From: Cyclobacteriaceae bacterium
GTDB taxonomy: Bacteria > Bacteroidota > Bacteroidia > Cytophagales > Cyclobacteriaceae
Direction of reading: 5' to 3'
Length of the DNA stretch: 64,000 bases
NCBI GenBank assembly: GCA_016787725.1
Contig: JAEUTZ010000005.1
Span: 72,317 to 136,316 of the forward strand
Part shown: piece by piece, positions 1-64,000 of the stretch
Layout of the letters: every line of letters begins with the position of its first letter
Numbering within the stretch: the stretch's first letter is position 1
Translations under genes and position numbers: made by a program
The notes under the pieces: model-generated
The model's database searches: none
What the model saw: only the letters and a program-made list of their open reading frames with translations
What the model was told of the DNA's origin: nothing

Positions 1-1
1 C

Positions 2-307
2 CGGGTAGAGTTAGACAAACCAATCGCGAAAGCCGACTTTCAAAAAATTACCGATGGCGTATACCTGGAGGAAGGAAAAGCCATCGTTGATGATTTGGCC
101 ATCGTAGAAGGCGACAACAAAGTACTGGGGATTGAATTACACATTGGGTGGAACCGGATTGTGCGTAGAATTTTTGAATCCCTCGGATATGAAGTAGTTA
201 AACTGGACCGGGTAGTTTATGCCGGTCTTGATAAAAAAGACCTGGGCCGGGGCGAATGGCGGTTTTTAAAGCCGGAAGAAATTGTTCGGTTGAAACATTT
301 CAAATAG
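2..307 (+). CDS. rRNA pseudouridine synthase, RsuA/RluB family (3' part, runs off window start)
   Basis: Frame open from base 2: RVELDKPI...GIELHIGWNRIVRRIFESLGYEVVKLDRVVYAGL...LGRGEWRFL, the typical C-terminal RsuA/RluB motifs. Confidence 0.85.
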   Translation, partial: RVELDKPIAKADFQKITDGVYLEEGKAIVDDLAIVEGDNKVLGIELHIGWNRIVRRIFESLGYEVVKLDRVVYAGLDKKDLGRGEWRFLKPEEIVRLKHFK

Positions 308-326
308 GCAAGCGCTGAGGAAAAGG

Positions 327-362
327 AACAGGGTCCATGAAAATTCACGGACCCTGTTTTTG
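327..362. terminator. Hairpin between convergent genes, probable bidirectional intrinsic terminator
   Basis: AACAGGGTCC(327-336)...GGACCCTGTT(349-358) with inner TGA/TCA pairing, followed by T-rich tract. Confidence 0.7.
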
Positions 363-363
363 T

Positions 364-2778
364 TTAATCACTCTTCAGATTTTGAACCGGATTTACAAAC
401 GTAGCCCGGATCGTTTGAGAGCCAATGGTGATGACGCCAAATACCAACAATACAAGAACTCCAATGGCAATTACGGTTGCATCAAAAGATGTATGGTAGG
501 CGATCAGCTGCAGCCAGGCATTGTTGGCGAAATAGGCCAGGGGTACCCCAATCAACACAGAAAGCGCAATCAGTTTAACAAAACCCTTCGAAAGCAAGGC
601 CACCAAAGCCGTGTTGCTCGATCCTAAAATTTTCCGGATAGAAATCTCCTTAATGCGCGTTTCCGTTGTATAGGTAGCCATGCCCAATAAACCGAGGCAC
701 GAAATCATTATCGCCAGCGAGGCAATCACAGTGAGGATGGTTACAATATCCCCAAATACGATTTCGTAAAACATTTTAATCTCCGAATCTACGGGTTTGA
801 AATCCACTTTCAGGTCGGGGTTAACGGTTGCCCATGCCTTTTCAATGGTGCGGGCAGCCTCTTCGTATGAACCCAAATATGACACTTGCAATAAATTGAA
901 CTGGTCAGGATTGTAAAGTAAGGCCATCGGACTTATCTCGCGGGTCAAATCCCGATGGTTGTAATCGCTCACCACACCGATTATGGTTCGCTTTGAAGAA
1001 TCCGATTCCTGAATCAGTTCCTGACCCAGCGCCTCCTGGGCAGATCCAAGATTGAATTTCTCCACTGCCTTTTTATTAATGACGATATAATCACCATTGG
1101 TCTCTTTCCCTTCTATCGAATAGAAGCGGCCGGCCATCAATTCAATATTCATGTTGGTGAGATAATCCTCATCAACCAAAAAATAACCCATATTCACCCA
1201 TTCGGGGTCATCGAGGATGCGTTTATAACCACCGCTATAGGAAATGCCCGCAGCAGGAACATGCGAGGCCGCAGCAACACTGGTAATGGTATTGAATTTC
1301 GTCAGTTCATTTTTCAGGTTTTGAGCCGAAGTGTTGTTCAGCCGAATCATAATATTTTTATCCATGTTAAATCCATGGTCCTGATTCAGGAATAACTCCA
1401 ACTGATTGTACAACACCAGTACCGATAGAATGAAGAAGAGTGACAATGTAAATTGAGAAACCAGCAGTGCCTTCCGAATACCGATTCGTGAAAACAATTT
1501 AAGATTGCCCAAATTCTTGAGCACCTTCACCGGCTGAAATCCGGAGAGAACAACCGCTGGAAAGAACCCAGCCAGAATTCCAACCACCAGCGCAAATACT
1601 ATGAATATTGCCAGCACCATTTCATTCAACTCAAGGTCCCATCTAAAAATGCGTGCAAAATTCAATTGGAGAATCATGGGCTTTAAAAGGATAAGGAATG
1701 CCATGGCTAATACCAGGGCCACCAGCGCCACCATCACCGATTCGCTCAGGAATTGGGTAAAGATCTGCCAACGCGCTGCGCCTGTAACTTTGCGAATCCC
1801 TATTTCCTTGGCCCTTGTTAGCGATCGTGCAATGGAGAGGTTCGTGAAATTAAAACAGGAGGTAAGTAATATGAGTAGTGCCAACCCACCCAGGAAATAG
1901 ATGAACAACCAGGGCAACACGGGTCCGATCGGATTATTATTGAAAGGGCCTGGTGTAATAGCCATCAGCGGCTGCAAAGCAAACTTCATTTTATATACTC
2001 CGGGATTCTCGATACTGCCAATATGCTTCTCAAAGATTTTATCCAGGTTATGCTGCATCACTTCGGTCGACTGCCCAGCCTGGGGCATAACGTACGTCCA
2101 GCCATTCCAATAATTAGTCCAATCGGTTAATGTCTGTTTGCTGGGTAGGCTATTGACGGTGGCTATGCTGGCCAGCGCTTCAAATACGATGTGCGATTTA
2201 TTTTGGGTCTCTTTAAGTACCCCGGTTACCGTATAGGTGCCGATGTCACCCACTTTTAGAGTTTGGCCAACCGGATTCTCTTCCTTAAAAAGTTTGTTCG
2301 CTGCCTTTCGGGTAAGTACTACGGTATAAGGTTCTTTCAAGGCAGTGGTTGGATCACCATACAGAAACTCGTAGTCAAAGAATTCAAATACTTCAGGGTC
2401 GGCAAAAAAGCCTGAGATGGGGATGTTGATGTCTTGATTTTCGAATTCAATCCAGCCGTTGCCAAAACCACGCATTAAGCGTACTACTTGCTCAATGCCT
2501 GTGTAATTTTCTTTCAACTCCAGCCGCAGGGTCATGGGCGAGGCCGCATTTTCCTGGCTGTCGGTTACCACACCATTCTGATCCACAGCTTGCGTTACAA
2601 TGCGATAAATTCTATCCCGATTTGGATTATGCCGATCATAATTGAATTGATCGGCCACCAGCATAATGATTCCCATGCATACGGACATGGCTACGGCCAA
2701 TCCGAAAATATTAATGGCTGAAAAAAACTTATGTCGAAGCAAACTGCGTATGGCAGTTTTAATGTAATTCCTAAACAT
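364..2778 (-). CDS. ABC transporter permease, MacB/FtsX type (duplicated periplasmic + FtsX domains)
   Basis: 804 aa; MFRNYIKTAIRSLLRHKFFSAINIFGLAV start; two FtsX motifs (NFTNLSIARSLTRAKEIGIRKVTGA; RIKEISIRKILGS); C-terminal NPVQNLKSD. Confidence 0.92.
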   Translation of the reverse strand: MFRNYIKTAIRSLLRHKFFSAINIFGLAVAMSVCMGIIMLVADQFNYDRHNPNRDRIYRIVTQAVDQNGVVTDSQENAASPMTLRLELKENYTGIEQVVRLMRGFGNGWIEFENQDINIPISGFFADPEVFEFFDYEFLYGDPTTALKEPYTVVLTRKAANKLFKEENPVGQTLKVGDIGTYTVTGVLKETQNKSHIVFEALASIATVNSLPSKQTLTDWTNYWNGWTYVMPQAGQSTEVMQHNLDKIFEKHIGSIENPGVYKMKFALQPLMAITPGPFNNNPIGPVLPWLFIYFLGGLALLILLTSCFNFTNLSIARSLTRAKEIGIRKVTGAARWQIFTQFLSESVMVALVALVLAMAFLILLKPMILQLNFARIFRWDLELNEMVLAIFIVFALVVGILAGFFPAVVLSGFQPVKVLKNLGNLKLFSRIGIRKALLVSQFTLSLFFILSVLVLYNQLELFLNQDHGFNMDKNIMIRLNNTSAQNLKNELTKFNTITSVAAASHVPAAGISYSGGYKRILDDPEWVNMGYFLVDEDYLTNMNIELMAGRFYSIEGKETNGDYIVINKKAVEKFNLGSAQEALGQELIQESDSSKRTIIGVVSDYNHRDLTREISPMALLYNPDQFNLLQVSYLGSYEEAARTIEKAWATVNPDLKVDFKPVDSEIKMFYEIVFGDIVTILTVIASLAIMISCLGLLGMATYTTETRIKEISIRKILGSSNTALVALLSKGFVKLIALSVLIGVPLAYFANNAWLQLIAYHTSFDATVIAIGVLVLLVFGVITIGSQTIRATFVNPVQNLKSD

Positions 2779-2789
2779 GATTTTCGATT

Positions 2790-3182
2790 TTAAGTAATAA
2801 TCTGGTTATTGGATGCCCAGGTAAGGGTATAGGTGGCTGCATTTTTCTTTAACCGAAACGAAAGCTCAGAACCTGAGAGATCGAGAATCAAATACTGAAC
2901 TTCCTCCTCGGTAATTAGCACCAGTTTTTTGCCTTCATTCTCCAATCTCCATTTGCCTTGTTTTGCATTTTGAAGGGGTGATGTCGATTGCCAGCTACCA
3001 TCTTCAGAAAAGCTGATTTGCGTGTCTCCTGGCAAGGAATGATGGATGCCAATGCCCGACATCTCATCCGATTTTATTTTCCAGGATTTATTGGTCAATA
3101 TTTCTTCTTTCGAATTTTGGGCAAGTACTGCTCCACTCAAAAGCAGCGCTATGAGTAAGAAAATTCCACTTCGTTTCATCAC
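2790..3182 (-). CDS. Exported hypothetical protein, lipocalin-like beta fold
   Basis: Signal peptide ending AVLA-Q; LTNKSWKI, FSEDGSW and GKWRL strand motifs; 11 nt upstream of the permease start. Confidence 0.6.
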   Translation of the reverse strand: MMKRSGIFLLIALLLSGAVLAQNSKEEILTNKSWKIKSDEMSGIGIHHSLPGDTQISFSEDGSWQSTSPLQNAKQGKWRLENEGKKLVLITEEEVQYLILDLSGSELSFRLKKNAATYTLTWASNNQIIT

Positions 3183-3535
3183 TTATTAATTTCTTTTTTA
3201 ATGGTGTAATAGTAAATCAAAAAACCAAGAGACACCGAGACAGCAAATAATCCATAAGGAAGTGGAGACTCCGGACCGGTAGGGATATATTCCATGATGA
3301 TCAGGGAAAGGCCGGCAAAGAAAATGATAAGGCCCCATTTAAGTGCACTGAATTTGCCATCCCCTGCTGTATGCCGCTTAAAAATTGCCTGGGTATCATC
3401 GTTTACAAAACCCTTTTCGATCATCTTCTTCTTCAGAATATAATCCGTCATCACTTTTGTAAAAAAGAAAATCGACCCGCCAAAACTTCCAATAATGGTT
3501 AAGGGCATAAGCACATCGCGTAAATCGTTATTCAT
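3179..3535 (-). CDS. Small membrane protein, DUF6249-like
   Basis: 118 aa, three hydrophobic segments, ALKWGLIIFFAGLS motif; 4-nt overlap with the downstream gene. Confidence 0.6.
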   Translation of the reverse strand: MNNDLRDVLMPLTIIGSFGGSIFFFTKVMTDYILKKKMIEKGFVNDDTQAIFKRHTAGDGKFSALKWGLIIFFAGLSLIIMEYIPTGPESPLPYGLFAVSVSLGFLIYYYTIKKEINK

Positions 3536-3575
3536 GTTTTTTGCTTTTAATTGTTAAAATTCTGGTTTTGGTGCG

Positions 3576-3605
3576 TGAGACACACGGATTGGAGGGGATG
3601 TTGCA
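3576..3605 (-). promoter_or_regulatory. ECF sigma-type promoter driving the DUF6249-lipocalin-permease operon
   Basis: Minus strand TGCAACATCC-N10-GTGTGTCTCA; same motif and spacing as the plus-strand copy at 3687-3716. Confidence 0.65.
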
Positions 3606-3686
3606 ACGTTTCGTAAAATTTATGGTTGCAATACCGCTTATAGGAAATTGATGCTCGAAATGAGCCTCAATTTTTAACTATTTTCC

Positions 3687-3716
3687 TGCAACATCCGTTG
3701 AAAAACGCGTGTCTAA
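3687..3716 (+). promoter_or_regulatory. ECF sigma-type (autoregulatory) promoter of the sigma gene
   Basis: TGCAACATCC-N10-GCGTGTCTAA (AAC -35 and GTC -10 cores), ending 7 nt before ATG 3724. Confidence 0.65.
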
Positions 3717-3723
3717 CTCCAAA

Positions 3724-4284
3724 ATGATCGATGACAGGGCGCTGGTTGCCCAGGTTTTAAGTGGCGACAGGCAAGCTTTCCGGGTGCTTATCAAGCAACA
3801 TGAACGGCTGGTGGGTCACATGATCGCCCGCCTCATTGATCGGAATGAAGACCGTGAGGAACTTTGTCAGGACGTCTTTATGAAAGTGCATGAAAAGCTG
3901 GGCGAATTTACTTTTCAATCAAAGCTAAGCACCTGGATTGCCACCATTGCCTACCGGCATGGCATCAACCATCTGCGCAAACGTAAGATTGAAATCAGCA
4001 ACTGGCCTGAGGAGGAAAGCATGGAGCGATTTGTGGCCATCGAAGACGCGTCAGAAACCCTGGCTGAGAAAGAACTGGATCAATTGGTATTGCAACTCGT
4101 TGAAAAATTACCACCGCAATACAAGGCGATCCTTACCTTGTATCATGTGCAGGAAATGACCTATCCCGAGATAGTTGAAATCACGGGCTTGCCGGAAGGA
4201 ACCGTAAAGAATTATCTTTTCCGGGCCCGGCATTTGTTGAAAGAAAAAGTAAAACAGTACCTTGGCAAAGAGGCAATGTTATGA
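3724..4284 (+). CDS. ECF RNA polymerase sigma-70 factor
   Basis: Region 2 (EELCQDVFMKV, WIATIAYRHGINHLRK) and region 4 (YPEIVEITGLPEGTVKNYLFRAR). Start moved from GTG 3709 to ATG 3724 because the GTG lies inside the promoter -10. Confidence 0.92.
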   Translation: MIDDRALVAQVLSGDRQAFRVLIKQHERLVGHMIARLIDRNEDREELCQDVFMKVHEKLGEFTFQSKLSTWIATIAYRHGINHLRKRKIEISNWPEEESMERFVAIEDASETLAEKELDQLVLQLVEKLPPQYKAILTLYHVQEMTYPEIVEITGLPEGTVKNYLFRARHLLKEKVKQYLGKEAML

Positions 4285-4655
4285 ATGACGAAGCACTACA
4301 AAATCAAATTGAATCCGGGTTTATACCTGATCATGAAGATGGTCAGGCTTATAAACATGTTTTCAATGCCTTAAAACAAGCGCCCGAATTTCAGGTTTCG
4401 TTGCCTTTTGCTGATCGTATTCTTACCCATCTTAACAAGAAAGAGGAGCAGCGCGATTATTGGTGGTTAGCCGCTGGAATATTTCTGGTGATCATCGCCC
4501 TGATTGTAACCCTGGCACTCACTTCTGCACGGTGGTCGGCTGGTATCTTCACCTTTCTTTCCGGTTACCGGGGACTAATTCTATTTGGAATCGCATTTAT
4601 TCTTGCGCTACAATGGATTGACCGAAAAGTATTGAAAAAACAAACCGGACTGTAA
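4281..4655 (+). CDS. Probable membrane anti-sigma factor
   Basis: ATGA overlap with the sigma gene; soluble N-terminal ~55 aa followed by two TM helices. Confidence 0.6.
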   Translation: MNDEALQNQIESGFIPDHEDGQAYKHVFNALKQAPEFQVSLPFADRILTHLNKKEEQRDYWWLAAGIFLVIIALIVTLALTSARWSAGIFTFLSGYRGLILFGIAFILALQWIDRKVLKKQTGL

Positions 4656-4764
4656 GGCAATCCACCCGTAATTCCATTTCCACAGCGGATTAACCTCCCG
4701 TAAAAAATCTGTAACCAACCTTATCCGGTTCCGGTATTTACGCTTTGTAATTTAATCTCCTTTC

Positions 4765-7700
4765 ATGAATAAATACGCTACCCCACTCTGTATGATGCTT
4801 ATTCTGGTAAGCATCGCCACGCTGGCTCAGGAACCTAAAAAGGAAGAAAAAGCCGACACTGTAAAAAAGGAAAAGCCGAAAAAGAAAAAGGACTTACCCC
4901 TGGAAGTAGCCAGGCGTGTGCCTATTAAAACCACCGAAGGCACGTGGATGTCGTTGGATGTTAGTCCGGATGGAAAGACCATCGCCTTCGATTTTTTGGG
5001 CGACATTTTCACCATGCCCATCACCGGAGGCAAGCCCGTCCAATTTACCAGCGGTTTGGCATTCGATTCGCACCCGAAATTCAGTCCGGATGGAAAGCGG
5101 TTATTGTTTATTTCCGATCGCAGCGGTGGTGAGAATATCTGGTGGTTTACACTGGATAAAAAAGATTCACTGCAGGTTACCAAAGGCAACACGGACCATT
5201 ATCAATCTGCCGAGTGGACCCCGGATGGAAATTACATTGTCGGATCGCGGGGTGGTCGTAACCTGAAATTATGGATGTTTCATACGGAAGGAGGCTCCGG
5301 TGCGCAGCTTATCAGCAAGCCCGATAATTTGAAAACGGTGGAGCCTGCTTTTGGTGCCGATGGCCGTTATATCTGGCATGCCCAACGCAATAATGCATGG
5401 ACTTACAACGCACAACTTCCACAATATCAACTGGCAATTTACGATCGGGAGACGGGTGAAACCGAAACCGAAACTGCCCGGTATGGTTCCGCCTTCACCC
5501 CCACCCTTTCCCCCGATGGTAAGTGGCTGGTGTACGGATCGCGATACAATGATCAAACAGGTCTTCTTCTTCGCGACCTGAAAACGGGCGATGAAAAGTG
5601 GCTCGCCTATCCCGTGCAACACGATGAGCAGGAATCCATTGCTCCGTTGGGCGTATTACCCGCCATGTCTTTTACCCCTGACAGTAAAAATGTGATCGCA
5701 TCGTATGGTGGCAAGTTTTACAGCATACCGGTTGCCGGAGGCAATGCTGTAAACATCCCTTTCGAGTTGGAGACAGAATTTCTGATGGGTGCCACGGTGG
5801 CAGATTTTAAATACCCGATCAAGGATGATAAAGATATGGTTGTCACCCAAATTCGGGATGGTGCAGTATCCCCCGATGGGAAACAACTTGCATTCACAGC
5901 CCTGAATAAGTTGTATGTGATGGACCTTCCTGCCGGAACACCCCGCAGAGTTACCACCAACACCGTAACGGAAGCCATGCCTGCCTGGAGTAACGATGGC
6001 AGCCAACTGGCCTGGGTAACCTGGGAAGGCACGGCCGGTAACATTTACAAGATGAACTTCAAAGTAAAAGGTGCCAAGCCGGTTAAACTCACAACCTCCC
6101 CTGCGTTGTATAGCGAACCCGCCTGGTCAGGCAACAAGATTGTGTTCCTGATGGGCACCGCTCACAATTATAAAGAAAGTGACGGCCCCTTTGCGTTCTC
6201 CAGCCAGGAAGATCTTGCCTGGATCAGTGGCGATGGTGGCGCAGTCAACTTCATTGCCAAATCAAGAGGAAGGGGCATGCCTCACTTCACCAAAGCGGGT
6301 GATCGAATCTATTTGTACAGCGGACAAAAGGGATTGGTGTCCATCCGGTGGGATGGAACAGACGAGAAAGCACATCTGAAAGTTACCGGCATTACTGTAT
6401 ATGGCTTCACCAACGATGAAAACCAGTGCATGTTGGTGGAAACATCGGCCGAGCCACAACGCGAACCTTCCAACGCTTCAGTCATTCTGATGGCCCCGGA
6501 AGGAGATCAGGCAGTGGCAAAAATCAACAATGATATTTATGTTGTCACGGTGCCGAAAACGGGTGGTGAAACTCCAAAAATTTCTGTGGCGGATGCCGAA
6601 AACGCCTCTTTTCCAGCCCGCAAACTCACGAAAATGGGTGGCGAATTCCCAAGCTGGAGTAGGAATGCAAAAACTGTTTACTTCTCGTTAGGCAACGCGT
6701 TTTTTACCTATACCCTTGATGAGGCGAAAGCCAACGAGGAGGCATTGAAAAAGAAAAAGGCGGAAGAAGAAAACGCAAAAGAGGATGGCACAGTAAAACA
6801 AGAAGAGAATATACCGGCAGAGAAGAAAGATGAGACCTACAAGCCCAATGAAATCCGGGTTAAGATTACCGTGCAAAAAGATATCCCCAGTGGAAAAATT
6901 CTTTTACAAAACGCCCACATCATAACGATGAAAGGGGATGAAGTTATTGAGCGGGGGGATGTCTTGATTGAAAACGCGCGTATCAAGCAAGTAGGTGCAG
7001 CCGGCACAATTTCGGTAGATGGATCGGTGCAAAAGATGGACGTAAGCGGGAAGACGATCGTTCCCGGTTTTGTTGATACTCATTCGCACATGTGGCCAGC
7101 CTGGGGCATTCATAAAAATCAGGTGTGGATGTATGCAGCCAACCTCGCATACGGGGTAACCACCACCCGCGATCCCCAGACCTCCTCTACCGATGTATTG
7201 ACGTACAGCGATATGGTTGAAACCGGTGAAATCATTGGCCCCAGAATTTATTCTACCGGACCGGGCGTTAGCTACTGGATGTACAATTTAAAAGATGCCG
7301 ATCAGGCCAAAGACATTTTGAAGCAATACTCGGAATACTACAATACCAAGACTATCAAAATGTACCTGACCGGCAACCGGCAGCACCGGCAATGGATCAT
7401 TCAGGCGGCAAAAGAACAAAACCTGATGCCAACCACCGAAGGCGGGTTGGACTTCAAACTCAACCTGACCAATTTAATTGATGGGTATCCCGGGCACGAA
7501 CACGCATTCCCGATTTATCCGCTGTACAAAGACTTTACCACTGCAGTGGCCGCTTCGGGCATGACCTATACACCTACCTTGCTGGTGGCCTATGGCGGTC
7601 CCTGGGCAGAAAACTTCTACTATGCAACGGAAAATGTCAATGGCGATCCAAAATTGAATCACTTCACTGCCAAGTCTGAGCTCGATTCAAAATCGCGAAG

Positions 7701-8148
7701 AAGACCAGGCTGGTTTATGAAAGAAGAACATGTATTTGAGGATCATGCCCGCTTTGTGAACGATCTTGTAAAAGCCGGTGGAAATGCAGGGATTGGTTCA
7801 CACGGTCAGTTGCAAGGATTGGGATATCATTGGGAATTGTGGAGCGTTGCCTCAGGAGGATTAAGCAATCACAACGCATTGAAAGTGGCAACCATTCAGG
7901 GTGCGAAAGCCATTGGGCTGGATGGCGATCTGGGAAGCATTGAAGCAGGCAAGCTCGCTGACCTGGTCATACTCGATCAGAATCCGTTGACGAACCTACG
8001 CAACACCAACACCGTAAATAAAGTTATGAAGAATGGCCGGTTGTATGATGGCAATACACTGGATGAAGTGTACCCGACTGTTCGGAAAGCTCCATCTTTT
8101 CAAAAGGATCAGGTGAGTCCACAAGCGGGGTTACCTGGTATACGGTAA
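4765..8148 (+). CDS. Exported PD40/TolB-like beta-propeller protein with C-terminal amidohydrolase domain
   Basis: Signal peptide; repeated SPDGK/TPDG motifs; amidohydrolase GKTIVPGFVDTHSH and GSIEAGKLADLVIL. Confidence 0.88.
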   Translation: MNKYATPLCMMLILVSIATLAQEPKKEEKADTVKKEKPKKKKDLPLEVARRVPIKTTEGTWMSLDVSPDGKTIAFDFLGDIFTMPITGGKPVQFTSGLAFDSHPKFSPDGKRLLFISDRSGGENIWWFTLDKKDSLQVTKGNTDHYQSAEWTPDGNYIVGSRGGRNLKLWMFHTEGGSGAQLISKPDNLKTVEPAFGADGRYIWHAQRNNAWTYNAQLPQYQLAIYDRETGETETETARYGSAFTPTLSPDGKWLVYGSRYNDQTGLLLRDLKTGDEKWLAYPVQHDEQESIAPLGVLPAMSFTPDSKNVIASYGGKFYSIPVAGGNAVNIPFELETEFLMGATVADFKYPIKDDKDMVVTQIRDGAVSPDGKQLAFTALNKLYVMDLPAGTPRRVTTNTVTEAMPAWSNDGSQLAWVTWEGTAGNIYKMNFKVKGAKPVKLTTSPALYSEPAWSGNKIVFLMGTAHNYKESDGPFAFSSQEDLAWISGDGGAVNFIAKSRGRGMPHFTKAGDRIYLYSGQKGLVSIRWDGTDEKAHLKVTGITVYGFTNDENQCMLVETSAEPQREPSNASVILMAPEGDQAVAKINNDIYVVTVPKTGGETPKISVADAENASFPARKLTKMGGEFPSWSRNAKTVYFSLGNAFFTYTLDEAKANEEALKKKKAEEENAKEDGTVKQEENIPAEKKDETYKPNEIRVKITVQKDIPSGKILLQNAHIITMKGDEVIERGDVLIENARIKQVGAAGTISVDGSVQKMDVSGKTIVPGFVDTHSHMWPAWGIHKNQVWMYAANLAYGVTTTRDPQTSSTDVLTYSDMVETGEIIGPRIYSTGPGVSYWMYNLKDADQAKDILKQYSEYYNTKTIKMYLTGNRQHRQWIIQAAKEQNLMPTTEGGLDFKLNLTNLIDGYPGHEHAFPIYPLYKDFTTAVAASGMTYTPTLLVAYGGPWAENFYYATENVNGDPKLNHFTAKSELDSKSRRRPGWFMKEEHVFEDHARFVNDLVKAGGNAGIGSHGQLQGLGYHWELWSVASGGLSNHNALKVATIQGAKAIGLDGDLGSIEAGKLADLVILDQNPLTNLRNTNTVNKVMKNGRLYDGNTLDEVYPTVRKAPSFQKDQVSPQAGLPGIR

Positions 8149-8168
8149 TTTTCCTTTTCAAAAAAATG

Positions 8169-8198
8169 AAAGCCTCCTCAAAAAGGAGGCTTTTTATT
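8169..8198. terminator. Intrinsic terminator, possibly bidirectional
   Basis: AAAGCCTCCT-CAAAA-AGGAGGCTTT followed by TTATTT; A-rich tract on the 5' side. Confidence 0.8.
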
Positions 8199-8199
8199 T

Positions 8200-8295
8200 G
8201 AATTGAGAACCAACCTGATACTGCCGTGTTAAATAGAGGTGGGAAGCGCCCCACAGTTCTCGTGGATAACCGATAAAGAGCAGGTTTCTCAAATC
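8200..8295 (+). ncRNA. Candidate 6S RNA (6S-Flavo-like); strand uncertain
   Basis: Intergenic rod: closing stem TTGAGAA..ACCTG / CAGGT-TTCTCAA, apical hairpin GTGGG-AAGCGC-CCCAC, weakly paired centre. The element order resembles my recollection of Bacteroidota 6S-Flavo RNA; not searched. Confidence 0.5.
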
Positions 8296-8358
8296 TTCCC
8301 GAACCAAGAAACCAGTTACCATTCTGACAAAAATTAGATCGAACTATCAACTTTTACT

Positions 8359-8366
8359 TACTTTCG
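8359..8366 (+). promoter_or_regulatory. Bacteroidota sigma-A -7 element (TACTTTCG)
   Basis: Near match to TAnnTTTG, 5 nt before GTG 8372. Confidence 0.45.
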
Positions 8367-8371
8367 GGTTA

Positions 8372-8878
8372 GTGAAACGCTGGCCCTCGATATTCCTTCT
8401 AAGTCTGATCCTGATTCAGGTAAGCGGGTGTTACGTTTATTTTATTGGTCGACTTGCGGCAATCCGCTTAGAAATGCGCGAGCAGTTAAAATACATACCT
8501 GAAGAGCAACTTACCCGTTTTGACTTTACTGCAGGGGAATTTCAACGCGCCCGTGTTGATGATCATGAAATTAACGTTGGCGGCAAGATGTATGACATTG
8601 CCCGCATCACCGAACAAGGCAATTTTCTTGTTGTGCTGGCCCTGCACGATGAAGCGGAGGATAACTTGCTTTCATTTTTGAATGAATTGGTAAAGCGATC
8701 GACCAACGACAAGAAACCAATTCCTGAACAACTCGTCAACCTGCTTTCGCTGGAATTCATGCTCGAAAAAAATGTGTTGCCCGTTAATTGCAGCCAACCC
8801 ATTCATCATACATCGCTTTACCAGAAAGTGGCAAGCCTTGTATTCCAGAATAACGAAACTCCGCCTCCCCGCGGGTGA
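8372..8878 (+). CDS. Hypothetical protein upstream of TonB receptor, ending in TPPPRG
   Basis: 168 aa; N-terminal hydrophobic segment; HEINVGGKMYDI core; C-terminal poly-Pro. Confidence 0.7.
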   Translation: MKRWPSIFLLSLILIQVSGCYVYFIGRLAAIRLEMREQLKYIPEEQLTRFDFTAGEFQRARVDDHEINVGGKMYDIARITEQGNFLVVLALHDEAEDNLLSFLNELVKRSTNDKKPIPEQLVNLLSLEFMLEKNVLPVNCSQPIHHTSLYQKVASLVFQNNETPPPRG

Positions 8879-8958
8879 TTTACTCCGCCTCTTAATTTCT
8901 TAAAGGAACCTGGTCCAAACAGACGGGTATTCCTATTCATTTACTCATTTCAAACTCT

Positions 8959-11169
8959 ATGAGATTTTTATACCTCGTGGTGGGGTGTATGATTTCTGTT
9001 CCTTTGCTTGCACAGGAAAACGACACAACCACCTTTCTGAATGAGGTGGTGGTATCGGCAAACCGGTGGGAACAAAATCTGCGCGAAGTTTCCAGCCGTA
9101 TAGCCAAGGTGACGCCACAACTTATTCAATTTCAAAACCCCCAAACCAGTGCCGACTTGTTGGGTCTTTCCAACCAGGTGTTTATACAAAAAAGTCAGCT
9201 TGGGGGCGGAAGTCCTATGATCCGCGGCTTTGCTACCAACCGGGTGTTATTGGTCGTGGATGGTGTGCGCATGAACAATGCCATCTATCGTTCTGGCAAT
9301 TTGCAAAATGTAATCTCCTTCGATGCTAATGCGGTCGAAAATACCGAAGTGATCTTCGGCCCCGGCTCGGTAATCTATGGCAGCGATGCCATCGGTGGCG
9401 TGATGGACTTCCACACGCTGCAACCGAAACTAAGCACCGGAGAAAAGGCCACCTTTTCCGGTAATACATTTGGTCGGTACTCATCGGCCAACAAAGAAAA
9501 AACCGGTCATTTCGATTTCAACATCGGATTAGACAAGTGGGCCTTCACTACCAGCATTACATATGCTGACTACGATGATCTGAAAATGGGAACCAAAGGC
9601 CCGGAGGAATATACCCGGCCCGATTATCAGGTGCGTGATGAAAACGGGAACGACCTTGCCGTTATCAATCCTGATCCGAATGTGCAGATTCCTTCGGGCT
9701 ACGATCAACTGAATCTGATGCAAAAGATCCGGTTCAAACCTTTCAATGGGTTGGATCTTTCTTACGGATTTCATTACTCCACAACATCGGAAGTGCCCCG
9801 GTACGATCGGTTGATTCTGAAAAACAGTAGCGGTGTATTTACCAGTGCCGAATGGTATTACGGTCCGCAAGAATGGATGATGCATTCGCTTACTGCATGG
9901 TATTCAAAAAGTTCTCCGCTGTTCGATCAGGTAAAGTTTACGGCTGCGTTTCAGGATTATTCCGAAAGTCGGCATAACCGAAACTTTACCGGGGGGAATC
10001 GCAACCGCATGACAGAACGCTTCGAAAACGTTAAGGCACTGTCCTTCAACCTTGATTTTGATAAACAATTGAATGACAAATCAAGCTTATTTTACGGAGC
10101 CGAGTTCGTGAATAATACAGTTGGGTCTACGGCCCAGCGCAGGGATATTGTTTCCGGTGCTCTTTCACCCACTTCAACCCGCTACCCGGATGGATCGGAG
10201 TGGCGCTCGTTGGCAGTGTATGGCACGTTACGGCATAGGCTGAATGAGCAGGTTGTTGTTAATGCGGGCGCTCGTTTCAACTACGTGTATACTTACGCCC
10301 CGTACGATACCACCTTTTTCGATTTTCCGTTTACCGAAGCAACTTTAAAGAACCGTGCTGTAAACTGGAATGGCGGGTTGGTGTACAACCCGGTTGAAGC
10401 CTGGAAATTATATGGAAATATTGCTACCGGCTTTCGCGCTCCTAATGTGGATGACATTGGTAAGGTGTTTGATTCTCAACCCGGTTTTGTAGTGGTTCCA
10501 AATTCAGAGTTAAAACCGGAATATGCTTACAATGGTGAGGTGGGTTTAACCGGAACCATAGGAAACTTGCTTACCATCGATGTAGCGGCTTTTTATACTT
10601 ATCTCAATAATGCTATTGTCCGCGGACCCTCTACCTTTAACGAGCAGGATAGTATTGACTATGACGGTACCCTAAGCCAAGTAATGGCGCTCCAAAACAT
10701 CAGCCACCTTCGCGTTTGGGGTATTCAGGTTGCCCTTGCAAAACCAATTACACCTCATCTAAATTTTAGCGTCTCTATTAATTATCAAAAAGGAATGGAG
10801 AAATCCATTGAGGACGGGCAATATTATTCCCCTACGCATGTAGCTCCTCTTTTCGGATCCATTCAGCTGGCTTTCAAAAAACCAAAGTACCAGGTGGTGT
10901 TTTACTCGAATCTTAATGGTCAAATTTTGTTTGACGATCTGGCATTAAGCGAACGGGCCGACTCGCATTTATATGCACGCGATAACAATGGAAATCCATA
11001 TGCTCCATCCTGGTCAACGCTTAATTTAAAAGGCACCTACCATGTCACTTCATTTCTTAAACTGGATGCCGGTATTGAAAACATTCTGGATGAGCGATAC
11101 CGACCGTATTCGTCCGGTATTAGTGCCCCCGGGCGGAATCTACTATTTACATTGCGATTTAAATTTTAA
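8959..11169 (+). CDS. TonB-dependent outer-membrane receptor (likely metal/heme-chelate type)
   Basis: Signal peptide; TonB-box-like EVVVSA; plug motifs SPMIRG, VLLVVDGVRMN, EVIFGPGSVIYGSDAIGGV; C-terminal GRNLLFTLRFKF. Confidence 0.92.
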   Translation: MRFLYLVVGCMISVPLLAQENDTTTFLNEVVVSANRWEQNLREVSSRIAKVTPQLIQFQNPQTSADLLGLSNQVFIQKSQLGGGSPMIRGFATNRVLLVVDGVRMNNAIYRSGNLQNVISFDANAVENTEVIFGPGSVIYGSDAIGGVMDFHTLQPKLSTGEKATFSGNTFGRYSSANKEKTGHFDFNIGLDKWAFTTSITYADYDDLKMGTKGPEEYTRPDYQVRDENGNDLAVINPDPNVQIPSGYDQLNLMQKIRFKPFNGLDLSYGFHYSTTSEVPRYDRLILKNSSGVFTSAEWYYGPQEWMMHSLTAWYSKSSPLFDQVKFTAAFQDYSESRHNRNFTGGNRNRMTERFENVKALSFNLDFDKQLNDKSSLFYGAEFVNNTVGSTAQRRDIVSGALSPTSTRYPDGSEWRSLAVYGTLRHRLNEQVVVNAGARFNYVYTYAPYDTTFFDFPFTEATLKNRAVNWNGGLVYNPVEAWKLYGNIATGFRAPNVDDIGKVFDSQPGFVVVPNSELKPEYAYNGEVGLTGTIGNLLTIDVAAFYTYLNNAIVRGPSTFNEQDSIDYDGTLSQVMALQNISHLRVWGIQVALAKPITPHLNFSVSINYQKGMEKSIEDGQYYSPTHVAPLFGSIQLAFKKPKYQVVFYSNLNGQILFDDLALSERADSHLYARDNNGNPYAPSWSTLNLKGTYHVTSFLKLDAGIENILDERYRPYSSGISAPGRNLLFTLRFKF

Positions 11170-11212
11170 TCATCGAGCGGATGCATCCGGTTATCCTCAA
11201 CCCAATTAACAC

Positions 11213-11746
11213 ATGATCTTACAAAAATTGGTTCATCGGCTCCGACAGTTTCGTTTGTTACACCATTGGGTGGGTATCAGTGTAGTTCTATTTATGTTCA
11301 TCACCAGCTCCACTGGGGTTTTATTGGGGTGGAAGAAAAATGTAGAACTTCTTCAGCCGGCTACCCTGGTTGGCAGCAGCCAAGAGTTAAGCCATTGGGT
11401 AAGTTTTGAAAGGATCGCAACTGCGTCCCGCCATGCCATTGATTCGGTGGTGGGTAGGAAAATTGAAATTGACCGCATGGACGTACGGCCCGACAAAGGA
11501 ATGATTAAGGTAACCTTTCAAGAAGAATATTGGGAAGTTCAGATAGATGCAGCCTCTGGAAAAGTTCTATCGGTTGCTCAACGGCATGCCGACTGGATCG
11601 AGCACATTCACGATGGTTCGATTATCAGCGATGGATTCAAATTGTTCTACACGAACTACATTGGGGTTGGCCTCTTGCTACTTTCCGTCACTGGATTCTG
11701 GCTGTGGTATGGCCCTCGTGTTATCAGAAAAATCAAGCACCAATAG
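11213..11746 (+). CDS. PepSY-associated TM helix protein
   Basis: LHHWVGI N-terminal TM; PepSY-like QIDAASGKVL; IEHIHDG and SVTGFWLWY motifs. Confidence 0.8.
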   Translation: MILQKLVHRLRQFRLLHHWVGISVVLFMFITSSTGVLLGWKKNVELLQPATLVGSSQELSHWVSFERIATASRHAIDSVVGRKIEIDRMDVRPDKGMIKVTFQEEYWEVQIDAASGKVLSVAQRHADWIEHIHDGSIISDGFKLFYTNYIGVGLLLLSVTGFWLWYGPRVIRKIKHQ

Positions 11747-11756
11747 CTACTTGCAT

Positions 11757-12164
11757 TTACACGGATACACTAATTTGTGGATTAATCTTTTGCAGGAAAG
11801 CAATGAACGTTGCTCTTTCCAGTGGGGAAATTAAAACATAATCACCCTTACCATATTGGATTTCAATTCGGTCAAAGGAAAGGGCCGGGGAACTTAAGAT
11901 GTTCTTGGATTTCACAATGTACTTAATGGCAGAGATGGGGATAGTTTTATTGTAAATGAATCCGCTTTTTATTCTCAGTTGATCGGCTTCAATCTGATAA
12001 TACGTAGCGGTAAACAAATGAACGATGAAACTCGTTGTTGCCACCACAATCGACAACCCCGACCAACTTTGCATCACCACCATAAGAATAATAACAGGCC
12101 CCAGGAGAGCAGATAAGAAAATCACCAGGGCTGTATCAATCTTTGACTTAAAGATTCTTGTCAC
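11757..12164 (-). CDS. Membrane-anchored bacterial PH-domain protein
   Basis: FKSKID start, two TMs, LRIKSG...IPISAI...SSPALSFDRIEIQY..ISP pattern. Confidence 0.75.
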   Translation of the reverse strand: MTRIFKSKIDTALVIFLSALLGPVIILMVVMQSWSGLSIVVATTSFIVHLFTATYYQIEADQLRIKSGFIYNKTIPISAIKYIVKSKNILSSPALSFDRIEIQYGKGDYVLISPLERATFIAFLQKINPQISVSV

Positions 12165-12184
12165 GGCTTTATCTATATACCCTA

Positions 12185-13378
12185 TTAAATACCAACCTCA
12201 ATCTGGAAACGAACTATCCAACTATCCACATTCAGGGTTGCGCCTTCCAGCCATTTACCTTTCTCTAATGTAACATCCGTTTGCAGTTTTACCCGGTGTC
12301 CGCGGATATACTTGTTTGCTCCAAGAGTATATTGAGTGGTCTGGTCATCGAGTGCCTGAATTTTTTCAAACGGTGTTACTCGCGAATAACGTCCTACAAT
12401 CTCGTAGTTATTTTTAAAGAGATAGCTGGCTTGGTAATTTTGCCCAAAACCGGTATAGATGTAGCGGACATCTCCCTCGGCATTAGTAGTGATTGGATCA
12501 GGAGAATTTCTTTCCAGCCATTCGCAGGCAAGTGCCCAGCCGTTGTACTTGATCAGCAGGTCGGCCATCCGGGTGCTCATATCCCGTGGGGCATATAAAA
12601 ATCGCCCGGTTTGTCCCCCTGTACGGGTTGTGTTTTCATTTTTCGAACCGGTTACACCCACAGAAACTTTGGGTTTTGGTTCACGGGCCAGATCCCCCTC
12701 AAAGTAATCTCCTCCATTAGTAAACGGACCAAACGGCAGAAGTTCAACACGGCCCGTGTAATCCAGGCCCCGATCAGAGGAGACAATATTTCTTCCCTCA
12801 CCGGTTGAGATCGATCCCCGAAGCACATAATAGAATGTACCTAGATAGTTATTGTAATACATCTGAAATCCAAAATCGCGGTCAATATTAAAGGTAGAAT
12901 TTACGATAGAGCGATCGGCTAACTGTAAATCTCCTGAGGAGTTTACTCGTTGCCGGTTGCCTGGAAGTTTGGTTTGACCTAATCCAATAGCGAAATGATT
13001 ATTTACAGAATAAATCACCATGGCGTCCCGTACAATATTAGGAAATCCGGTATCATCAAAATCCATGTCAGCCCGTGTAAAGGACAACTGTATCAGATAG
13101 GTAAGGCGAGGATTGTAGATATATCCATCAAATCGAAGTCGCAATCTTCGTACTCGCGCCTCGACTTGATCGATTGAAAAGTCTGAGCTACTCTCGGTTT
13201 TGAAGGCCGCCCGGTTTTGCATCCGGAATCGAATGTTTAACAGGTATAAGCTGTCGGGCGAAATAATTCCTAACCCCTTGCCAAAAGTAAAATACGGAGA
13301 AGGGGTAACTTGCTGGGCAAAACACGAACCTGCTAAAACCAAAAGCAGTCCGGTTAAAGGGTAACGGATAAATTTCAT
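12185..13378 (-). CDS. Phosphate-selective porin, OprO/OprP-like
   Basis: Signal peptide; RRLRLRFDG, GQTKLPGNRQRVNSSGDLQLADRS and DRDFG motifs; C-terminal RFQIEVGI strand. Confidence 0.8.
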   Translation of the reverse strand: MKFIRYPLTGLLLVLAGSCFAQQVTPSPYFTFGKGLGIISPDSLYLLNIRFRMQNRAAFKTESSSDFSIDQVEARVRRLRLRFDGYIYNPRLTYLIQLSFTRADMDFDDTGFPNIVRDAMVIYSVNNHFAIGLGQTKLPGNRQRVNSSGDLQLADRSIVNSTFNIDRDFGFQMYYNNYLGTFYYVLRGSISTGEGRNIVSSDRGLDYTGRVELLPFGPFTNGGDYFEGDLAREPKPKVSVGVTGSKNENTTRTGGQTGRFLYAPRDMSTRMADLLIKYNGWALACEWLERNSPDPITTNAEGDVRYIYTGFGQNYQASYLFKNNYEIVGRYSRVTPFEKIQALDDQTTQYTLGANKYIRGHRVKLQTDVTLEKGKWLEGATLNVDSWIVRFQIEVGI

Positions 13379-13402
13379 GAACGCTTGGGGTAGTCCTTCA
13401 CA

Positions 13403-13420
13403 ATATTAATTTAATGTTAA
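13403..13420 (-). promoter_or_regulatory. Candidate Pho box (11-bp-period direct repeat) upstream of the porin
   Basis: Minus strand TTAACAT-TAAA-TTAATAT, 24 nt before the porin ATG; similar repeat upstream of phoD. Confidence 0.45.
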
Positions 13421-13448
13421 GAACTTAGCAGACCGGAATAAAATAAAA

Positions 13449-16163
13449 TTAGTGCGCTTCCAGCCAGTTGGCCCCAATACCTACTTCTACTTCCATGGGC
13501 ACTTCCAGAAGCACAGCCGATTTCATGAGCTCAATCACCTTGGGCTTAACAATTTCCTGCTCCTCCTTGTGAAGATCAAACACCAATTCATCGTGCACCT
13601 GCATGGTCATTTTGGTCCTTAGCTTTTCGCGCTCCAGCCATTTGTGGATAAGAATCATGGCTATTTTAATGATGTCGGCAGCACTGCCCTGAATGGGAGC
13701 ATTGATGGCGTTGCGCTCGGCAAACCCCCGGGTGGTGATGTTTCTGGAATTGATATCGCGTAGGTATCGCCTACGGCCTAGAATTGTTTCAACGTACTCC
13801 TTCTCGCGTGCAAAGTTGATGGAATCGTCCATGTATCGCTTGATGGCTGAGAATTCTTTGAAATAAGAGTCAATTATTTCGCCCGCTTCTGTGCGGGAGA
13901 TGCTGAGATTTTGTGATAGTCCAAACGCAGTACTGCCATATAATATTCCAAAGTTCACTTCCTTAGCCTTCCGTCTCATGTCCGGAGTAACCTTCTCCAA
14001 GGGAACCTTAAAAACTTTGGCTGCTGTGGTTGCATGAATGTCGCGTTTGTTGCGGAAGGCTTCAATCATGGTTTCATCCCGGGCAAAAGAAGCGGCAATT
14101 CGCAATTCAATTTGTGAATAGTCGGCCGACATGAATAAATAGTTTTTATCCCGGGGCACAAACGCCCCGCGGATCTGCCGGCCCTTCTCTGTTCGGATTG
14201 GAATGTTCTGCAGGTTGGGGTTGTTAGAACTCAATCGCCCTGTAGCAGCAACGGCTTGCCGGTAATCGGTGTGAATGCGATGATCGAACTTACTGACCAT
14301 TTTTGGTAGTGCATCTACATATGTGGAACGCAGCTTTTCATATTCGCGGAAGTCCAGAATTTTTCGGGCAATCTCATGTTCGTCTGCCAGTTTCACGAGC
14401 ACTTCCTCACCGGTGGCATATTGTCCGGTCTTTGTCTTCTTCGCCTTATCCAACAACTTCATTTTGTCGAACAGAATTTCTCCCAATTGCTTGGGTGAAG
14501 CTATGTTGAATTCCGCACCTGCAATTTCAAAGATCTCGCGTTGTACCTTGTGGCTGTCATTCTTCAACGCATCCGACATCCACTTGAGGGTTTCCTCATC
14601 AATACTTACACCTTCAAACTCCATCGTTGCAAGCACCTGTGCCAGGGGCATTTCAACATCATGCAACAGACGCCACTGACCACGCTTGGTCAATTCACTT
14701 TCAAGGTGTCCCTTCAGTTGCAAAACCAGGTCAACACGTTCGCAATGCGATTCTGCTGTTGTCGCTTCCTCGCCCAATTGATATTGTAAATACTGCCCAC
14801 ACAAAATACCGAGGTCGTGTGAAGCTTCCGGCTCAATCAGGTAGTGGGCCAGCAGGGTATCGAACAAAGGTCCTTGCACCTCTACCTGATGCTTCTTCAA
14901 TACTAAAATTGAGGGCTTGATGTTATGTCCGATTTTTCGGATCGCTTCATCTTCCAAAACAGATTTAAACCTTTCCAGTACCTGCTCACTTACCACCGGA
15001 ATGAGAAATGCCTGGCGGGCTGTATACGCAAATACCAGGCTTGTTATTTCATAATCAAAGTTCTCGGCATCGTCATAAATCGCGGCAAACGAAATCTCCC
15101 GTTGCTCCCTTAGATTTTGAATCAGGGCCACCTGTTCCTCTTCCTTCTCCAACACCCGATACGATACAGAACTAACATCCAATGCCATCTTCTCTCCGGG
15201 TGATTCAGTTTCACTCACACTCCCAAACATGGAAAGTTGAGCGGCTTTGGGCGTTGCGGCCGTAGCCGTTACAGACGATGATGATTGCAATCCAAAGATG
15301 CGTGGCATCATTGTTTTAAATTCCAACTCCTCCAGAATGGGTTTCAATTTCTCTGTGTCAGGTCCGGTATAAACCAGGTCTTCCTCATCCCAGGGTATGG
15401 GCACGTCCGTTACAATGGTGGCCAACTTTTTGGAAAGAATGGCTTGTTCGCCAAACTGTTCTACGCGTTCCCTTTGCTTTCCTTTTAATTCATTGGCATG
15501 AGCAACTACACCCTCAACCGTTTTGTAATGCTTCAATAATTCGGCTGCTGTTTTTGGTCCGATACCCGGAATGCCTGGAATATTATCCGAAGTATCGCCT
15601 TGCAGCCCAAGCATGTCAATCACTTGCGAAACCTCTTCGATATCCCATTTTTCACATACTTCTTTGGGGCCCAGCACATCCACGGCATTGCCCATGTAAG
15701 CCGGTTTATACAAATGGATTTTTTCGCTTACCAACTGCCCAAAGTCCTTATCGGGTGTCATCATAAAAACTTCAAAGCCCTCCTTCTCGGCTCGCCTGGC
15801 AATGGTGCCAATGATGTCATCGGCTTCATATCCATCCAATTCAAGAATGGGAATGTTAAAACCGCGTATAATTTCCTTCACGATCGGAATCCCACTTCGG
15901 ATGTCTTCGGGCGATTCCTGCCGGGTTGCTTTGTACTCCTTATAAATCTCATCGCGAAACGTAGGGGCTGCCGTATCAAAGGCTACCGCGATGTGTGTCG
16001 GTTTTTGCTTTTGAATAACTTCCAACAGTGTATTAGTAAATCCAAAAGGTACTGAGGTGTTGTGACCTTTCGAGTTGATGCGGGGATTTTTAGTAAATGC
16101 AAAATGTGCCCGGTAAATAAGCGCGTATGCATCCAATAGAAACAACTTTTTATCTGACGCCAT
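13449..16163 (-). CDS. polA: DNA polymerase I (3'-5' exonuclease site degenerate)
   Basis: 5'-3' exonuclease (LLDAYALIYRAHFA, YEADDIIG, GDTSDNIPGIPGIG); motif A SADYSQIELR; motif B KEVNFGILYG; motif C VHDELVF. Confidence 0.97.
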   Translation of the reverse strand: MASDKKLFLLDAYALIYRAHFAFTKNPRINSKGHNTSVPFGFTNTLLEVIQKQKPTHIAVAFDTAAPTFRDEIYKEYKATRQESPEDIRSGIPIVKEIIRGFNIPILELDGYEADDIIGTIARRAEKEGFEVFMMTPDKDFGQLVSEKIHLYKPAYMGNAVDVLGPKEVCEKWDIEEVSQVIDMLGLQGDTSDNIPGIPGIGPKTAAELLKHYKTVEGVVAHANELKGKQRERVEQFGEQAILSKKLATIVTDVPIPWDEEDLVYTGPDTEKLKPILEELEFKTMMPRIFGLQSSSSVTATAATPKAAQLSMFGSVSETESPGEKMALDVSSVSYRVLEKEEEQVALIQNLREQREISFAAIYDDAENFDYEITSLVFAYTARQAFLIPVVSEQVLERFKSVLEDEAIRKIGHNIKPSILVLKKHQVEVQGPLFDTLLAHYLIEPEASHDLGILCGQYLQYQLGEEATTAESHCERVDLVLQLKGHLESELTKRGQWRLLHDVEMPLAQVLATMEFEGVSIDEETLKWMSDALKNDSHKVQREIFEIAGAEFNIASPKQLGEILFDKMKLLDKAKKTKTGQYATGEEVLVKLADEHEIARKILDFREYEKLRSTYVDALPKMVSKFDHRIHTDYRQAVAATGRLSSNNPNLQNIPIRTEKGRQIRGAFVPRDKNYLFMSADYSQIELRIAASFARDETMIEAFRNKRDIHATTAAKVFKVPLEKVTPDMRRKAKEVNFGILYGSTAFGLSQNLSISRTEAGEIIDSYFKEFSAIKRYMDDSINFAREKEYVETILGRRRYLRDINSRNITTRGFAERNAINAPIQGSAADIIKIAMILIHKWLEREKLRTKMTMQVHDELVFDLHKEEQEIVKPKVIELMKSAVLLEVPMEVEVGIGANWLEAH

Positions 16164-16234
16164 GTGGCGAAGGTAGAAAGAAGCGGCTGAAGTTTATAGG
16201 AAAATTAACCTCCTGGAACCCGAAATTATAAGGC

Positions 16235-16846
16235 TTAAATTATCTTATTTTCAAACGCAGTACGCACAAGCGCAGCGGTGTTTTTCACCTGCAATTTAGA
16301 AATCAGATTCTTGCGATGAGAGTCTACTGTGCTGGCACTGACAAAAAGTTTATCTGCTATCTCCTGATTCGTTAAGCCCTCGGCTATCAGCTTCAGTACT
16401 TCAATTTCCCTGCGGGTAAGTAGCGGTTGATTGTGCTCTTTTATGCTTTCCCGAACCGAATCGCGCCCAAGCCAATATTCACCTCCCGCCACCACTGCCT
16501 GAATTGCTTTTTCAATTTCATCAAGTGAAGAATTCTTCAACAAGTAGCCATGGGCTCCTGCATCCTTCATACTTTGCAGGTACGTAAGCTGATCGAAATT
16601 GGTGAGGGCAATGATTTTCAATGCGGGCCTTCTTCGAATCAGCTCTTTGCATACTTCCATTCCATTTTGATCCGGCAGGTTGATATCTAACAAGACTACA
16701 TCTGCTGAATTCTTAACGAAAAACCCCAAACAAGAAGCTGCATTCATGGCATGACCTGCCACCTCAATAGGGGGAAGGTCGAGCAGCATACTCCGGATGC
16801 CTTCTATTACCATGGGGTGATCGTCCACGATAAATACACGTGTCAT
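16235..16846 (-). CDS. NarL/LuxR-family response regulator
   Basis: IVDDHP, LLDINLP and GYLLK receiver motifs; LTRREIEVL...TVDSHRKNLISKL HTH. Start set at ATG 16846 (ATGA overlap with the kinase). Confidence 0.92.
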   Translation of the reverse strand: MTRVFIVDDHPMVIEGIRSMLLDLPPIEVAGHAMNAASCLGFFVKNSADVVLLDINLPDQNGMEVCKELIRRRPALKIIALTNFDQLTYLQSMKDAGAHGYLLKNSSLDEIEKAIQAVVAGGEYWLGRDSVRESIKEHNQPLLTRREIEVLKLIAEGLTNQEIADKLFVSASTVDSHRKNLISKLQVKNTAALVRTAFENKII

Positions 16847-18789
16847 GATGCTGGAATCGTTATGTGCACGGAAGTTCCCTGGCCGAATGCCGATTGAACA
16901 TCCAGTTTGCCCTTCAGATATTCTACCCGCGATTGGATATTCGCCCACCCCGCCCCGGTAGTATTTTGAATAAGGGATGTATCAAATCCCACACCATCAT
17001 CTTCAACCGTTATGCTAACCTCACCATTTTGTCGTGCCAATTGCACCAATACCTGCGTGGCTTTGGCATGCTTGGCCGTGTTGCTTAGTAGTTCCTGAAC
17101 AATCCGGTAGATAAAGATTTCCGTATTGGAAGCAAGTCGGCTCTCCATGCCAATGGACTGAAAATCAATTTTAAATAGTTGCGACTCAGTTAGGCCTGCA
17201 CAATAACTTTTTAGTGCTTCAGCAAGTCCAAACTTCACCAGCACTTCCGGCATCATATTGTGTGCTACGCGTCTGAGCTCGGCAATGGAGTGATCCAGCA
17301 TATCAAGCGAACGCTCAAACACCAGCGCACTGTCGGAATCCAAAATTACATTTGATTTCATATTGGTAAGTGAAAATTTAATGCCTGATAATAACCCACC
17401 CAGGCCATCGTGCAGGTCTTTGGCTAATCGCCCCCGCTCCTCATCCTGTCCCTTGATTACAGCTTCGCTGGCAAGTAATTGCTTTTCCTTTTCGAGTTCG
17501 GCTATCCGTTGCTGTTGCAGATTTTGCCTCTGTCTATACGTGAGATAGGAGAGAATGGAGACAATCAAAATAAAAACTGCACTTCCCATCAAAATGTAAT
17601 TCAGTGTAGCTCGATTCTTTAATTGTTCCTTTTGGATTGTAATCTGATCATCCTTCTTCTCCGTCTCATACTTCTTTTCCAGTTCTAAGATAAAACTCTC
17701 TTGCTCTTGAGATTGAAGAGTGTCCTTAAGTTCAGTGTACTTTTTATAAAATTTATATGCCCCTTCCCAATTACCAGTGGCAACGTAAACATCACTTAAG
17801 GTGCCATACCCCTCTTTCATAAAAGTTTTGATAGAATCTTTTTCGGCCAACGCTATTCCTTCTTTTATGTATTTCTCAGCTTCCTTATAATTCTTTTGCT
17901 GTAAATGAACATACCCAATTTGAAGCAGTGGTTCAACCATACTCCATGAGTTTTTTGATTCCTGGGCATCATGATACACTTTTTGATAGTAATAGATTGC
18001 GCTATCATAGTGCATAAGATTTTGCCATGTGCTGGCTGAAAAAAGATAAAATATCTGTAAACGAGTTTTATCAACTCCAGGATAAATGTAGAGACGTGCT
18101 GTATCGAGATAACTCCTTGCCGCCCGAAAATCACCGATCTCTGTATAGTAATGAGGCTGCATGACGTACGCTGAAAACAAATCCTTTTTGACTCCACTCT
18201 TCTTAGCCGTTGACAGCGCTTTGTCCAGATAGTGCTTCAGCTTGTCCAGCACTTTTAACTGCTGGTATAACATAGACAGATTAACATAACTTGTAACGAG
18301 CTTTGAGGTGTTCTCCAACTTTTCGAGTACTGAGATTTGTTTGAGATAATACCGAGCCGATGTATCAAAGCTTTCCTGATATTGGAAATATATGGCCATG
18401 TCTCCATAGGCAGAGGCCAAACCATCTTTTGCTTTTGGATGATCAGACTTCATAAAAAAGCCAATGGCACGGGCAAGTGCCTGATGCTGCAAATCACTTT
18501 TTCGCTCAGACTGGTAGGCATATGCCTGATTCCAATGTGCCAACCCGGCATAATAGTCCATTTTTCTTTCAATACAGAAAGTAATCGTCTCGTCATAAAT
18601 CTCAATTGCTTTTGCGTTATCAAATGCTTCGGTATACAAGCCTAACTTCAACATCGCCAACACCCGGGTGCTATCGGGGAGTTCGTCTTCTAGTACGCGT
18701 TGAACACTATCGGCTAACGCTTTCTGCCCAGCAACATGTTGGCTCATTAAACTGAAAAAGACTATCAGGAAAATGCTAATTCTACGCAT
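16843..18789 (-). CDS. TPR-repeat sensor histidine kinase (HisKA_3)
   Basis: Signal peptide MRRISIFL; periplasmic TPR-like helices; one TM; H-box RLAKDLHDGLG, ELLSNTAKHA, DDGVGF, GQGT. Confidence 0.92.
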   Translation of the reverse strand: MRRISIFLIVFFSLMSQHVAGQKALADSVQRVLEDELPDSTRVLAMLKLGLYTEAFDNAKAIEIYDETITFCIERKMDYYAGLAHWNQAYAYQSERKSDLQHQALARAIGFFMKSDHPKAKDGLASAYGDMAIYFQYQESFDTSARYYLKQISVLEKLENTSKLVTSYVNLSMLYQQLKVLDKLKHYLDKALSTAKKSGVKKDLFSAYVMQPHYYTEIGDFRAARSYLDTARLYIYPGVDKTRLQIFYLFSASTWQNLMHYDSAIYYYQKVYHDAQESKNSWSMVEPLLQIGYVHLQQKNYKEAEKYIKEGIALAEKDSIKTFMKEGYGTLSDVYVATGNWEGAYKFYKKYTELKDTLQSQEQESFILELEKKYETEKKDDQITIQKEQLKNRATLNYILMGSAVFILIVSILSYLTYRQRQNLQQQRIAELEKEKQLLASEAVIKGQDEERGRLAKDLHDGLGGLLSGIKFSLTNMKSNVILDSDSALVFERSLDMLDHSIAELRRVAHNMMPEVLVKFGLAEALKSYCAGLTESQLFKIDFQSIGMESRLASNTEIFIYRIVQELLSNTAKHAKATQVLVQLARQNGEVSITVEDDGVGFDTSLIQNTTGAGWANIQSRVEYLKGKLDVQSAFGQGTSVHITIPAS

Positions 18790-18833
18790 GGTGTTAAATC
18801 GGCCACAAAGTAGACGTATGTCGTCTTTTATGG

Positions 18834-18877
18834 CTCCCCTTTTTAAGGGATTTAAAATAATCCCCAAACCGGGGATT
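18834..18877. promoter_or_regulatory. Palindromic operator pair upstream of the kinase
   Basis: TCCCCTTTTTAAGGGAT (18835-18851) and AATCCCC-AAACC-GGGGATT (18859-18877). Confidence 0.5.
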
Positions 18878-19148
18878 TAACTGCTCTTGAAAATTTTGTG
18901 ACCTTCCTAATATTACTGGCGATACCTTTCAATGAATTGATTTATGGCCTAATCTTCTTCTCGCGACATGACATAGTAAGCAACAAAGAGGTGCTAATGA
19001 GCATAGTGCCAAATGCATTACTTCATCATTCTTTTGCTTTAACTCATTATAAAGTAAATCTATAACAAGATAATCACCTGTAAATCATTCAACAAAAGTA
19101 CATGATGCGAATTTCGTAATCTATCTCTAAATGATAAGAATTTCCAAA

Positions 19149-19166
19149 ATCCACTTTTTAGGGGAT
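19149..19166. promoter_or_regulatory. Third copy of the palindromic operator, upstream of the LRR gene
   Basis: TCCACTTTTTAGGGGAT (19150-19166) matches 18835-18851 at 15 of 17 positions. Confidence 0.5.
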
Positions 19167-19235
19167 GGATGTGTGTAGAGGACCCATCAACTTTATGGTG
19201 TTGAAATGAACGGGAGTATTTAAATCCACCATGAT

Positions 19236-20168
19236 ATGAAACCATTACCACTGTTCCTTTGCTTGGCGTTTAGCTCCTTTATTACTTATGCTCAGATTCA
19301 AAGCAAAAAAGGAGTAAGTCTTACAAAAAAGAATCTTGACTCCACAAAAATAAAATCGGTATCGCCTATTCAAAGAAAGTATACGGCACCTCAGGCCGAT
19401 CAAGCAAATCAGCCTGTAACTAATACCACTCCGGTTACTACGCCCGTTTATTCAACTGAACTGATCCGGGCCCATCAATGGTGGTCCAGAATAAACCCAA
19501 CCGACTACAGTATTTATGATGCCATCTTCCAGGTAAGTATCCACACAAAGGGAGAAACTACGATTGGTCAGTTTGCGTCAAAAACAAGTATTTCCTTCAA
19601 GGGGATATATAATCCGGATGCCTGGTCTTCCTGGAAGCCCGACAGCCTAATACATCTGCAAGCACTCACACAATTGAAGCAAGTCTATTTAGCTACAACA
19701 TTTATTAATGATGCCTCATTCTACCTCCTGGGCAGAATCCCTTCTTTACGTGCTATTTATTACAATGATGGGATAGGTCAATGCAATGACGGCTTGGAGG
19801 TTACCGATACCGGATTTGCGAACTTACTGCAAAACACCGAACTGGAATACCTTGGATTAAAAAATCTGAAGAAGATTACCGATCAGGGATTCTCTGCAAT
19901 CACGAAATTAAAAAAACTAAAAGTTCTTTATCTATGCTGCTGGAATATCTCGGATGCTGCCTTGCTCTCGCTACAGGGTTGCACCAGTCTGGAAACCCTT
20001 TACCTGATCGGCACAAACATCACTGATGCCGGGCTCAATAACCTGCTATCGATCAAAAACTCACTCCCCAACCTGAAGATGATTTATGTAAATGGCTCTA
20101 AAACTACCCGGCAAGGAGAGCAGAATTTTACCGCCTCCTGGGGAAACCCAATTGGTATCGTCTATTAA
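19236..20168 (+). CDS. Exported leucine-rich-repeat protein
   Basis: Signal peptide; repeated LxxLxL..ITDxG(L/F) units (LEYLGLKNLKKITDQGF, LETLYLIGTNITDAGL). Confidence 0.8.
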   Translation: MKPLPLFLCLAFSSFITYAQIQSKKGVSLTKKNLDSTKIKSVSPIQRKYTAPQADQANQPVTNTTPVTTPVYSTELIRAHQWWSRINPTDYSIYDAIFQVSIHTKGETTIGQFASKTSISFKGIYNPDAWSSWKPDSLIHLQALTQLKQVYLATTFINDASFYLLGRIPSLRAIYYNDGIGQCNDGLEVTDTGFANLLQNTELEYLGLKNLKKITDQGFSAITKLKKLKVLYLCCWNISDAALLSLQGCTSLETLYLIGTNITDAGLNNLLSIKNSLPNLKMIYVNGSKTTRQGEQNFTASWGNPIGIVY

Positions 20169-20187
20169 TCACATCGAATCCTACCTT

Positions 20188-22260
20188 ATGAAAACGACCC
20201 GACTGATTATAGCATTTCTGCTTCTTGGCTTCATCACTCAGGCCCAACAAAAACCCAAAACCAAAGAAAAAGAAAAAGCCCCTACGCAAAGTGAGATTGA
20301 TGCGATGCTAAAGGAGGCGCAGATGGAACTCAATAAAATGAGCCTGGAGGATAAAAAGATGCTCGACAGCATGGGCATAAAAATGCCGGGTATGCGCTCG
20401 CTTCCCAAATTTACGGATCAGCAATATCAGGATGCGATGAACGAAGGAGAATTCACAATCCCGAAAAAGGATCTGGCTCGCATTTCATCTGTGCGATTGA
20501 AACCGATGAGCTCCAGCGAACTCACGTTTTATGTTAAATCAACCGCAACTAAAGTAGAACAGCGCATGGACGCCAAAAAACGTGCGGCCGGTAAAGAAGC
20601 TTATACAGCCGTGAAAGCAAAATACAAGGAGCCCGGAGCCGTATCAACGGCTGCTTCGGTTTATTGGATGATGGGTGTTCTGCAGCCTGCTATTTACCTA
20701 ATGGGTCGTGCCTGTCAGGATGATCCTAACAATCCTGATCACTTGAATAATTATGCCGCCTTCCTAACAATGGCTCGCGCAGAAGATGCCGCCTTACCCA
20801 TTCTGATTAAACTCAACAAAGACTATCCGAAAAACAGCACGATCCATAACAACCTGGGTCATGCCTGGCTGGGGCTTGGTGATGTGGATCGCGCAGAAAA
20901 ATATCTTGACAGCGCCATTGCGTTATTTCCAAATCATTCGCAGGCGAACTTCACGAAAGCTTTGATTGCAAAATCAAGAGGGAATAATACCAGAGCGATA
21001 ACGCTTCTAAAAAAATCTATTGCCCGCGCTTACAGTGCTGATAAGCAATCCGAACTAAAACTACTAGGGTATACACTTACCGGTAAAGATGTGCCCTGGA
21101 ACATGCCCCTGCCGCAAGATGCCCTGGGCCTTTCCAAATTCTCCTGGCCGAGTTATCCAAAAAACATGGATGAAAACAAACGCCTTGAATCGGAGTGGGG
21201 GGACTTTGTAGAGATGTGCAACAAAAGAAAAGCTGAATTGGCTGCACATCGGGGAAAAGCTGACTCAAATTTCAATGATACTTATTCTAAAAATCTACAA
21301 GCGTTAGCCAAGGGTGAAAGCGTAAGAGCATCGATGCTCTCTAAAAAAGCATCCATTCAATTGGACTATATCATGTCTAACACCGAGGGTTCACTAATGA
21401 ATATTCTGAAACGGGAAGAAGAAGCACTGCAAGATGCTGTCAAGAATATTACGGAGCTGGAGGAAATCAGGGATCAGGAATTGCAAATGGTGCATAAAAA
21501 ATTCGAGCTGCTTATGGGTGAAGGTAAACCGAATCCGTTTAAAGATTATTGTGCTGCATTAACGTCTGTTCGAAATAACTTTCTCTCTTCGGCTAATTCG
21601 TTACTGGAATCCAGATATAAATCCTACCTAAGGGCTTTGGAAAGAGTGATGAATGAAAGAGCCTATTATATTCAGTACACGTTACCTGATGATGCGGTTG
21701 AGGGCTGGAAACTCAACGAAAAAGCAAAGTGGCTTGGCTATATCTCATCCGCTCATCCTGTACGGTTTGAGCCGGACGATGGAGTGTGTAAACTAGTTCC
21801 TCCTCAAAAGAATGCTGTCGTTAAATTGGCTGAATTCGAAGACCTGCACTGCCCAAACGTAGTTGAACTAAGTGTTCCTCCGATTATCAGTTGGCGGATG
21901 GCCTGCGGAAAATCGCATTATGAAGGTGGTGCAGGTCCCATTAACTTCTCGCTTGACTATCATGACTGGAAAGAGGAAATCATCCGGGGGTCAATAGAGA
22001 TTGGTGCCTCTGAAAGTATTGGGGTATCATCGGGCCCATTAAAAGCCGAGTTGGAAGGAAAGCTCGCGGGTTTTATTGAGTTCGACAAAGAAGGAATTAC
22101 CGATGTGGGAATAATAGCCGGTGTGGAAGCAAAAGCGGGTGTGGAAATAAAAACCGGAAGTGAGGAGATTGAATCGGTTGGAGGAGAAATGATTAGTGTG
22201 GGTGTAACCAGTCGCATTGGTTGGAACAGTGGTGGCTCAGTAACTGTATTTAATAATTAA
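20188..22260 (+). CDS. Exported TPR-containing hypothetical protein
   Basis: Signal peptide MKTTRLIIAFLLLGFITQA (start moved from 20092); TPRs (HNNLGHAWLGLGDVDRAEKYLDSAIALFPN); helical middle; Gly-rich beta C-terminus. Confidence 0.75.
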   Translation: MKTTRLIIAFLLLGFITQAQQKPKTKEKEKAPTQSEIDAMLKEAQMELNKMSLEDKKMLDSMGIKMPGMRSLPKFTDQQYQDAMNEGEFTIPKKDLARISSVRLKPMSSSELTFYVKSTATKVEQRMDAKKRAAGKEAYTAVKAKYKEPGAVSTAASVYWMMGVLQPAIYLMGRACQDDPNNPDHLNNYAAFLTMARAEDAALPILIKLNKDYPKNSTIHNNLGHAWLGLGDVDRAEKYLDSAIALFPNHSQANFTKALIAKSRGNNTRAITLLKKSIARAYSADKQSELKLLGYTLTGKDVPWNMPLPQDALGLSKFSWPSYPKNMDENKRLESEWGDFVEMCNKRKAELAAHRGKADSNFNDTYSKNLQALAKGESVRASMLSKKASIQLDYIMSNTEGSLMNILKREEEALQDAVKNITELEEIRDQELQMVHKKFELLMGEGKPNPFKDYCAALTSVRNNFLSSANSLLESRYKSYLRALERVMNERAYYIQYTLPDDAVEGWKLNEKAKWLGYISSAHPVRFEPDDGVCKLVPPQKNAVVKLAEFEDLHCPNVVELSVPPIISWRMACGKSHYEGGAGPINFSLDYHDWKEEIIRGSIEIGASESIGVSSGPLKAELEGKLAGFIEFDKEGITDVGIIAGVEAKAGVEIKTGSEEIESVGGEMISVGVTSRIGWNSGGSVTVFNN

Positions 22261-22264
22261 AAAC

Positions 22265-23386
22265 ATGAAAGCATTTATCCTGACAATCCTTGCACAGCTT
22301 TGCTTGTTGGCACTTGCCGCAGCCCAACCTTGTGATTTGCCCACCCTGCTCAAACAACCTGGGTATTGGGAAGAAGAACAAAATCCTGCCCGCCCCAGCA
22401 TTGCGGCCGCTGACCTGGCCAGACAGCGCACGGTAATCAGCAACATTGTGCAACTTCCTAAAAAGAAATACGCACCGAAAGGAGTGGACGTTTATTTCCA
22501 CAGTGCATTTTTCGATGCGTCCCGGGTACCCCTCAAGGTGAATACCGGCAATTACTATACTGTTGATTTTACTTTCGCAAAACATGATTGCCCGTACAAC
22601 AAAGCAAAGATTCTTGAAAAACTGAGCGAGGGTCGCGAACTCGAGGTTGTTCGCATTCATATCAATGACTTTGCTTTTACCTTTGGTCAAAGCTTCTTTG
22701 TCCCCAGTGAACCCTACCAGGAGAATCCTATGACCGATGCGTTTGCCTTGGTTGATGATTTGGCCGTTAAGGACGGTGTTGCCTGGTACTGGGGTAAAGG
22801 TACAGGCGGAAGGACAGGTGACAAAGAACAGTATTGGCTGATCACGCTGGATGGAAAACTTCCCTTCTATTACGTCTCTCAAAAAGAATTTGCCGGCAAT
22901 CTGAAAGTCTACTATGAGAAAAAAATTAAAGAAGCAGAAACCAATTATGCGAATAACCTAAAAACCGCTGAGGAAACATATAAACAATTGAAGAGTATTA
23001 ATGCTGCTGAGGCCAATAAGCTTAAGGAACAAAGTGCAGCGCAATACAAAAAACAACTGGAGATTGATAAGGGACAGTACACTAAAAACCTGGCCGTGGC
23101 GAATAAGATTCTTCAATCTGATGAAAAAACGTTAAGCGCACCCGCCATCATTGATCGCATAAAGGGATATTTTGATTTTCAAGGATTTGTTGCTGCCGAT
23201 CATATTTATTCAAGTTATGTGATCCGGCCTAATCCAGCCTACTTCAACGCTAAGTTGCCAAAGTCATCGCCACAGTTCATGTCGCTTTATTTTGATATTC
23301 CCAATGAACCCATCTTTAAGATGGCGAATACGGAATTTCTAAAAGCACTTGATTTTTCAGCCTTGCAGGCATTGCTCGGTAAATAA
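22265..23386 (+). CDS. Exported hypothetical protein with central coiled coil
   Basis: Signal peptide ending AAA-Q; K/E/Q-rich helical segment; 4 nt after the previous stop. Confidence 0.7.
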   Translation: MKAFILTILAQLCLLALAAAQPCDLPTLLKQPGYWEEEQNPARPSIAAADLARQRTVISNIVQLPKKKYAPKGVDVYFHSAFFDASRVPLKVNTGNYYTVDFTFAKHDCPYNKAKILEKLSEGRELEVVRIHINDFAFTFGQSFFVPSEPYQENPMTDAFALVDDLAVKDGVAWYWGKGTGGRTGDKEQYWLITLDGKLPFYYVSQKEFAGNLKVYYEKKIKEAETNYANNLKTAEETYKQLKSINAAEANKLKEQSAAQYKKQLEIDKGQYTKNLAVANKILQSDEKTLSAPAIIDRIKGYFDFQGFVAADHIYSSYVIRPNPAYFNAKLPKSSPQFMSLYFDIPNEPIFKMANTEFLKALDFSALQALLGK

Positions 23387-23419
23387 AATAATCGGGACAT
23401 ACTAACTCAATTAATTCTT

Positions 23420-24769
23420 ATGAAAAGCTCTTCTTCTCTGTTAACCGCTGCCTTCGTTGTTCTCGGCCCGGTTATGCTGTTAGGTCAGGTTAGAGAACAC
23501 TTTGATATGGTCTCTTATTTGTCCCCGCGAGGCTGGAAAAAAGAAACCAATAATGCTGTTGTTTCGTATGTGATCACCAATTCCAAAACGGGTGAGTGGT
23601 GCCGCATTTCTGTCTTCAGAAGTATGGGCAGCAGTGGCGATCTGACCGCAGACTTTGATCATGAGTGGAATGAACTGGTTGCCAAGACCCATGATGGAAT
23701 TGCGAAACCCACACCAGAAGTGGTACCGCAAGGCGGCTGGACAGTACAGTCCGGTGCCGGCAACTTTACGTGGCAGAACCGTCAATCCATTATTCTGTTG
23801 AATGTGATATCCGGCTTTGGTCGTGTAGCCAGCATTACCGTAAGCATGAACGGAAGGGAGTTCAAAACACAAGCCGAAGAGTTTCTGGATTCAATTGAAA
23901 TGCAGAAACCGGAAGGCTACGCTGACCCCATGATTGCTGAACCTCCACTACCAACGGGTCTCAATGATAGTGGCATCACCAAGTCCACCACCCACTTTGA
24001 CGATGGCTGGACTGCCGTAGTGCAGAATGATCACATTGTGTTGACCAAAGAAAACACCCGGTATTACAGCTACTATGGTATTCCCGGATATAATTCCGGT
24101 GGCGAAAAAGAAACAACACAATATCACTGGAACCGGTTGGTAGAGCCTCGGTACACAATCACCAACTTGTGGCTAAATCCGGATGTCCAAAGCATCGGCT
24201 ACTTTAATTACTATGCGGAAGGTACCGGCATCGACAAGCGCACCGGAAATAATGTATTCATTGGGTTTCGGGTAATTATAGAAAGTGGGGTTGATTTTTG
24301 TACCCTCGCAGCATCACCCTCAAAAGAAGAATACCTCCGGCATTTCCCGAATCTGGATGCGTTGAAGATCATGCGCAATGCCAATCGGTTTGCCGTAACC
24401 AAAGAAGATCTTCTCGGGGATTGGAGCAGTTCCAGTTCCTCGGCTCTTCAATATTATAACGTGTACACCGGGCAAAGCGCAGGGATGCAGTTCAGTCAGG
24501 GAGGCCAGGAATTCTATTTCCGGAGTAATGGAGAATACAATGCAAACATTTCCGGAGCGATGGGCACGATGGGTGGCCCGCAGGTTGTGTTTGACAACAA
24601 GTACAAAGGAAATTTTTCGGTAACCGACTGGGAGATTACCATGACCGGTTATGGTGGCATAACCCAGGTGTTCACCGCTTATTTTGAAGCCTTGCAAGGT
24701 GGCCGCGTTTTACACATTGCTAAAAAAGATGCACCGGGAGTGCATTATCCCCTTATAAAAGTGAAATGA
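23420..24769 (+). CDS. Exported multi-domain hypothetical protein
   Basis: Signal peptide; recurring GW-initiated modules (PRGWKKE, QGGWTVQ, DDGWTAV); lipocalin-like end (LLGDWS...FRSNGEY). Confidence 0.7.
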   Translation: MKSSSSLLTAAFVVLGPVMLLGQVREHFDMVSYLSPRGWKKETNNAVVSYVITNSKTGEWCRISVFRSMGSSGDLTADFDHEWNELVAKTHDGIAKPTPEVVPQGGWTVQSGAGNFTWQNRQSIILLNVISGFGRVASITVSMNGREFKTQAEEFLDSIEMQKPEGYADPMIAEPPLPTGLNDSGITKSTTHFDDGWTAVVQNDHIVLTKENTRYYSYYGIPGYNSGGEKETTQYHWNRLVEPRYTITNLWLNPDVQSIGYFNYYAEGTGIDKRTGNNVFIGFRVIIESGVDFCTLAASPSKEEYLRHFPNLDALKIMRNANRFAVTKEDLLGDWSSSSSSALQYYNVYTGQSAGMQFSQGGQEFYFRSNGEYNANISGAMGTMGGPQVVFDNKYKGNFSVTDWEITMTGYGGITQVFTAYFEALQGGRVLHIAKKDAPGVHYPLIKVK

Positions 24770-24788
24770 TCGATCAAACCCAATCTCT

Positions 24789-25352
24789 ATGAAAACTTCA
24801 TCCTAGTTACTGGGGCTGGCCAGCGCGTTGCTGCGCTCCTCTTGTTCGCAAAAAGAAAATTCTCAATCAATAACCATCAACAATATGGAAATCAAAGACG
24901 GTGAAATCGTAAGTGATGATGATACCAAGGGTGCCAAATCCGATTATCTGAATACCCAATTGGAAACCGTGTATGAGAACCTGGTTCCTGGCAAAATCTA
25001 CATCGTTGATGAAAGTGATAACCCGATGAATGGAACAGAAGTTAAACTGAACACAAAGTTCTCGATCATTTTTGAAGGCCTAAAAGGCTACACGGTACAA
25101 AATGGGAAAGCACACCCCAAGTTTAGCATGTTTGTAAACGGGGATGGTGGAATTATTGTGAATGAAATGGATTTGTTTGCGAACAATCCGGATGGCTTTT
25201 CGGAAGCCGATGCCTCGGTATTGCGGGGTACCGTAACGGTGGGTGAGCCCATGAAGCCGGAACAGCAATATGTTTGCACGATGAACATTGCTGATAAAAA
25301 CAACCCGGACGGTTACATCATGGCTACCTGGATATTTCAGGTTGTAGAATAA
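24789..25352 (+). pseudogene. Hypothetical lipoprotein gene with in-frame TAG in the signal peptide
   Basis: ATG 24789 is in frame with ORF 24828-25352: MKTSS*LLGLASALLRSSC-SQKE; TAG at 24804-24806. Confidence 0.55.
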
Positions 25353-27680
25353 TCAAAAATGAAAACCGATGTTCAAAAACCAACGCACCTTGCCTATCTG
25401 TGCGTCTTCTGATACCGTAACCGACACGGGGCCGAGCAACGACATATAAGCGGCTGATATCCCGTAGCCAACCTGGTAGAAAGCCTGGTCGCGCAATTCT
25501 GAAGCAAAATCAAACTTGCCGAGTGTCTGCCAATAGTCGGATGAATCGTACCCCGCGGCCAATAAGTTCACAGAAGGAATAAGGTATATATTTTTTGCAA
25601 GTGAGACTTGGAGTTGAACCCCCGCCATCATGATTTGAGGTACTGCGATCTCAGCTTCTTTCAATCCGGTAAAGGTAAAACTGTTGCCCCGCGGTCGATT
25701 TAGTTGTCCGCCTACCGTAATGAAATCTCCGGCTGCCAGGTTATAGGCCGAGAACCGGCTGTCGCTATCCGATATTTCCTGGGTAAGCCCTGCCTGCGCC
25801 TGTAATTGCAAGGTTACCGTTCCCGTTAACGGTACATTTCTTTGCGTGCGCAGGTTGAATCGCAGATAATTCTGAACATGGCCTTTCACTGCATATTCAA
25901 AGACTGTATCGAGTGTATTGACATATAATTGGGCTTCCATCGGGTTACTGAAATTAGCCGTTGCTTCGGCTCGCAGTATCCAACCTTTCGATGGAAAATA
26001 CACGCGATCAAATGTGTTAACCTGATATTGCGCCCGAACCCCCAGGTTCTTCAAGGTGTATTCAATGATCTCCAGACTCCGGGGTTCATTTTCCGTGCGC
26101 GGATCTATTTTGGGTTTCAAATGATTCCATTGCCAGAAGGCGCCTAATCCCCAGTAACTTTTTTGGTCAAGCGAATAGTTCAGGTTGGTTGTAGCTGAAA
26201 CATGGTTGCTGATCACATCGGGTATCGGTGTTCCATCTACAAATGAATTCATCCCTACATTCTCGGCATACAATTCGGTTTGATGCCACCAGCGCGATCT
26301 TTTTCCGAGATAGTAAAAGTAATTGACGCGAGCCCGCGGTGTTTCCGCCAGACTAAGTGTGGTAAGAAACCGGGAAGAAGGTAACCCCAAATTGCGTCTG
26401 GTGAAATTCAGAATAAGACCTGCACCCCGGTCGGTATCGTAATGAATCGCAAACTTAACTGCATTGCTGGGCTTTTGTGCTGCCCGAATGGTAAGAGTAG
26501 ATTGCAGCGAGTCGCCATCAATCGAATAGGACACTTTATTGAATAACCGGGTGCCCATGAGCTTGTGAACACTCGTACCAATCTGATCGTAACTTACCTG
26601 GTCGCCTGTCTTCCATCCAAATTTTTCCAAGACCAGATTTTTATTGGCATCGCTAACACCCTCTGTCAAGACCTCGCTCAACCGGTATCGATTATCCACT
26701 TTAGTAATTTGCTTAACTTTTCTAACCGGGTATTTCTCCATCTGACGCGCCAGGTTCACTAGTTGCGGCATGATCTCTCTTACAGCCGCATTACCACTTT
26801 GCATCATAGCGGGTCCTTCTTCAAAATCCATAGTACCGTATCTCAGGTACTTGACCACGTCAATGAAGATGTCACTCTTTTCTTTCTCCTGCTGATAGCT
26901 GATGTTGCCGGCTAAAAAAGTAGTTTGCACCAACAGGGTGGCGGCCGAGGTAAGCTCTTCTTCTTTATATAAACCACCCCCCACATCTACGGCAATAATA
27001 AAATCGGCTCCCATTTCCCGACAGTAAGTTACCGGCAGGTTTACGTATACGCCTCCATCCACCAATAACTTTCCATCAATGCGCACAGGAGCAAATACCG
27101 TGGGGATGGACATGCTGGCCCGCACCGCAGTGGCCAGGCTGCCTTTATTAAGAATGACCGGCTGTCCTTTTACAATGTCGGCTGCCACACAAAGGAAGGA
27201 GGTTGGCAATTTGTTGAAATCGGTGATGGTGCTCACAGGAAAAAATAGCCGCGTCAGCAGCTCTTCAATTTGTTGACCCTCTACCACGCCTAACGGAAAC
27301 TGAGGCTTAAGACCTTCCAATGGCAGTTCATAAATATACCTGCCAAATTCATCTTTCTCTTCAATGTTTATCTCATCAAATGATACGGAGTTGGAAAACA
27401 TGGGCTCCCAATTAATAGCGTGGGTGATCGAATCAATTTGGTGTGCCGAATAGCCAGATGCATACAATGCCCCCACAATGGAACCCATGCTGGTTCCGGC
27501 TATATAATCCGGTACAATGCCCAGTGAATCCAACACCTGTAAAACCCTGATATGAGCAATGCCTTTGGCCCCGCCACCACTAAGTACCAGTCCGATTTTT
27601 GGGCGCGATTGCTGAGCAAGTCCTGCCTCAAAATACAACAAAAAAATTACGGGCAACAGCCACCGTATTATTCTGCTCAT
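25353..27680 (-). CDS. Patatin-like phospholipase with POTRA-like and beta-barrel domains (PlpD-like)
   Basis: Signal peptide MSRIIRWLL; SGGGAKG, GTSMG nucleophile and VDGG motifs; barrel strands ending WFLNIGFHF. Confidence 0.85.
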   Translation of the reverse strand: MSRIIRWLLPVIFLLYFEAGLAQQSRPKIGLVLSGGGAKGIAHIRVLQVLDSLGIVPDYIAGTSMGSIVGALYASGYSAHQIDSITHAINWEPMFSNSVSFDEINIEEKDEFGRYIYELPLEGLKPQFPLGVVEGQQIEELLTRLFFPVSTITDFNKLPTSFLCVAADIVKGQPVILNKGSLATAVRASMSIPTVFAPVRIDGKLLVDGGVYVNLPVTYCREMGADFIIAVDVGGGLYKEEELTSAATLLVQTTFLAGNISYQQEKEKSDIFIDVVKYLRYGTMDFEEGPAMMQSGNAAVREIMPQLVNLARQMEKYPVRKVKQITKVDNRYRLSEVLTEGVSDANKNLVLEKFGWKTGDQVSYDQIGTSVHKLMGTRLFNKVSYSIDGDSLQSTLTIRAAQKPSNAVKFAIHYDTDRGAGLILNFTRRNLGLPSSRFLTTLSLAETPRARVNYFYYLGKRSRWWHQTELYAENVGMNSFVDGTPIPDVISNHVSATTNLNYSLDQKSYWGLGAFWQWNHLKPKIDPRTENEPRSLEIIEYTLKNLGVRAQYQVNTFDRVYFPSKGWILRAEATANFSNPMEAQLYVNTLDTVFEYAVKGHVQNYLRFNLRTQRNVPLTGTVTLQLQAQAGLTQEISDSDSRFSAYNLAAGDFITVGGQLNRPRGNSFTFTGLKEAEIAVPQIMMAGVQLQVSLAKNIYLIPSVNLLAAGYDSSDYWQTLGKFDFASELRDQAFYQVGYGISAAYMSLLGPVSVTVSEDAQIGKVRWFLNIGFHF

Positions 27681-27822
27681 ATCTAAATGCAGACAAAGAT
27701 AAGTTGTAAAGCCAACTTTAGCGCAGGGCCCCTTCATCTTACATTTCTAAAACCATTGCCACGAAAACACTTTTCTTTTATCTCATTTATCACTAACTAG
27801 AAAAACACTTAACCTGAACACC

Positions 27823-29469
27823 ATGAATGCCAGCACTCCTCTGCAGCAATTCCTGAAGTGGGAAAAGGAAATCCCACAACAACTTTTTGTCCGGCAACCA
27901 TTTAACGGTCAATGGAAAACCTGGACCTACCAACAGGCAGGAAACGAAATAAGGCGCATTGCCACCGGGCTTAAGTCGCTTAACTTCCAGGCCGGAAGTA
28001 ACATTGCTCTGATCTCCAAAAACTGCGCGCATTGGGTAATGGCCGATCTGGCCATCATGATGGCCGGTCATGTTTCTGTTCCACTCTACGCTACCTTAAC
28101 TGCGGCTTCCATTCAACAAATTCTGGAGCACAGCGAATCCAAACTGATCATCGTTGGAAAACTGGATAACTATGCTGCACAAAAACCGGGCATACCGGCA
28201 TCGGTGGCAACCTTGGGTATGGAAGCCTATGGTACGATGGAAACGCATACCTGGGAAAAATGGACAGCCCAATTTGAACCCATTCAGCAACCTCATGTTT
28301 GGAAGAGCAATGACTTGCTTACGATTATGTACACTTCGGGTACCACGGGTAAGCCAAAAGGCGTGATGCACCAGGTATCTGCTTTTGATACTACGGTACA
28401 ACAAGGAACTAAAGAGTTGGGCATTCAGATGCACCCATACATATTCTCCTACCTACCCATGAGTCATATTGCCGAACGCATGGGTATTGAAATGATGGGC
28501 ATTTACCAGGGCGGTACTTTTTCCTTTCCGGAGACCTTAGAGTCGTTTCCAAAAAATCTGGCCGACACCCAGCCCACGCACTTCTTTGCCGTGCCGCGCA
28601 TCTGGGCCAAGTTTCAAGAAAAAATTCTGGAGAAGTTGCCTCAGAAAAAACTAAATACGCTGCTGGCCATTCCGCTGGTAAGCACTTTGATTAAAAACAA
28701 AATCAAAAAAGGACTGGGCCTTTCCCGCGCAAAACAAATCTTTAGCGGAGCCGCTCCTATTTCAGTTGATTTGCTGAAATGGTTTGATTCCATTGGGGTG
28801 CGCATTCTTCAAGCCTATGGTATGACCGAGGATTGTGTCTATGCGCACTTCAATCGCAACGATGCCAACCGGCATGGGACGGTGGGGAAACCCCTGCAAG
28901 GGTTGCAAGTAAAAATTTCAGGCGAAGGAGAGATCCGTGTTAAATGCCCCGGCCTAACCCTGGGATACTACAAAGAGCCGGAACTGACGAAAGAACTATT
29001 TGACGAAGAAGGTTACCTCAAAACGGGAGACCAGGGTGAGATTTCCCCTGACGGCTTTTTGAAAATTACTGGTCGGGTGAAAGATCAGTTTAAAACCGAC
29101 AAAGGCAAATACATCGCGCCCACACCTATCGAAATGAAATTACTCAGTAATCCGGATATTGAACAAGTGTGTGTGGTGGGGATGGGAATTCCACAACCGA
29201 TCGCGTTAACCGTACTTTCAGCAGCAGGAAAAGCAAAATCAAAAGATGATTTGATCAAAAGTCTGACCACGTCTCTCGAACTGGTCAATCCCTCGCTGGA
29301 AACCTATGAAAAGCTCGAAAAGATGGTGGTGATGAATGGGGATTGGACGGTTGAAAACGGATTGCTTACTCCCACGATGAAAGTGAAACGCAACGAAGTG
29401 GAAAAGATCCATTTGCCGAAATATCCAGGCTGGTATCATACGCAACCGGGCACGGTGGTCTGGGAGTGA
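27823..29469 (+). CDS. Long-chain fatty acid-CoA ligase (AMP-binding)
   Basis: YTSGTTGKPKG, YLPMSHIAER, AYGMTE, TGDQG and ITGRVKDQFKTDKGKYIAP motifs. Confidence 0.9.
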   Translation: MNASTPLQQFLKWEKEIPQQLFVRQPFNGQWKTWTYQQAGNEIRRIATGLKSLNFQAGSNIALISKNCAHWVMADLAIMMAGHVSVPLYATLTAASIQQILEHSESKLIIVGKLDNYAAQKPGIPASVATLGMEAYGTMETHTWEKWTAQFEPIQQPHVWKSNDLLTIMYTSGTTGKPKGVMHQVSAFDTTVQQGTKELGIQMHPYIFSYLPMSHIAERMGIEMMGIYQGGTFSFPETLESFPKNLADTQPTHFFAVPRIWAKFQEKILEKLPQKKLNTLLAIPLVSTLIKNKIKKGLGLSRAKQIFSGAAPISVDLLKWFDSIGVRILQAYGMTEDCVYAHFNRNDANRHGTVGKPLQGLQVKISGEGEIRVKCPGLTLGYYKEPELTKELFDEEGYLKTGDQGEISPDGFLKITGRVKDQFKTDKGKYIAPTPIEMKLLSNPDIEQVCVVGMGIPQPIALTVLSAAGKAKSKDDLIKSLTTSLELVNPSLETYEKLEKMVVMNGDWTVENGLLTPTMKVKRNEVEKIHLPKYPGWYHTQPGTVVWE

Positions 29470-29569
29470 TATAAGTCATCCTTCTGGTTGATCTGGCTCA
29501 TAGTCTGAGATTATAGACGAACTACCTTTAAGCAAAAGAAGGTGCTTGATTCTAAAAAATTTCTTGGCT

Positions 29570-29995
29570 ATGAAAAAGCGCGAGCCAGTGCGTACCATCA
29601 TGACAAAAAACATTCATGTGGTACAGGTAGATGATAAACTCAGTCATGTTCAGGAGATGATGCGAAAATTCGGGGTTCGCCACATTCCTGTAGTTCACAA
29701 AAAGCAATTGGTAGGCATCATTAGTCGTACTGACTTAAACCGTCTTACATTCGGAAATCTTTTTGAAGGTCAGCAGGATGCGGATGAAGCCATTTTAGAA
29801 ATGCTCACACTCAATCAGGTGATGTCGCACAAACCCCGGGTGGTGCGGGTGGATGATACCATTCGAAAAGTGGCTGAGATTCTAGCCGTAGAAGAGTTTC
29901 ATGCCCTGCCCGTGGTGGAAACCGATGATGAAACAAGACTGGTGGGCATTGTTACCACCACCGATGTAATCCGCTATATGCTCGAACAATACTAA
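29570..29995 (+). CDS. CBS-domain protein
   Basis: Two CBS repeats (VRHIPVV..LVGIISRTD; FHALPVV..LVGIVTTTD); start moved to ATG 29570. Confidence 0.88.
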   Translation: MKKREPVRTIMTKNIHVVQVDDKLSHVQEMMRKFGVRHIPVVHKKQLVGIISRTDLNRLTFGNLFEGQQDADEAILEMLTLNQVMSHKPRVVRVDDTIRKVAEILAVEEFHALPVVETDDETRLVGIVTTTDVIRYMLEQY

Positions 29996-30061
29996 TGGAC
30001 AATTGAGAATGGATAATTGACAATGCTTTAGGGCCTCATTATCAATTATCCATTGTCCATT
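29995..30061. repeat. Heptamer-built imperfect inverted repeat between convergent genes (probable terminator)
   Basis: Left arm AATGGAC-AATTGAG-AATGGAT-AATTGAC-AATG; right arm CATTATCAATTATCCATTGTCCATT. Confidence 0.65.
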
Positions 30062-30066
30062 AACAA

Positions 30067-30924
30067 TTACTTCAATCTTGCTTTGAAGAACTCCAGGGTA
30101 TTTTTGTAGGCATCCGCTGTAAATTCCGGGTTGAACTTTGGATTGCTCGGGTTGGCAAAGGCGTGATCGGCATCGTAAGCTTTGGTGGTGAGATTTTTCC
30201 CGGCTGCTTTCATGTTCGCTTCAAACTTATCCATCATCTCCTTATTGATCCACTGATCTTGTGTTGGCCAGATATTCAGTACATCGGCATTTAATGTCTT
30301 CAGGCGTTCTACATCGGATTCCGGCATGCCGTAATAGATCACACACGCAGCGGCCTGTTTGCCAGCAGTTAAGCTAGCTTGTATGGATTGACCCCCGCCA
30401 AAGCACCAGCCAATGGTTCCGATTTTGGCATTCTTACCCGCATAGTCAATCGCACCCTTTACTATAGAGTTACCGCGATCCTGTTTGAACTCACCCATGA
30501 ACTTACCTGCCTCCTCGCGCGTGGTAGCCAGCTTGCCATCGTACATATCAATCGCCAGTACATTTACATTTCCTAAATCACCATACAGTTTTTCTGACTC
30601 CCTTTTGATATGGTCGTTCAACCCCCACCATTCCTGGAAAACAAAAATCCAGTTGTTGGTTTTCTTTTTTGCCATTAATACATACCCGTTGGCCTCTTTC
30701 CCATCCGGAGCTTTGAAGGTGATCATCTTTCCTACCTCACTTTGATGAATGTACGGCAGGGGATTCGGATGCGACATATTGAAGTCTTCGTCCTGGGCAA
30801 AAAGGGCGAACTTCTCGGTGGGCGTAGTGTGGCAAATGGTAATGCCATCCTGGAGTGTCAGCTCCTGCGCGCGGGCAACAATGCCTGCGAACATCAAGAG
30901 CATCCCTAGTTTAATTGCTTTCAT
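30067..30924 (-). CDS. Dienelactone hydrolase family protein (exported)
   Basis: QEWWGLN, GWCFGGG nucleophile and ADHAFANPS motifs. Confidence 0.9.
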   Translation of the reverse strand: MKAIKLGMLLMFAGIVARAQELTLQDGITICHTTPTEKFALFAQDEDFNMSHPNPLPYIHQSEVGKMITFKAPDGKEANGYVLMAKKKTNNWIFVFQEWWGLNDHIKRESEKLYGDLGNVNVLAIDMYDGKLATTREEAGKFMGEFKQDRGNSIVKGAIDYAGKNAKIGTIGWCFGGGQSIQASLTAGKQAAACVIYYGMPESDVERLKTLNADVLNIWPTQDQWINKEMMDKFEANMKAAGKNLTTKAYDADHAFANPSNPKFNPEFTADAYKNTLEFFKARLK

Positions 30925-30947
30925 AGTTTATTTGTGTTGGTTGATGA

Positions 30948-31418
30948 TTAGTCCTTCAATTGACCGGAGAGTACCCGGTCGTAAGTAATGTAATCCGTAT
31001 TAACCGGTTCTAACCCGTGCTGTCGCAATAGCATGGCTACTTGCCCGCGATGATAACTGCCATGATTAACCAGGTGAATCATGATTTGTTCAACGTTGTT
31101 TTCAAAATAATCACCCACGTAGTTCTGGTATTTCAGTATCCGATTAAAATCCGTTTGTGATTGGATGTACCCGCTCCACTGCCGGTCGGCTTCTTCCACC
31201 ATGGTTTTCAGGATGGCTAATGGATAGCTGCCCCATAGTTTGTATTCGCTTTTTGGCAATCCTTTAATCCGGTTTAGCCAGATAAAGTTGGCGGCCAGGA
31301 GGTGACCCATCACCGTCAGGATTTTTTCATCGGTTACATTTTGTTGATCCAGACAAGCCAGTACCCTGCGGTTGGCCCAGGCATTATAGGCATACCATTT
31401 CAAAAAGAATTCTTTCAT
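30948..31418 (-). CDS. DinB/YfiT family protein
   Basis: YNAWAN start, GHLL, HLVNHGSYHRGQ motifs. Confidence 0.88.
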   Translation of the reverse strand: MKEFFLKWYAYNAWANRRVLACLDQQNVTDEKILTVMGHLLAANFIWLNRIKGLPKSEYKLWGSYPLAILKTMVEEADRQWSGYIQSQTDFNRILKYQNYVGDYFENNVEQIMIHLVNHGSYHRGQVAMLLRQHGLEPVNTDYITYDRVLSGQLKD

Positions 31419-31466
31419 CCCTCGTTGATTATTTCGAAAAAATGGAAGGGAAGTTACGAGGAATAT

Positions 31467-32696
31467 TTATAAAATCTCGGAGGCCTGGCGTTGAAAGGGT
31501 TGGCGCTTTAAGTAGGTGGTACTTCGCCACAGCCATTCTGCCGGTCCATACTTATACTTTTGAAGCCACCACCGGCTTCCATAAATCTGTAAAATAAAAA
31601 TGGTTAACCCAAACCCCACCGAAGCAAGGGCTCCCACCTCACCCAACAGACCAGCTCCGATACCAAAGAAAATGAGAACCCCAAACAACGTTTGCATTAA
31701 ATAGGTGGTTAAGCCCATGCGACCTACCTCATAAAAAATCATAAGTCGGTGGCGCCAGCGATCTTCATCAAATAACAAAATAATCCCTGCCACATAGACA
31801 GAAGCCATGGCCAGGTTGGCGGCATCATAAAACAATCCCCCTACTGCCCATTGTAACAGTTCAGGCATCGGAAGCTTTAAAATTTGAACACTGCCGAAAA
31901 ATGCAGCCGCCAGTAGGATTAGGCCCAGTAGTAACCATAGCGCACGTTTCAACAAGATTCTTTTTATCCAGGGTCGGTAATCATCCAGACTTTCGAAAAA
32001 GCGCTTACGTCCCGCATACAGCCCTAGTAAAAAAAGTCCCATCGTAATATAAATCCGGCCAGACTCTACCTGGTATCGGTACTTGAATTCCAACTCATAA
32101 AAGTTTGCCTTCAGCAATTCGGCATACGTTCCGGTTTTCACTATGCGATAGTATTCTTCATTCGCGGCATCATTGGTCTTAAACTGATCATCAATTGTTG
32201 ATTCCGGAGCCTGCAACGAGCCGATCCCTCGTTGCACTGCAGCGGGCACGTCCAGTGTGAGCACAAGTGCAACCGTCAGCAAAAATTTGTCCGGCAATTT
32301 GTTCGCAAGCAGTAACCCAACACCCAGCATAGCATAGATGGTAAGGATGTCACCCCGGTAGTGCAAATGATGAATCAGACCGATCACCAGCAACGTTGTT
32401 AGCCTCCATAAAAAGCGAAGGCTAAACCGCCATCCTGTATTGGTGCGATCCGATTGCAAAAAGAAACTAAGCCCAAATAAAAATGAAAAGATCATGAAGA
32501 ACTTGCCTGCGACAAAAATGCCGAGGAATCCCATCACGATATCATCGCCCAAAAAGTGGCTGGTAAAGTTAGGGTGCGAGGGTGGGTGCGCGCCCGCATA
32601 GTACTGATCTGAATAATGGATCAGGGCAATTCCTAATAGGGTAAAGCCACGAAGCACATCGACAAGTACAATGCGGGGTGAGGACAATCTTTGCAT
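31467..32696 (-). CDS. DUF418 (YeiB-like) membrane protein
   Basis: DVLRGFTLLGI, FSFLFG, GDILTIYA, GRMGLTTYLMQT and YGPAEWLWR motifs. Confidence 0.88.
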   Translation of the reverse strand: MQRLSSPRIVLVDVLRGFTLLGIALIHYSDQYYAGAHPPSHPNFTSHFLGDDIVMGFLGIFVAGKFFMIFSFLFGLSFFLQSDRTNTGWRFSLRFLWRLTTLLVIGLIHHLHYRGDILTIYAMLGVGLLLANKLPDKFLLTVALVLTLDVPAAVQRGIGSLQAPESTIDDQFKTNDAANEEYYRIVKTGTYAELLKANFYELEFKYRYQVESGRIYITMGLFLLGLYAGRKRFFESLDDYRPWIKRILLKRALWLLLGLILLAAAFFGSVQILKLPMPELLQWAVGGLFYDAANLAMASVYVAGIILLFDEDRWRHRLMIFYEVGRMGLTTYLMQTLFGVLIFFGIGAGLLGEVGALASVGFGLTIFILQIYGSRWWLQKYKYGPAEWLWRSTTYLKRQPFQRQASEIL

Positions 32697-32762
32697 GAAT
32701 CAGGCGGTTTCGGAAAGAGAGACAATTTCCAACAGCGATACCCCTAGTTACACCTTTTAGGC

Positions 32763-33707
32763 CTACTTCGAAACCCGCTTCAGTCCTTCCTCCGCCTCCT
32801 TCAATGTAGCATCTGATTTTAGGGCTAACTCATACAGCGATTTTGCTTCGGCTTTCTTTCCTCGCTTCTCCAGGATTTGCGCCAGTCGCATGTTGGCCGC
32901 TGCATGACTCGGCTCATTCTTCTGCGGTTTGTAGGCAAGGTACTTTCGCAAGTACTTCTCGCCATCTTCCAGGCGTTGGCCGCTCAGGGCACTCATCTTG
33001 CCCAATTGATAAATCGCCATCATATCTTCCGGATTCTTTTTCAACTGATCTTCGAACAGCAGAGACGCTTTATCATAGTTTTTTTGATTGATGTAAAAGT
33101 TCGCTAAACTCTGCGTATAGGATGGATCTGCTTTCACCATGGCCACAAATTCTTTCTCCGCTTCGGCCCACTTCTTTTCACGGTAATAAATATTCCCTAA
33201 TTGACGATGTCCCTCAGCCGGCTTTAGCCTGACGATTTCGTTGGCCAGTTCAATGGCCCGTTCTGTACTGCCTCCGGCAATGGCCGGGGCCTGTTGATAA
33301 TACAGTATTAACGATTGGCGGGCTTCAATGGACTTTGGGTCCAATTCCAGCGCGCGTTCCCATGCCCCCTTCATTTTTGGTGCCAGGGTGGCTTGCTTGA
33401 AGAAGTTTGCATCCCCGGCTATCGTGCCGAGGGTATTTCCATACCAGTTGTGATAATCCGCCACTTTATCATTCACCTCAATAGCGGCTTCAAAATACTC
33501 CTCAGCCTGATCATACTCTTTGGCATCATAGGCCAGACGCCCGAGATAATATTGCGCCTCGGCAAACTCCTTACTCTCCTTTTTTACGGTAAGTAAGAGC
33601 TTCCTGGCCTCCACAGGCTTTTGTTCATCATAGAGTTTTTTGGCTTTATCAACTGTCTGCGCACAAAGGGCAATGGGCAGGAACAGGAATAGCAGGATTG
33701 ATTTCAT
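32763..33707 (-). CDS. Exported tetratricopeptide-repeat protein
   Basis: Signal peptide MKSILLFLFLPIALCA; multiple TPRs; start moved from 33758. Confidence 0.8.
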   Translation of the reverse strand: MKSILLFLFLPIALCAQTVDKAKKLYDEQKPVEARKLLLTVKKESKEFAEAQYYLGRLAYDAKEYDQAEEYFEAAIEVNDKVADYHNWYGNTLGTIAGDANFFKQATLAPKMKGAWERALELDPKSIEARQSLILYYQQAPAIAGGSTERAIELANEIVRLKPAEGHRQLGNIYYREKKWAEAEKEFVAMVKADPSYTQSLANFYINQKNYDKASLLFEDQLKKNPEDMMAIYQLGKMSALSGQRLEDGEKYLRKYLAYKPQKNEPSHAAANMRLAQILEKRGKKAEAKSLYELALKSDATLKEAEEGLKRVSK

Positions 33708-33809
33708 AAGGTTACAGACATCTATAATAACGAATCCGTTGCATGATGGGTTTTCCAATCTAACGCGACTTTCACCGAATTGTTGAAAATTCAGACTCAG
33801 TTGTGTGAA

Positions 33810-33827
33810 TTAATATACCCTTAATAC
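33810..33827 (+). promoter_or_regulatory. Candidate Pho box upstream of phoD
   Basis: TTAATAT-ACCC-TTAATAC (11-bp period), just upstream of the -7-like TAATTTTA (33835-33842). Confidence 0.45.
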
Positions 33828-33867
33828 GATTCGCTAATTTTACCGATAGCTTAGTAAAAAAATTATT

Positions 33868-35409
33868 ATGAAGCCTCTGTTTATTGTTTTTTGCTCAAGT
33901 CTTCTCCTTTATGCGTGTGCGCCCAAAGAAAAACCACCTGAAAAATTTGTGGACCCTGTTGCCGAATTGTTTGATTCGTCACTCGCGCCCTTTTATCACG
34001 GTGTTGCCTCGGGCGATCCGCTGGCCGACCGGGTGATTATCTGGACCCGGGTTACCCCGGAAACCGTAATCGACTCCATTCCGGTGATCTGGGAAGTAGC
34101 AGAAACTCGTGACTTCACCACCCTCCTGAAATCAGATTCATTGACTGCCACCGCAGCGCATGACTATACCGTGAAAGTAGATGTCCCTCAATTGCAACCA
34201 GGCAAAACATATTATTATCGCTTTCATGCTCTTGGAAAAACCTCAGCCACCGGCAGAACGAAAACAACCCCTGTTACTTCGCTCGATAGTCTAAAGTTTG
34301 CGGTGGTGAGTTGCAGCAATTGGGAGTGGGGCTACTTCAACGCCTACGATAAAATTGCCGACCACGATGATCTGGATGCGGTAGTCCATCTGGGCGACTA
34401 CATTTACGAATATGGTCGAGGCGGCTATGGCGATACCACCATCCGTAAAAATCTTCCGCCTTACGAAATCGTTTCGTTAAGCGACTACCGTACCCGACAC
34501 TCACAATACCGGCTTGATAAAGGGCTTCGCAGAATGAGTGAACGTCATCCACTGATTGCCATCTGGGATGACCATGAGGTTGCCAATAATGTCTATTCGG
34601 CAGGGGCTCAGAATCACCAACCTGATAAAGAGGGTGATTTTGAAAAACGAAAAGCTGCTGCCGTTCAGGCCTATTACGAATGGCTGCCCATCCGCGAAGA
34701 CGGGCATCATTACCGGTCCTTTTCCTATGGTTCGTTGGCAGACCTGATTATGTTGGACGAACGTCTGGAGGGCAGAACGCGTCCGGTAGACAGCATAACA
34801 GCACCCAACTATCTGGCCGACCGGACCATGTTAGGTGCAGATCAGTTAACGTGGTTGGAGAACTCTCTTCAATCATCCACAGCCACCTGGAAAGTACTCG
34901 GCAATCAGGTCATGTTTTCCGATATTGAATTGAGTGTGGTGTACCCTAACATGCCTCGTAACCTAGACTCCTGGGATGGCTACCCCACGGAGAAGAAAAA
35001 GCTGAAGGATTTTATTCTCAATCACCAACTGAAAGACCTGATTTTCCTTACCGGAGATACGCATGCCAGCTGGGCTATTGAAGTGGCCACCGAGGTAAAG
35101 AAAACGTATAACCCAAAAACTTCGGTCGGTGCCTTTGCCATTGAATTGGGAACGACCAGCGTTTCCTCCGCCAACGACAATGAATATCATGCTACGGATA
35201 CAGTGAAGAGAATGGAAGCTGCTTTGTTGAAAATGAATCCGCACATCAAATACCTGAATGCACGCGATCATGGGTACCTGTTGCTAAGCCTCTATCCCGA
35301 CCGTATGTTGGGCGAATGGTATTACCTCGAAACCCTGCGGCAACCCGAATCCAATGAATTTCTGGGCAAGAAAGTAACGGTAACGAAAGGCACTGTTCAA
35401 TTGAAATAG
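33868..35409 (+). CDS. phoD: Alkaline phosphatase D family lipoprotein
   Basis: Lipobox LYAC; HGVASGDP, SCSN, HLGDYIYEY, WDDHEVANN, DSWDGY and TGDTH motifs. Confidence 0.93.
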   Translation: MKPLFIVFCSSLLLYACAPKEKPPEKFVDPVAELFDSSLAPFYHGVASGDPLADRVIIWTRVTPETVIDSIPVIWEVAETRDFTTLLKSDSLTATAAHDYTVKVDVPQLQPGKTYYYRFHALGKTSATGRTKTTPVTSLDSLKFAVVSCSNWEWGYFNAYDKIADHDDLDAVVHLGDYIYEYGRGGYGDTTIRKNLPPYEIVSLSDYRTRHSQYRLDKGLRRMSERHPLIAIWDDHEVANNVYSAGAQNHQPDKEGDFEKRKAAAVQAYYEWLPIREDGHHYRSFSYGSLADLIMLDERLEGRTRPVDSITAPNYLADRTMLGADQLTWLENSLQSSTATWKVLGNQVMFSDIELSVVYPNMPRNLDSWDGYPTEKKKLKDFILNHQLKDLIFLTGDTHASWAIEVATEVKKTYNPKTSVGAFAIELGTTSVSSANDNEYHATDTVKRMEAALLKMNPHIKYLNARDHGYLLLSLYPDRMLGEWYYLETLRQPESNEFLGKKVTVTKGTVQLK

Positions 35410-35421
35410 GTATCTTGGAAG

Positions 35422-36852
35422 ATGCTTCGCGCGCTTAGCCTCTTCCTTGCCATCTTCTTTATTAACGTCACTGTACCTGCACAGAAAAGGCCCAATGTTG
35501 TTCTGATCTTCATGGACGACATGGGGTATGGGGACCTTGGTGTAACGGGTGCGTTACAATATCAAACTCCGGCCATCGATCAACTGGCCTCGGAAGGCAT
35601 CCGGTTTACAAATTTTCTTGCCGTGCAGGCAGTATGTTCCGCTTCGCGAGCGGGCTTGCTTACCGGCATGTATCCGAACCGAATCGGAATTACCGGAGCC
35701 TTGTTTCCCAATAGCAAAATTGGAATTCACCCCAATGAAATAACCCTCGCTGAGTTGTTGAAACAAAACGGGTATGCAACCGGCATGGTGGGCAAGTGGC
35801 ACCTGGGCGATCATGAAAAATTTTTACCGTTACAAAACGGGTTTGATGAATACTTTGGCCTTCCGTTCTCAAACGACATGTGGCCGGTAGATTATAACGG
35901 CAGCCCGGCCACCGACTGGCGCAAAGATTCCTTTCCGCCTCTCTTTATACTCGAGGGCAATGAAAAGAAGTTACCGGTCACTACCTTGGCGGATCAGGGC
36001 GAACTGACACGGCAGTACACCGAACGGGCAGTTGAATTCATAAGACGAAAAAAAAGCACGCCTTTCTTTCTCTATTTCGCACATTCCATGCCGCACGTGC
36101 CCATCCAGGCTTCCGCCCGGTTTAAAGGAAAGAGTCAACAAGGACTCTATGGAGATGTAATGATGGAAGCCGATTGGTCGGTGGGAGAAATTCTCAAAGC
36201 CTTGAAAGAAAATAACCTCGATAAAAACACCATCGTGATTTTTACAAGCGATAACGGGCCGTGGCTTAACTATGGAAATCATGCCGGCTCCACCGGGGGG
36301 TTGCGCGAAGGCAAGGGCACTTCGTTTGAAGGCGGAACCCGGGTACCCTGCATAATCCGATGGCCTGAAAAAATCAAAGGTGCACAAATCAGCAACAGCT
36401 TATCCTCTACCATCGATCTGCTTCCAACCTTAGCCGATCTACTGACTATTCCGCTCACCTTATCACCGGATGGTGTAAGCCTGAAGCCGGTGCTATTGGA
36501 AGATGTAAAAGCACAACCCCGAAAAGAATTTTATTACTACTATCGTAGAAATGCGCTCGAAGCGGTACGATGGAACGATTGGAAACTGGTTTTACCCCAC
36601 CGGGGTCGTACGTACGAAAATTTTGAGATGGGGTTGAACGGGTACCCTGGTAAGGTGAATGAGAACGACTCCATACCCCAGGCGCTGTACGATTTAAGGC
36701 GCGACCCCGGTGAGCGCTATGATGTGCAAACCCAATTTCCGGAAATTGTTCAGCATTTGTTAATGCTCACTGCCAAAGCACGGGAAGATTTAGGGGATGA
36801 TCTGGTCAACGTTCCCGGCAATCATCGCAGGGAACCGGGCCGCATTCAGTAA
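35422..36852 (+). CDS. Sulfatase-family (formylglycine) hydrolase
   Basis: PNVVLIFMDDMGYGD, CSASRAGLLTG, GKWHLG, SDNG and GKGTSFEGGTRVP motifs. Confidence 0.9.
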   Translation: MLRALSLFLAIFFINVTVPAQKRPNVVLIFMDDMGYGDLGVTGALQYQTPAIDQLASEGIRFTNFLAVQAVCSASRAGLLTGMYPNRIGITGALFPNSKIGIHPNEITLAELLKQNGYATGMVGKWHLGDHEKFLPLQNGFDEYFGLPFSNDMWPVDYNGSPATDWRKDSFPPLFILEGNEKKLPVTTLADQGELTRQYTERAVEFIRRKKSTPFFLYFAHSMPHVPIQASARFKGKSQQGLYGDVMMEADWSVGEILKALKENNLDKNTIVIFTSDNGPWLNYGNHAGSTGGLREGKGTSFEGGTRVPCIIRWPEKIKGAQISNSLSSTIDLLPTLADLLTIPLTLSPDGVSLKPVLLEDVKAQPRKEFYYYYRRNALEAVRWNDWKLVLPHRGRTYENFEMGLNGYPGKVNENDSIPQALYDLRRDPGERYDVQTQFPEIVQHLLMLTAKAREDLGDDLVNVPGNHRREPGRIQ

Positions 36853-36951
36853 CAATTGGATTGAATTTGATGTAAACGCAGACCCTCCTTACTCAAGCGG
36901 TGATGGTTTCTAATGCCTTCACCCTAATATTGATTTTCAATTTTCCTACTT

Positions 36952-39900
36952 ATGAAATCATTACGCTCGCTTATTCTTATTTCTGCTCTGTCGATTAGTG
37001 ACAATGCTTTCTCGCAAGGCACCATGTTGTTGCGCCAACCAACCATCAGCAATACCGATATTGTATTTGTGTATGCCAATGATTTGTGGAGGGTGGCGAA
37101 GGACGGAGGCGATGCCCGCAGGCTCACCAGCAATGAAGGCGCTGAAAGCAATCCGCACTTCTCTCCGGACGGAAAACTTATTGCCTTTACGGGACAATAC
37201 GATGGTAACACCGATGTATACGTGATCCCTGTGGAAGGGGGCCAACCTCAACGCCTGACCTGGCACCCAGGGGCCGATCAGGTAACGGGCTGGACACCCG
37301 ATGGTGAATCCATTTTGTTCGCTACCAGTCGCGAAGGTGTGTTGCCTACCCGGGAATCAAAAATCTACACGATCAACAAAAGAGGCGGAGTAGAAGAAGC
37401 ACTTCCTATCCCCCGTGCCGTGGCTGGAGAAATTTCAGAAGATGGAAAGTACATCGCCTATCAGCAGATTGGCTTTTGGGATCCGGAATGGCGAAACTAC
37501 CGCGGAGGCCAGGCCAAACCAATCTGGATTGTTGCCTTGAAAAACTTTGAGTTGAAAATGACACCCCAACCCGACAACGAACGACACACTGATCCGGTCT
37601 GGTTGAATAATGTGGTGTACTTTTTATCTGAACGCGACTATGCCAACAACATCTGGTCATTCAACCCTGCCAATAACGAATTAAAACAGCTCTCTTTTCA
37701 TACTGACTTCGATGCGAAAAGCCTGGATGCCGGTGGCGGACAAATTGTGTATGAGCAGGGTGGATATTTGCATGTGCTGAATCCTGTCAACGGGCAAACT
37801 AAAAAACTCAACATCAATGTGCGGGGTGATTTTCATTGGTCGCGGCCACGGTGGGAAGAGATTCGGACTACGGCCTTGCAGAACGCATCGTTGTCACCGA
37901 CTGGTCAGCGTGCATTGTTTCAATATCGGGGCGAAATTTTTACTGTGCCAAAGGAAAATGGTAACTGGCGAAATATTTCTAACTCTTCAGGCGCTGCCGA
38001 CCGATATCCGGCCTGGTCGCCCGATGGAAAACGAATTGCCTGGTTCAGCGATGCCAGTGGCGAGTATCAGTTAATGATCAGCGACCAGGAAGGGTTGGAA
38101 AAACCCAAAGCCATCGCCATCCCGAATCCCACCTTCTTCTACTCCCCCGCCTGGTCACCTGATAACAAGTACATTGCTTTTACCGATACCGATTACAATC
38201 TATGGTACACGGATGTCAATACAGGCGTGACTAAAAAAGTTGACACCGAACGGTATGCACACCCCAATCGCACGATGAATCCTGTGTGGTCGCCTGACAG
38301 CAAATGGATTGCTTACCCCCGATTAAATGATAGTCAATTCAAAGTAATCAAGGTGCACAACATTGAAACGAATCAAACTCTTCAACTCACCGATGGCATG
38401 GCCGATGCAATTACACCCGTATGGGATGCCACCGGAAAATACCTGTACTTTCTCGCCAGTACAAACTATGCGCTCAATATCGGCTGGCTGGACATGAGTT
38501 CGTATGATCGTCCTGTGACACGCGCCTTGTACCTGATCGTGCTGAACAAAGACGATGCTTCGCCTTTGTTGCCTCGAAGCGATGAAGAAAAAGAAAAACC
38601 AAAAGAAGAAAAGAAGGAGGTAACTCCTGTTGTAAAAATTGATATGGAGGGTATTAGCCAGCGCATTGTAGCGGTGGATATACCCTTGAGAAATTATACG
38701 GGATTGGTCAATGGTCCTGAGAATTATATCTTCTATCTGGAAAACGTGCCCAACCAGCAAGGCGCCACCTTGCATCGTTATAACTTCAAAGATCGCAAGT
38801 CAGAAGTTTATCTTACCCCCGTCAATGATGTTTCGGTATCCTCCGATCGCAAGCAACTGCTTTACCGCAGCACCAACACCTGGGGTATTCTTGGCACAGC
38901 AGACACTAATAAAAAGCCAGGCGATGGGAAACTAGAAGGTGTTGCAACCCTGAAACTGAAAATCGAGCCGCGGGAGGAATGGATGCAAATCTTTAAAGAA
39001 GGCTGGCGTTATCAGCGCGATTTTCTTTATGTAAACAACACTCATGGAGCCCCCTGGAACGATGTGTTGAAATGGTACACCCCCTGGCTTGAACATGTGC
39101 AACATCGCAGCGACCTGCTGTATGTAGTGGATATTATGGGTGGTGAAATTGCGGTAGGCCACAGCTACACCCGGGGTGGGGATTTCCCAGATGTAAAAGA
39201 AGTATCCATTGGGTTGCTGGGGGTTGATTACGAAGTGGACAACAAACTCTACCGCATTAAAAAAATCTATTCGGGTGAAAACTGGAACCCCGGTCTCAAC
39301 GCCCCTTTGCGCGGGCCCGGTATAGGCGTTAAAGAAGGCGATTACATTCTCGAAGTAAATGGGATGTCCGTGTCAACTTCCGAAAATATTTATAAATACT
39401 TCGAAGCAACCGCTGGCCGGCAAACCAAAGTTCGTGTAAACAGCAAGCCATCGCTGGATGGTTCAAAACTTGTTACCGTAGTTCCGGTTGACAATGAAAA
39501 TCAATTGCGCATGATGCACTGGATTGAAAGCAACCGTAAAAAAGTAGATGAACTTTCGAAAGGGCAGCTGGCTTATGTGTACCTGCCCAACACTGCGCTC
39601 CCTGGGTACACCAATTTCAACCGGTACTATTTCGCACAACAAGATCGCAAGGGTGCCATCATAGATGAACGCAATAACGGAGGTGGCTCCGCAGCCGATT
39701 ACATGGTGGATGTGATGGCGCGGCAATTGCATGGCTACTTCAACAGCAAAGTAGGCGATCACAAACCTTTCCTTACGCCCAATGCCGGCATCTTCGGGCC
39801 CAAAGTAATGTTGATTAACGAGCGGGCCGGTTCCGGTGGAGATTTGTTGCCCTACATGTTTAACAAAATGAAAATCGGACCGCTGGTGGGAACCAAAACG

Positions 39901-40188
39901 TGGGGTGGCCTGGTGGGCACATGGGATACTCCCCCCTTTGTGGATGGTGGAACCATGATTGCCCCGCGCGGAGGGTTCTATGACATTAACGGCCAATGGG
40001 CAGTAGAAGGTGTAGGTATTTCACCGGACATTGCCGTAGAGCAAACTCCGGCCGATGTAATAAAAGGCCGCGATCCGCAACTGGAGCGGGCCGTTGAGGA
40101 AGCACTGAAATTAGTAAAGACCCAGAGCCTGGAAATCAAGCCCGAGCCCGCACCACCGGTTAAGTACAAGCGTCCGGTAAAGAAGTAA
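36952..40188 (+). CDS. Tricorn protease homologue (S41 peptidase with propellers and PDZ)
   Basis: LLRQPTIS start; PD40 propellers; HSY; IDERNNGGG; catalytic AGSGGD; KTWGGLVG; EGVGISPDI. Confidence 0.93.
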   Translation: MKSLRSLILISALSISDNAFSQGTMLLRQPTISNTDIVFVYANDLWRVAKDGGDARRLTSNEGAESNPHFSPDGKLIAFTGQYDGNTDVYVIPVEGGQPQRLTWHPGADQVTGWTPDGESILFATSREGVLPTRESKIYTINKRGGVEEALPIPRAVAGEISEDGKYIAYQQIGFWDPEWRNYRGGQAKPIWIVALKNFELKMTPQPDNERHTDPVWLNNVVYFLSERDYANNIWSFNPANNELKQLSFHTDFDAKSLDAGGGQIVYEQGGYLHVLNPVNGQTKKLNINVRGDFHWSRPRWEEIRTTALQNASLSPTGQRALFQYRGEIFTVPKENGNWRNISNSSGAADRYPAWSPDGKRIAWFSDASGEYQLMISDQEGLEKPKAIAIPNPTFFYSPAWSPDNKYIAFTDTDYNLWYTDVNTGVTKKVDTERYAHPNRTMNPVWSPDSKWIAYPRLNDSQFKVIKVHNIETNQTLQLTDGMADAITPVWDATGKYLYFLASTNYALNIGWLDMSSYDRPVTRALYLIVLNKDDASPLLPRSDEEKEKPKEEKKEVTPVVKIDMEGISQRIVAVDIPLRNYTGLVNGPENYIFYLENVPNQQGATLHRYNFKDRKSEVYLTPVNDVSVSSDRKQLLYRSTNTWGILGTADTNKKPGDGKLEGVATLKLKIEPREEWMQIFKEGWRYQRDFLYVNNTHGAPWNDVLKWYTPWLEHVQHRSDLLYVVDIMGGEIAVGHSYTRGGDFPDVKEVSIGLLGVDYEVDNKLYRIKKIYSGENWNPGLNAPLRGPGIGVKEGDYILEVNGMSVSTSENIYKYFEATAGRQTKVRVNSKPSLDGSKLVTVVPVDNENQLRMMHWIESNRKKVDELSKGQLAYVYLPNTALPGYTNFNRYYFAQQDRKGAIIDERNNGGGSAADYMVDVMARQLHGYFNSKVGDHKPFLTPNAGIFGPKVMLINERAGSGGDLLPYMFNKMKIGPLVGTKTWGGLVGTWDTPPFVDGGTMIAPRGGFYDINGQWAVEGVGISPDIAVEQTPADVIKGRDPQLERAVEEALKLVKTQSLEIKPEPAPPVKYKRPVKK

Positions 40189-40202
40189 AGGCCAACAGTG
40201 AA

Positions 40203-40234
40203 GCCGCCTTCTTCATTAATAGGAAGAAGGCGGC
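40203..40234. terminator. Strong hairpin after the tricorn gene
   Basis: GCCGCCTTCTTC-ATTAATAG-GAAGAAGGCGGC, perfect 12-bp stem; weak U-tract. Confidence 0.6.
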
Positions 40235-40338
40235 CTGCTATTTAGAACTGTTTTCAGAATTATTTCTGATTTATGACGAACATCATTCGCAGGTCAGATT
40301 CGGATTGCGATCTTTATTCGACTGCTGACTGCTAGGCC

Positions 40339-41655
40339 ATGATTTCAGACCTCTTCTTTCACTTGATATTAGCCATTCTCTTTGGCGCGGCTGTAGGCCT
40401 GGAGCGCGAAAGCAATAAACCCAACGATCCACATGTGGGTGGCATTCGTACTTTTTCACTGATCGCGCTGGCTGGGGCGCTGGCCGGCATTTTCTTTCAA
40501 CATAACTATGCATCCCTGGGGTTGGTAATTGTGATTGGATTTTTCGCACTGCTGATCGGCTACTACGTGGCTGAATCAATTCATACGCATGACTACGGCA
40601 TCACCAGCGAACTTTCGGCCATGATCACCTTTATCCTGGGCATCATGGTTATGGTAAACATTATTCCCTTGCAGATAACCGTAGCCATCTTTGTCGTAGT
40701 CATTTTTGTGCTGGCGATGAAATCGCGCACCACCAAACTAGTGGCCGGCCTGTCGCAGCAGGAGGTTCAGTCCTTCATCAGCTATGCCATCATTGCCCTG
40801 GTGGCGCTCCCGGTGTTGCCCGACTACTCGTACCGACTCAACGATATGCCAGTGCTTGCTTCTTTGTTGCAGGGCTTTGGTATTGACTTATCCAAATACG
40901 ATACGCTCGACTTAATCAATCCGCAAAAAATCTGGATGATCGTGGTGCTGATTACCGGCATTGATGTCTTTGGGTACATCCTGGGGCGCCTGGTAGGCAA
41001 GCGCAACGGATTTGCGCTTACCAGTTTCATGGCTGGTTTTGTTTCTTCCACATCGGCAACCCAGTCGCTGGCACAGCGCAGCAACCACACCAAATTTGTC
41101 AACCATCTGATAGGAGCTGCTTTGCTAGCTAATCTCGCCAGTTTTCTGCAAATCTTTCTGTTGGTGGGGCCGCTCAACATCAAGTGGCTGCTCTCCATTG
41201 CCCCGAGCATATTTATTATGGTCGCTACTGCTGGGGTAATTACGTACTTCTTCTTTAAACAGAAGGAACCCAAAGATGAAGAAGACACAGAGGCTAAAAA
41301 AGCAACCGCCATCTTTTCGCTTTTTCCGGCACTCAAGTTTGCTGCGCTGCTGATTGTGATCAAGATTGTAACTAAAATCTGCTTGATCGAATTTGGTCAA
41401 TCAGGCTTTATGATTAGTTCCGTCATCGCTTCGTTTGCCGGATTGGACGCCATCATCGTCACCTTGGCCGACATGGCCGGTACAACGCTCACATTTGAAT
41501 TTGCCTTCGTCACCTTTCTCTTGGTTAATACCACCAACCTGCTGAGCAAATCAGTTTACTCTTATCTGCAGGGCAATCGTAGTTTTGCCTGGAAATTTCT
41601 GATTTCCATTTTAATCGTAGCCGCTGCCGGTGCAAGCTGGTTGATCTTTATTTAG
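40339..41655 (+). CDS. MgtC/SapB-family membrane protein with DUF4010
   Basis: VGLERE..GGIRTFSL MgtC motif; GFVSSTSAT and SFAGLDAI DUF4010 motifs; many TMs. Confidence 0.85.
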   Translation: MISDLFFHLILAILFGAAVGLERESNKPNDPHVGGIRTFSLIALAGALAGIFFQHNYASLGLVIVIGFFALLIGYYVAESIHTHDYGITSELSAMITFILGIMVMVNIIPLQITVAIFVVVIFVLAMKSRTTKLVAGLSQQEVQSFISYAIIALVALPVLPDYSYRLNDMPVLASLLQGFGIDLSKYDTLDLINPQKIWMIVVLITGIDVFGYILGRLVGKRNGFALTSFMAGFVSSTSATQSLAQRSNHTKFVNHLIGAALLANLASFLQIFLLVGPLNIKWLLSIAPSIFIMVATAGVITYFFFKQKEPKDEEDTEAKKATAIFSLFPALKFAALLIVIKIVTKICLIEFGQSGFMISSVIASFAGLDAIIVTLADMAGTTLTFEFAFVTFLLVNTTNLLSKSVYSYLQGNRSFAWKFLISILIVAAAGASWLIFI

Positions 41656-41769
41656 TTTTGCAGGCTTGAAACATTCCATTCTCAAGGTTCATAATCATAG
41701 TGTTAATTTTTGAACCCTGAATTTTGAATTACCTACGCCAAAGGATAATTAATCGAGTACCTTTGCATC

Positions 41770-42045
41770 ATGCTCGCCAAATCCTGGCTCATCATTAAAG
41801 ACGAAACCACCCGTACGTTTGAAGTGGTTACACAATCGTTGAGTGAAAATGCATTCAGCAACATGGTGATTGCCATGCAGCGTGCCGGGATGACAGTAAC
41901 CCCGGTGCTATTGCCCGTAAGCAACCGTCATGCCAGCAAGGAGCACATTACCTTTACCGGTTACACCCGTGAAGAGGGTCTATACAACCGCTTGTTACAA
42001 CACCATCATAAACTAATACAACAGGCTTTGGGCGATTGGGACTGA
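41770..42045 (+). CDS. Small hypothetical protein (91 aa)
   Basis: Perfect TACCTTTG -7 element at 41758-41765 immediately before the ATG; plausible composition. Confidence 0.7.
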   Translation: MLAKSWLIIKDETTRTFEVVTQSLSENAFSNMVIAMQRAGMTVTPVLLPVSNRHASKEHITFTGYTREEGLYNRLLQHHHKLIQQALGDWD

Positions 42046-42125
42046 ATTGGTTCAGGGTTCGAAGAGTTAACGTGCCATGCAACTTCCTGATTTGTCAAGC
42101 GTCATTGTGCCTAAATTAAAAAATT

Positions 42126-43043
42126 ATGATGCTTCGAAGTTATCTGATCTACCTATTAATGTTCGGTTCAGTTCTTTCCTGGGGACAAAACACAAATCCC
42201 CTTGCAACCGAAATCTATACCGAGGATCTGGATCGTTTCTGGATTGCGCTAGATAAAGCCGGGCCCGAGGTAAATGCTTCGTTACTGGACGCGGAATATC
42301 TGAACCCCGGCTCCCGCGGACTGCAAGGCTTCACAAAGGGCCGCATTCAAAATGCCGATAACCTGGCCAAGACAATACGCGCCCACTATCAATATTACAC
42401 CAGCATCAAACCCAGCCTCGACCGCATTGCCGGCATGAAAGACACGATCCGGCAAAGTCTTGTAAGGTTAAAAGCGTTGTACCCGAAAGCGGTATACCCA
42501 CCGGTATATTTCGTGGTGGGCGCACTCAACTCAGGAGGCACTACTTCAGGCAATGCGTTGATTATTGGAGCCGAAATGTACGGTCGTACAGAACAAACAC
42601 CAACGCAAGAACTGGATGATTGGTTGCTTAACGTAATTAAACCAGTCGAAGAAGTGACACACATCGTGGCGCATGAACTTATTCATTTTCAACAGAAATA
42701 CGATGGCGGAAACCTGTTGGCTGCCTGCATCAAGGAAGGCGCTGCCGATTTTCTGGCTGAATCGATTTCAGGCCGCCACATTAATCAACATGTTCACGAC
42801 TATGCCAACCCGCGCGAAGCCGAATTGTGGTCCGAGTTTAAGCAACGCATGCACAGCAAGGATTACTCGGGCTGGCTGTACAGCAGCACACCCGGACGAC
42901 CTAATGATCTGGGTTATTGGATGGGCTACAAAATCACAAAAGCATATTTTGACAAGCAGGTAAACAAACAAGAGGCGGTTTATAACATCTTTCACATCCG
43001 CAACTTCGATACGTTTCTGGTAGAGAGTGGGTATGGAAAGTGA
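42126..43043 (+). CDS. DUF2268-type putative Zn-dependent protease
   Basis: Signal peptide; AHELIH (HExxH) followed by EGAADF; DLGYWMGY. Confidence 0.8.
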   Translation: MMLRSYLIYLLMFGSVLSWGQNTNPLATEIYTEDLDRFWIALDKAGPEVNASLLDAEYLNPGSRGLQGFTKGRIQNADNLAKTIRAHYQYYTSIKPSLDRIAGMKDTIRQSLVRLKALYPKAVYPPVYFVVGALNSGGTTSGNALIIGAEMYGRTEQTPTQELDDWLLNVIKPVEEVTHIVAHELIHFQQKYDGGNLLAACIKEGAADFLAESISGRHINQHVHDYANPREAELWSEFKQRMHSKDYSGWLYSSTPGRPNDLGYWMGYKITKAYFDKQVNKQEAVYNIFHIRNFDTFLVESGYGK

Positions 43044-43153
43044 GATGTACCCCTCTCTCCTAGCACCGTGGGAAGGAGGCTAAGGTAAGAAGCGGGGGAG
43101 GGGATCCCGCTCTCTAAAATCAATTTCCTACCTTGGCGAAACATGGTCGCCCT

Positions 43154-45637
43154 ATGAAAAAGATCTTACTCCTGCTCGTGTTGCTTCCGGCTGTAACCTA
43201 CGCGCAACATGCAGCCAAAATCAAACGCATCGATTCGGTGCTCACCTACCTGCACCAATACCATTTGTTTAATGGCACGGTGCTGATTGGCGAAAAAGGG
43301 AAAGTGTTGTATAAAAAAGCCTTTGGCATTGCCCACCCGCAAACACAGCAACCGCTTACCACGGCTTCGTCCTTTAACCTGGCATCGGTAAGCAAACAGT
43401 TTTACACCATGATGGCCATGATGCTGAAGGAACAAGGGAAACTGAACTACGATGACGTTGTGCAACAATACCTGCCTTCATTTCCGTACCACAACATCAC
43501 CATTCGCCAGCTCATGAACCAGATCTCGGGTCTGCCAGAGTACTTTGATATTGCACAAGGGGATATGAATCCACTCGACACGCTTACCAATGCCTCCATG
43601 CTGGAATTGCTCGCAACTAAAAAGCCCGCACTAGAATTTAAACCAGGCGACCGCTGGGAGTATTGCAATACCAATTACACTACGCTGGCTTCGGTGATTG
43701 AGAAGGTGTCGGGTCTCACGGCAGAACAATTTTTTGCACACCGAATCGCAACTCCGCTCAAGCTCAGTAATACGTATGTGTATCATCTCAAGATGAAATC
43801 GTACCCACCCTCGCGCGTGTTTGGATTTGACTACGATGGCCAGACCTACACACTCAACGATCTGGTGCGCTTCGATGGCATTGTGGGCGATGGCAACGTG
43901 TATTCTTCTGTTGAAGATTTATACAAGTGGGATCAGGCATTGTATACTGATAAATTGGTGAAGAAGGCCACGTTTGCCGAAGCCATCACTCCGGGTAAGT
44001 TGAACAATGGTGAAAATCCACGTTATGGTTTTGGCTGGTTTATCCGCGAGCAAGGCAAGACCGTTTCACACACCGGGGGGTGGGTGGGCTTTGGAACCGA
44101 AATAACCCGTTATCTCGACAAGAATCAAACCATCATCGTATTGGATAACTCATCTAACTTCTGGGCCCATGCTTTGGTGAAAAATATCTGGGAAGACCGT
44201 TCTGTACAATTGCCCAAAACACATTTAATCACGAACGTAAGAATCATCGATGGCACGGGTTTGCCGGCCGTTGCCGGCAGTGTGCGGGTATTGAATAACC
44301 GGATTCGTCACGTTGGGATTTTAACTCGGTTTCCGGGCGAACCTGTAACCGATGGAAGTGGAAATGTGTTAGCCCCCGGATTTATTGACAACCACAGCCA
44401 CCATGATGGGGAATTGTCACAAAACCCATCTGCAGGAGCGGTTATAAGTCAGGGCATCACTACGATTGTGGTAGGGCAGGATGGTGGATCGCAGCCAATG
44501 GATTCCCTTCAAAAAGGCATTCAAAAAAAGCCGGTCAGTGTCAACGTAGCTTCTTTTACCGGACATGCCTCCTTGCGTGAAAAGGTCATGGGTCGGGATT
44601 TATATCGCAAGGCTACCCAAACCGAAATCGACTCGATGAAAGTATTGCTCAAACGAGAGCTGGAAAGAGGTTCGCTGGGATTAAGTACCGGATTGGAATA
44701 CGAAGAAGCCTTTTACAGTTCGCGCGATGAAGTGGTGGCCCTGGCAAAAGTGGCAGCCGAAAGCAATGGTCGGTACATCAGCCACATTCGCAGTGAAGAT
44801 TTGAACCTGGAGGAAGCATTGGAGGAAATTATTCACATTGGCCGCGAAGCAAAAATCCCGGTTCAGATTACTCACATTAAAATCGCCATGCGCAGCAAGT
44901 GGGGCGATTCAGAAAAAATTCTGCGGCAATTGGAAATTGCACGGAAGCAAGGCGTTGATGTGACAGCCGATGTTTATCCATACACGATGTGGAACTCAAC
45001 TCCGCGGGTTCTCTTTCCGAAAAAGGATTTTGATAATCAAACCAGTGCTGAATTTGCTACTCGCGAGTTGTTCGATCCGGCAGCATCGGTGATGGTGCGG
45101 TACACTGCTCAACCCTCCTGGCAGGGAAAAACGGTTAGTGAAATTGCAACCCTCAATAATGAAACCCCGGCTCAGGCCTTACTGCGCATCATCCGTGAAA
45201 GTGGAGCCCCCGGACAAGGCAGTACGATCGTTGCCAAGAGTATGAGCGAAACAGACATCAGCAATTTTATAAAGTGGCCGTACACCAGCATTTGTTCCGA
45301 TGGCACCATGCATGGGCACCCACGCGGGCACGGAGCATTTACACGCGTATTGGGAAGGTATGTGCGCGAACAAAAGTTAATACCGTTGGAAACGGCTATT
45401 CAAAAGATGACCAGCCTGGCAGCTGAGAATGTAGGCATCAAAAACCGGGGTCTTATTGTACCTGGGTACTTTGCCGATCTGGTCCTGTTCAATCCAACCA
45501 CGGTGCTGGATAATGCCACCATCGAAAAGCCGACAGCCTTATCTACCGGAATAGAATCCGTTTGGGTGAATGGCAAGCTCGTATACGAAAATCAAAATGC
45601 AATTGCTAATTATCCGGGCATGGTGGTGAAAAGATAG
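43154..45637 (+). CDS. Serine hydrolase (beta-lactamase/PBP-like) fused to N-acyl-D-amino-acid deacylase-like amidohydrolase
   Basis: SVSK, YCN and HTG motifs in the N-terminal half; PGFIDNHSH, HIRSE, THIK, SDG and HPRGHGAFTRVLGRYVRE in the C-terminal half. Confidence 0.85.
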   Translation: MKKILLLLVLLPAVTYAQHAAKIKRIDSVLTYLHQYHLFNGTVLIGEKGKVLYKKAFGIAHPQTQQPLTTASSFNLASVSKQFYTMMAMMLKEQGKLNYDDVVQQYLPSFPYHNITIRQLMNQISGLPEYFDIAQGDMNPLDTLTNASMLELLATKKPALEFKPGDRWEYCNTNYTTLASVIEKVSGLTAEQFFAHRIATPLKLSNTYVYHLKMKSYPPSRVFGFDYDGQTYTLNDLVRFDGIVGDGNVYSSVEDLYKWDQALYTDKLVKKATFAEAITPGKLNNGENPRYGFGWFIREQGKTVSHTGGWVGFGTEITRYLDKNQTIIVLDNSSNFWAHALVKNIWEDRSVQLPKTHLITNVRIIDGTGLPAVAGSVRVLNNRIRHVGILTRFPGEPVTDGSGNVLAPGFIDNHSHHDGELSQNPSAGAVISQGITTIVVGQDGGSQPMDSLQKGIQKKPVSVNVASFTGHASLREKVMGRDLYRKATQTEIDSMKVLLKRELERGSLGLSTGLEYEEAFYSSRDEVVALAKVAAESNGRYISHIRSEDLNLEEALEEIIHIGREAKIPVQITHIKIAMRSKWGDSEKILRQLEIARKQGVDVTADVYPYTMWNSTPRVLFPKKDFDNQTSAEFATRELFDPAASVMVRYTAQPSWQGKTVSEIATLNNETPAQALLRIIRESGAPGQGSTIVAKSMSETDISNFIKWPYTSICSDGTMHGHPRGHGAFTRVLGRYVREQKLIPLETAIQKMTSLAAENVGIKNRGLIVPGYFADLVLFNPTTVLDNATIEKPTALSTGIESVWVNGKLVYENQNAIANYPGMVVKR

Positions 45638-45659
45638 AACCATTTAAACGGGCATTTCG

Positions 45660-46643
45660 CTAGGGATTTCCTTCCTGGATACCCAGTGGGGTAACATTCT
45701 TGACTGGTGTTACGGTTTGCAAATAATTCCACAAGGCGGTGAGTTCCATATCGTTCATTCGTTTAAACGGACCCCACGGCATGGGTGTACCCGGAATGAC
45801 CCGACCCGTGCGAAAGCGTTGAATGAAATCCTTCTTGGTCCAGCCCGCCATGCGTCCTGTTTCCGGATCAGGGGTAATGTTGGGAGTAATCACGTGCTTG
45901 TCGTCAATGATTTTACCAGTCGCCATATCAATTACCTCAAACCGGCTTGAACCCGCCAACTCCTCACCAATATATGCGCCCGTCATCATGTCGCGGTTGG
46001 TGTGGCAGCCCCGGCAGTTAGCTACACTGTTAGCTATGTACCGGCCGTACGCTGCTGTTGAATCCGGTGCGGGTGCAAGCGGCACATCCCCATCGCCCAT
46101 CGGTACGATAGCAAAGGAGAGTATTGCTTTGCCCAGCAGGTTCCAGTCATTTTGCGGACGTTGATTTTTTACCGGCTCCTGCGAACGAAGAAAGGAAATG
46201 ATGGCTGTCAGGTCCTGGTCGCTAAGATCATAAAAGGGCATGAAGTCAATGAGTGCGCGTCCATCGTGGCGCACACCATAGCGAAGTGATCGGGCAATTT
46301 CTTCATCCCGAAGTTTCCCGATTCCGGTTTCATCATCGGGGGTGATGTTTGGTGCGTAGACGGTTCCAATTGGCAAAAAGAAATCAAAGCCACCCGACAG
46401 GGGTACTTCTTCTCCCGCTTCCGTACGATTTATCTCAGAAGTTGGAGCATGACAGTAAGAACAGTGTGCCGGTCCGTAGGCCAGATGGCGACCACGTGCA
46501 ATTAATGCCGAGTCGGTGCTGGCTGTAATAGCGGGATAAGGTGCTTCAAATGTTCTTGTGTAACGGGTGTTAATCAGGATCAGGAGACCAGCCACTAACA
46601 ATGCAAGAAGCGCCAGAATCCCAAAGAGGATTCGCTTTAACAT
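45660..46643 (-). CDS. Membrane-anchored diheme cytochrome c
   Basis: N-terminal TM; two CxxCH motifs (CSYCH, CRGCH); NITPD and MPW motifs. Confidence 0.88.
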   Translation of the reverse strand: MLKRILFGILALLALLVAGLLILINTRYTRTFEAPYPAITASTDSALIARGRHLAYGPAHCSYCHAPTSEINRTEAGEEVPLSGGFDFFLPIGTVYAPNITPDDETGIGKLRDEEIARSLRYGVRHDGRALIDFMPFYDLSDQDLTAIISFLRSQEPVKNQRPQNDWNLLGKAILSFAIVPMGDGDVPLAPAPDSTAAYGRYIANSVANCRGCHTNRDMMTGAYIGEELAGSSRFEVIDMATGKIIDDKHVITPNITPDPETGRMAGWTKKDFIQRFRTGRVIPGTPMPWGPFKRMNDMELTALWNYLQTVTPVKNVTPLGIQEGNP

Positions 46644-46650
46644 AAAAATG

Positions 46651-46677
46651 GGGTTTGGGTTTGGGTTTGGGTTTGGG
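46651..46677 (+). repeat. Simple sequence repeat (GGGTTT)4GGG
   Basis: Directly readable; lies 7 nt upstream of the cytochrome c start codon. Confidence 0.95.
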
Positions 46678-46786
46678 TAAAGAAATGTAGCGATTTACTC
46701 CCGCTTCAGAAAATGTAGAATAAAGGATAAACACAAAAATGTAAAACCACAATGTCTACCGTCTAACTCGTATATTCTCAAAACCC

Positions 46787-46990
46787 CTACTTCGCTGCTA
46801 CCTGAAAGGCACGTTCATTATTCTTCTCAACCTCGCGCAGCGTGCGTAATTGCTTCATTTCTTCGAGCAAGGTTAACAACGAGGTTTCATCTGCCTTAAG
46901 GTGTGCTTTTAATTCCGATAAGGACTTGATTTCATTCGGTGCTTTGCGGAAGTCGGTGATGAAATTGAGGATATCTACTTTCTTGATCAT
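46787..46990 (-). CDS. Small hypothetical protein (67 aa), possibly winged-helix-like
   Basis: MIKKVDILNFITDFRK...; helical amphipathic pattern; fills the intergenic space. Confidence 0.6.
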   Translation of the reverse strand: MIKKVDILNFITDFRKAPNEIKSLSELKAHLKADETSLLTLLEEMKQLRTLREVEKNNERAFQVAAK

Positions 46991-47155
46991 GGCAAACACA
47001 GTTTGCAGGCGTAACGGGAAATCCCAATTTCAAGATTCAAAATTCAAAAACTAAATAGCTGGCCTCGCATTGAGTGACATGAAATATTAACTCCAATGTA
47101 CCAGCGTAGTTGTTCTCCTGGTTTCCAGGATGTACTTTATGGTTAATACGGGAAT

Positions 47156-48724
47156 CTATTTCGAGACAATATACGTTGGTGCCTTTCTGTGTTTCGTTGC
47201 CTGCTCATATCCATAAGCAATTTCAATCAAGGTCGGCTCCTGCCAGGCCGTGCTGAAGAAGGAAACCCCAACCGGCAGCACATCGACAAAGCCCATAGGC
47301 ACGGTAATGGAAGGATAGCCCGAAATCGCAGCCAGCGATGAACTGCCGCCCAGAAAATGATCGCCATTGATTAGGTCCGTTTTCCAGGCAGGCGCCCCGG
47401 TAGGCGCCATCAGTGCATCGAGTTTATTTTCCAGCAGTAATTTATCGATGCCGTTCTCGCGAGTAGCCTTGTGCATCGTGGCTAAAGCGTCAAGGTATTC
47501 TTTGTCCTGCAAGGTTCCCTTTTCGTGCGCCAGCTTCAGCAACTGCTGATCGAAGTACTTCAACTCAACCGAATCCTGTCTATTAAACTCCATCAACCCG
47601 GCAAGATCTTGTACCCGGGCTTTATCGCCCAGGCTGGAAAAGTATTTCGTCAGGCCATCCTTAAACTCATACAACAGCACCGTAAATGATGATCCGCCCG
47701 CACTGCGATCCATGCTAAAGTCGATTTCCACTACTTCGGCACCTTGTGCCCGTAAATCAACAATGGCTTTCTTGATTAACGTATCGACACCCGCATGATA
47801 GCCACCGATGTTCTTTAACCAGCCAATGCGCTTGCCCTTCAACCCATCGGCTTTCAAATAAGCTGTATAGTCGGTAAAGGATTTACCGGCCGAAGCCAGG
47901 GTTTTCTCATCGGTTGAGTCAACTCCGGCCAATACCCCCAGGGCAATAGCCACATCGGTTACTGTTCTGCCCATAGGGCCTGCAGTATCCTGTGTAAATG
48001 AAATCGGAATAATACCACTGCGGCTTAACAAGCCAACGGTGGGTTTTAATCCAACCAATCCATTGGCGTTGGACGGACACACAATGGAACCATTCGTTTC
48101 GGTACCAATCGCAAGGGCACATAGGTTAGCCGAAGCGGCTACTCCTGAACCCGAACTGGAACCACAGGGATTGCGATCCAATACATAAGGATTCTTGGTT
48201 TGGCCCAACATCCCGCTCCACCCACTACTACTCATATCCGCCCGGAAGTTGGCCCACTCGCTTAGATTTGCCTTCGCGATGATAACTGCACCTGCATCGC
48301 GTAACTTCTTAACCAGGTAGCTGTCATGAGGCGGGTAGGAATCGCGCAGAACCGTTGCTCCGGCTGTGGTAGGCATATCGGTAGTATTAAGATTGTCCTT
48401 TACGATTACCGGAATACCATGTAAAGGACCCCGGCTGTTACCTGCCTTTAGTTCAGCATCCAATGCTTTTGCGGTTTCAATAGCCTGTGGGTTGATGCAG
48501 ATAATCGAGTTAAGGGCGGGCCCGTCCTTATCGAGATCTTCAATGCGTTGCAGGTAGTCTTTCACAACCTGCTCGATTGAATAGGTCCCCTCAGCATAGC
48601 CCGTTTGCAGTTGCGAAAGGGTTATTTCCTCGAGGTATTGATGAGTTGATGTCTTCTTTTCTGTGGTTGGTGAGCAGGAAATAACCATAACCAACGGCAG
48701 TATTAGCTTCAGAATGCGGAGCAT
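47156..48724 (-). CDS. Amidase-signature family enzyme, lipoprotein
   Basis: Lipobox VISC; LHGIPVIVKD; GKANL-type motif (AKANLSEWAN); CGSSSGSG; GTETNGSIVCPS; start moved to ATG 48724. Confidence 0.9.
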   Translation of the reverse strand: MLRILKLILPLVMVISCSPTTEKKTSTHQYLEEITLSQLQTGYAEGTYSIEQVVKDYLQRIEDLDKDGPALNSIICINPQAIETAKALDAELKAGNSRGPLHGIPVIVKDNLNTTDMPTTAGATVLRDSYPPHDSYLVKKLRDAGAVIIAKANLSEWANFRADMSSSGWSGMLGQTKNPYVLDRNPCGSSSGSGVAASANLCALAIGTETNGSIVCPSNANGLVGLKPTVGLLSRSGIIPISFTQDTAGPMGRTVTDVAIALGVLAGVDSTDEKTLASAGKSFTDYTAYLKADGLKGKRIGWLKNIGGYHAGVDTLIKKAIVDLRAQGAEVVEIDFSMDRSAGGSSFTVLLYEFKDGLTKYFSSLGDKARVQDLAGLMEFNRQDSVELKYFDQQLLKLAHEKGTLQDKEYLDALATMHKATRENGIDKLLLENKLDALMAPTGAPAWKTDLINGDHFLGGSSSLAAISGYPSITVPMGFVDVLPVGVSFFSTAWQEPTLIEIAYGYEQATKHRKAPTYIVSK

Positions 48725-48946
48725 ATGCGTGTATTTAATAAGCGAATATAACCCCGGCCTCATTCTTCAAAAATCAATAAAGCGATAAAGGGTTTAACTG
48801 AACGATTGGTGGTTGTATCGGGTACCCCTGCACATTCACTGCATAGAAATCTTCATGAATACTTTACTTTAATAAAAATATTTATTCAAATTTGTATAAC
48901 TCTATGGCAAATAGAATTTATTGGACCACAACCGTGGCTGTGCGAA

Positions 48947-50041
48947 ATGGCATTTCTTAATCGCCCGGCTGCGTATAAAGTCTGGATCTTCGCGCCCTAC
49001 CTCGACACGGATGATCCCACTTTAAAATATTATTACGACTATACTCAAAGCATAGCCGAATACAGTAAGGTATTCTCTGAACTGGACTGTGAATGGGAGT
49101 GGGTTAATGTTACCGTCAACAATATCCAGGCGTCTATTGAAAAGGTGAAGAAACACAGACGCAAAAAAAACATCGTGCTGAACCTTTGCGATGGTGATGA
49201 AATCAATGAAGTACCCGGCATTTCGGTTATTCATGCACTGGATGCAAGTAACCTGACCTATACCGGGTCTGATTCTCACTTCTATCACGTCACCACCTCC
49301 AAGATCACCATGAAAGAAGCCTTTCATGAACATGGTGTTGCTATGCCCAGTTGGGCAAAGTTAAATGGGCATATCGATCCGGATCTTTTCAAGAAGGTAG
49401 GCAAACCCCTTATCGTAAAACCTGCCGTATCAGCCGGCAGCATGGGTATTAGCATTAAAAACGTAGTATCGGGCAAACGGCAACTGAAGAGCGTGTTGGA
49501 TACTATGCATACCGGATTTAAAGGTTGGAAGCTGGATGGAGCCGGGTTGTTGGCCGAACAGTTCATCATTGGCCGCGAATTCACCACACTGCTGGTCGGG
49601 TCTTACGAAAGCCCAGAAAAGATCCAGTTTTACAGGCCCATTGAACGGGTATTCCATCAATCCCTTCCCGAAAAGGAACAGTTTCTGTCCTTTGAACGCC
49701 TTTGGGAAACGTATGAAGAGGAGAAACCCTTGCCGGACAACGAATTTCTTTATGCCTACCAACCAGTGACCTGTCCGGAGCTTGCTGCCAGGTTGAAAGA
49801 GTTAAGTCTTGATGCCTTTAAAGCGGTAAAGGGACGGGGGTATGCCCGGCTCGATTTCCGGTTGGACAAGAAGACGCAACAACTCTTTGTTTTGGAGATA
49901 AACGCTCAATGTGGCCTGAGTGAGGATGAGAATTATACCTCGATCGGGGCCATCTTGCGGGTAAGCAATAAAACCTTTACTGATCTGATTGTAGAAGTAT
50001 TGGATGATGCTTTACTTCGCAAGTCCAAAGCCCTTCCATGA
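48947..50041 (+). CDS. D-Ala-D-Ala-ligase-like ATP-grasp enzyme (non-canonical)
   Basis: YTGS, KPAVSAGSMG, EQFIIGREFT, YARLDFR and LEINAQCG motifs; lacks GGxSxE and LHG; start moved to ATG 48947. Confidence 0.85.
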   Translation: MAFLNRPAAYKVWIFAPYLDTDDPTLKYYYDYTQSIAEYSKVFSELDCEWEWVNVTVNNIQASIEKVKKHRRKKNIVLNLCDGDEINEVPGISVIHALDASNLTYTGSDSHFYHVTTSKITMKEAFHEHGVAMPSWAKLNGHIDPDLFKKVGKPLIVKPAVSAGSMGISIKNVVSGKRQLKSVLDTMHTGFKGWKLDGAGLLAEQFIIGREFTTLLVGSYESPEKIQFYRPIERVFHQSLPEKEQFLSFERLWETYEEEKPLPDNEFLYAYQPVTCPELAARLKELSLDAFKAVKGRGYARLDFRLDKKTQQLFVLEINAQCGLSEDENYTSIGAILRVSNKTFTDLIVEVLDDALLRKSKALP

Positions 50042-51489
50042 AAGTATGCGTTCTGCAACCTGACTATAGTACTACCGATGTAGACTATAAGCAGTACGAC
50101 CCTCCCCGCAACATTGCCCCCTTGTTGCCAAACGATCAGGTAGACCATGTGTTTCTGAACAAGCTTACTACCTATAAGCAACTGCTGGATTTGCGCAAAT
50201 CAAAGTACGACATCTTTGTTAACCTGTGCGAAGGGTATCTGGATTGGTCGGTTCCCTCCATTGATGTTATCCATTCGTTGGAAACATTGAACCTTCCCTT
50301 TACCGGTCCCAATGCGGTCTTGTACGATCCCCCAAAGCCGCTGATGAAATATGTGGCTTTCTGTGCCGGAGTAAAGACACCCAACTTTGTGGAAGTAACG
50401 AGTACCGTTGACCTGTTCAAAAAAATAAGTCACTTAACATTTCCCCTGTTCGTAAAACCTGCGAAGGCGGGGGATAGCCTGGGGGTGGATGAGGAGTCTC
50501 TGGCGAAAGACCTACCGCACTTACAACACAAAGTGGCGGCCCTGATTGCCGAAGGATACGAAGACGTACTGATTGAAGAATACATTGCCGGGCAAGAGTT
50601 TACGGTGTTGGTGGCTGCCAACATTGCACCACAGCGAGGATGTCTCGTGTTTAAGCCTGTGGAATACCAATTCCCGAACGGGTATGCCTTCAAGACGTAT
50701 GCCTTGAAAACCTCCGAGTTGCATACCGATGTAAACAAACCTTGTCAGGATGCGACCCTGGAAACCAAACTGAAATCGGCTGCTGAAAAAATCTTCTCGG
50801 GGTTTTATGGAGTAGGGTATGCCCGGCTCGATTTTCGGGTGAACAGTCAGCAGGAAATTTATTTTTTAGAAATCAATTTTACCTGTTCGGTTTTTTATGA
50901 AGATGGGTACGAAGGCTCAGCCGATTACATCCTGAAATATGATCCCATTGGTAAAGCCGGATTTCTGAAGCACATCATTGCCGAAGGGATTGCCCGGCAC
51001 GCAGCAAAACAAAAAAAATACCGCGTCAATGGTACCGCTATTAACGGCTATGGGATCGTTGCCCAGCGCTCATTAAAGAAAGGCGAAGTTATTTTTATGC
51101 TGGAAGAACTCGCCCAGCGCATTGTAACCAAGCGTCACGTTGAAACCCATTGGACCCCGGAACAACGGGAAGAATTCCGTCACTACGCTTATCCTATTTC
51201 GGAGGAAGTGTACATTCTATGGGATAACAAGCCACAGAACTGGGCCCCTCAAAACCACAGTTGCAATCCCAACACAACCTACAATGGCCTTAACCTGGTT
51301 GCCCTGCGGGATATTGCCCCTGAAGAAGAACTCACCCTCGATTATTCGGAGCTTCTGAATGAAACCATGCAGTCCTTCGTGTGCACCTGTGGCGCCCCAA
51401 ATTGCAGAAAGGTGATCTCCGGAAATCCCGGCAACTCCATCACACAACGGGAGAAATTTTCCCTGATGACCCCGAAAATCAAAGAGTAA
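50038..51489 (+). CDS. Ddl-like ATP-grasp enzyme fused to SET/post-SET methyltransferase domain
   Basis: KPAKAGDSLG, EEYIAGQEFT, YARLDFR, LEINFTC; then GYGIVA, NHSCNPN, ELTLDY and CTCGAPNC. Confidence 0.88.
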   Translation: MKVCVLQPDYSTTDVDYKQYDPPRNIAPLLPNDQVDHVFLNKLTTYKQLLDLRKSKYDIFVNLCEGYLDWSVPSIDVIHSLETLNLPFTGPNAVLYDPPKPLMKYVAFCAGVKTPNFVEVTSTVDLFKKISHLTFPLFVKPAKAGDSLGVDEESLAKDLPHLQHKVAALIAEGYEDVLIEEYIAGQEFTVLVAANIAPQRGCLVFKPVEYQFPNGYAFKTYALKTSELHTDVNKPCQDATLETKLKSAAEKIFSGFYGVGYARLDFRVNSQQEIYFLEINFTCSVFYEDGYEGSADYILKYDPIGKAGFLKHIIAEGIARHAAKQKKYRVNGTAINGYGIVAQRSLKKGEVIFMLEELAQRIVTKRHVETHWTPEQREEFRHYAYPISEEVYILWDNKPQNWAPQNHSCNPNTTYNGLNLVALRDIAPEEELTLDYSELLNETMQSFVCTCGAPNCRKVISGNPGNSITQREKFSLMTPKIKE

Positions 51490-51549
51490 GCGACATCTCT
51501 GCTGAATACTGTCATTGCGCTGATTTTTGTACCTTGAACTCCTTCAAGT

Positions 51550-51888
51550 ATGAGATACTGCCTTGGCTTTCTACTTGTATTCGGATTACTACCCCACCTC
51601 CGGGGTCAATCGTATGTCCCATTAAAAAGCGAAACCCGGATGATTCATCCGAAAGCAACTCTAAAAACATATGCCTTTTCATTAAGCGATGTATCCCTGC
51701 TGTCCGGACCCTTTCAAAATGCCTTGCAACGGGATGTGGCGTATATACTTCAATTGGATCCAGACCGTTTCCTTGGTCATTACCTATCCGCTTGTGCCAT
51801 GGATGATGCTGCTACTGGCGATCAACGCTTTAAAGAAAAGTGGTGCGAGGGGAATCGGAAAATGATTCACCGCAAAGGTGTACGGTAA
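51550..51888 (+). pseudogene. Internally deleted, truncated GH127/GH146 (DUF1680) glycoside hydrolase
   Basis: Signal peptide + LSDVSLLSGPFQNA..YILQLDPDRF joined directly to LGHYLSACAM..ATGD; stops at 112 aa. Confidence 0.7.
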
Positions 51889-51913
51889 TAACAATCCATA
51901 AAATACTTGACCT

Positions 51914-52831
51914 ATGAATCTAAGCCGAAGACAATTCATATCTTCCTCCGCACTTGCCGGCAGCGGTTTGATGTTGTCATCTTTGGAATCCTTTGCCAAT
52001 CCGGTAGGGCTTGTTAATCAGGCGGGCTATACACTCACGATCTTAGCCACCAATTGGGGCCTTTCCATTTCGTGGGATGAATTTTGTGCCAAAATAAAGA
52101 CAGCCGGATATGACGGTTGTGAAATCTGGTGGCCGGGAAAGGCTGAGGACAGAAAGTTACTTTTCGAAGCATTGAACAAACACCAGTTGAAAATCGGATT
52201 CCTGTACGGAAGTGGCGAGAAAGATTTTGCAAAACACGAAGCACAATTCAATCAGTTTGTAGCCGAAGCTGCTGCTACCAGACCGCTCTACATCAACTGC
52301 CATAGCGGCAAAGACTATTTTACTGTTGAGCAAAAAGAAAAACTGATCAAACAGTCTCTTGCGGTGGCGACACAAAGCGGCATTCCAGTGTATCACGAAA
52401 CGCACCGGGGCCGGGCATTATATTCAGCTCCCGTAACCGCAGAGTTGATGAAAAAGATTTCCGCGTTACGACTTACGCTCGACATCTCGCATTGGTGCAA
52501 CGTTCATGAGTCGTACTTAAGCGATCAGGAAGAAACTGTAGCACTGGCACTGACCCGAACAGATCACATTCATGCTCGCATAGGTCACCCGGAAGGGCCC
52601 CAGGTGAGTGACCCCCGGGCTCCTGAATGGGAACGTGCGGTAAAGACACATTTTACATGGTGGGATAAAGTTGTCGAAAACAAAAAGAAAGTGGGTCAGC
52701 CCATTACGTTTCTTACCGAATTTGGCCCACCGGATTATATGCCAACGTTACCGTATACAAGACAGGCTGTTTCCAATCAATGGGATATTAATGTGCATAT
52801 GAAGGATATTCTGCGCAGCCGGTATGCTTAA
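51914..52831 (+). CDS. Sugar phosphate isomerase/epimerase (xylose-isomerase-like TIM barrel), Tat signal
   Basis: SRRQFI twin-arginine signal; HETHR, DISHW, HIHARIG and TEFGP metal-site motifs. Confidence 0.8.
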   Translation: MNLSRRQFISSSALAGSGLMLSSLESFANPVGLVNQAGYTLTILATNWGLSISWDEFCAKIKTAGYDGCEIWWPGKAEDRKLLFEALNKHQLKIGFLYGSGEKDFAKHEAQFNQFVAEAAATRPLYINCHSGKDYFTVEQKEKLIKQSLAVATQSGIPVYHETHRGRALYSAPVTAELMKKISALRLTLDISHWCNVHESYLSDQEETVALALTRTDHIHARIGHPEGPQVSDPRAPEWERAVKTHFTWWDKVVENKKKVGQPITFLTEFGPPDYMPTLPYTRQAVSNQWDINVHMKDILRSRYA

Positions 52832-52884
52832 ACACGTATGCCATGATCAAAGGCTGGAGTCAATGCACTATCTTTAGTAGATAA

Positions 52885-53670
52885 ATGAGTGCTTTACAAA
52901 ATAAAAAACTGGTCATAATAGGAGGCACCACTGGCCTGGGCTTCTCAGCGGCCAAAGCGTTTATACGAGCCGGAGCGCACGTTGTGGTGGTAGGGAGAAA
53001 TGAAGAAAGTGCAACATCTGCAGCGGTTCTCCTAAAAGAACACGGGATTGTATTAACGGGAGATGCAATTTCGGAATCCACCGCACTCCACGCCATTGAT
53101 ACGTGTATTTCAAGCTGGGGGGGATTCGATGGTCTTTATCATGTTGCAGGCGGTAGCGGCCGTAAATTTGGCGATGGCCCCTTGCATGAATTAACCCTGG
53201 AAGGCTGGAAGAAAACGCTGGATCTGAATCTTACCTCGCTCATGCTTTCCAACCAGGCTGCTATACAAACCTTCCTGAAAAGGAAAACAGCCGGCACCAT
53301 TTTAAACATGGCTTCTGTGCTAGGCTATTCACCATCCCCTGGTCACTTTGTTACTCACGCCTATGCAGCTGCCAAAGCGGCCATCATCGGATTATCAAAA
53401 TCCACAGCCGCTTACTATGCCACTCAGAATATCCGCATCAATGTACTTGCTCCCGCGCTGGTGGAAACACCTATGGCGCAACGGGCCGTTCACGATGAAG
53501 CAATTCTGGCATTCATTAAAACCAAGCAGCCGCTGGATGGCGGGCGCATTGGCCGACCTGATGATCTGGATGGTGCTGCCGTTTATTTTATGTCCGATCA
53601 ATCCCGATTTACCACGGGCCAGGTACTGGCAGTCGATGGCGGCTGGGAAATAAGCGAAGGACAATATTGA
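52885..53670 (+). CDS. SDR-family oxidoreductase
   Basis: GGTTGLG cofactor loop; YAAAK; GQVLAVDGG. Confidence 0.9.
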   Translation: MSALQNKKLVIIGGTTGLGFSAAKAFIRAGAHVVVVGRNEESATSAAVLLKEHGIVLTGDAISESTALHAIDTCISSWGGFDGLYHVAGGSGRKFGDGPLHELTLEGWKKTLDLNLTSLMLSNQAAIQTFLKRKTAGTILNMASVLGYSPSPGHFVTHAYAAAKAAIIGLSKSTAAYYATQNIRINVLAPALVETPMAQRAVHDEAILAFIKTKQPLDGGRIGRPDDLDGAAVYFMSDQSRFTTGQVLAVDGGWEISEGQY

Positions 53671-53672
53671 GT

Positions 53673-54575
53673 ATGGAACATTCCTCCATCGGCATCGATT
53701 TGGGTTGTACACACATCAAAGCGATTTTGGTGACCGCTGATGGAACCCTTTTGAAAGAAATACGGCAGGATACCGAAGAACAAAATGACCAGCATTGGAA
53801 GAATGCAATCCGGCAAATCGTACAACAATTAAAAAAGGAATCTAACAAACCGGTTCAGGCCATTGGGCTTTCAGCGCCTGGTCTTGCCAATTCCACAAAT
53901 ACCTGCATTGAGTTTATGCCCGGCCGGTTACCCGGATTAGAAAATTTCAATTGGTCCGATTTTACGGGCGAACGGATTGATGTGCTCAATGACGCCCACG
54001 CAGCGCTAATGGCAGAACTGCAATTTGGTGCCGCTAAAAACTGCAAACATGTTGTCATGCTAACGTTAGGAACGGGGGTGGGTGGCGCTATTTCAATTGA
54101 TGGAAAATTATATCAAGGCGTTTCGCAAATGGCCGGACACCTGGGCCACATTACGGTAGATGCTTTATCATCATCCAAGGATGTTACCAACATGCCCGGT
54201 AGTCTGGAAGATGCCATTGGCAATTTAACCATACAACAGCGTACCCAAGGAAAATTTAAAACAACATGGGAGCTGGTAAAAGCCTATGAAGCAAAAGATC
54301 CATTCGCAACCCAGGTATGGCTTACCTCCTTGCGACAGCTGGCTGTTGCCATGGCATCCTTGATTAATGTTTTATCACCCGAATTAATTATTGTAGGTGG
54401 TGGCATTTCGAAAGCAGAAGCATTATTGATTACCCCCCTGCAACAGTACCTTTCAGAATTTGAATGGCGACCGGGAGGCAAACAGACTCCCATAAAATTA
54501 GCCCGCTTCTCCGATCTGGCTGGGGCCCTTGGAGCCGCTGGGTTTGCCCTTTCCAAAATCAATCAAAGACTATGA
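53673..54575 (+). CDS. ROK-family sugar kinase
   Basis: GIDLGCT, NDAHAA, TLGTGVGG, GHLGH and IVGGG motifs. Confidence 0.88.
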   Translation: MEHSSIGIDLGCTHIKAILVTADGTLLKEIRQDTEEQNDQHWKNAIRQIVQQLKKESNKPVQAIGLSAPGLANSTNTCIEFMPGRLPGLENFNWSDFTGERIDVLNDAHAALMAELQFGAAKNCKHVVMLTLGTGVGGAISIDGKLYQGVSQMAGHLGHITVDALSSSKDVTNMPGSLEDAIGNLTIQQRTQGKFKTTWELVKAYEAKDPFATQVWLTSLRQLAVAMASLINVLSPELIIVGGGISKAEALLITPLQQYLSEFEWRPGGKQTPIKLARFSDLAGALGAAGFALSKINQRL

Positions 54576-55360
54576 GTGTAATACAAGAGTATATTTCGCT
54601 TAGCAAAAAAATTGCAGATACCATAACGGCACAGGAATCGAGTATAAAACAAGCTGCCGATTGGTTTACAAAATCCATCCAGTCGGGTCGGATGGTTCAC
54701 GTTTTTGGATCCGGCCACAGCCGCATCCTGGTAGAAGAAATGTGGCCCCGGTATGGTTCATTTCCCGGATTTAATCCCATTGTTGAGCTATCGTTGACCT
54801 TTCATAATTTGGTGGTAGGCGCAAACGGGCAGCGACAAGCCATGTTTCTTGAAAATGTTTCGGGGCTTGCCGAGCGGATTCTCCGGAATTTTGATGTAAG
54901 CGAGCAGGATACGGCACTCATTATCTCTTCCAGCGGAACGAATGTAGTTCCTGTAGAGATGGCCGAAGAGTTTCGGAAGAAAAAAATCAAGGTGGTTTCC
55001 ATTCTCACCAGCAAGCATTCGGAAAAAAGTGAAAGCAAGCGAAGTGATGGGAAGAAACTGCGCGATTTCTCAGACCTCGTTCTGGACACAGGCGCCCCTG
55101 CAGGCGATTCGATGATCTACATCCAAGGGCTGGAAACCCCAGTGGCTCCGGGATCAACCCTTGGCGGAGTTATGCTGATCAATTGCCTGAAAGCAGAGGT
55201 GGCCCGTTTATTAACGGAAGCCGGTCATCCCCCCATTGTACTCACGGCTGCCAATGTTGTTGGAAAAGACAAAGCTACTGCGCTATTTGAACGTGCTTAC
55301 GATGACCATGCACATCGGTTGGCGCGCTTATATGAACATGTTGGTGAATCAAAAAAATAA
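54572..55360 (+). CDS. SIS-domain sugar-phosphate isomerase/dehydratase (UPF0309-like)
   Basis: VFGSGHS, ISSSGTNVVPVEMA and DTGAPAGD motifs; ATGA overlap with the ROK gene. Confidence 0.8.
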   Translation: MSVIQEYISLSKKIADTITAQESSIKQAADWFTKSIQSGRMVHVFGSGHSRILVEEMWPRYGSFPGFNPIVELSLTFHNLVVGANGQRQAMFLENVSGLAERILRNFDVSEQDTALIISSSGTNVVPVEMAEEFRKKKIKVVSILTSKHSEKSESKRSDGKKLRDFSDLVLDTGAPAGDSMIYIQGLETPVAPGSTLGGVMLINCLKAEVARLLTEAGHPPIVLTAANVVGKDKATALFERAYDDHAHRLARLYEHVGESKK

Positions 55361-55362
55361 TT

Positions 55363-56391
55363 ATGCAACCCATTCCCATCCGCACCACCGTTATTGGCAG
55401 CTACCCGTTTCCGGGATGGCTGGAATTTTCTGTTCGACATCTGAATGAATTTGGCAATGCCGACCGGGAAGAATTAATTGAAGATGCGGTCATCGCGGCC
55501 ATTCACGACCAGGTAACGGCCGGGTTGGATGTGATCACCGATGGCGAACAGACCCGGCTCGATTTTAATCTCTCCTTTTACGGATACCTAACGGGCATCA
55601 AAGAAAATACCGATGAACTTCGCAAATTCGGTCCGCCCGCACACGATCAAAGAGGAAAGAATTCCATTGTGGATACCCTCACGGCTCCGAACGGACTAGG
55701 TGCCGTAAAAGAATTTCTGAGATTAAAAAAGCTTGCGCCTGCCGGGCCGGTTTTAAAGACCAGCATACCCGGGCCCTATACATTGAGCGGGAGACTGCTT
55801 CCCAATGAAAAGTATAAAGATCGGTACGCGATCACCGAAGCGTTGCTTCCCATTATCAAAAAAGAACTTGAAGATTTAGTGGCTGCGGGCTGCACCGAAA
55901 TTACAGTGGATGAACCCTCCATGAGTTGCTATGCCTACAAGGAAGACACAAAACGGTTTGTCGACATCTTTAACCGGACGGTGGCAGGCATAGCAGGCAA
56001 GTGTCGTCTCTCTACACACTTGTGCTTCGGTAATTTTAAGGGCCGGCCGGTTGGGTTTCGGAGTCTCGCCCCCATGCTGCCAGACTTTCTGAATCTAAAG
56101 GTGAATGAAGTCCACATTGAAATGGCCAATCGCGAGTTTGCGGAAGTAGAGTTGTTGAGCACGTTTGCCGATAAGATGGATGTTGCCGTAGGCATTATTG
56201 ATGTAAAAAATTACTACATCGAAACCGAAGCGGATGTGGTGAATCGGATTGAGAAATGCCTGAAGTATGTACCGGCTGAAAAACTGGCCGTGGCTCCCGA
56301 TTGCGGGTTAAGTCAAACAGCACGGTGGGCTTCGCGGCAAAAATTGATTAATATGGTGAAGGGTGCGAAGTTGGTAAGGGCTGGTCTTTAA
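55363..56391 (+). CDS. Single-barrel cobalamin-independent methionine synthase-like (MetE C-terminal/CIMS) Zn enzyme
   Basis: TTVIGSYP, QVTAGLDVITDGEQ, PGPYT, QIDEP-equivalent TVDEP, HLCFGN, E and PDCG Zn ligands; 342 aa. Confidence 0.85.
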   Translation: MQPIPIRTTVIGSYPFPGWLEFSVRHLNEFGNADREELIEDAVIAAIHDQVTAGLDVITDGEQTRLDFNLSFYGYLTGIKENTDELRKFGPPAHDQRGKNSIVDTLTAPNGLGAVKEFLRLKKLAPAGPVLKTSIPGPYTLSGRLLPNEKYKDRYAITEALLPIIKKELEDLVAAGCTEITVDEPSMSCYAYKEDTKRFVDIFNRTVAGIAGKCRLSTHLCFGNFKGRPVGFRSLAPMLPDFLNLKVNEVHIEMANREFAEVELLSTFADKMDVAVGIIDVKNYYIETEADVVNRIEKCLKYVPAEKLAVAPDCGLSQTARWASRQKLINMVKGAKLVRAGL

Positions 56392-56394
56392 TAA

Positions 56395-56459
56395 TTAACC
56401 GCAGAGACGCTAAGGCGCAAAGTTTGTTTATCCAGAATTACGGGCGTCTTCGCAGTTAA
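56395..56459. repeat. Degenerate REP-like palindrome within the operon
   Basis: TTAACCGCAGAGACGC (56395-56410) versus GCGTCTTCGCAGTTAA (56444-56459). Confidence 0.5.
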
Positions 56460-56476
56460 AAATCTTTGTTGTAATC

Positions 56477-57322
56477 ATGATCAAACCTATCCGACAAGGT
56501 AAATCGCTAGCTCAAGAAATCCGAGAAGCTAAAGCAAATGGCCACGCGCAGTCGTTTGACATCTGGTGGTTGGGGCAAAGCGGCTTTTTGATTCAATGGA
56601 ATAAACATTGTCTGTTGTTCGACCCCTATTTATCGGATTCCTTAACCCGAAAGTATGCCGGCACAAATAAGCCACACGAGCGAATGAGTGAGCTCGTCAT
56701 CCAGCCGGAACTGCTGGATTGCATCGATGTTGTAACCTCCAGCCACAATCATACAGATCATCTGGATGCTGAAACATTATTGCCGTTGTTTCAGGTCAAT
56801 CCAAAAATTCAATTTGTAATTCCTGAAGCCAACCGCAGTTTTGTGGTGGATCGCTTAACGTGTGATGTGAACTTTCCTACAGGCTTGAATGATGGTGACA
56901 CGAAAGTGGTAAACGATTTTACTTTTCATGGTGTACCGGCCGCGCACAATGCTATTGAACGCGATGAACAAGGGCGCTGCAAGTTCCTGGGCTTTGTGGT
57001 GAAATTCGGAAACTTTATAGTTTACCACAGTGGCGATACCTTGTGGTACGAAGATATGGTTAAGACGCTGAAACCATTTAAGGTAGATGTCGCCTTTCTA
57101 CCAATTAATGGAAATGATCCGGCTCGGGGCGTAGCCGGAAATCTAAATTGCAAAGAAGCTGCCTTGCTCGGAAAAGAAATTGGAGCCCGCCTTGTGATTC
57201 CACATCATTACGACCTTTTTTTGTTCAATACAGCTGACGTGGACGAGTTTGAAAAACAAGCTAATCAATTCAACCAATCGTACCGAATATTAAAACTGGG
57301 TGAGCGGACAACCATAACGTAA
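56477..57322 (+). CDS. Metallo-beta-lactamase-fold hydrolase, UlaG-like
   Basis: WWLGQSGF, FDPYLS, SHNHTDHLD, HSGDT, LPING and PHHYD motifs. Confidence 0.85.
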   Translation: MIKPIRQGKSLAQEIREAKANGHAQSFDIWWLGQSGFLIQWNKHCLLFDPYLSDSLTRKYAGTNKPHERMSELVIQPELLDCIDVVTSSHNHTDHLDAETLLPLFQVNPKIQFVIPEANRSFVVDRLTCDVNFPTGLNDGDTKVVNDFTFHGVPAAHNAIERDEQGRCKFLGFVVKFGNFIVYHSGDTLWYEDMVKTLKPFKVDVAFLPINGNDPARGVAGNLNCKEAALLGKEIGARLVIPHHYDLFLFNTADVDEFEKQANQFNQSYRILKLGERTTIT

Positions 57323-57334
57323 TTGACTTCAATT

Positions 57335-57430
57335 ATGTGGAAGAAGTTTATTCCGTTTATTGGCGTACTGATTTTAGCATGCACCAATACATCAAATCAG
57401 GAATATTTTGAAACGCTTACGGATGCGTAA
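57335..57430 (+). CDS. 31-aa mini-lipoprotein or 5' stump of a deleted lipoprotein gene
   Basis: MWKKFIPFIGVLILAC-TNTSNQEYFETLTDA*; below the ORF-track cutoff; classic signal II and lipobox. Confidence 0.45.
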   Translation: MWKKFIPFIGVLILACTNTSNQEYFETLTDA

Positions 57431-57442
57431 CCATAGAAAAAC

Positions 57443-57892
57443 TTAAAACCTCCAGTTCATCTGCAATCCAAGTGAATTACCACTTGGCTGAAAAATAAGG
57501 GTGTTATATCGATCAACAGCCTTACCCAATTTCACATGGCTCATGGCCGTTATTCCCAATTGAGCTGCAATGGTGCCTCCAAACACCAGCCAAAAGGCAG
57601 TAGGATCCACGTATCCGGTGGAGGGTATCGTGAATAAGTAAATCACCGGTACAATGGCAACCGCGCTCGCCACTCCCCGCAGCGTCTTTGATGCCTGATA
57701 GTAGCGGTATACTTCATCGTCATTGAGCGCCATTAAAGGAACCTCCAACGCAACTGGAGAAGCCACTCTTTTCAAATCATAGTAGTACCGCCAACCCTGC
57801 TTGGCGATGGGTTTTAGTTCAACGGTTTTATAGCGTTGAGCAAAAAGGACCGCAGGAACCAGGAATATGAAAACAAGAAGACATCGTTTCAT
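57443..57892 (-). CDS. Exported/membrane hypothetical protein
   Basis: Signal peptide MKRCLLVFIFLVPAVLFA; two hydrophobic helices; C-terminal GLQMNWRF strand. Confidence 0.65.
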   Translation of the reverse strand: MKRCLLVFIFLVPAVLFAQRYKTVELKPIAKQGWRYYYDLKRVASPVALEVPLMALNDDEVYRYYQASKTLRGVASAVAIVPVIYLFTIPSTGYVDPTAFWLVFGGTIAAQLGITAMSHVKLGKAVDRYNTLIFQPSGNSLGLQMNWRF

Positions 57893-57932
57893 AAACGAGG
57901 GCATTAACATTAACTAAAATAAACAATGCGAA

Positions 57933-60900
57933 TCAATTTGCAATCGGAGCTTTCTTCACCATCACTACCTCTACTCCTTTTTCTTTGGCCAGTGTATTGA
58001 TCCGATCAACATTTTTATCAATGGTGATTCGCAGGCGTGTCAACTCCTCATCAATCTGCTTACTGAGCAGCTGGCGTACTTCTTCTCCTTGTACAGTTGG
58101 CCTGAAATCCCCTTGCGCCTGTTCCACCATCAAATGAGCCAGTCGGTTGTTCACTTTGATTCCATAGTTCAGGGGATCCTGCACACTGCGGTTGCGGGTC
58201 TCGTGAATGTTATTTTCATGCGTGGTCAATGCTTGTTCAAATTGCTGAATTAACTCAGTCAATTCTTTGTATTGGGGGTCGCTTCCCACTTTGCTCTTTA
58301 AGAAAGCAAGGTCCTCCTTTATTTTCCGAATGTCTATGACGCCTTGATTTGCTTCACTCACCTTGTTGCGCACCTTCATCAAAAAGTCGAACTGGGCCTG
58401 AAAATCTTCTTGTGTGGTTTCAATTCTCGGATCTTTCAGAATTTCAAATTCCTGCTCACTGGCATTCCCATTAACCGTTAACCGAACCTTGTACAATCCG
58501 GGTATGGCCTTGGGACCCAGGTTCGGTGAACCATAATAGACCATTCCCGGAAACGTGGTGTAACCCGCATACCGCATATCCCACACAAAACGATTTCCGC
58601 CAGGGGTGACCATCAGTTTTGTAGGTTCACTGGCTTTGTTGCTGAATGCTCTAATAGTCGTACCGCCTTTCTCCAGTATTTCCAATTTAATATCCGATTG
58701 ATCATTTACACTTTTTACGAAGTAGTGAATCATGATTCCGCCAGGATGATTTTCACCCTCCAGTTTTCGATTCACATTCCGACCGGCACTGCCCGGCATG
58801 CGATAACCCGGCATGGGCTTGAACAGAATGAAGTCCCTGGATGCCATTTCTGCGTTCACCTGATGCAAGGGTGTCAAATCATCGATGATCCAAAAACTAC
58901 GACCATGCGTAGCGGCAATCAGGTTATCATTTTTCACGGCCAGGTCAGCAATGGGTACGGGTGGAAGATTTAATTGAAACCGGGACCAACGGATTCCATC
59001 ATCAAAAGAAACCCACATGCCCTTTTCGGTTCCGGCATAAAGTAACCCCATGCGTTTCGGGTCCGCTCGTACCACGCGTACAAATTCCTCTTTCGGAATG
59101 CCGTCCGTAACCAACGTCCAGGTTTTACCATAATCAGAAGTCTTGTAAATGTAAGGTGTATAATCGCCAAACTTATAAGAAGTCGCAACCGCATAAGCCC
59201 CTCCTTTCACAAACGGATTTACATCGATGCTATTCCACATGTTCAACCTGGGTGACATAGGAGGCGTAACATTTTTCCAGTTTTTGCCACCGTCAACCGT
59301 AACATGAAGCAATCCGTCATCAGACCCGGTCCAAATTTCATCGGCCGTATAGGGCGACTCAGCGATTACAAACAGGTTTGCATAGTACTCCGCTCCGGTA
59401 TTGTCTTGCGTAATGGGGCCACCTGAAGATTTTAATGTAGCGGGTTCTCCACGCGTCAAATCCGGGCTGATGGCTTCCCAACTCTGACCACCGTTGTAAG
59501 TAACGTGCAGATAGTTTGAGCCTGCATATAATTTTTTAGGATTGTGATGGGAGAAAACGAGCGGATAATTCCAATTGAACCGATACTTCATTACCTCCAC
59601 GCCAGAACCTGCCGGAAGATAGGGCCACACGTTGGTGCTTCGCTCCTGACCATTTTCCAGATTTTGCATGCTCATGTACCCTTTGTAATCACTTCCATAG
59701 ATGATGTTTGGATTGGTAGGGTCCGGAGCAAGGTGTGCACTCTCGCCAATTGAAAGAGCCGTCCAATCGTTCTCGGTAATGCTGTTTCCGGAAGTCCGGT
59801 GAGGAATCCGCACGCTCGTATTATCCTGCTGGGCACCCAGGATGTTATACGGAAAGGAGTTGTCGGTAGTAACGCGATAAAACTGGGCCGTGGGTTGATT
59901 ATGATAGGTGGTCCAATTTTCACCGCCATCATTGGAAATCTGGGCTCCACCATCATCGGCCATGGCCAACCGTTGGTTATTGGCTGGGTCTATCCAAAGA
60001 TCGTGGTGGTCACCATGAGGTGCATTCTTCAACTCGAATGTTTTTCCACCATCTTTTGAAACTCCATAACTTACATTGAGCACATAAACTTTGTCTTCGT
60101 TCTGTGTATCCGCATAGATGCGACAATAATACCAGGCCCGTTGCAACAAAGCCCGATCCTGGTTAAGGCGATTCCAACTCTTCCCGCCATCATCTGAACG
60201 GTAAACGCCAGGAGCTAGTGTATTTTCAATAATGGCCCAAATGCGATTGGTATTTACCGGGGAAACCGCCACTCCAATTATTCCGTTGGTTCCTTTGGGC
60301 ATCCCCGGTTTGTCCGAAAGATTTTCCCAGGTATCGCCCCCATCAGTGCTCTTCCAGAGTTTTGAATCGGGGCCGCCACTGTCCATACGATATCCATTGC
60401 GCTTCATGTTCCAGGTGGCTGCATACACGATGCGCGGGTTTCCCGGATCTAAAATCAAATCTCCCGCACCGGCTGTATCGTTGATAAACAGTATACGCTT
60501 CCAGGTTTGGCCCCCATCGGTGCTGCGATACACGCCCCGCATGTCGTTCGGCTTCCAAAGATTACCCATCGCGGCTACATATACGATTTCAGGATTTTTT
60601 GGATGAACGCGGATGCGTGAGATGTGTCTTGAATCGGAGAGACCAATATGTTTCCAGGTGGTTCCGGCATCAGTCGATTTCCAGACACCCCATCCACTGG
60701 ACACATTGTTGCGCAAGGTCTGTTCTCCTTCACCTACGTAAATAACATTAGGGTCGCTCTCCGCAACGGCTACCGCACCAATGGAGCCGCCAAAATAACT
60801 GTCGCTGATATTTTCATAAGTTTGACCCGCATCGGTCGTACGCCACACGCCCCCACCCACGGTACCGAAATAATACAAATTCGGATTGTGATGAACTCCT

Positions 60901-61061
60901 GTTATCGTACTCGAACGGCCACCCCGAAATGGCCCCAGCTCACGCCAGCGAATGCCAGAATACAAAGATTGATCAAAAGTCGTAGTAGCGGGTGTTGCTG
61001 CTTTTTTTTGAGCTGTCAACGGAGTGACCACCAGCAACAGAATAAACAGAAGAAATCGCAT
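57933..61061 (-). CDS. VPS10/BNR (Asp-box) repeat glycosyl-hydrolase-like protein
   Basis: WRELGPFRGGR; many Asp boxes (STDAGTTW, STDGGQTW, SDDGGKSW, SFDDGIRW); helical C-terminus. Confidence 0.88.
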   Translation of the reverse strand: MRFLLFILLLVVTPLTAQKKAATPATTTFDQSLYSGIRWRELGPFRGGRSSTITGVHHNPNLYYFGTVGGGVWRTTDAGQTYENISDSYFGGSIGAVAVAESDPNVIYVGEGEQTLRNNVSSGWGVWKSTDAGTTWKHIGLSDSRHISRIRVHPKNPEIVYVAAMGNLWKPNDMRGVYRSTDGGQTWKRILFINDTAGAGDLILDPGNPRIVYAATWNMKRNGYRMDSGGPDSKLWKSTDGGDTWENLSDKPGMPKGTNGIIGVAVSPVNTNRIWAIIENTLAPGVYRSDDGGKSWNRLNQDRALLQRAWYYCRIYADTQNEDKVYVLNVSYGVSKDGGKTFELKNAPHGDHHDLWIDPANNQRLAMADDGGAQISNDGGENWTTYHNQPTAQFYRVTTDNSFPYNILGAQQDNTSVRIPHRTSGNSITENDWTALSIGESAHLAPDPTNPNIIYGSDYKGYMSMQNLENGQERSTNVWPYLPAGSGVEVMKYRFNWNYPLVFSHHNPKKLYAGSNYLHVTYNGGQSWEAISPDLTRGEPATLKSSGGPITQDNTGAEYYANLFVIAESPYTADEIWTGSDDGLLHVTVDGGKNWKNVTPPMSPRLNMWNSIDVNPFVKGGAYAVATSYKFGDYTPYIYKTSDYGKTWTLVTDGIPKEEFVRVVRADPKRMGLLYAGTEKGMWVSFDDGIRWSRFQLNLPPVPIADLAVKNDNLIAATHGRSFWIIDDLTPLHQVNAEMASRDFILFKPMPGYRMPGSAGRNVNRKLEGENHPGGIMIHYFVKSVNDQSDIKLEILEKGGTTIRAFSNKASEPTKLMVTPGGNRFVWDMRYAGYTTFPGMVYYGSPNLGPKAIPGLYKVRLTVNGNASEQEFEILKDPRIETTQEDFQAQFDFLMKVRNKVSEANQGVIDIRKIKEDLAFLKSKVGSDPQYKELTELIQQFEQALTTHENNIHETRNRSVQDPLNYGIKVNNRLAHLMVEQAQGDFRPTVQGEEVRQLLSKQIDEELTRLRITIDKNVDRINTLAKEKGVEVVMVKKAPIAN

Positions 61062-61197
61062 AGATCGCAGAAATTTAGGTCCTCCGAATTACAAAATTTC
61101 CGGAAGATAGCCATAGAAATTACTCGGGCGGCAATCGCTTTTACTTCAGTAGTGCCTTTTAATTTTAAGTTGGTATATTCAACATAAAATTTAACCT

Positions 61198-61776
61198 ATG
61201 GAAGATCACACGCTGGTCTCCGAATTCTTTCTTATCCGTTTGCTGATCAATACTGCCTTTATGTTGGTAGTAATCCGGATCATTTATTTCAGAACCTACA
61301 ATAAAAGCGATTTATTCTTCACCTTCTTCCTGCTGAACTTCATCGTATTTCTTCTCTCCTACATGTTGGAGCAGGCCAATGCCTTCAATTCGTTGAGCAG
61401 CGCTTTTGGTTTGCTCGCTGCTTTTTCCCTGTTGCGATTTCGCACGGAAACCCTAACAACCAAGGATATGACCTATCTGTTTATAACCATGGCCGTAGGG
61501 CTTATCAACTCGGTGATGCAGGGCACCTTCCTAGAGATTGCCGGAATTAACCTGGCTATTGCCACCGTAGTTTTTCTGGCCGATGGGAATCTGTTGATGC
61601 GCAATCAAAAAATCAAGATGGTGGAGTATGACCGGATGGATAATATTAAACCTGCACAAAAAGAACAGCTGTTGGCAGACCTGCGCGACCGTACGGGTCT
61701 GGACATCCGTAAAACCACCATCGAACAAATTGACCTTGTTAAAAACAGGGTTGTTATTAAAATTTACTACTACTAA
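61198..61776 (+). CDS. DUF4956 membrane protein
   Basis: SAFGLLAAFSLLRFRTE..KDMTYLF..MAVGLI; C-terminal DLRDRTGLDI. Confidence 0.85.
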   Translation: MEDHTLVSEFFLIRLLINTAFMLVVIRIIYFRTYNKSDLFFTFFLLNFIVFLLSYMLEQANAFNSLSSAFGLLAAFSLLRFRTETLTTKDMTYLFITMAVGLINSVMQGTFLEIAGINLAIATVVFLADGNLLMRNQKIKMVEYDRMDNIKPAQKEQLLADLRDRTGLDIRKTTIEQIDLVKNRVVIKIYYY

Positions 61777-61777
61777 C

Positions 61778-62794
61778 ATGAAAAAAATTGTAGTTCTCTG
61801 CCTGGGGCTTTTGTTATCTCAGCACGGGTATTCACAAAAGCAGGACGTGCCACCCGTATTCGTGGACCAGCAACCGCTTAGCTTAAGCTTCAGCTTTTCG
61901 ATAAAAGAGGTAAAGAAAAGTAAGGTCGATTCGGTGTATTTTCCTACGCAGATTCTGGTCAAAAATGAAAAGGGATCTTCCGATTCAATCCCGATGGAAA
62001 TCCGGGCGCGCGGTAACTTTCGCAGAAACAATTGCTTCTTTCCACCGCTTCGGTTAAAATTCAAGAAGAAAAGTGTTGAGAATACGGCATTTGAGGGTAA
62101 TAAAAACTTCAAACTGGTATTGCCTTGTCAAACCGCTAAATCCGGTAACGACCTGATCATGAAAGAATACCTCGGTTATAAATTACTGGAGCCGCTCACG
62201 CCCTATTACTTTCATACCCGGCTGGCCGATGTAGCGCTAACCGATATCAGCGGAAAACCAAAAACCTATGAGGTGAAAGGTTTTCTGATCGAAGATGATG
62301 ACCTGATTGCGGATCGATTTCATGGAAAAGTGATTGAACAGCAGATTCATCCCCTGCACCTGAATGATACCGCGGCAGTCGTGAATGACCTTTTTCAATT
62401 CATGATAGCCAATACCGATTGGTCAGCGTCTGTGCAGCACAATACCAAGGTGATACAATTGGAGGGCAACAAGAAAATTCCGTTGGCGTACGATTTCGAT
62501 ATGGCAGGTCTCGTGAATGCTCCGTATGCAACCGTGAACGAAACCCTTTCCATTAGCAGTGTGCAGGAGCGATTATACCGGGGCTTTTGCCGGAATGAAT
62601 CCATAGTGCAATACGTACGGGCGGAATATCTTAAACAAGAACCTGCCTTGATGGAAATCATTAATCAGCATCAGGCGTACTTTACGGCCAGCGACTTTTC
62701 GGGGATAAAGAAATTTATTGGCGACTTCTTCGATATTCTTAAAAATGACAAACGGTTTAGCGAAGCCATTATTAAAGGATGCCGAACCAAATAA
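61778..62794 (+). CDS. Exported CotH-like atypical kinase
   Basis: Signal peptide; ARGNFR, KLVLPC, KEYLGYKL, ANTDWS, HNTK and YDFDMAG motifs; starts 1 nt after the DUF4956 stop. Confidence 0.65.
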   Translation: MKKIVVLCLGLLLSQHGYSQKQDVPPVFVDQQPLSLSFSFSIKEVKKSKVDSVYFPTQILVKNEKGSSDSIPMEIRARGNFRRNNCFFPPLRLKFKKKSVENTAFEGNKNFKLVLPCQTAKSGNDLIMKEYLGYKLLEPLTPYYFHTRLADVALTDISGKPKTYEVKGFLIEDDDLIADRFHGKVIEQQIHPLHLNDTAAVVNDLFQFMIANTDWSASVQHNTKVIQLEGNKKIPLAYDFDMAGLVNAPYATVNETLSISSVQERLYRGFCRNESIVQYVRAEYLKQEPALMEIINQHQAYFTASDFSGIKKFIGDFFDILKNDKRFSEAIIKGCRTK

Positions 62795-62820
62795 AAAAAC
62801 CTCCGCCTTGTAGCGGAGGT
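62792..62820 (-). terminator. Intrinsic terminator for the minus-strand gene 62875-63870
   Basis: ACCTCCGC-N6-GCGGAGGT stem (62799-62820) followed on the minus strand by a T run. Confidence 0.75.
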
Positions 62821-62874
62821 ACTGCCTTCGTTACCGGAACTGATAAACGAAAATCAGTTCCATGTTCGTGGCAT

Positions 62875-63870
62875 TTACTTAGCGTTGCTGTAAAAAATTC
62901 GCAACGCCTGATCGGTAAACTCTGATCCTAATCGCAGGGTTTCTTGCTTGTACAGTGCGTTGTCGCATTCTGCATAGTGCGAAACTTTAACCTGCTGCTC
63001 TTCTTTCCAGACTACTCCATAATAATCGGGCTTATAATTTACCATAGCCACATTGGCCTCTTTGAATTTCTTATCCGCAAAAACCGGAGCTTCTGAATCA
63101 AAGGAATCTCCTTTTATCTTTACAATCTGTATGGCATCTTTTCCCATACCCTCACTGCTGATAAACTTCAGTTGAGTAGGCGACATCAATGGGGTGGCCC
63201 CATCCATGCCGAAAGCTGTACCTATTTCGAAATCGATTTTAGCTTTTACCGATGAGAAGCCTGCCAAATTGGAAGAAGCAGTTTTCATGTCGATAAAGGG
63301 AAAGGCAAAGGCTACGTCAATAATAATAGCTCCATCCAGGTCGCGCGAAATTTTTGGACTGTTATCCAGAAAGGATCCCTTCTCACGACCATCTTTTTTC
63401 TCCTTCTTAACAAAGTAACTGTAGCCGCTGGGTGATGCGCTGACATACCCGGGAATTTGTGAGTAGCTGAGCTGGCCGCCATCTTTCTTAATCCAGTCAG
63501 CATATTGAGCCGACTTGGCCGCATCTTCGGCTGTCAAAATCTCAAAACCTTTTGCTTTTAAGTCTTCCGTAAATTTTTTGTACAAAGCGTCCGTTACCTC
63601 AATAAAGTCCGGTGTGTCCACTCCTTTGACCGCTACAACCATTGAGGTTTTGGTGTTGTTCTTATACGACCCACCAATAGAGGAAGCTTCAGCCGAAGCT
63701 AGCACGTGAAAAAAGGCACGAAAACTTGCGATATACACTTTGCGAGGTGCATTTTTGAGCTTACTTTCTCCATAACCGCCTTTATCGGTTACATGATCGG
63801 CAGTAAGGGTTTGGGTGTAGGCGATGGAGGCCACGAGCCACATCAAAGCCAGGAGAATTAGATTTTTCAT
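62875..63870 (-). CDS. Exported hypothetical protein
   Basis: 331 aa, signal peptide MKNLILLALMWLVASIAYT; no family recognised. Confidence 0.7.
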   Translation of the reverse strand: MKNLILLALMWLVASIAYTQTLTADHVTDKGGYGESKLKNAPRKVYIASFRAFFHVLASAEASSIGGSYKNNTKTSMVVAVKGVDTPDFIEVTDALYKKFTEDLKAKGFEILTAEDAAKSAQYADWIKKDGGQLSYSQIPGYVSASPSGYSYFVKKEKKDGREKGSFLDNSPKISRDLDGAIIIDVAFAFPFIDMKTASSNLAGFSSVKAKIDFEIGTAFGMDGATPLMSPTQLKFISSEGMGKDAIQIVKIKGDSFDSEAPVFADKKFKEANVAMVNYKPDYYGVVWKEEQQVKVSHYAECDNALYKQETLRLGSEFTDQALRIFYSNAK

Positions 63871-64000
63871 AAGTGTTCCGGTTGATTTGATTTATAACCA
63901 AATCTACCACGCTTACACACCCGTGCGCTCCCATTCTTCCCGGTAATTGGTTACCGTACTGGTACGGAGGTTAAGAAACCAGCTTGTTGGTATAAGCAAA

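Follow-up and report, generated by a model that had tools for sequence, protein, structure and literature searches.

SET domains are nearly always treated as protein-lysine methyltransferases. Small metabolites, on the other side, can be made by tiny self-contained cassettes in which an ATP-grasp enzyme joins common amino acids and the product is decorated and sometimes transported; the Ngg system, for example, uses a GNAT enzyme and an ATP-grasp enzyme to make N-acetylglutaminylglutamine amide. Similarly, an ATP-grasp carnosine synthase and a carnosine N-methyltransferase together give anserine (PMC3660329), and the ash/tgi cassettes combine a sulfoxide synthase, an ATP-grasp enzyme and a transporter to produce thiohistidine dipeptides (PMC13674229). 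BurB and MSMT are SET-domain S-methyltransferases of free methionine in a DMSP methylation pathway (PDB 9l4t/9l4v; PMC12542666). The only described protein that we found to unite SET-like and ATP-grasp domains is the eukaryotic TTLL12, whose SET-like part reportedly has no catalytic activity (PMC3520985). The locus analysed here resembles the carnosine/anserine, ash/tgi and Ngg routes in its general layout, but it has no sequence relationship with them: their ATP-grasp enzymes belong to the RimK-like or CARNS1 subfamilies, and a SET methyltransferase takes part in none of these routes.

Within the 64-kb window, which is the whole stretch of DNA that was analysed, two genes on the plus strand, ORF1 (48947-50041, 364 amino acids) and ORF2 (50038-51489, 483 amino acids), share an ATGA start/stop overlap at 50038-50041, which can be read directly from the sequence and bears out the translational coupling proposed in the preliminary description. 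Comparison with homologues places the start of ORF1 at the ATG at 48947 rather than at an upstream TTG at 48806. The plus-strand region between a divergent amidase gene and ORF1 (48764-48946) presumably holds the promoter and leader of this two-gene operon; a sigma-70-type scan, whose coverage does not extend to Bacteroidota promoters, gave no match in it. ORF1 (plus strand) is a Ddl-fold ATP-grasp ligase without a methyltransferase domain, as assigned from Pfam, residue conservation and homologues. On the same strand, ORF2 consists of a second Ddl-fold ATP-grasp domain (residues 1 to about 321, 50038-51000; Pfam, conservation, AlphaFold2 and Foldseek), a SET domain with a post-SET motif (residues about 327-460, 51016-51417; Pfam PF00856, conserved motifs and a PDB profile search) and a C-terminal tail beginning GNSITQREK (51418-51489), which is conserved in part and modelled with low confidence at its very end. 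Both genes are under purifying selection, with dN/dS values against the closest relative of 0.066 for ORF1 and 0.048 for ORF2.

The two ligases are paralogues with 29% identity, and their catalytic cores are well preserved. The Pfam model Dala_Dala_lig_C (PF07478) matches ORF1 at 3.5e-13 and residues 128-280 of ORF2 at 5.7e-18. ORF1 carries the motifs VKPAVSAGSMG, EQFIIGREFT, YARLDFR, LEIN and NLCDG, and ORF2 carries VKPAKAGDSLG, EEYIAGQEFT, YARLDFR, LEIN and NLCEG. In ORF1, residues K119, K158, E204, E211, R301, D303, E317 and N319 show no variation among 34 homologues, and K100, K140, E180, E187, R263, D265, E278 and N280 of ORF2 are invariant or nearly so in 35 ORF2-type sequences. Their counterparts in DdlB are K97, K144, E180, E187, R255, D257, E270 and N272, as mapped on a DdlB reference sequence whose numbering was verified. 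The substrate sites differ from those of DdlB. The GGxSxE motif, to which E15 of the first D-Ala site belongs, was found in neither ORF1 nor ORF2, and the LHG position (H63) reads NLC(D/E)G invariantly across the ORF1-type and ORF2-type families. In alignments that are here of low identity, the omega-loop pair K215-Y216 corresponds to L252-W253 in ORF1 and K224-T225 in ORF2, and S281/L282 of the second site correspond to T331/S332 and E292/S294, respectively; ORF1 also carries a large insertion around the omega loop. In all, E15, H63, Y216, S281 and L282 of DdlB are replaced in both proteins, the mapping near the second substrate site being that of a low-identity alignment. Intact catalytic motifs, a missing GGxSxE and the change of LHG to LC[D/E]G had been pointed out before, and each is seen in the sequence. 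Since the residues for ATP/Mg2+ and the acyl-phosphate are those of Ddl, amide ligation via an acyl-phosphate is expected, and since the D-Ala-binding residues are replaced, substrates other than D-Ala are predicted. Judged from their sequences, both proteins are predicted to be catalytically competent Ddl-fold ATP-grasp enzymes.

Structural comparison agrees with this assignment. The AlphaFold2 model of ORF2 (pLDDT 93.3, pTM 0.89) shows a ligase domain that runs out into a long linker helix at residues 305-324, and its top 50 Foldseek matches are all Ddl/VanA proteins (TMt 0.56-0.79, most of them 0.67-0.79). In a model of P0088, a natural ORF1+ORF2 fusion for which a block alignment was built, both ATP-grasp halves are well folded and reach a TMt of up to 0.83 to the Ddl/VanA fold, and the SET part is poor (pLDDT 40-60, pTM 0.52). 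To our knowledge, every member of this branch of the fold that has been characterised uses a closed pocket to ligate small molecules.

Nevertheless, the pair is clearly distinct from the Ddl/VanA enzymes themselves (DdlB, DdlA and VanA; PF01820 plus PF07478). The three-domain ATP-grasp fold is common to both (TMt 0.67-0.83) and the ATP/Mg2+ and acyl-phosphate residues are the same, but identity is only 17-23%, the residues that bind D-Ala1 and D-Ala2 are replaced, and the two proteins are always paired, SET-coupled paralogues rather than a housekeeping copy. With the Ddl models TIGR01205 and NF002378, scores are 72-81 bits for ORF1 and 72-75 bits for ORF2, far under cut-offs of 243-246, and across all Ddl/Van models, whose cut-offs are 243-775, both stay at about 75 bits. 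A canonical ddl is present elsewhere in the same genome, on contig C4; with 334 bits it clears the cut-off of 245.65, and it keeps GGRSVEHGVS, LHG and K-Y. The ORF1/ORF2 pair is therefore not the cell-wall enzyme, in agreement with the preliminary description.

The second protein had also been said to contain a complete SET domain, and all of its hallmarks are present. Pfam SET (PF00856) matches residues 337-436 at 1.5e-12, its 48.3 bits lying above the cut-off of 22.4, with GYG at 337-339, an invariant E356, NHSCNPN at 406-412, ELTLDY at 431-436 and the post-SET cysteines C449-x-C451-x4-C456 (CTCGAPNC); the SET and post-SET motifs are conserved across 61 and 16 homologues. When the fused-SET family profile is compared with the PDB, BurB is matched at 2.6e-13 over the C-terminal half only (59 positions) and KMT2A at 1.7e-12 over the whole domain, so that by profile score the fused SET appears equally close to MLL-type lysine methyltransferases and to BurB. 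It shares with the MLL/KMT2-type enzymes, which are eukaryotic histone-lysine methyltransferases, an alignment that spans the whole domain (about 1e-12) as well as GxG, NHSCxPN, ELxxDY and the cysteines of the post-SET Zn cluster, but it lacks pre-SET/AWS or reader domains and is joined to a small-molecule-type ligase in bacteria without histones. Source databases call the family 'protein-lysine N-methyltransferase', a name derived from the domain alone.

A BurB-like stand-alone SET protein, which the preliminary description had missed, is the third component of the system. No stand-alone SET gene was found within the window, and hence none lies beside the ligases here; an unlinked one is present on another contig of this genome (G000:C22, about 41099-41584), with 71% identity to the operon copies, of which it is the orthologue. 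Such an unlinked gene occurs in 13 of the 14 genomes of this clade. Of 25 genomes that carry the ligase pair, 23 also have the stand-alone SET, sometimes at a distance of megabases, against none of 9 non-carriers. The best PDB match of its family profile is BurB (1.9e-16, against 1.9e-8 for a histone methyltransferase), which places it clearly nearest to BurB in profile comparison and far closer to it than to any histone methyltransferase. BurB is likewise a minimal bacterial SET protein that acts on a free amino acid, and its layout of HSCxPN, xDY/FFY and CxCGxxxC recurs with identical spacing in the cassette SETs. However, BurB is a stand-alone protein that works with aminotransferase, decarboxylase and dehydrogenase partners toward DMSP, none of which is found here, and the fused SET resembles it in the C-terminal part only. 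DMSP enzymes (BurI/BurD/BurE-like) were not found among the neighbours of the pair, which are an amidase and sugar-metabolism genes, or among those of the C22 gene, which encode EamA, TPR, glycosidase and Nudix proteins. The adjoining EamA/DMT transporter was considered as a linked exporter and set aside, as it is not conserved in 12 relatives.

According to the survey of related loci, the ORF1/ORF2 pair forms the ligase core of a conserved cassette of two ATP-grasp and two SET modules that is so far uncharacterised. Wherever a related locus includes upstream DNA (77 of 80), the gene immediately before the ORF2-type one is of the ORF1 type, and a stand-alone SET gene precedes the pair in 35 of the 80. 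Cultured carriers of a complete three- or four-gene cassette include Chryseolinea sp. T2 (locus L071) and Sediminibacterium soli (P0148). Natural ORF1+ORF2 fusions form five 90%-identity clusters, and this, with the strict adjacency, upholds the earlier view of the two ligases as one unit; a heterodimer is plausible. Further natural fusions are SET+ORF1, grasp-SET-SET and grasp-SET-grasp, and the ORF1+ORF2, SET+ORF1 and grasp-SET-SET types tie the four modules together. A gene for ABC_membrane_3 (PF13748) follows the pair in 15 of the 80 loci and makes up 15 of 49 downstream genes, and where PF13748 was sought in genomes all three copies adjoin the cassette and none lies elsewhere; PF13748 is absent from this genome. 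The ORF1-type second ligase is a lineage-specific addition, since the loci of a distant clade consist only of SET, grasp-SET and a full ABC exporter. Solo grasp-SET genes also occur in distant lineages. The distribution is patchy and accessory, with the cassette in 14 of 301 genomes of the phylum and in none of 8 further genomes from the same family. The architecture had been put forward as a candidate novel system, and this holds in so far as we found no biochemical study of the cassette in the literature; however, it is not a one-off, since the family is a widespread one of thousands of proteins (more than 3,000 matches, and 215 clusters at 50% identity with E<=1e-30).

On balance, we favour by a modest degree a pathway in the cytoplasm whose product is a methylated metabolite resembling a di- or tripeptide. 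ORF1 and ORF2 would each activate a carboxylate to an acyl-phosphate with ATP/Mg2+ and transfer it to an amine to form an amide bond, the fused SET would move methyl groups from SAM to a nucleophilic nitrogen or sulfur of the substrate, an intermediate or the product, and the BurB-like SET from C22 would carry out the same kind of SAM-dependent transfer. The output would be a small methylated di- or tripeptide-like metabolite formed in the cytoplasm from common amino-acid-type precursors, and in other lineages it would probably be exported by the cassette-linked ABC-type proteins. In this explanation we infer the small-molecule substrate, the order of the steps and the export. The pathway is supported by the invariant ATP-grasp core with replaced D-Ala-site residues in both families, the restriction of the top 50 structural neighbours to Ddl/VanA, the canonical ddl elsewhere in the genome, the conserved order and module fusions of the pair, the co-occurrence of the stand-alone SET and its closeness to BurB, transport-type proteins as the only recurrent extra neighbours, and the patchy distribution. 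It is further supported by the neighbourhoods of the related loci, which revealed neither a candidate target protein nor a precursor peptide that is conserved. The solo grasp-SET genes of distant lineages imply that the substrates are ubiquitous metabolites. Several observations speak against it: the fused SET keeps every hallmark of a protein-lysine methyltransferase and is as close to the MLL type as to BurB; this genome has no linked exporter, with PF13748 absent and EamA not conserved; and the BurB precedent is methionine S-methylation toward DMSP, with no DMSP-type genes nearby. We consider it about as likely as not that the product belongs to a new class of methylated (N-methyl, quaternary-ammonium or sulfonium) di- or tripeptide-like metabolites.

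A protein- or peptide-modifying system, in which amino acids would be added to a protein carboxylate in the manner of RimK or tubulin-tyrosine ligase and the SETs would methylate lysines of the same target, is the less likely reading, though one of appreciable weight. The GYG, NHSCxPN, ELTxDY and post-SET CxCx4C motifs of the fused domain, its whole-domain match to KMT2A/KMT2D (about 1e-12) and the database name, even if given from the domain alone, are all consistent with it, as is TTLL12, which unites SET-like and TTL-like ATP-grasp domains (PMC3520985). However, TTLL12 has the reverse domain order, a TTL-type rather than Ddl-type ATP-grasp domain and a eukaryotic origin (PMC3520985), and both ligases here have the Ddl fold and are not of the RimK, TTL or LysX type. 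A neighbourhood in which no conserved target gene was found, the BurB-like nature of the partner SET, the association of exporter-type proteins with the cassette and a patchy accessory distribution that does not suit a housekeeping target argue in the same direction. The evidence leans toward a small-molecule product rather than a modified protein. If proteins were nevertheless the targets, the system would parallel, in bacteria, the eukaryotic protein codes written by ligases and methylases.

It is improbable that only one ligase is catalytic, with ORF1 confined to a structural or regulatory role in a dimer of the Ddl type and a single amide bond as the result. Ddl enzymes are dimers, ORF1 has L252 in place of K215 and the omega-loop insertion, and the distant clade works without any ORF1-type gene; against this stand the invariance of all ATP-/Mg-binding and acyl-phosphate residues of ORF1 in 34 homologues, its low dN/dS, and a dedicated SET partner of its own, as indicated by the SET+ORF1 fusions. 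An alternative cell-wall precursor ligase of the Ddl/Van type, making D-Ala-D-X for peptidoglycan with an incidental SET domain, is very improbable, since the best sequence and structure matches being Ddl/VanA and the VanC source label of one database member are outweighed by the scores far under the Ddl/Van cut-offs, the replaced DdlB positions, the canonical ddl, a neighbourhood without vanH/vanX-type or mur genes, and a strict SET coupling that it leaves unexplained.

Returning to the methylated-metabolite pathway, the labels 'D-alanine-D-alanine ligase', 'VanC' and 'protein-lysine N-methyltransferase' on the cassette genes are probably all wrong. BurB is the first solved case of a SET enzyme with a free amino acid as its substrate; here a large bacterial family has a SET domain welded to a Ddl-type amino-acid ligase and has recruited a second, BurB-like SET, and the size of this family suggests that small-molecule SET chemistry is much commoner than has been thought. 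The cassette points to a metabolite made by many environmental Bacteroidota. If the small-molecule reading is true, grasp-SET would be the first case of an amide ligase joined physically to a SET domain that methylates a small molecule, would extend SET chemistry beyond BurB, and would define a new route by which soil and freshwater Bacteroidota make modified peptides independently of ribosome and NRPS.

Several other candidates were examined around the pair and among its relatives. A role in anti-phage defence was considered and dropped, as PADLOC gave no match. A small ORF at 46787-46999 was considered as a precursor peptide and rejected, as only 5 loci have it and it does not adjoin the pair, and the 6220-aa relative P0354, considered as an NRPS/PKS fusion, is a low-complexity, eukaryote-like predicted protein. 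The divergent lipoprotein-type amidase gene (47156-48763) is adjacent to the pair only in 17 close relatives, and rather than a functional partnership the simplest explanation is synteny by descent.

The gene pair probably represents an ATP-grasp amino-acid ligase pathway with a SET methyltransferase and belongs to a recurrent, uncharacterised family. ORF1 (48947-50041, + strand; 364 aa) and ORF2 (50038-51489, + strand; 483 aa) share an ATGA overlap at 50038-50041 that is read directly in the sequence. Pfam finds Dala_Dala_lig_C in both products (3.5e-13 and 5.7e-18) and a SET domain at residues 337-436 of ORF2 (1.5e-12; 48 bits, with the cut-off at 22), and all the catalytic and SET motifs listed in the preliminary description are present, so that its account of two overlapping ligase genes, one carrying a SET domain, is borne out. 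We place the start of ORF1 at the ATG at 48947 and not at the TTG upstream of it, at 48806, because about 75 homologues begin equivalently, at M-x-F-L-x-x-x-A-Y-K-V-W-I-F-A-P. Relative to the nearest relative, the 99% identical locus L009 in the window's clade of Ohtaekwangia and 'Cyclobacteriaceae' MAGs, the dN/dS values are 0.066 for ORF1 and 0.048 for ORF2, and both genes are therefore kept by selection.

The earlier proposal that neither enzyme is the cell-wall Ddl proved correct. All NCBIfam Ddl and Van models score ORF1 and ORF2 at only about 20-80 bits, where their cut-offs are 243-775, and a separate canonical ddl (334 bits, over cut-off; motifs GGRSVEHGVS, LHG, GSSVG, K-Y and EINT) lies on contig C4 of the same genome. 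Both families were mapped onto E. coli DdlB, with a reference sequence whose numbering matched every published landmark residue. The ATP/Mg/acyl-phosphate residues K97, K144, E180, E187, R255, D257, E270 and N272 are invariant or nearly so across 34 ORF1-type and 35 ORF2-type proteins, and the D-Ala-site residues E15, H63, Y216, S281 and L282 are replaced in both families and K215 in ORF1 only. The underlying alignment is sound in its core and weak around the omega loop and S281. The AlphaFold2 model of ORF2 (pLDDT 93.3, pTM 0.89) retrieves only Ddl/VanA structures among its top 50 Foldseek matches in the PDB (16-22% identity; TMt 0.56-0.79, most 0.67-0.79). A natural ORF1+ORF2 fusion likewise has Ddl/VanA neighbours, the only others being trivial matches to carbamoyl-phosphate synthetase, another protein with two ATP-grasp domains. 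The intact core, the replaced D-Ala site and the predicted fold argue that ORF1 and ORF2, paralogues with 29% identity to one another, are active-looking Ddl-fold amide ligases for substrates other than those of Ddl. Five more weak Ddl-like ATP-grasp paralogues occur in the genome (C27:597584, C4:14440, C5:114727, C24:293162 and C18:217037), scoring 27-55 bits to TIGR01205.

Conservation of the pair was surveyed with one genome per species, from which 202 stretches with an ORF2 relative were obtained and 80 loci kept. An ORF1-type gene stands immediately 5' of the ORF2 relative wherever upstream DNA exists, confirming that the pair is conserved. A stand-alone SET gene of about 165 aa directly precedes ORF1 in 35 of these loci and a PF13748 (ABC_membrane_3) gene follows ORF2 in 15, both being absent from the locus in the window's clade; no further neighbours recur in the 80 loci beyond close relatives. 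Natural fusions join ORF1 to ORF2 (five 90%-identity clusters, 831-844 aa) and SET to ORF1 (P0448 and P0450, 530 aa), and grasp-SET-SET and grasp-SET-grasp proteins also exist. These fusions across all four modules, with the conserved linkage, point to one functional unit, comprising [SET-A + ligase 1] and [ligase 2 - SET-B], each ligase module having its own SET; the window holds ligase 1 and ligase 2-SET-B.

The stand-alone SET is found elsewhere in the window's genome. A BurB-like orthologue, 71% identical to the operon-encoded copies, lies outside the window on contig C22 at about 41099-41584 (8100-8585 of stretch L093), flanked by genes for an EamA/DMT transporter and a TPR protein that are not conserved in relatives. 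Such an orthologue occurs in 23 of 25 genomes with the pair, among them 13 of 14 from the clade where it is unlinked, and in none of nine related genomes without the pair; about 2.7 Mb separates the two loci on one complete chromosome of that clade. Two other stand-alone SET genes in the window's genome (C24:352403 and C18:63955) are not orthologous to the SET of the cassette. For both SET modules the best PDB sequence match is BurB (9l4t), a SET enzyme of 172 aa whose substrate for S-methylation is free methionine (PMC12542666). In profile searches, the stand-alone family has a clear affinity to BurB (1.9e-16; the best-matching histone methyltransferase reaches 1.9e-8), whereas the fused SET of the window goes clearly with neither group, matching BurB at 2.6e-13 over its C-terminal 59 positions only and KMT2A, an MLL-type histone-lysine methyltransferase, at 1.7e-12 over the whole domain.

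On balance we lean towards a small molecule as the product. Both ligases fall in the Ddl branch, and every characterised member of it links small molecules inside a closed pocket; neither a conserved candidate target gene nor a conserved precursor peptide was found among the cassette neighbours, the recurrent accessory genes are of transport type only, the distribution is accessory and the SET partner resembles BurB. That grasp-SET genes also occur solo implies ubiquitous substrates, which we likewise count in favour of this reading. That the cassette acts on a protein target seems to us less likely, even with the intact lysine-methyltransferase signature of the fused SET and a eukaryotic precedent, TTLL12, in which SET-like and ATP-grasp domains are likewise combined in one protein (PMC3520985). 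Full-text literature searches found no description of an ATP-grasp with SET, or SET with D-Ala-D-Ala ligase, architecture, in agreement with the preliminary description, which knew of no such characterised pathway.

In the proposed mechanism, each ligase would bind ATP/Mg2+, phosphorylate a substrate carboxylate and couple it to an amine, so that two ligases would be expected to yield either one tripeptide-like compound or two dipeptides that differ from each other. An invariant glutamate of ORF2, E292, aligns with DdlB S281 where the alignment is too weak for reliance; it could indicate that the nucleophile is positively charged, for example a diamino acid or a polyamine. With SAM as the donor, each SET would add one methyl group or several to an N or S atom, either in a building block or in the product of ligation. 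The two domains of ORF2 form a compact model of high confidence, which together with the recurrence of fusions suggests that an intermediate is handed between ligase and methylase sites, and in some lineages the product would be exported.

The family comprises more than 3,500 proteins under E 1e-3 (90% clusters), with 215 representatives at 50% identity and E<=1e-30. Elsewhere in the phylum, in a distant clade with genomes of 2.5 Mb, identity to ORF2 falls to 38% and the cassette has the order SET, grasp-SET, full ABC exporter and SET fragment; the clade probably represents green sulfur bacteria, as judged only from the neighbouring Mg-chelatase genes. Since its genomes nowhere contain an ORF1-type gene, and metagenomic members at greater distance still consist of a grasp-SET gene alone, in unrelated surroundings, the grasp-SET fusion is the core and ORF1 an addition of the Cytophagia/Chitinophagia lineage. 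The PF13748 gene of the cassette is rare (3 of 35 genomes tested, 0 of 14 controls), adjoins the cassette each time and is absent from the window's genome. Its patchy distribution in the phylum (14 of 301 genomes, and none of eight further genomes from the same family as the window) makes the cassette an accessory trait, which probably spread by horizontal transfer. The ABC exporter of the distant clade is followed by a third SET-like ORF, which is shorter (L106, G174:C11, 5812-6174, - strand; G038:C65:1548-1862), and is possibly a decaying duplicate, because its match contains an in-frame stop in two genomes. A grasp-SET module (residues 5642-6121, 30% identity) also ends P0354, a giant, low-complexity, eukaryote-like predicted protein of 6220 aa from a metagenome or genome, so that the family extends to some eukaryotes or to gene models built for them.

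Several other genes of the window deserve mention. At 51550-51888 (+), an ORF of 112 aa is what decay has left of the N-terminal part of a GH127 (beta-L-arabinofuranosidase-like) gene. In relatives (L015) an intact gene of this kind, 805 aa long, comes after the ligase pair; the remnant shares 45% identity with its residues 18-145, with an internal gap of 29 aa, and then ends; in L009 the gap between ORF2 and the next gene is about 245 bp shorter. Divergent from ORF1, the gene at 47156-48763 (-) encodes an enzyme of 535 aa that has an amidase signature and a signal of lipoprotein type (…LVMVISC); it is probably unrelated to the pair, because it adjoins it in 17 close relatives only. Finally, the secreted 834-aa product of 43133-45637 (+) joins a domain of the serine beta-lactamase family (residues 40-341) to an Amidohydro_3 (D-aminoacylase-like) domain, an unusual two-hydrolase architecture.

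Follow-up and report, generated by a model that had tools for sequence, protein, structure and literature searches.

The MetE-like zinc enzyme CIMS, encoded in a Cyclobacteriaceae genome, is part of a conserved catabolic operon of Bacteroidota, whose distribution is horizontally patchy and whose gene order is SDR-ROK-SIS-CIMS-MBL. Its co-inherited core consists of the SIS protein, CIMS, and the MBL-fold hydrolase. The CIMS clade of Bacteroidota is almost certainly not a housekeeping methionine synthase. We see roughly even chances that the three core proteins form a new three-enzyme system in which homocysteine is used directly on a sugar-phosphate skeleton or substituent, either by a demethylase or in a thiol-adduct pathway.

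Results

Organization of the locus

The locus, in a window of 64,000 nucleotides, comprises six co-directional ORFs, in agreement with the initial annotation (Table 1). The TIM-barrel gene is separated from the SDR gene by 53 nt. The TTG start of the ROK gene overlaps the SDR stop (spacing of −4 nt), whereas the alternative ATG at 53673 gives a spacing of +2 nt. ROK and SIS are joined by an ATGA overlap; for SIS we rejected the ORF-finder call at 54464 and assigned the internal ATG, which is the same in the orthologs. CIMS starts 2 nt past the SIS stop, as first described, and is followed by a gap of 85 nt to the MBL gene in the window; in Flavobacteriales, CIMS and MBL overlap by 4 nt.

Table 1. 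Genes of the locus, with positions in the window
Feature	Coordinates	Strand	Supporting match
Tat-signal xylose-isomerase-like TIM barrel	51914..52831	+	AP_endonuc_2, E 2.5e-8
SDR, classical oxidoreductase, 261 aa	52885..53670	+	adh_short_C2, E 7.5e-51
ROK-family sugar kinase, 302 aa	53667..54575	+	ROK, E 1.2e-45
SIS_2/UPF0309 protein, 262 aa	54572..55360	+	PRK02947, 264 bits (cut-off 135)
CIMS, single-barrel MetE-like zinc enzyme, 342 aa	55363..56391	+	Meth_synt_2, E 1.3e-28
MBL-fold hydrolase, 281 aa	56477..57322	+	Lactamase_B_2, E 7.4e-19 (Lactamase_B_2/B_3)

Conservation and co-inheritance of the five-gene unit

The conserved unit comprises five genes, encoding the SDR, ROK kinase, SIS protein, CIMS, and MBL hydrolase. 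Synteny over 87 CIMS loci revealed that the linkage of the MetE-like gene to the sugar genes is maintained in Cytophagales, Chitinophagales, Sphingobacteriales, and Flavobacteriales. All five genes were present in 53 of the 87 loci, distributed over these four orders, and their order was collinear in 51 of the 53. Individually, SDR orthologs (56-95% identity) precede ROK in 65 loci, ROK itself is present in 65, and MBL is found 3' of CIMS in 72. The TIM-barrel gene, originally counted as a sixth operon member, does not belong to the unit. It encodes a protein with a twin-arginine leader (MNLSRRQFISSS...) and adjoins the operon in only ~4 of the 87 loci. Close relatives (L026-L028) carry it within a PSCyt1/PSD1-DUF1501-TIM-DUF2231 cassette; in L029 this whole cassette is missing, and an ATP-grasp/SET gene stands directly 5' of SDR. 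We regard the Tat TIM-barrel gene of the window as a remnant of this separate, variable cassette.

CIMS was present in 11 of the 151 genomes sampled from the order and in 7 of 401 genomes at phylum level; ~93% of the order's genomes lack it, and so do two congeneric genomes. In the order sample, the SIS and MBL orthologs were each present in 10 of the 11 CIMS-positive genomes and in none of the 140 CIMS-negative genomes (Fisher p ~9e-15, uncorrected for phylogeny), and they accompany CIMS in genomes even when unlinked. At phylum level, all seven CIMS-positive genomes contained the SIS ortholog. The conserved linkage and this co-occurrence bear out the earlier view that the MetE-like gene belongs specifically to the sugar-phosphate set and is not a stray methionine gene. 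We found no description of an SDR-ROK-SIS-CIMS-MBL module in the literature.

Active-site residues of CIMS

CIMS matched PF01717 (Meth_synt_2) with 100.7 bits against a gathering score of 21, placing it within the fold, and it is the only Meth_synt_2 gene of the genome. It aligned with 3RPD at E 2.2e-28. The AF2 model (pLDDT 90) gave TM scores of 0.82-0.85 to the MetE C-terminal barrel and to MesD in Foldseek. Within the unit, CIMS is also the best-conserved gene, with 45% of positions at least 97% identical. The zinc ligands, said to be intact in the initial annotation, are indeed present (H219, C221, E253, and C314) and invariant in 88 sequences. Two extra invariant cysteines, C189 and C299, are located near the DEP motif.

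In Escherichia coli MetE, homocysteine is bound by S433, E484, and D599 (PMC7857596). Using the 3RPD alignment (S22, E73, and D188), we mapped this residue list onto CIMS and found the equivalents S13, E62, and D183 present and invariant in the 88 sequences, with S13 absent only from three N-terminally short ORF calls. Because the zinc ligands and these residues are all invariant, the thiol partner is most likely a homocysteine-type amino acid and not a thio-sugar. The conservation of S13, E62, and D183 may not prove homocysteine use, however, since their equivalents are near-invariant also in distant family members from unrelated gene contexts.

CIMS compared with methionine synthases

No methionine-synthase equivalog cut-off was reached by CIMS. 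The score against TIGR01371 (MetE) was 74.3 bits versus 929.95. We took the curated PRK models as methionine-synthase equivalogs, with 3RPD = MesD as the sole tie between a model and the Mes proteins. The best was PRK04326 (214 versus 406 bits); PRK09121 (MesD-type) gave 126 bits (cut-off 392), PRK00957 gave 89 (258), and PRK01207 gave 65 (399). CIMS is a single barrel of 342 aa, in contrast to the two barrels of MetE (~750 aa), which include the folate-polyglutamate-binding N-terminal barrel. With MesD (3RPD) and the MetE C-terminal barrel it shares the single (beta/alpha)8 barrel, the four zinc ligands, and the three homocysteine-binding residues, and MesD likewise lacks the folate-binding N-terminal barrel. 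However, CIMS shares only 25-31% identity with these proteins and falls into a separate clade; in the phylogeny that had been proposed as a check, it branches apart from MesD, MetE, and YxjG-like proteins. Its identity to Acinetobacter MesD is ~30%, compared with the MesD criterion of at least ~72% identity to ACIAD3523-type proteins (PMC7857596). The gene partners differ as well: a MesX-MesD-flavin reductase cluster was seen around Acinetobacter MesD, whereas CIMS is accompanied by sugar-phosphate enzymes. PF08908 (MesX, DUF1852) had no match in the genome, and the control genomes were also without a match.

The genome encodes a split MetH and no full-length MetE. MetE was present in 3 of 11 CIMS-positive and 27 of 140 CIMS-negative genomes (p = 0.46); the distributions of CIMS and MetE are not complementary. 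A search of the window and of 11 related loci found no cobalamin or SAM riboswitch.

The SIS protein is related to NagS and MurQ

The SIS protein matched PDB entry 3cvj (E 2.6e-34) and NagS (9eol; E 2.8e-23, ~30% identity). NagS (SCO4393) is a GlcNAc-6-phosphate dehydratase of Streptomyces that yields an unsaturated sugar phosphate (PMC12680351). Its residues H53, S54, R64, E94, S119, and D179 correspond to H49, S50, R60, E94, S119, and D179, invariant in 70 SIS orthologs; the four that are essential in NagS (H53, R64, E94, and D179) are all kept. Position S121 is Ser in 60 of the 70 orthologs and Gly in the others. An invariant Met takes the place of NagS S91, and the N228 position is occupied by A, C, or N (n = 70); both residues are important for NagS catalysis (PMC12680351).

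The same study marks NagS by an identity of at least ~59%, restriction to Streptomycetaceae, and linkage to dmdR1, and homologs from outside this family had no GlcNAc-6-phosphate dehydratase activity in its assays (PMC12680351). We rejected the SIS protein as NagS proper on account of the changes at S91 and N228, the ~30% identity, the Bacteroidota host, and the different neighbors, namely CIMS and MBL instead of dmdR1. What the SIS protein has in common with NagS and the MurQ etherase is the SIS_2/UPF0309 fold, together with phosphate-binding serines and the four essential residues. The sequence suggests a NagS/MurQ-type enzyme, not a generic isomerase.

SDR, ROK kinase, and MBL hydrolase

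The nearest NCBIfam model to the SDR was glucose 1-dehydrogenase (169.5 bits, cut-off 215). Models for glucokinase, allose kinase, and ManNAc kinase matched the ROK protein about equally well, none of them reaching its cut-off. This kinase is the least conserved member of the unit (11% of positions near-invariant), and its sequence shows no Cys-rich ROK zinc motif. The best match of the MBL protein was PRK00685 (79.5 bits, cut-off 144), and similarity to PDB 3bv6 and UlaG (2wyl) was weak (E ~1e-9). Its HxHxDH motif (H90, H92, D94, and H95) does not vary among 73 orthologs, nor do H157, H184, D187, and H244. UlaG, an L-ascorbate-6-phosphate lactonase, shares the MBL fold and the two-metal motif. 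The label "UlaG-like" is loose, with 55.9 bits against the UlaG model PRK11709 (cut-off 306).

Glycan-utilization setting and variant clusters

The operon sits in glycan-utilization loci. Recurrent neighbors were a GntR/UTRA regulator, Gfo/Idh/MocA and GMC oxidoreductases, an MFS transporter, GH43 and PF10091 glycoside hydrolases, and a GDSL esterase. A NagB/AgaI-like deaminase was encoded in 15 loci, frequently at a position between CIMS and MBL. CIMS-less genomes carry SDR-ROK-SIS-FADox-PTE clusters, in which an FAD oxidoreductase and a PTE-family protein replace CIMS and MBL and the SDR is kept. The best match of this PTE partner was phospho-furanose lactonase (161.9 versus 630 bits); taken together, the UlaG-like MBL and the phospho-furanose-lactonase-like partner point to a phosphorylated lactone step. 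In 5 of the 87 loci, a Rieske oxygenase is located 3' of ROK or SIS (372 bits to GbcA; E ~1e-87 to the stachydrine demethylase Stc2, PDB 3vca and 4qup). This putative betaine-type N-demethylase may be a separate inserted cassette. In one locus (L023), CIMS immediately follows the gene of a Cys/Met PLP enzyme. The operon carriers are soil, freshwater, and marine polysaccharide degraders, with Larkinella, Emticicia, and Maribacter among the cultured ones.

Discussion

Our leading model, favored tentatively and with less than even confidence, places CIMS within the pathway, where it would use homocysteine to take a methyl or alkyl group off a modified hexose or hexosamine phosphate. The operon would handle a modified hexose or hexosamine imported from glycan breakdown. 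The ROK kinase would form the 6-phosphate, and the NagS/MurQ-like SIS protein would open the ring and act at C2/C3 by enolization, elimination, or isomerization. The SDR would oxidize the phosphosugar, and the UlaG-like MBL protein would hydrolyze the resulting phospholactone. CIMS would hold L-homocysteine on zinc, as methionine synthases do, with the methyl (or other small alkyl) group coming from a phosphosugar derivative and not from methylfolate. It would then be a methyl-conserving catabolic demethylase with methionine as product. Among the thiol addition, enone opening, and demethylation originally listed for the MetE-like protein, we lean toward demethylation, a theme for which the Rieske oxygenases of five loci and the CIMS-less SDR-ROK-SIS-FADox-PTE clusters speak. 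In some genomes, the FAD oxidoreductase with a PTE phospholactonase, or the Rieske N-demethylase, may do an equivalent job or add to it.

Betaine-homocysteine methyltransferase, in which a zinc-homocysteine acceptor strips a methyl group from a nutrient, offers a functional analogy only, as it belongs to another family (PF02574). GbcA- and Stc2-type Rieske demethylases are the oxidative alternative in betaine catabolism, and an enzyme of this type is present in five CIMS operons. A weakness of the model is the donor chemistry: a zinc thiolate does not readily take methyl groups from sugar O-methyl ethers or from secondary N-methyl amines. Among quaternary amino sugars, our literature search found only trimethylglucosamine, a rare antibiotic moiety. 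Moreover, methyl transfer alone does not explain the strict co-inheritance of SIS and MBL with CIMS.

A joint role for precisely this trio is offered by a thiol-adduct route, which we consider rather unlikely but clearly ahead of the remaining alternatives. The SIS protein would form a 2,3-unsaturated or alpha-oxo aldehyde by dehydrating the sugar 6-phosphate, CIMS would add zinc-activated homocysteine or cysteine to this electrophile, and the adduct would be oxidized before MBL frees the thiol as a recycled cofactor. The MetE family holds a precedent in epoxyalkane:CoM transferase (XecA/EtnE), a zinc enzyme whose thiol is alkylated by a carbon electrophile, with SDR dehydrogenases next in the pathway. 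CoM lacks an amino-acid moiety, whereas CIMS keeps an amino-acid pocket, and the surveyed CIMS neighborhoods contain no alkene monooxygenase gene. The invariant C189 and C299 near the DEP motif fit this route, as do the retained catalytic residues H53, R64, E94, and D179 of NagS, itself a producer of an unsaturated sugar phosphate (PMC12680351). Conversely, NagS S91 and N228 are changed, and distant NagS homologs lacked dehydratase activity (PMC12680351). In addition, homocysteine is scarce and is not known to serve as a recycled cofactor, the MBL protein is of the UlaG/UPF0173 and not the glyoxalase II type, and the SDR is kept where CIMS is missing, which argues that it is not a dedicated adduct dehydrogenase.

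CIMS might instead use no thiol substrate, its pocket binding an amino-acid-like sugar acid such as a 2-amino-2-deoxy-aldonate 6-phosphate and its zinc site performing an elimination, deamination, or other non-alkylation step. The SDR and a phospholactonase would turn hexosamine 6-phosphate into just such an alpha-amino acid, the NagB-like deaminase and the NagS-like SIS protein indicate amino sugars, and the pocket residues are conserved in many unrelated contexts. The His-Cys-Glu-Cys zinc site is nevertheless of the thiolate-alkylation type, and no member of the MetE fold is known to catalyze a non-alkylation step of this kind; we judge this reading improbable. We regard as slightly more improbable still a stand-alone folate- and B12-independent "core" synthase, merely co-located with the sugar genes and with an unrelated methyl donor, even though every methionine-synthase functional residue is kept, the genome lacks full-length MetE, and the L023 gene follows a Cys/Met PLP enzyme. 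Against it stand the near-perfect co-inheritance with SIS and MBL, the operon order conserved in four orders, the patchy distribution even within a genus, the scores below all equivalog cut-offs, and the separation from MesD and MetE in the tree. The same applies to the lack of MetE complementarity and of SAM/B12 riboswitches, and to the failure to find MesX in a search that had no positive control.

Thousands of database genes owe the label "methionine synthase" or "MetE" to this fold, and metabolic models may err where they take the Bacteroidota CIMS clade as a sign of B12-independent methionine synthesis. A NagS-like enzyme, a predicted homocysteine-binding zinc enzyme, and an MBL hydrolase, co-inherited in glycan-utilization loci, constitute a testable, uncharacterized pathway. 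If homocysteine is used as proposed, this would be a previously unknown junction of glycan catabolism and sulfur amino-acid metabolism and the first function for the large "methionine synthase II family." Once solved, the pathway would yield a new sugar substrate and a role for UPF0309 proteins outside Streptomyces, and it could reveal a new methyl-group salvage or a new handling of reactive sugar phosphates. Members of the "methionine synthase II family" were found in other catabolic clusters too.

Organization of the operon

Gene identities in the region were based on an ORF scan together with Pfam and NCBIfam searches. These recovered all six co-directional genes of the initial annotation, and the ORF scan showed the 2-nt spacing it had noted between the stop of the SIS gene (a NagS/MurQ-related SIS_2 protein) and the start of the gene for CIMS, a single-barrel MetE-like zinc enzyme. 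The 3′ boundary of the unit was placed at the MBL-fold hydrolase (MBL) gene, because the genes after it are convergent. The G+C content is uniform over the operon region, and a promoter and terminator scan, whose sigma-70 model is ill-suited to Bacteroidota, gave nothing over chance.

Features in and around the operon (window coordinates)
Feature	Position	Orientation	Database searches	Remarks
Two tandem Ddl-like ATP-grasp ligases	48947-51489			Directly upstream; second is a SET-domain fusion
112-aa ORF	51550-51888		No Pfam match	Upstream of TIM gene; signal-like N terminus
Tat-signal xylose-isomerase-like TIM barrel	51914-52831	Co-directional with other five	Pfam/NCBIfam
SDR	52885-53670	Co-directional with other five	Pfam/NCBIfam
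ROK kinase	53667-54575	Co-directional with other five	Pfam/NCBIfam	GHxGH stretch present
SIS_2/PRK02947 protein	True start 54572	Co-directional with other five	Pfam/NCBIfam	Overlaps ROK stop
CIMS	55363-56391	Co-directional with other five	Pfam/NCBIfam	Meth_synt_2; 342 aa
MBL-fold hydrolase	56477-57322	Co-directional with other five	Pfam/NCBIfam
155-aa membrane-like ORF	57443-57910	(-)	No Pfam match	Downstream of MBL; 93% conservation in locus L043

The proposal of a six-gene operon stood for five members. SDR-ROK-SIS-CIMS-MBL is unaltered in the nearest relatives (CIMS 89% identical), whereas the TIM barrel gene is part of a separate cassette. In close relatives (loci L026-L028), the SDR gene is separated from the ATP-grasp/SET gene by a PSCyt1/PSD1-DUF1501-TIM-DUF2231 cassette, which holds the TIM gene; it encodes a PSCyt1/PSCyt2/PSD1 protein, a DUF1501 protein, the TIM barrel, and a DUF2231/PSCyt1 cytochrome. 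One relative with an otherwise identical locus (L029) lacks all four genes. The TIM gene is the sole member of this four-gene cassette to survive in the window.

The closest relatives (L026-L029 and L043) also have the ATP-grasp ligase pair adjoining the operon; other genera do not. The ROK protein has no cysteines at the usual position of the Cys-rich zinc motif (...GHLGHITVDALSSSKDVTNMPGSLEDAIG...).

Synteny and co-inheritance

A scan with one genome per species yielded 80 loci with CIMS identities of 73-95%, drawn from Cytophagales, Chitinophagales, Sphingobacteriales, and Flavobacteriales. The nearest CIMS (95%) is from an Ohtaekwangia MAG, and other carriers within Cytophagales include Chryseolinea, Larkinella, and Emticicia. 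Neighbor counts by tblastn and ORF clustering over 87 CIMS loci placed MBL in 72, SIS in 69, and SDR and ROK in 65 each. All five genes were found in 53 loci, many of the others being short contigs, and the suggested linkage to sugar genes was borne out by 51 of these 53, which are collinear and co-directional and span the four Bacteroidota orders. A marine-metagenome relative (62% identical) keeps only SIS-CIMS-MBL, with a 4-nt overlap between SIS and CIMS; a 4-nt CIMS/MBL overlap occurs in Flavobacteriales.

Co-inheritance was assessed in an even sample of 151 Cytophagales genomes. CIMS is present in 11 genomes. SIS orthologs (identity of 69% or more) occur in 10 genomes and MBL orthologs (53-66% identity) in 10, in each case all within the CIMS-positive set, with none among the 140 CIMS-negative genomes (Fisher p ~9e-15, uncorrected for shared ancestry). 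The co-occurrence persists where the three genes lie on separate contigs. In the sample of the phylum, CIMS was found in 7 of 401 genomes, all 7 with a SIS ortholog. Two genomes from the same genus as the window lack CIMS, so the set is an accessory unit that is acquired and lost. Together, our results show a co-inherited SIS-CIMS-MBL core within a five-gene sugar-phosphate operon, with the catalytic sites of all three proteins intact. The parts belong to known superfamilies, whereas their combination and function are undescribed; a literature search found no paper describing an SDR-ROK-SIS-CIMS-MBL cluster.

The CIMS protein

Among solved structures, CIMS is best matched by Shewanella MesD (3RPD, E 2e-28); the C-terminal barrels of MetE come next. 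An AF2 model (pLDDT 90, pTM 0.89) superimposed on the MesD and MetE C-terminal barrels with TM scores of 0.82-0.85. In a tree built without MesA, MesB, MesC, and XecA references, the Bacteroidota CIMS proteins formed a tight clade of their own (SH-aLRT 99), apart from MesD, the C-terminal half of E. coli MetE, and YxjG-like proteins.

Using the functional-residue list of Price et al. (PMC7857596), we found the zinc ligands His-219, Cys-221, Glu-253, and Cys-314 intact, as had been claimed, and invariant in 88 orthologs, as are the predicted homocysteine-binding residues Ser-13, Glu-62, and Asp-183. Constraint within the unit is strongest on CIMS, where 45% of positions reach an identity of at least 97%, compared with 39% for SIS, 27% for MBL, 15% for SDR, and 11% for ROK. 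Residues 61-70, 81-100, and 221-230 are invariant in sequence and have lower pLDDT values; we infer that these stretches are mobile loops touching the second substrate.

More distant homologs (37-46% identity) have contexts unlike the operon, namely flavin monooxygenase and LysR genes or a 4HBT-MaoC pair, as at loci L125 and L124, or short contigs. Among the family members, the DGE motif and one zinc cysteine have been lost from P0124 (43% identity), and P0169 is a Kelch-propeller/CIMS fusion.

The SIS protein

The SIS protein matches 3cvj and NagS (SCO4393, PDB 9eol), a recently described GlcNAc-6-P dehydratase (PMC12680351). As in NagS, the phosphate-binding serines and the essential His-53, Arg-64, Glu-94, and Asp-179 are kept; unlike in NagS, Ser-91 is replaced by an invariant Met and position 228 is variable. 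Because of these two differences, and because distant NagS homologs are reported to lack GlcNAc-6-P dehydratase activity (PMC12680351), SIS is predicted to be a phosphosugar enzyme related to NagS that differs from it in substrate or in reaction outcome.

Genomic setting and an alternative module

The setting of the operon is glycan-catabolic and amino-sugar-flavored. In 15 loci a NagB/AgaI-like deaminase gene is a neighbor, commonly placed between those for CIMS and MBL. Other recurring neighbors are GntR/UTRA regulators, two kinds of Gfo/Idh/MocA dehydrogenase, and a GMC oxidoreductase with a DoxX protein, as well as a GH43 protein that has an F5/8 type C domain, three PF10091 glycoside hydrolases in tandem, and a GDSL esterase. 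Five loci carry genes for an MFS transporter and for a Rieske oxygenase that belongs to the GbcA/Stc2 type of betaine N-demethylase (E ~1e-87 to stachydrine demethylase).

In three CIMS-less genomes (loci L131, L132, and L133 of G473, G344, and G472; SIS ortholog 66-67%), SDR-ROK-SIS is followed by an FAD-oxidoreductase (PF12831) and a PTE-family protein, without CIMS and MBL; locus L032 has the same arrangement, and one of the three genomes also has a Gfo/Idh/MocA gene upstream. Both pairs share one operon, SIS-FADox-PTE-CIMS-MBL, in Larkinella and Pareuzebyella. The nearest match of the PTE protein is a phospho-furanose lactonase, which parallels the UlaG-like MBL. For the PF12831 protein, sequence comparison gave no relative of solved structure. 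Apparent FADox-CIMS and CIMS-PTE chimeras were set aside as probable gene-call run-ons that merely repeat the adjacency.

Several further arrangements were seen. At 227030-228645 on contig C22, the window's own genome has a second ROK paralog (53% identical) divergent beside a NagB-like gene, which shares 41% identity with the NagB-like family associated with the operon; the two may form an amino-sugar kinase/deaminase pair. Tandem arrays of three to seven paralogous genes lie near MBL orthologs at L038 (3947-6406), L040 (9177-12364), L041 (6079-8364), and L016 (15601-16835), unlinked from CIMS in the first three; the L016 array follows the MBL gene of the operon at a distance of a few kb. Their products are mostly ~110-125 aa (two are ~190-245 aa) and have the common motif "...DG.SLID.W...". 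Directly downstream of MBL in five Ohtaekwangia-like loci (L045 and L047-L050) is a cysteine-desulfurase-like class V PLP protein (TIGR01976, 413 bits, above cut-off), with a 79% ortholog unlinked on contig C2 of the window's genome.

Candidate roles of CIMS

Our favored, still tentative, reading is that CIMS S-methylates or S-alkylates homocysteine; a modified phosphosugar would donate the methyl or alkyl group. We favor it because the methionine-synthase site is complete in CIMS, demethylase-type enzymes turn up in place of it or alongside it, many loci have a deaminase for a free amino sugar phosphate, and the catabolic transfer of a methyl group to homocysteine has a precedent in BHMT. The main rival, in which a thiol adds to an unsaturated SIS product and MBL frees the thiol, accounts well for the SIS-CIMS-MBL trio. 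It would need a cofactor role for homocysteine that has no precedent, and MBL is of the lactonase type; we rate this route as rather unlikely. A role without any thiol seems improbable. Weighing on all models, the homocysteine-pocket residues are conserved also in distant family members with unrelated gene contexts. Salvage of S-ribosylhomocysteine in a LuxS-like manner was dropped on chemistry alone, because ROK and SIS act on hexose 6-phosphates, whereas the ribose C5 of S-ribosylhomocysteine bears sulfur. Trimethylglucosamine, found in the literature only in one antibiotic, was considered too rare a substrate for the operon's distribution.

That CIMS is a stand-alone methionine synthase is very unlikely in our estimate and, like the thiol-free role, less likely than methyl transfer or thiol addition. 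In the window's own genome MetH is split and a full-length MetE is absent, and CIMS falls under the cut-off of every methionine-synthase equivalog model searched in NCBIfam. Replacement of MetE by CIMS was rejected, as their distributions are not complementary (MetE in 3 of the 11 genomes with CIMS versus 27 of the 140 without it, p = 0.46). A MesD-type system was rejected on the separate clade of CIMS and a search, run without a positive control, that did not find MesX; a genuine MesX-MesD-flavin reductase cluster was seen for comparison on an Acinetobacter plasmid. A riboswitch control was dropped, as Rfam at the gathering threshold, run without a MetE-bearing positive control, gave just one tRNA and no cobalamin or SAM riboswitch over the window and 11 related loci. 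At locus L023 (5022-6152; Cytophagales genome G140), the gene for a Cys/Met-metabolism PLP enzyme precedes CIMS at a distance of 99 nt; this adjacency, missing from another genome in that genus (L018), may be due to chance.
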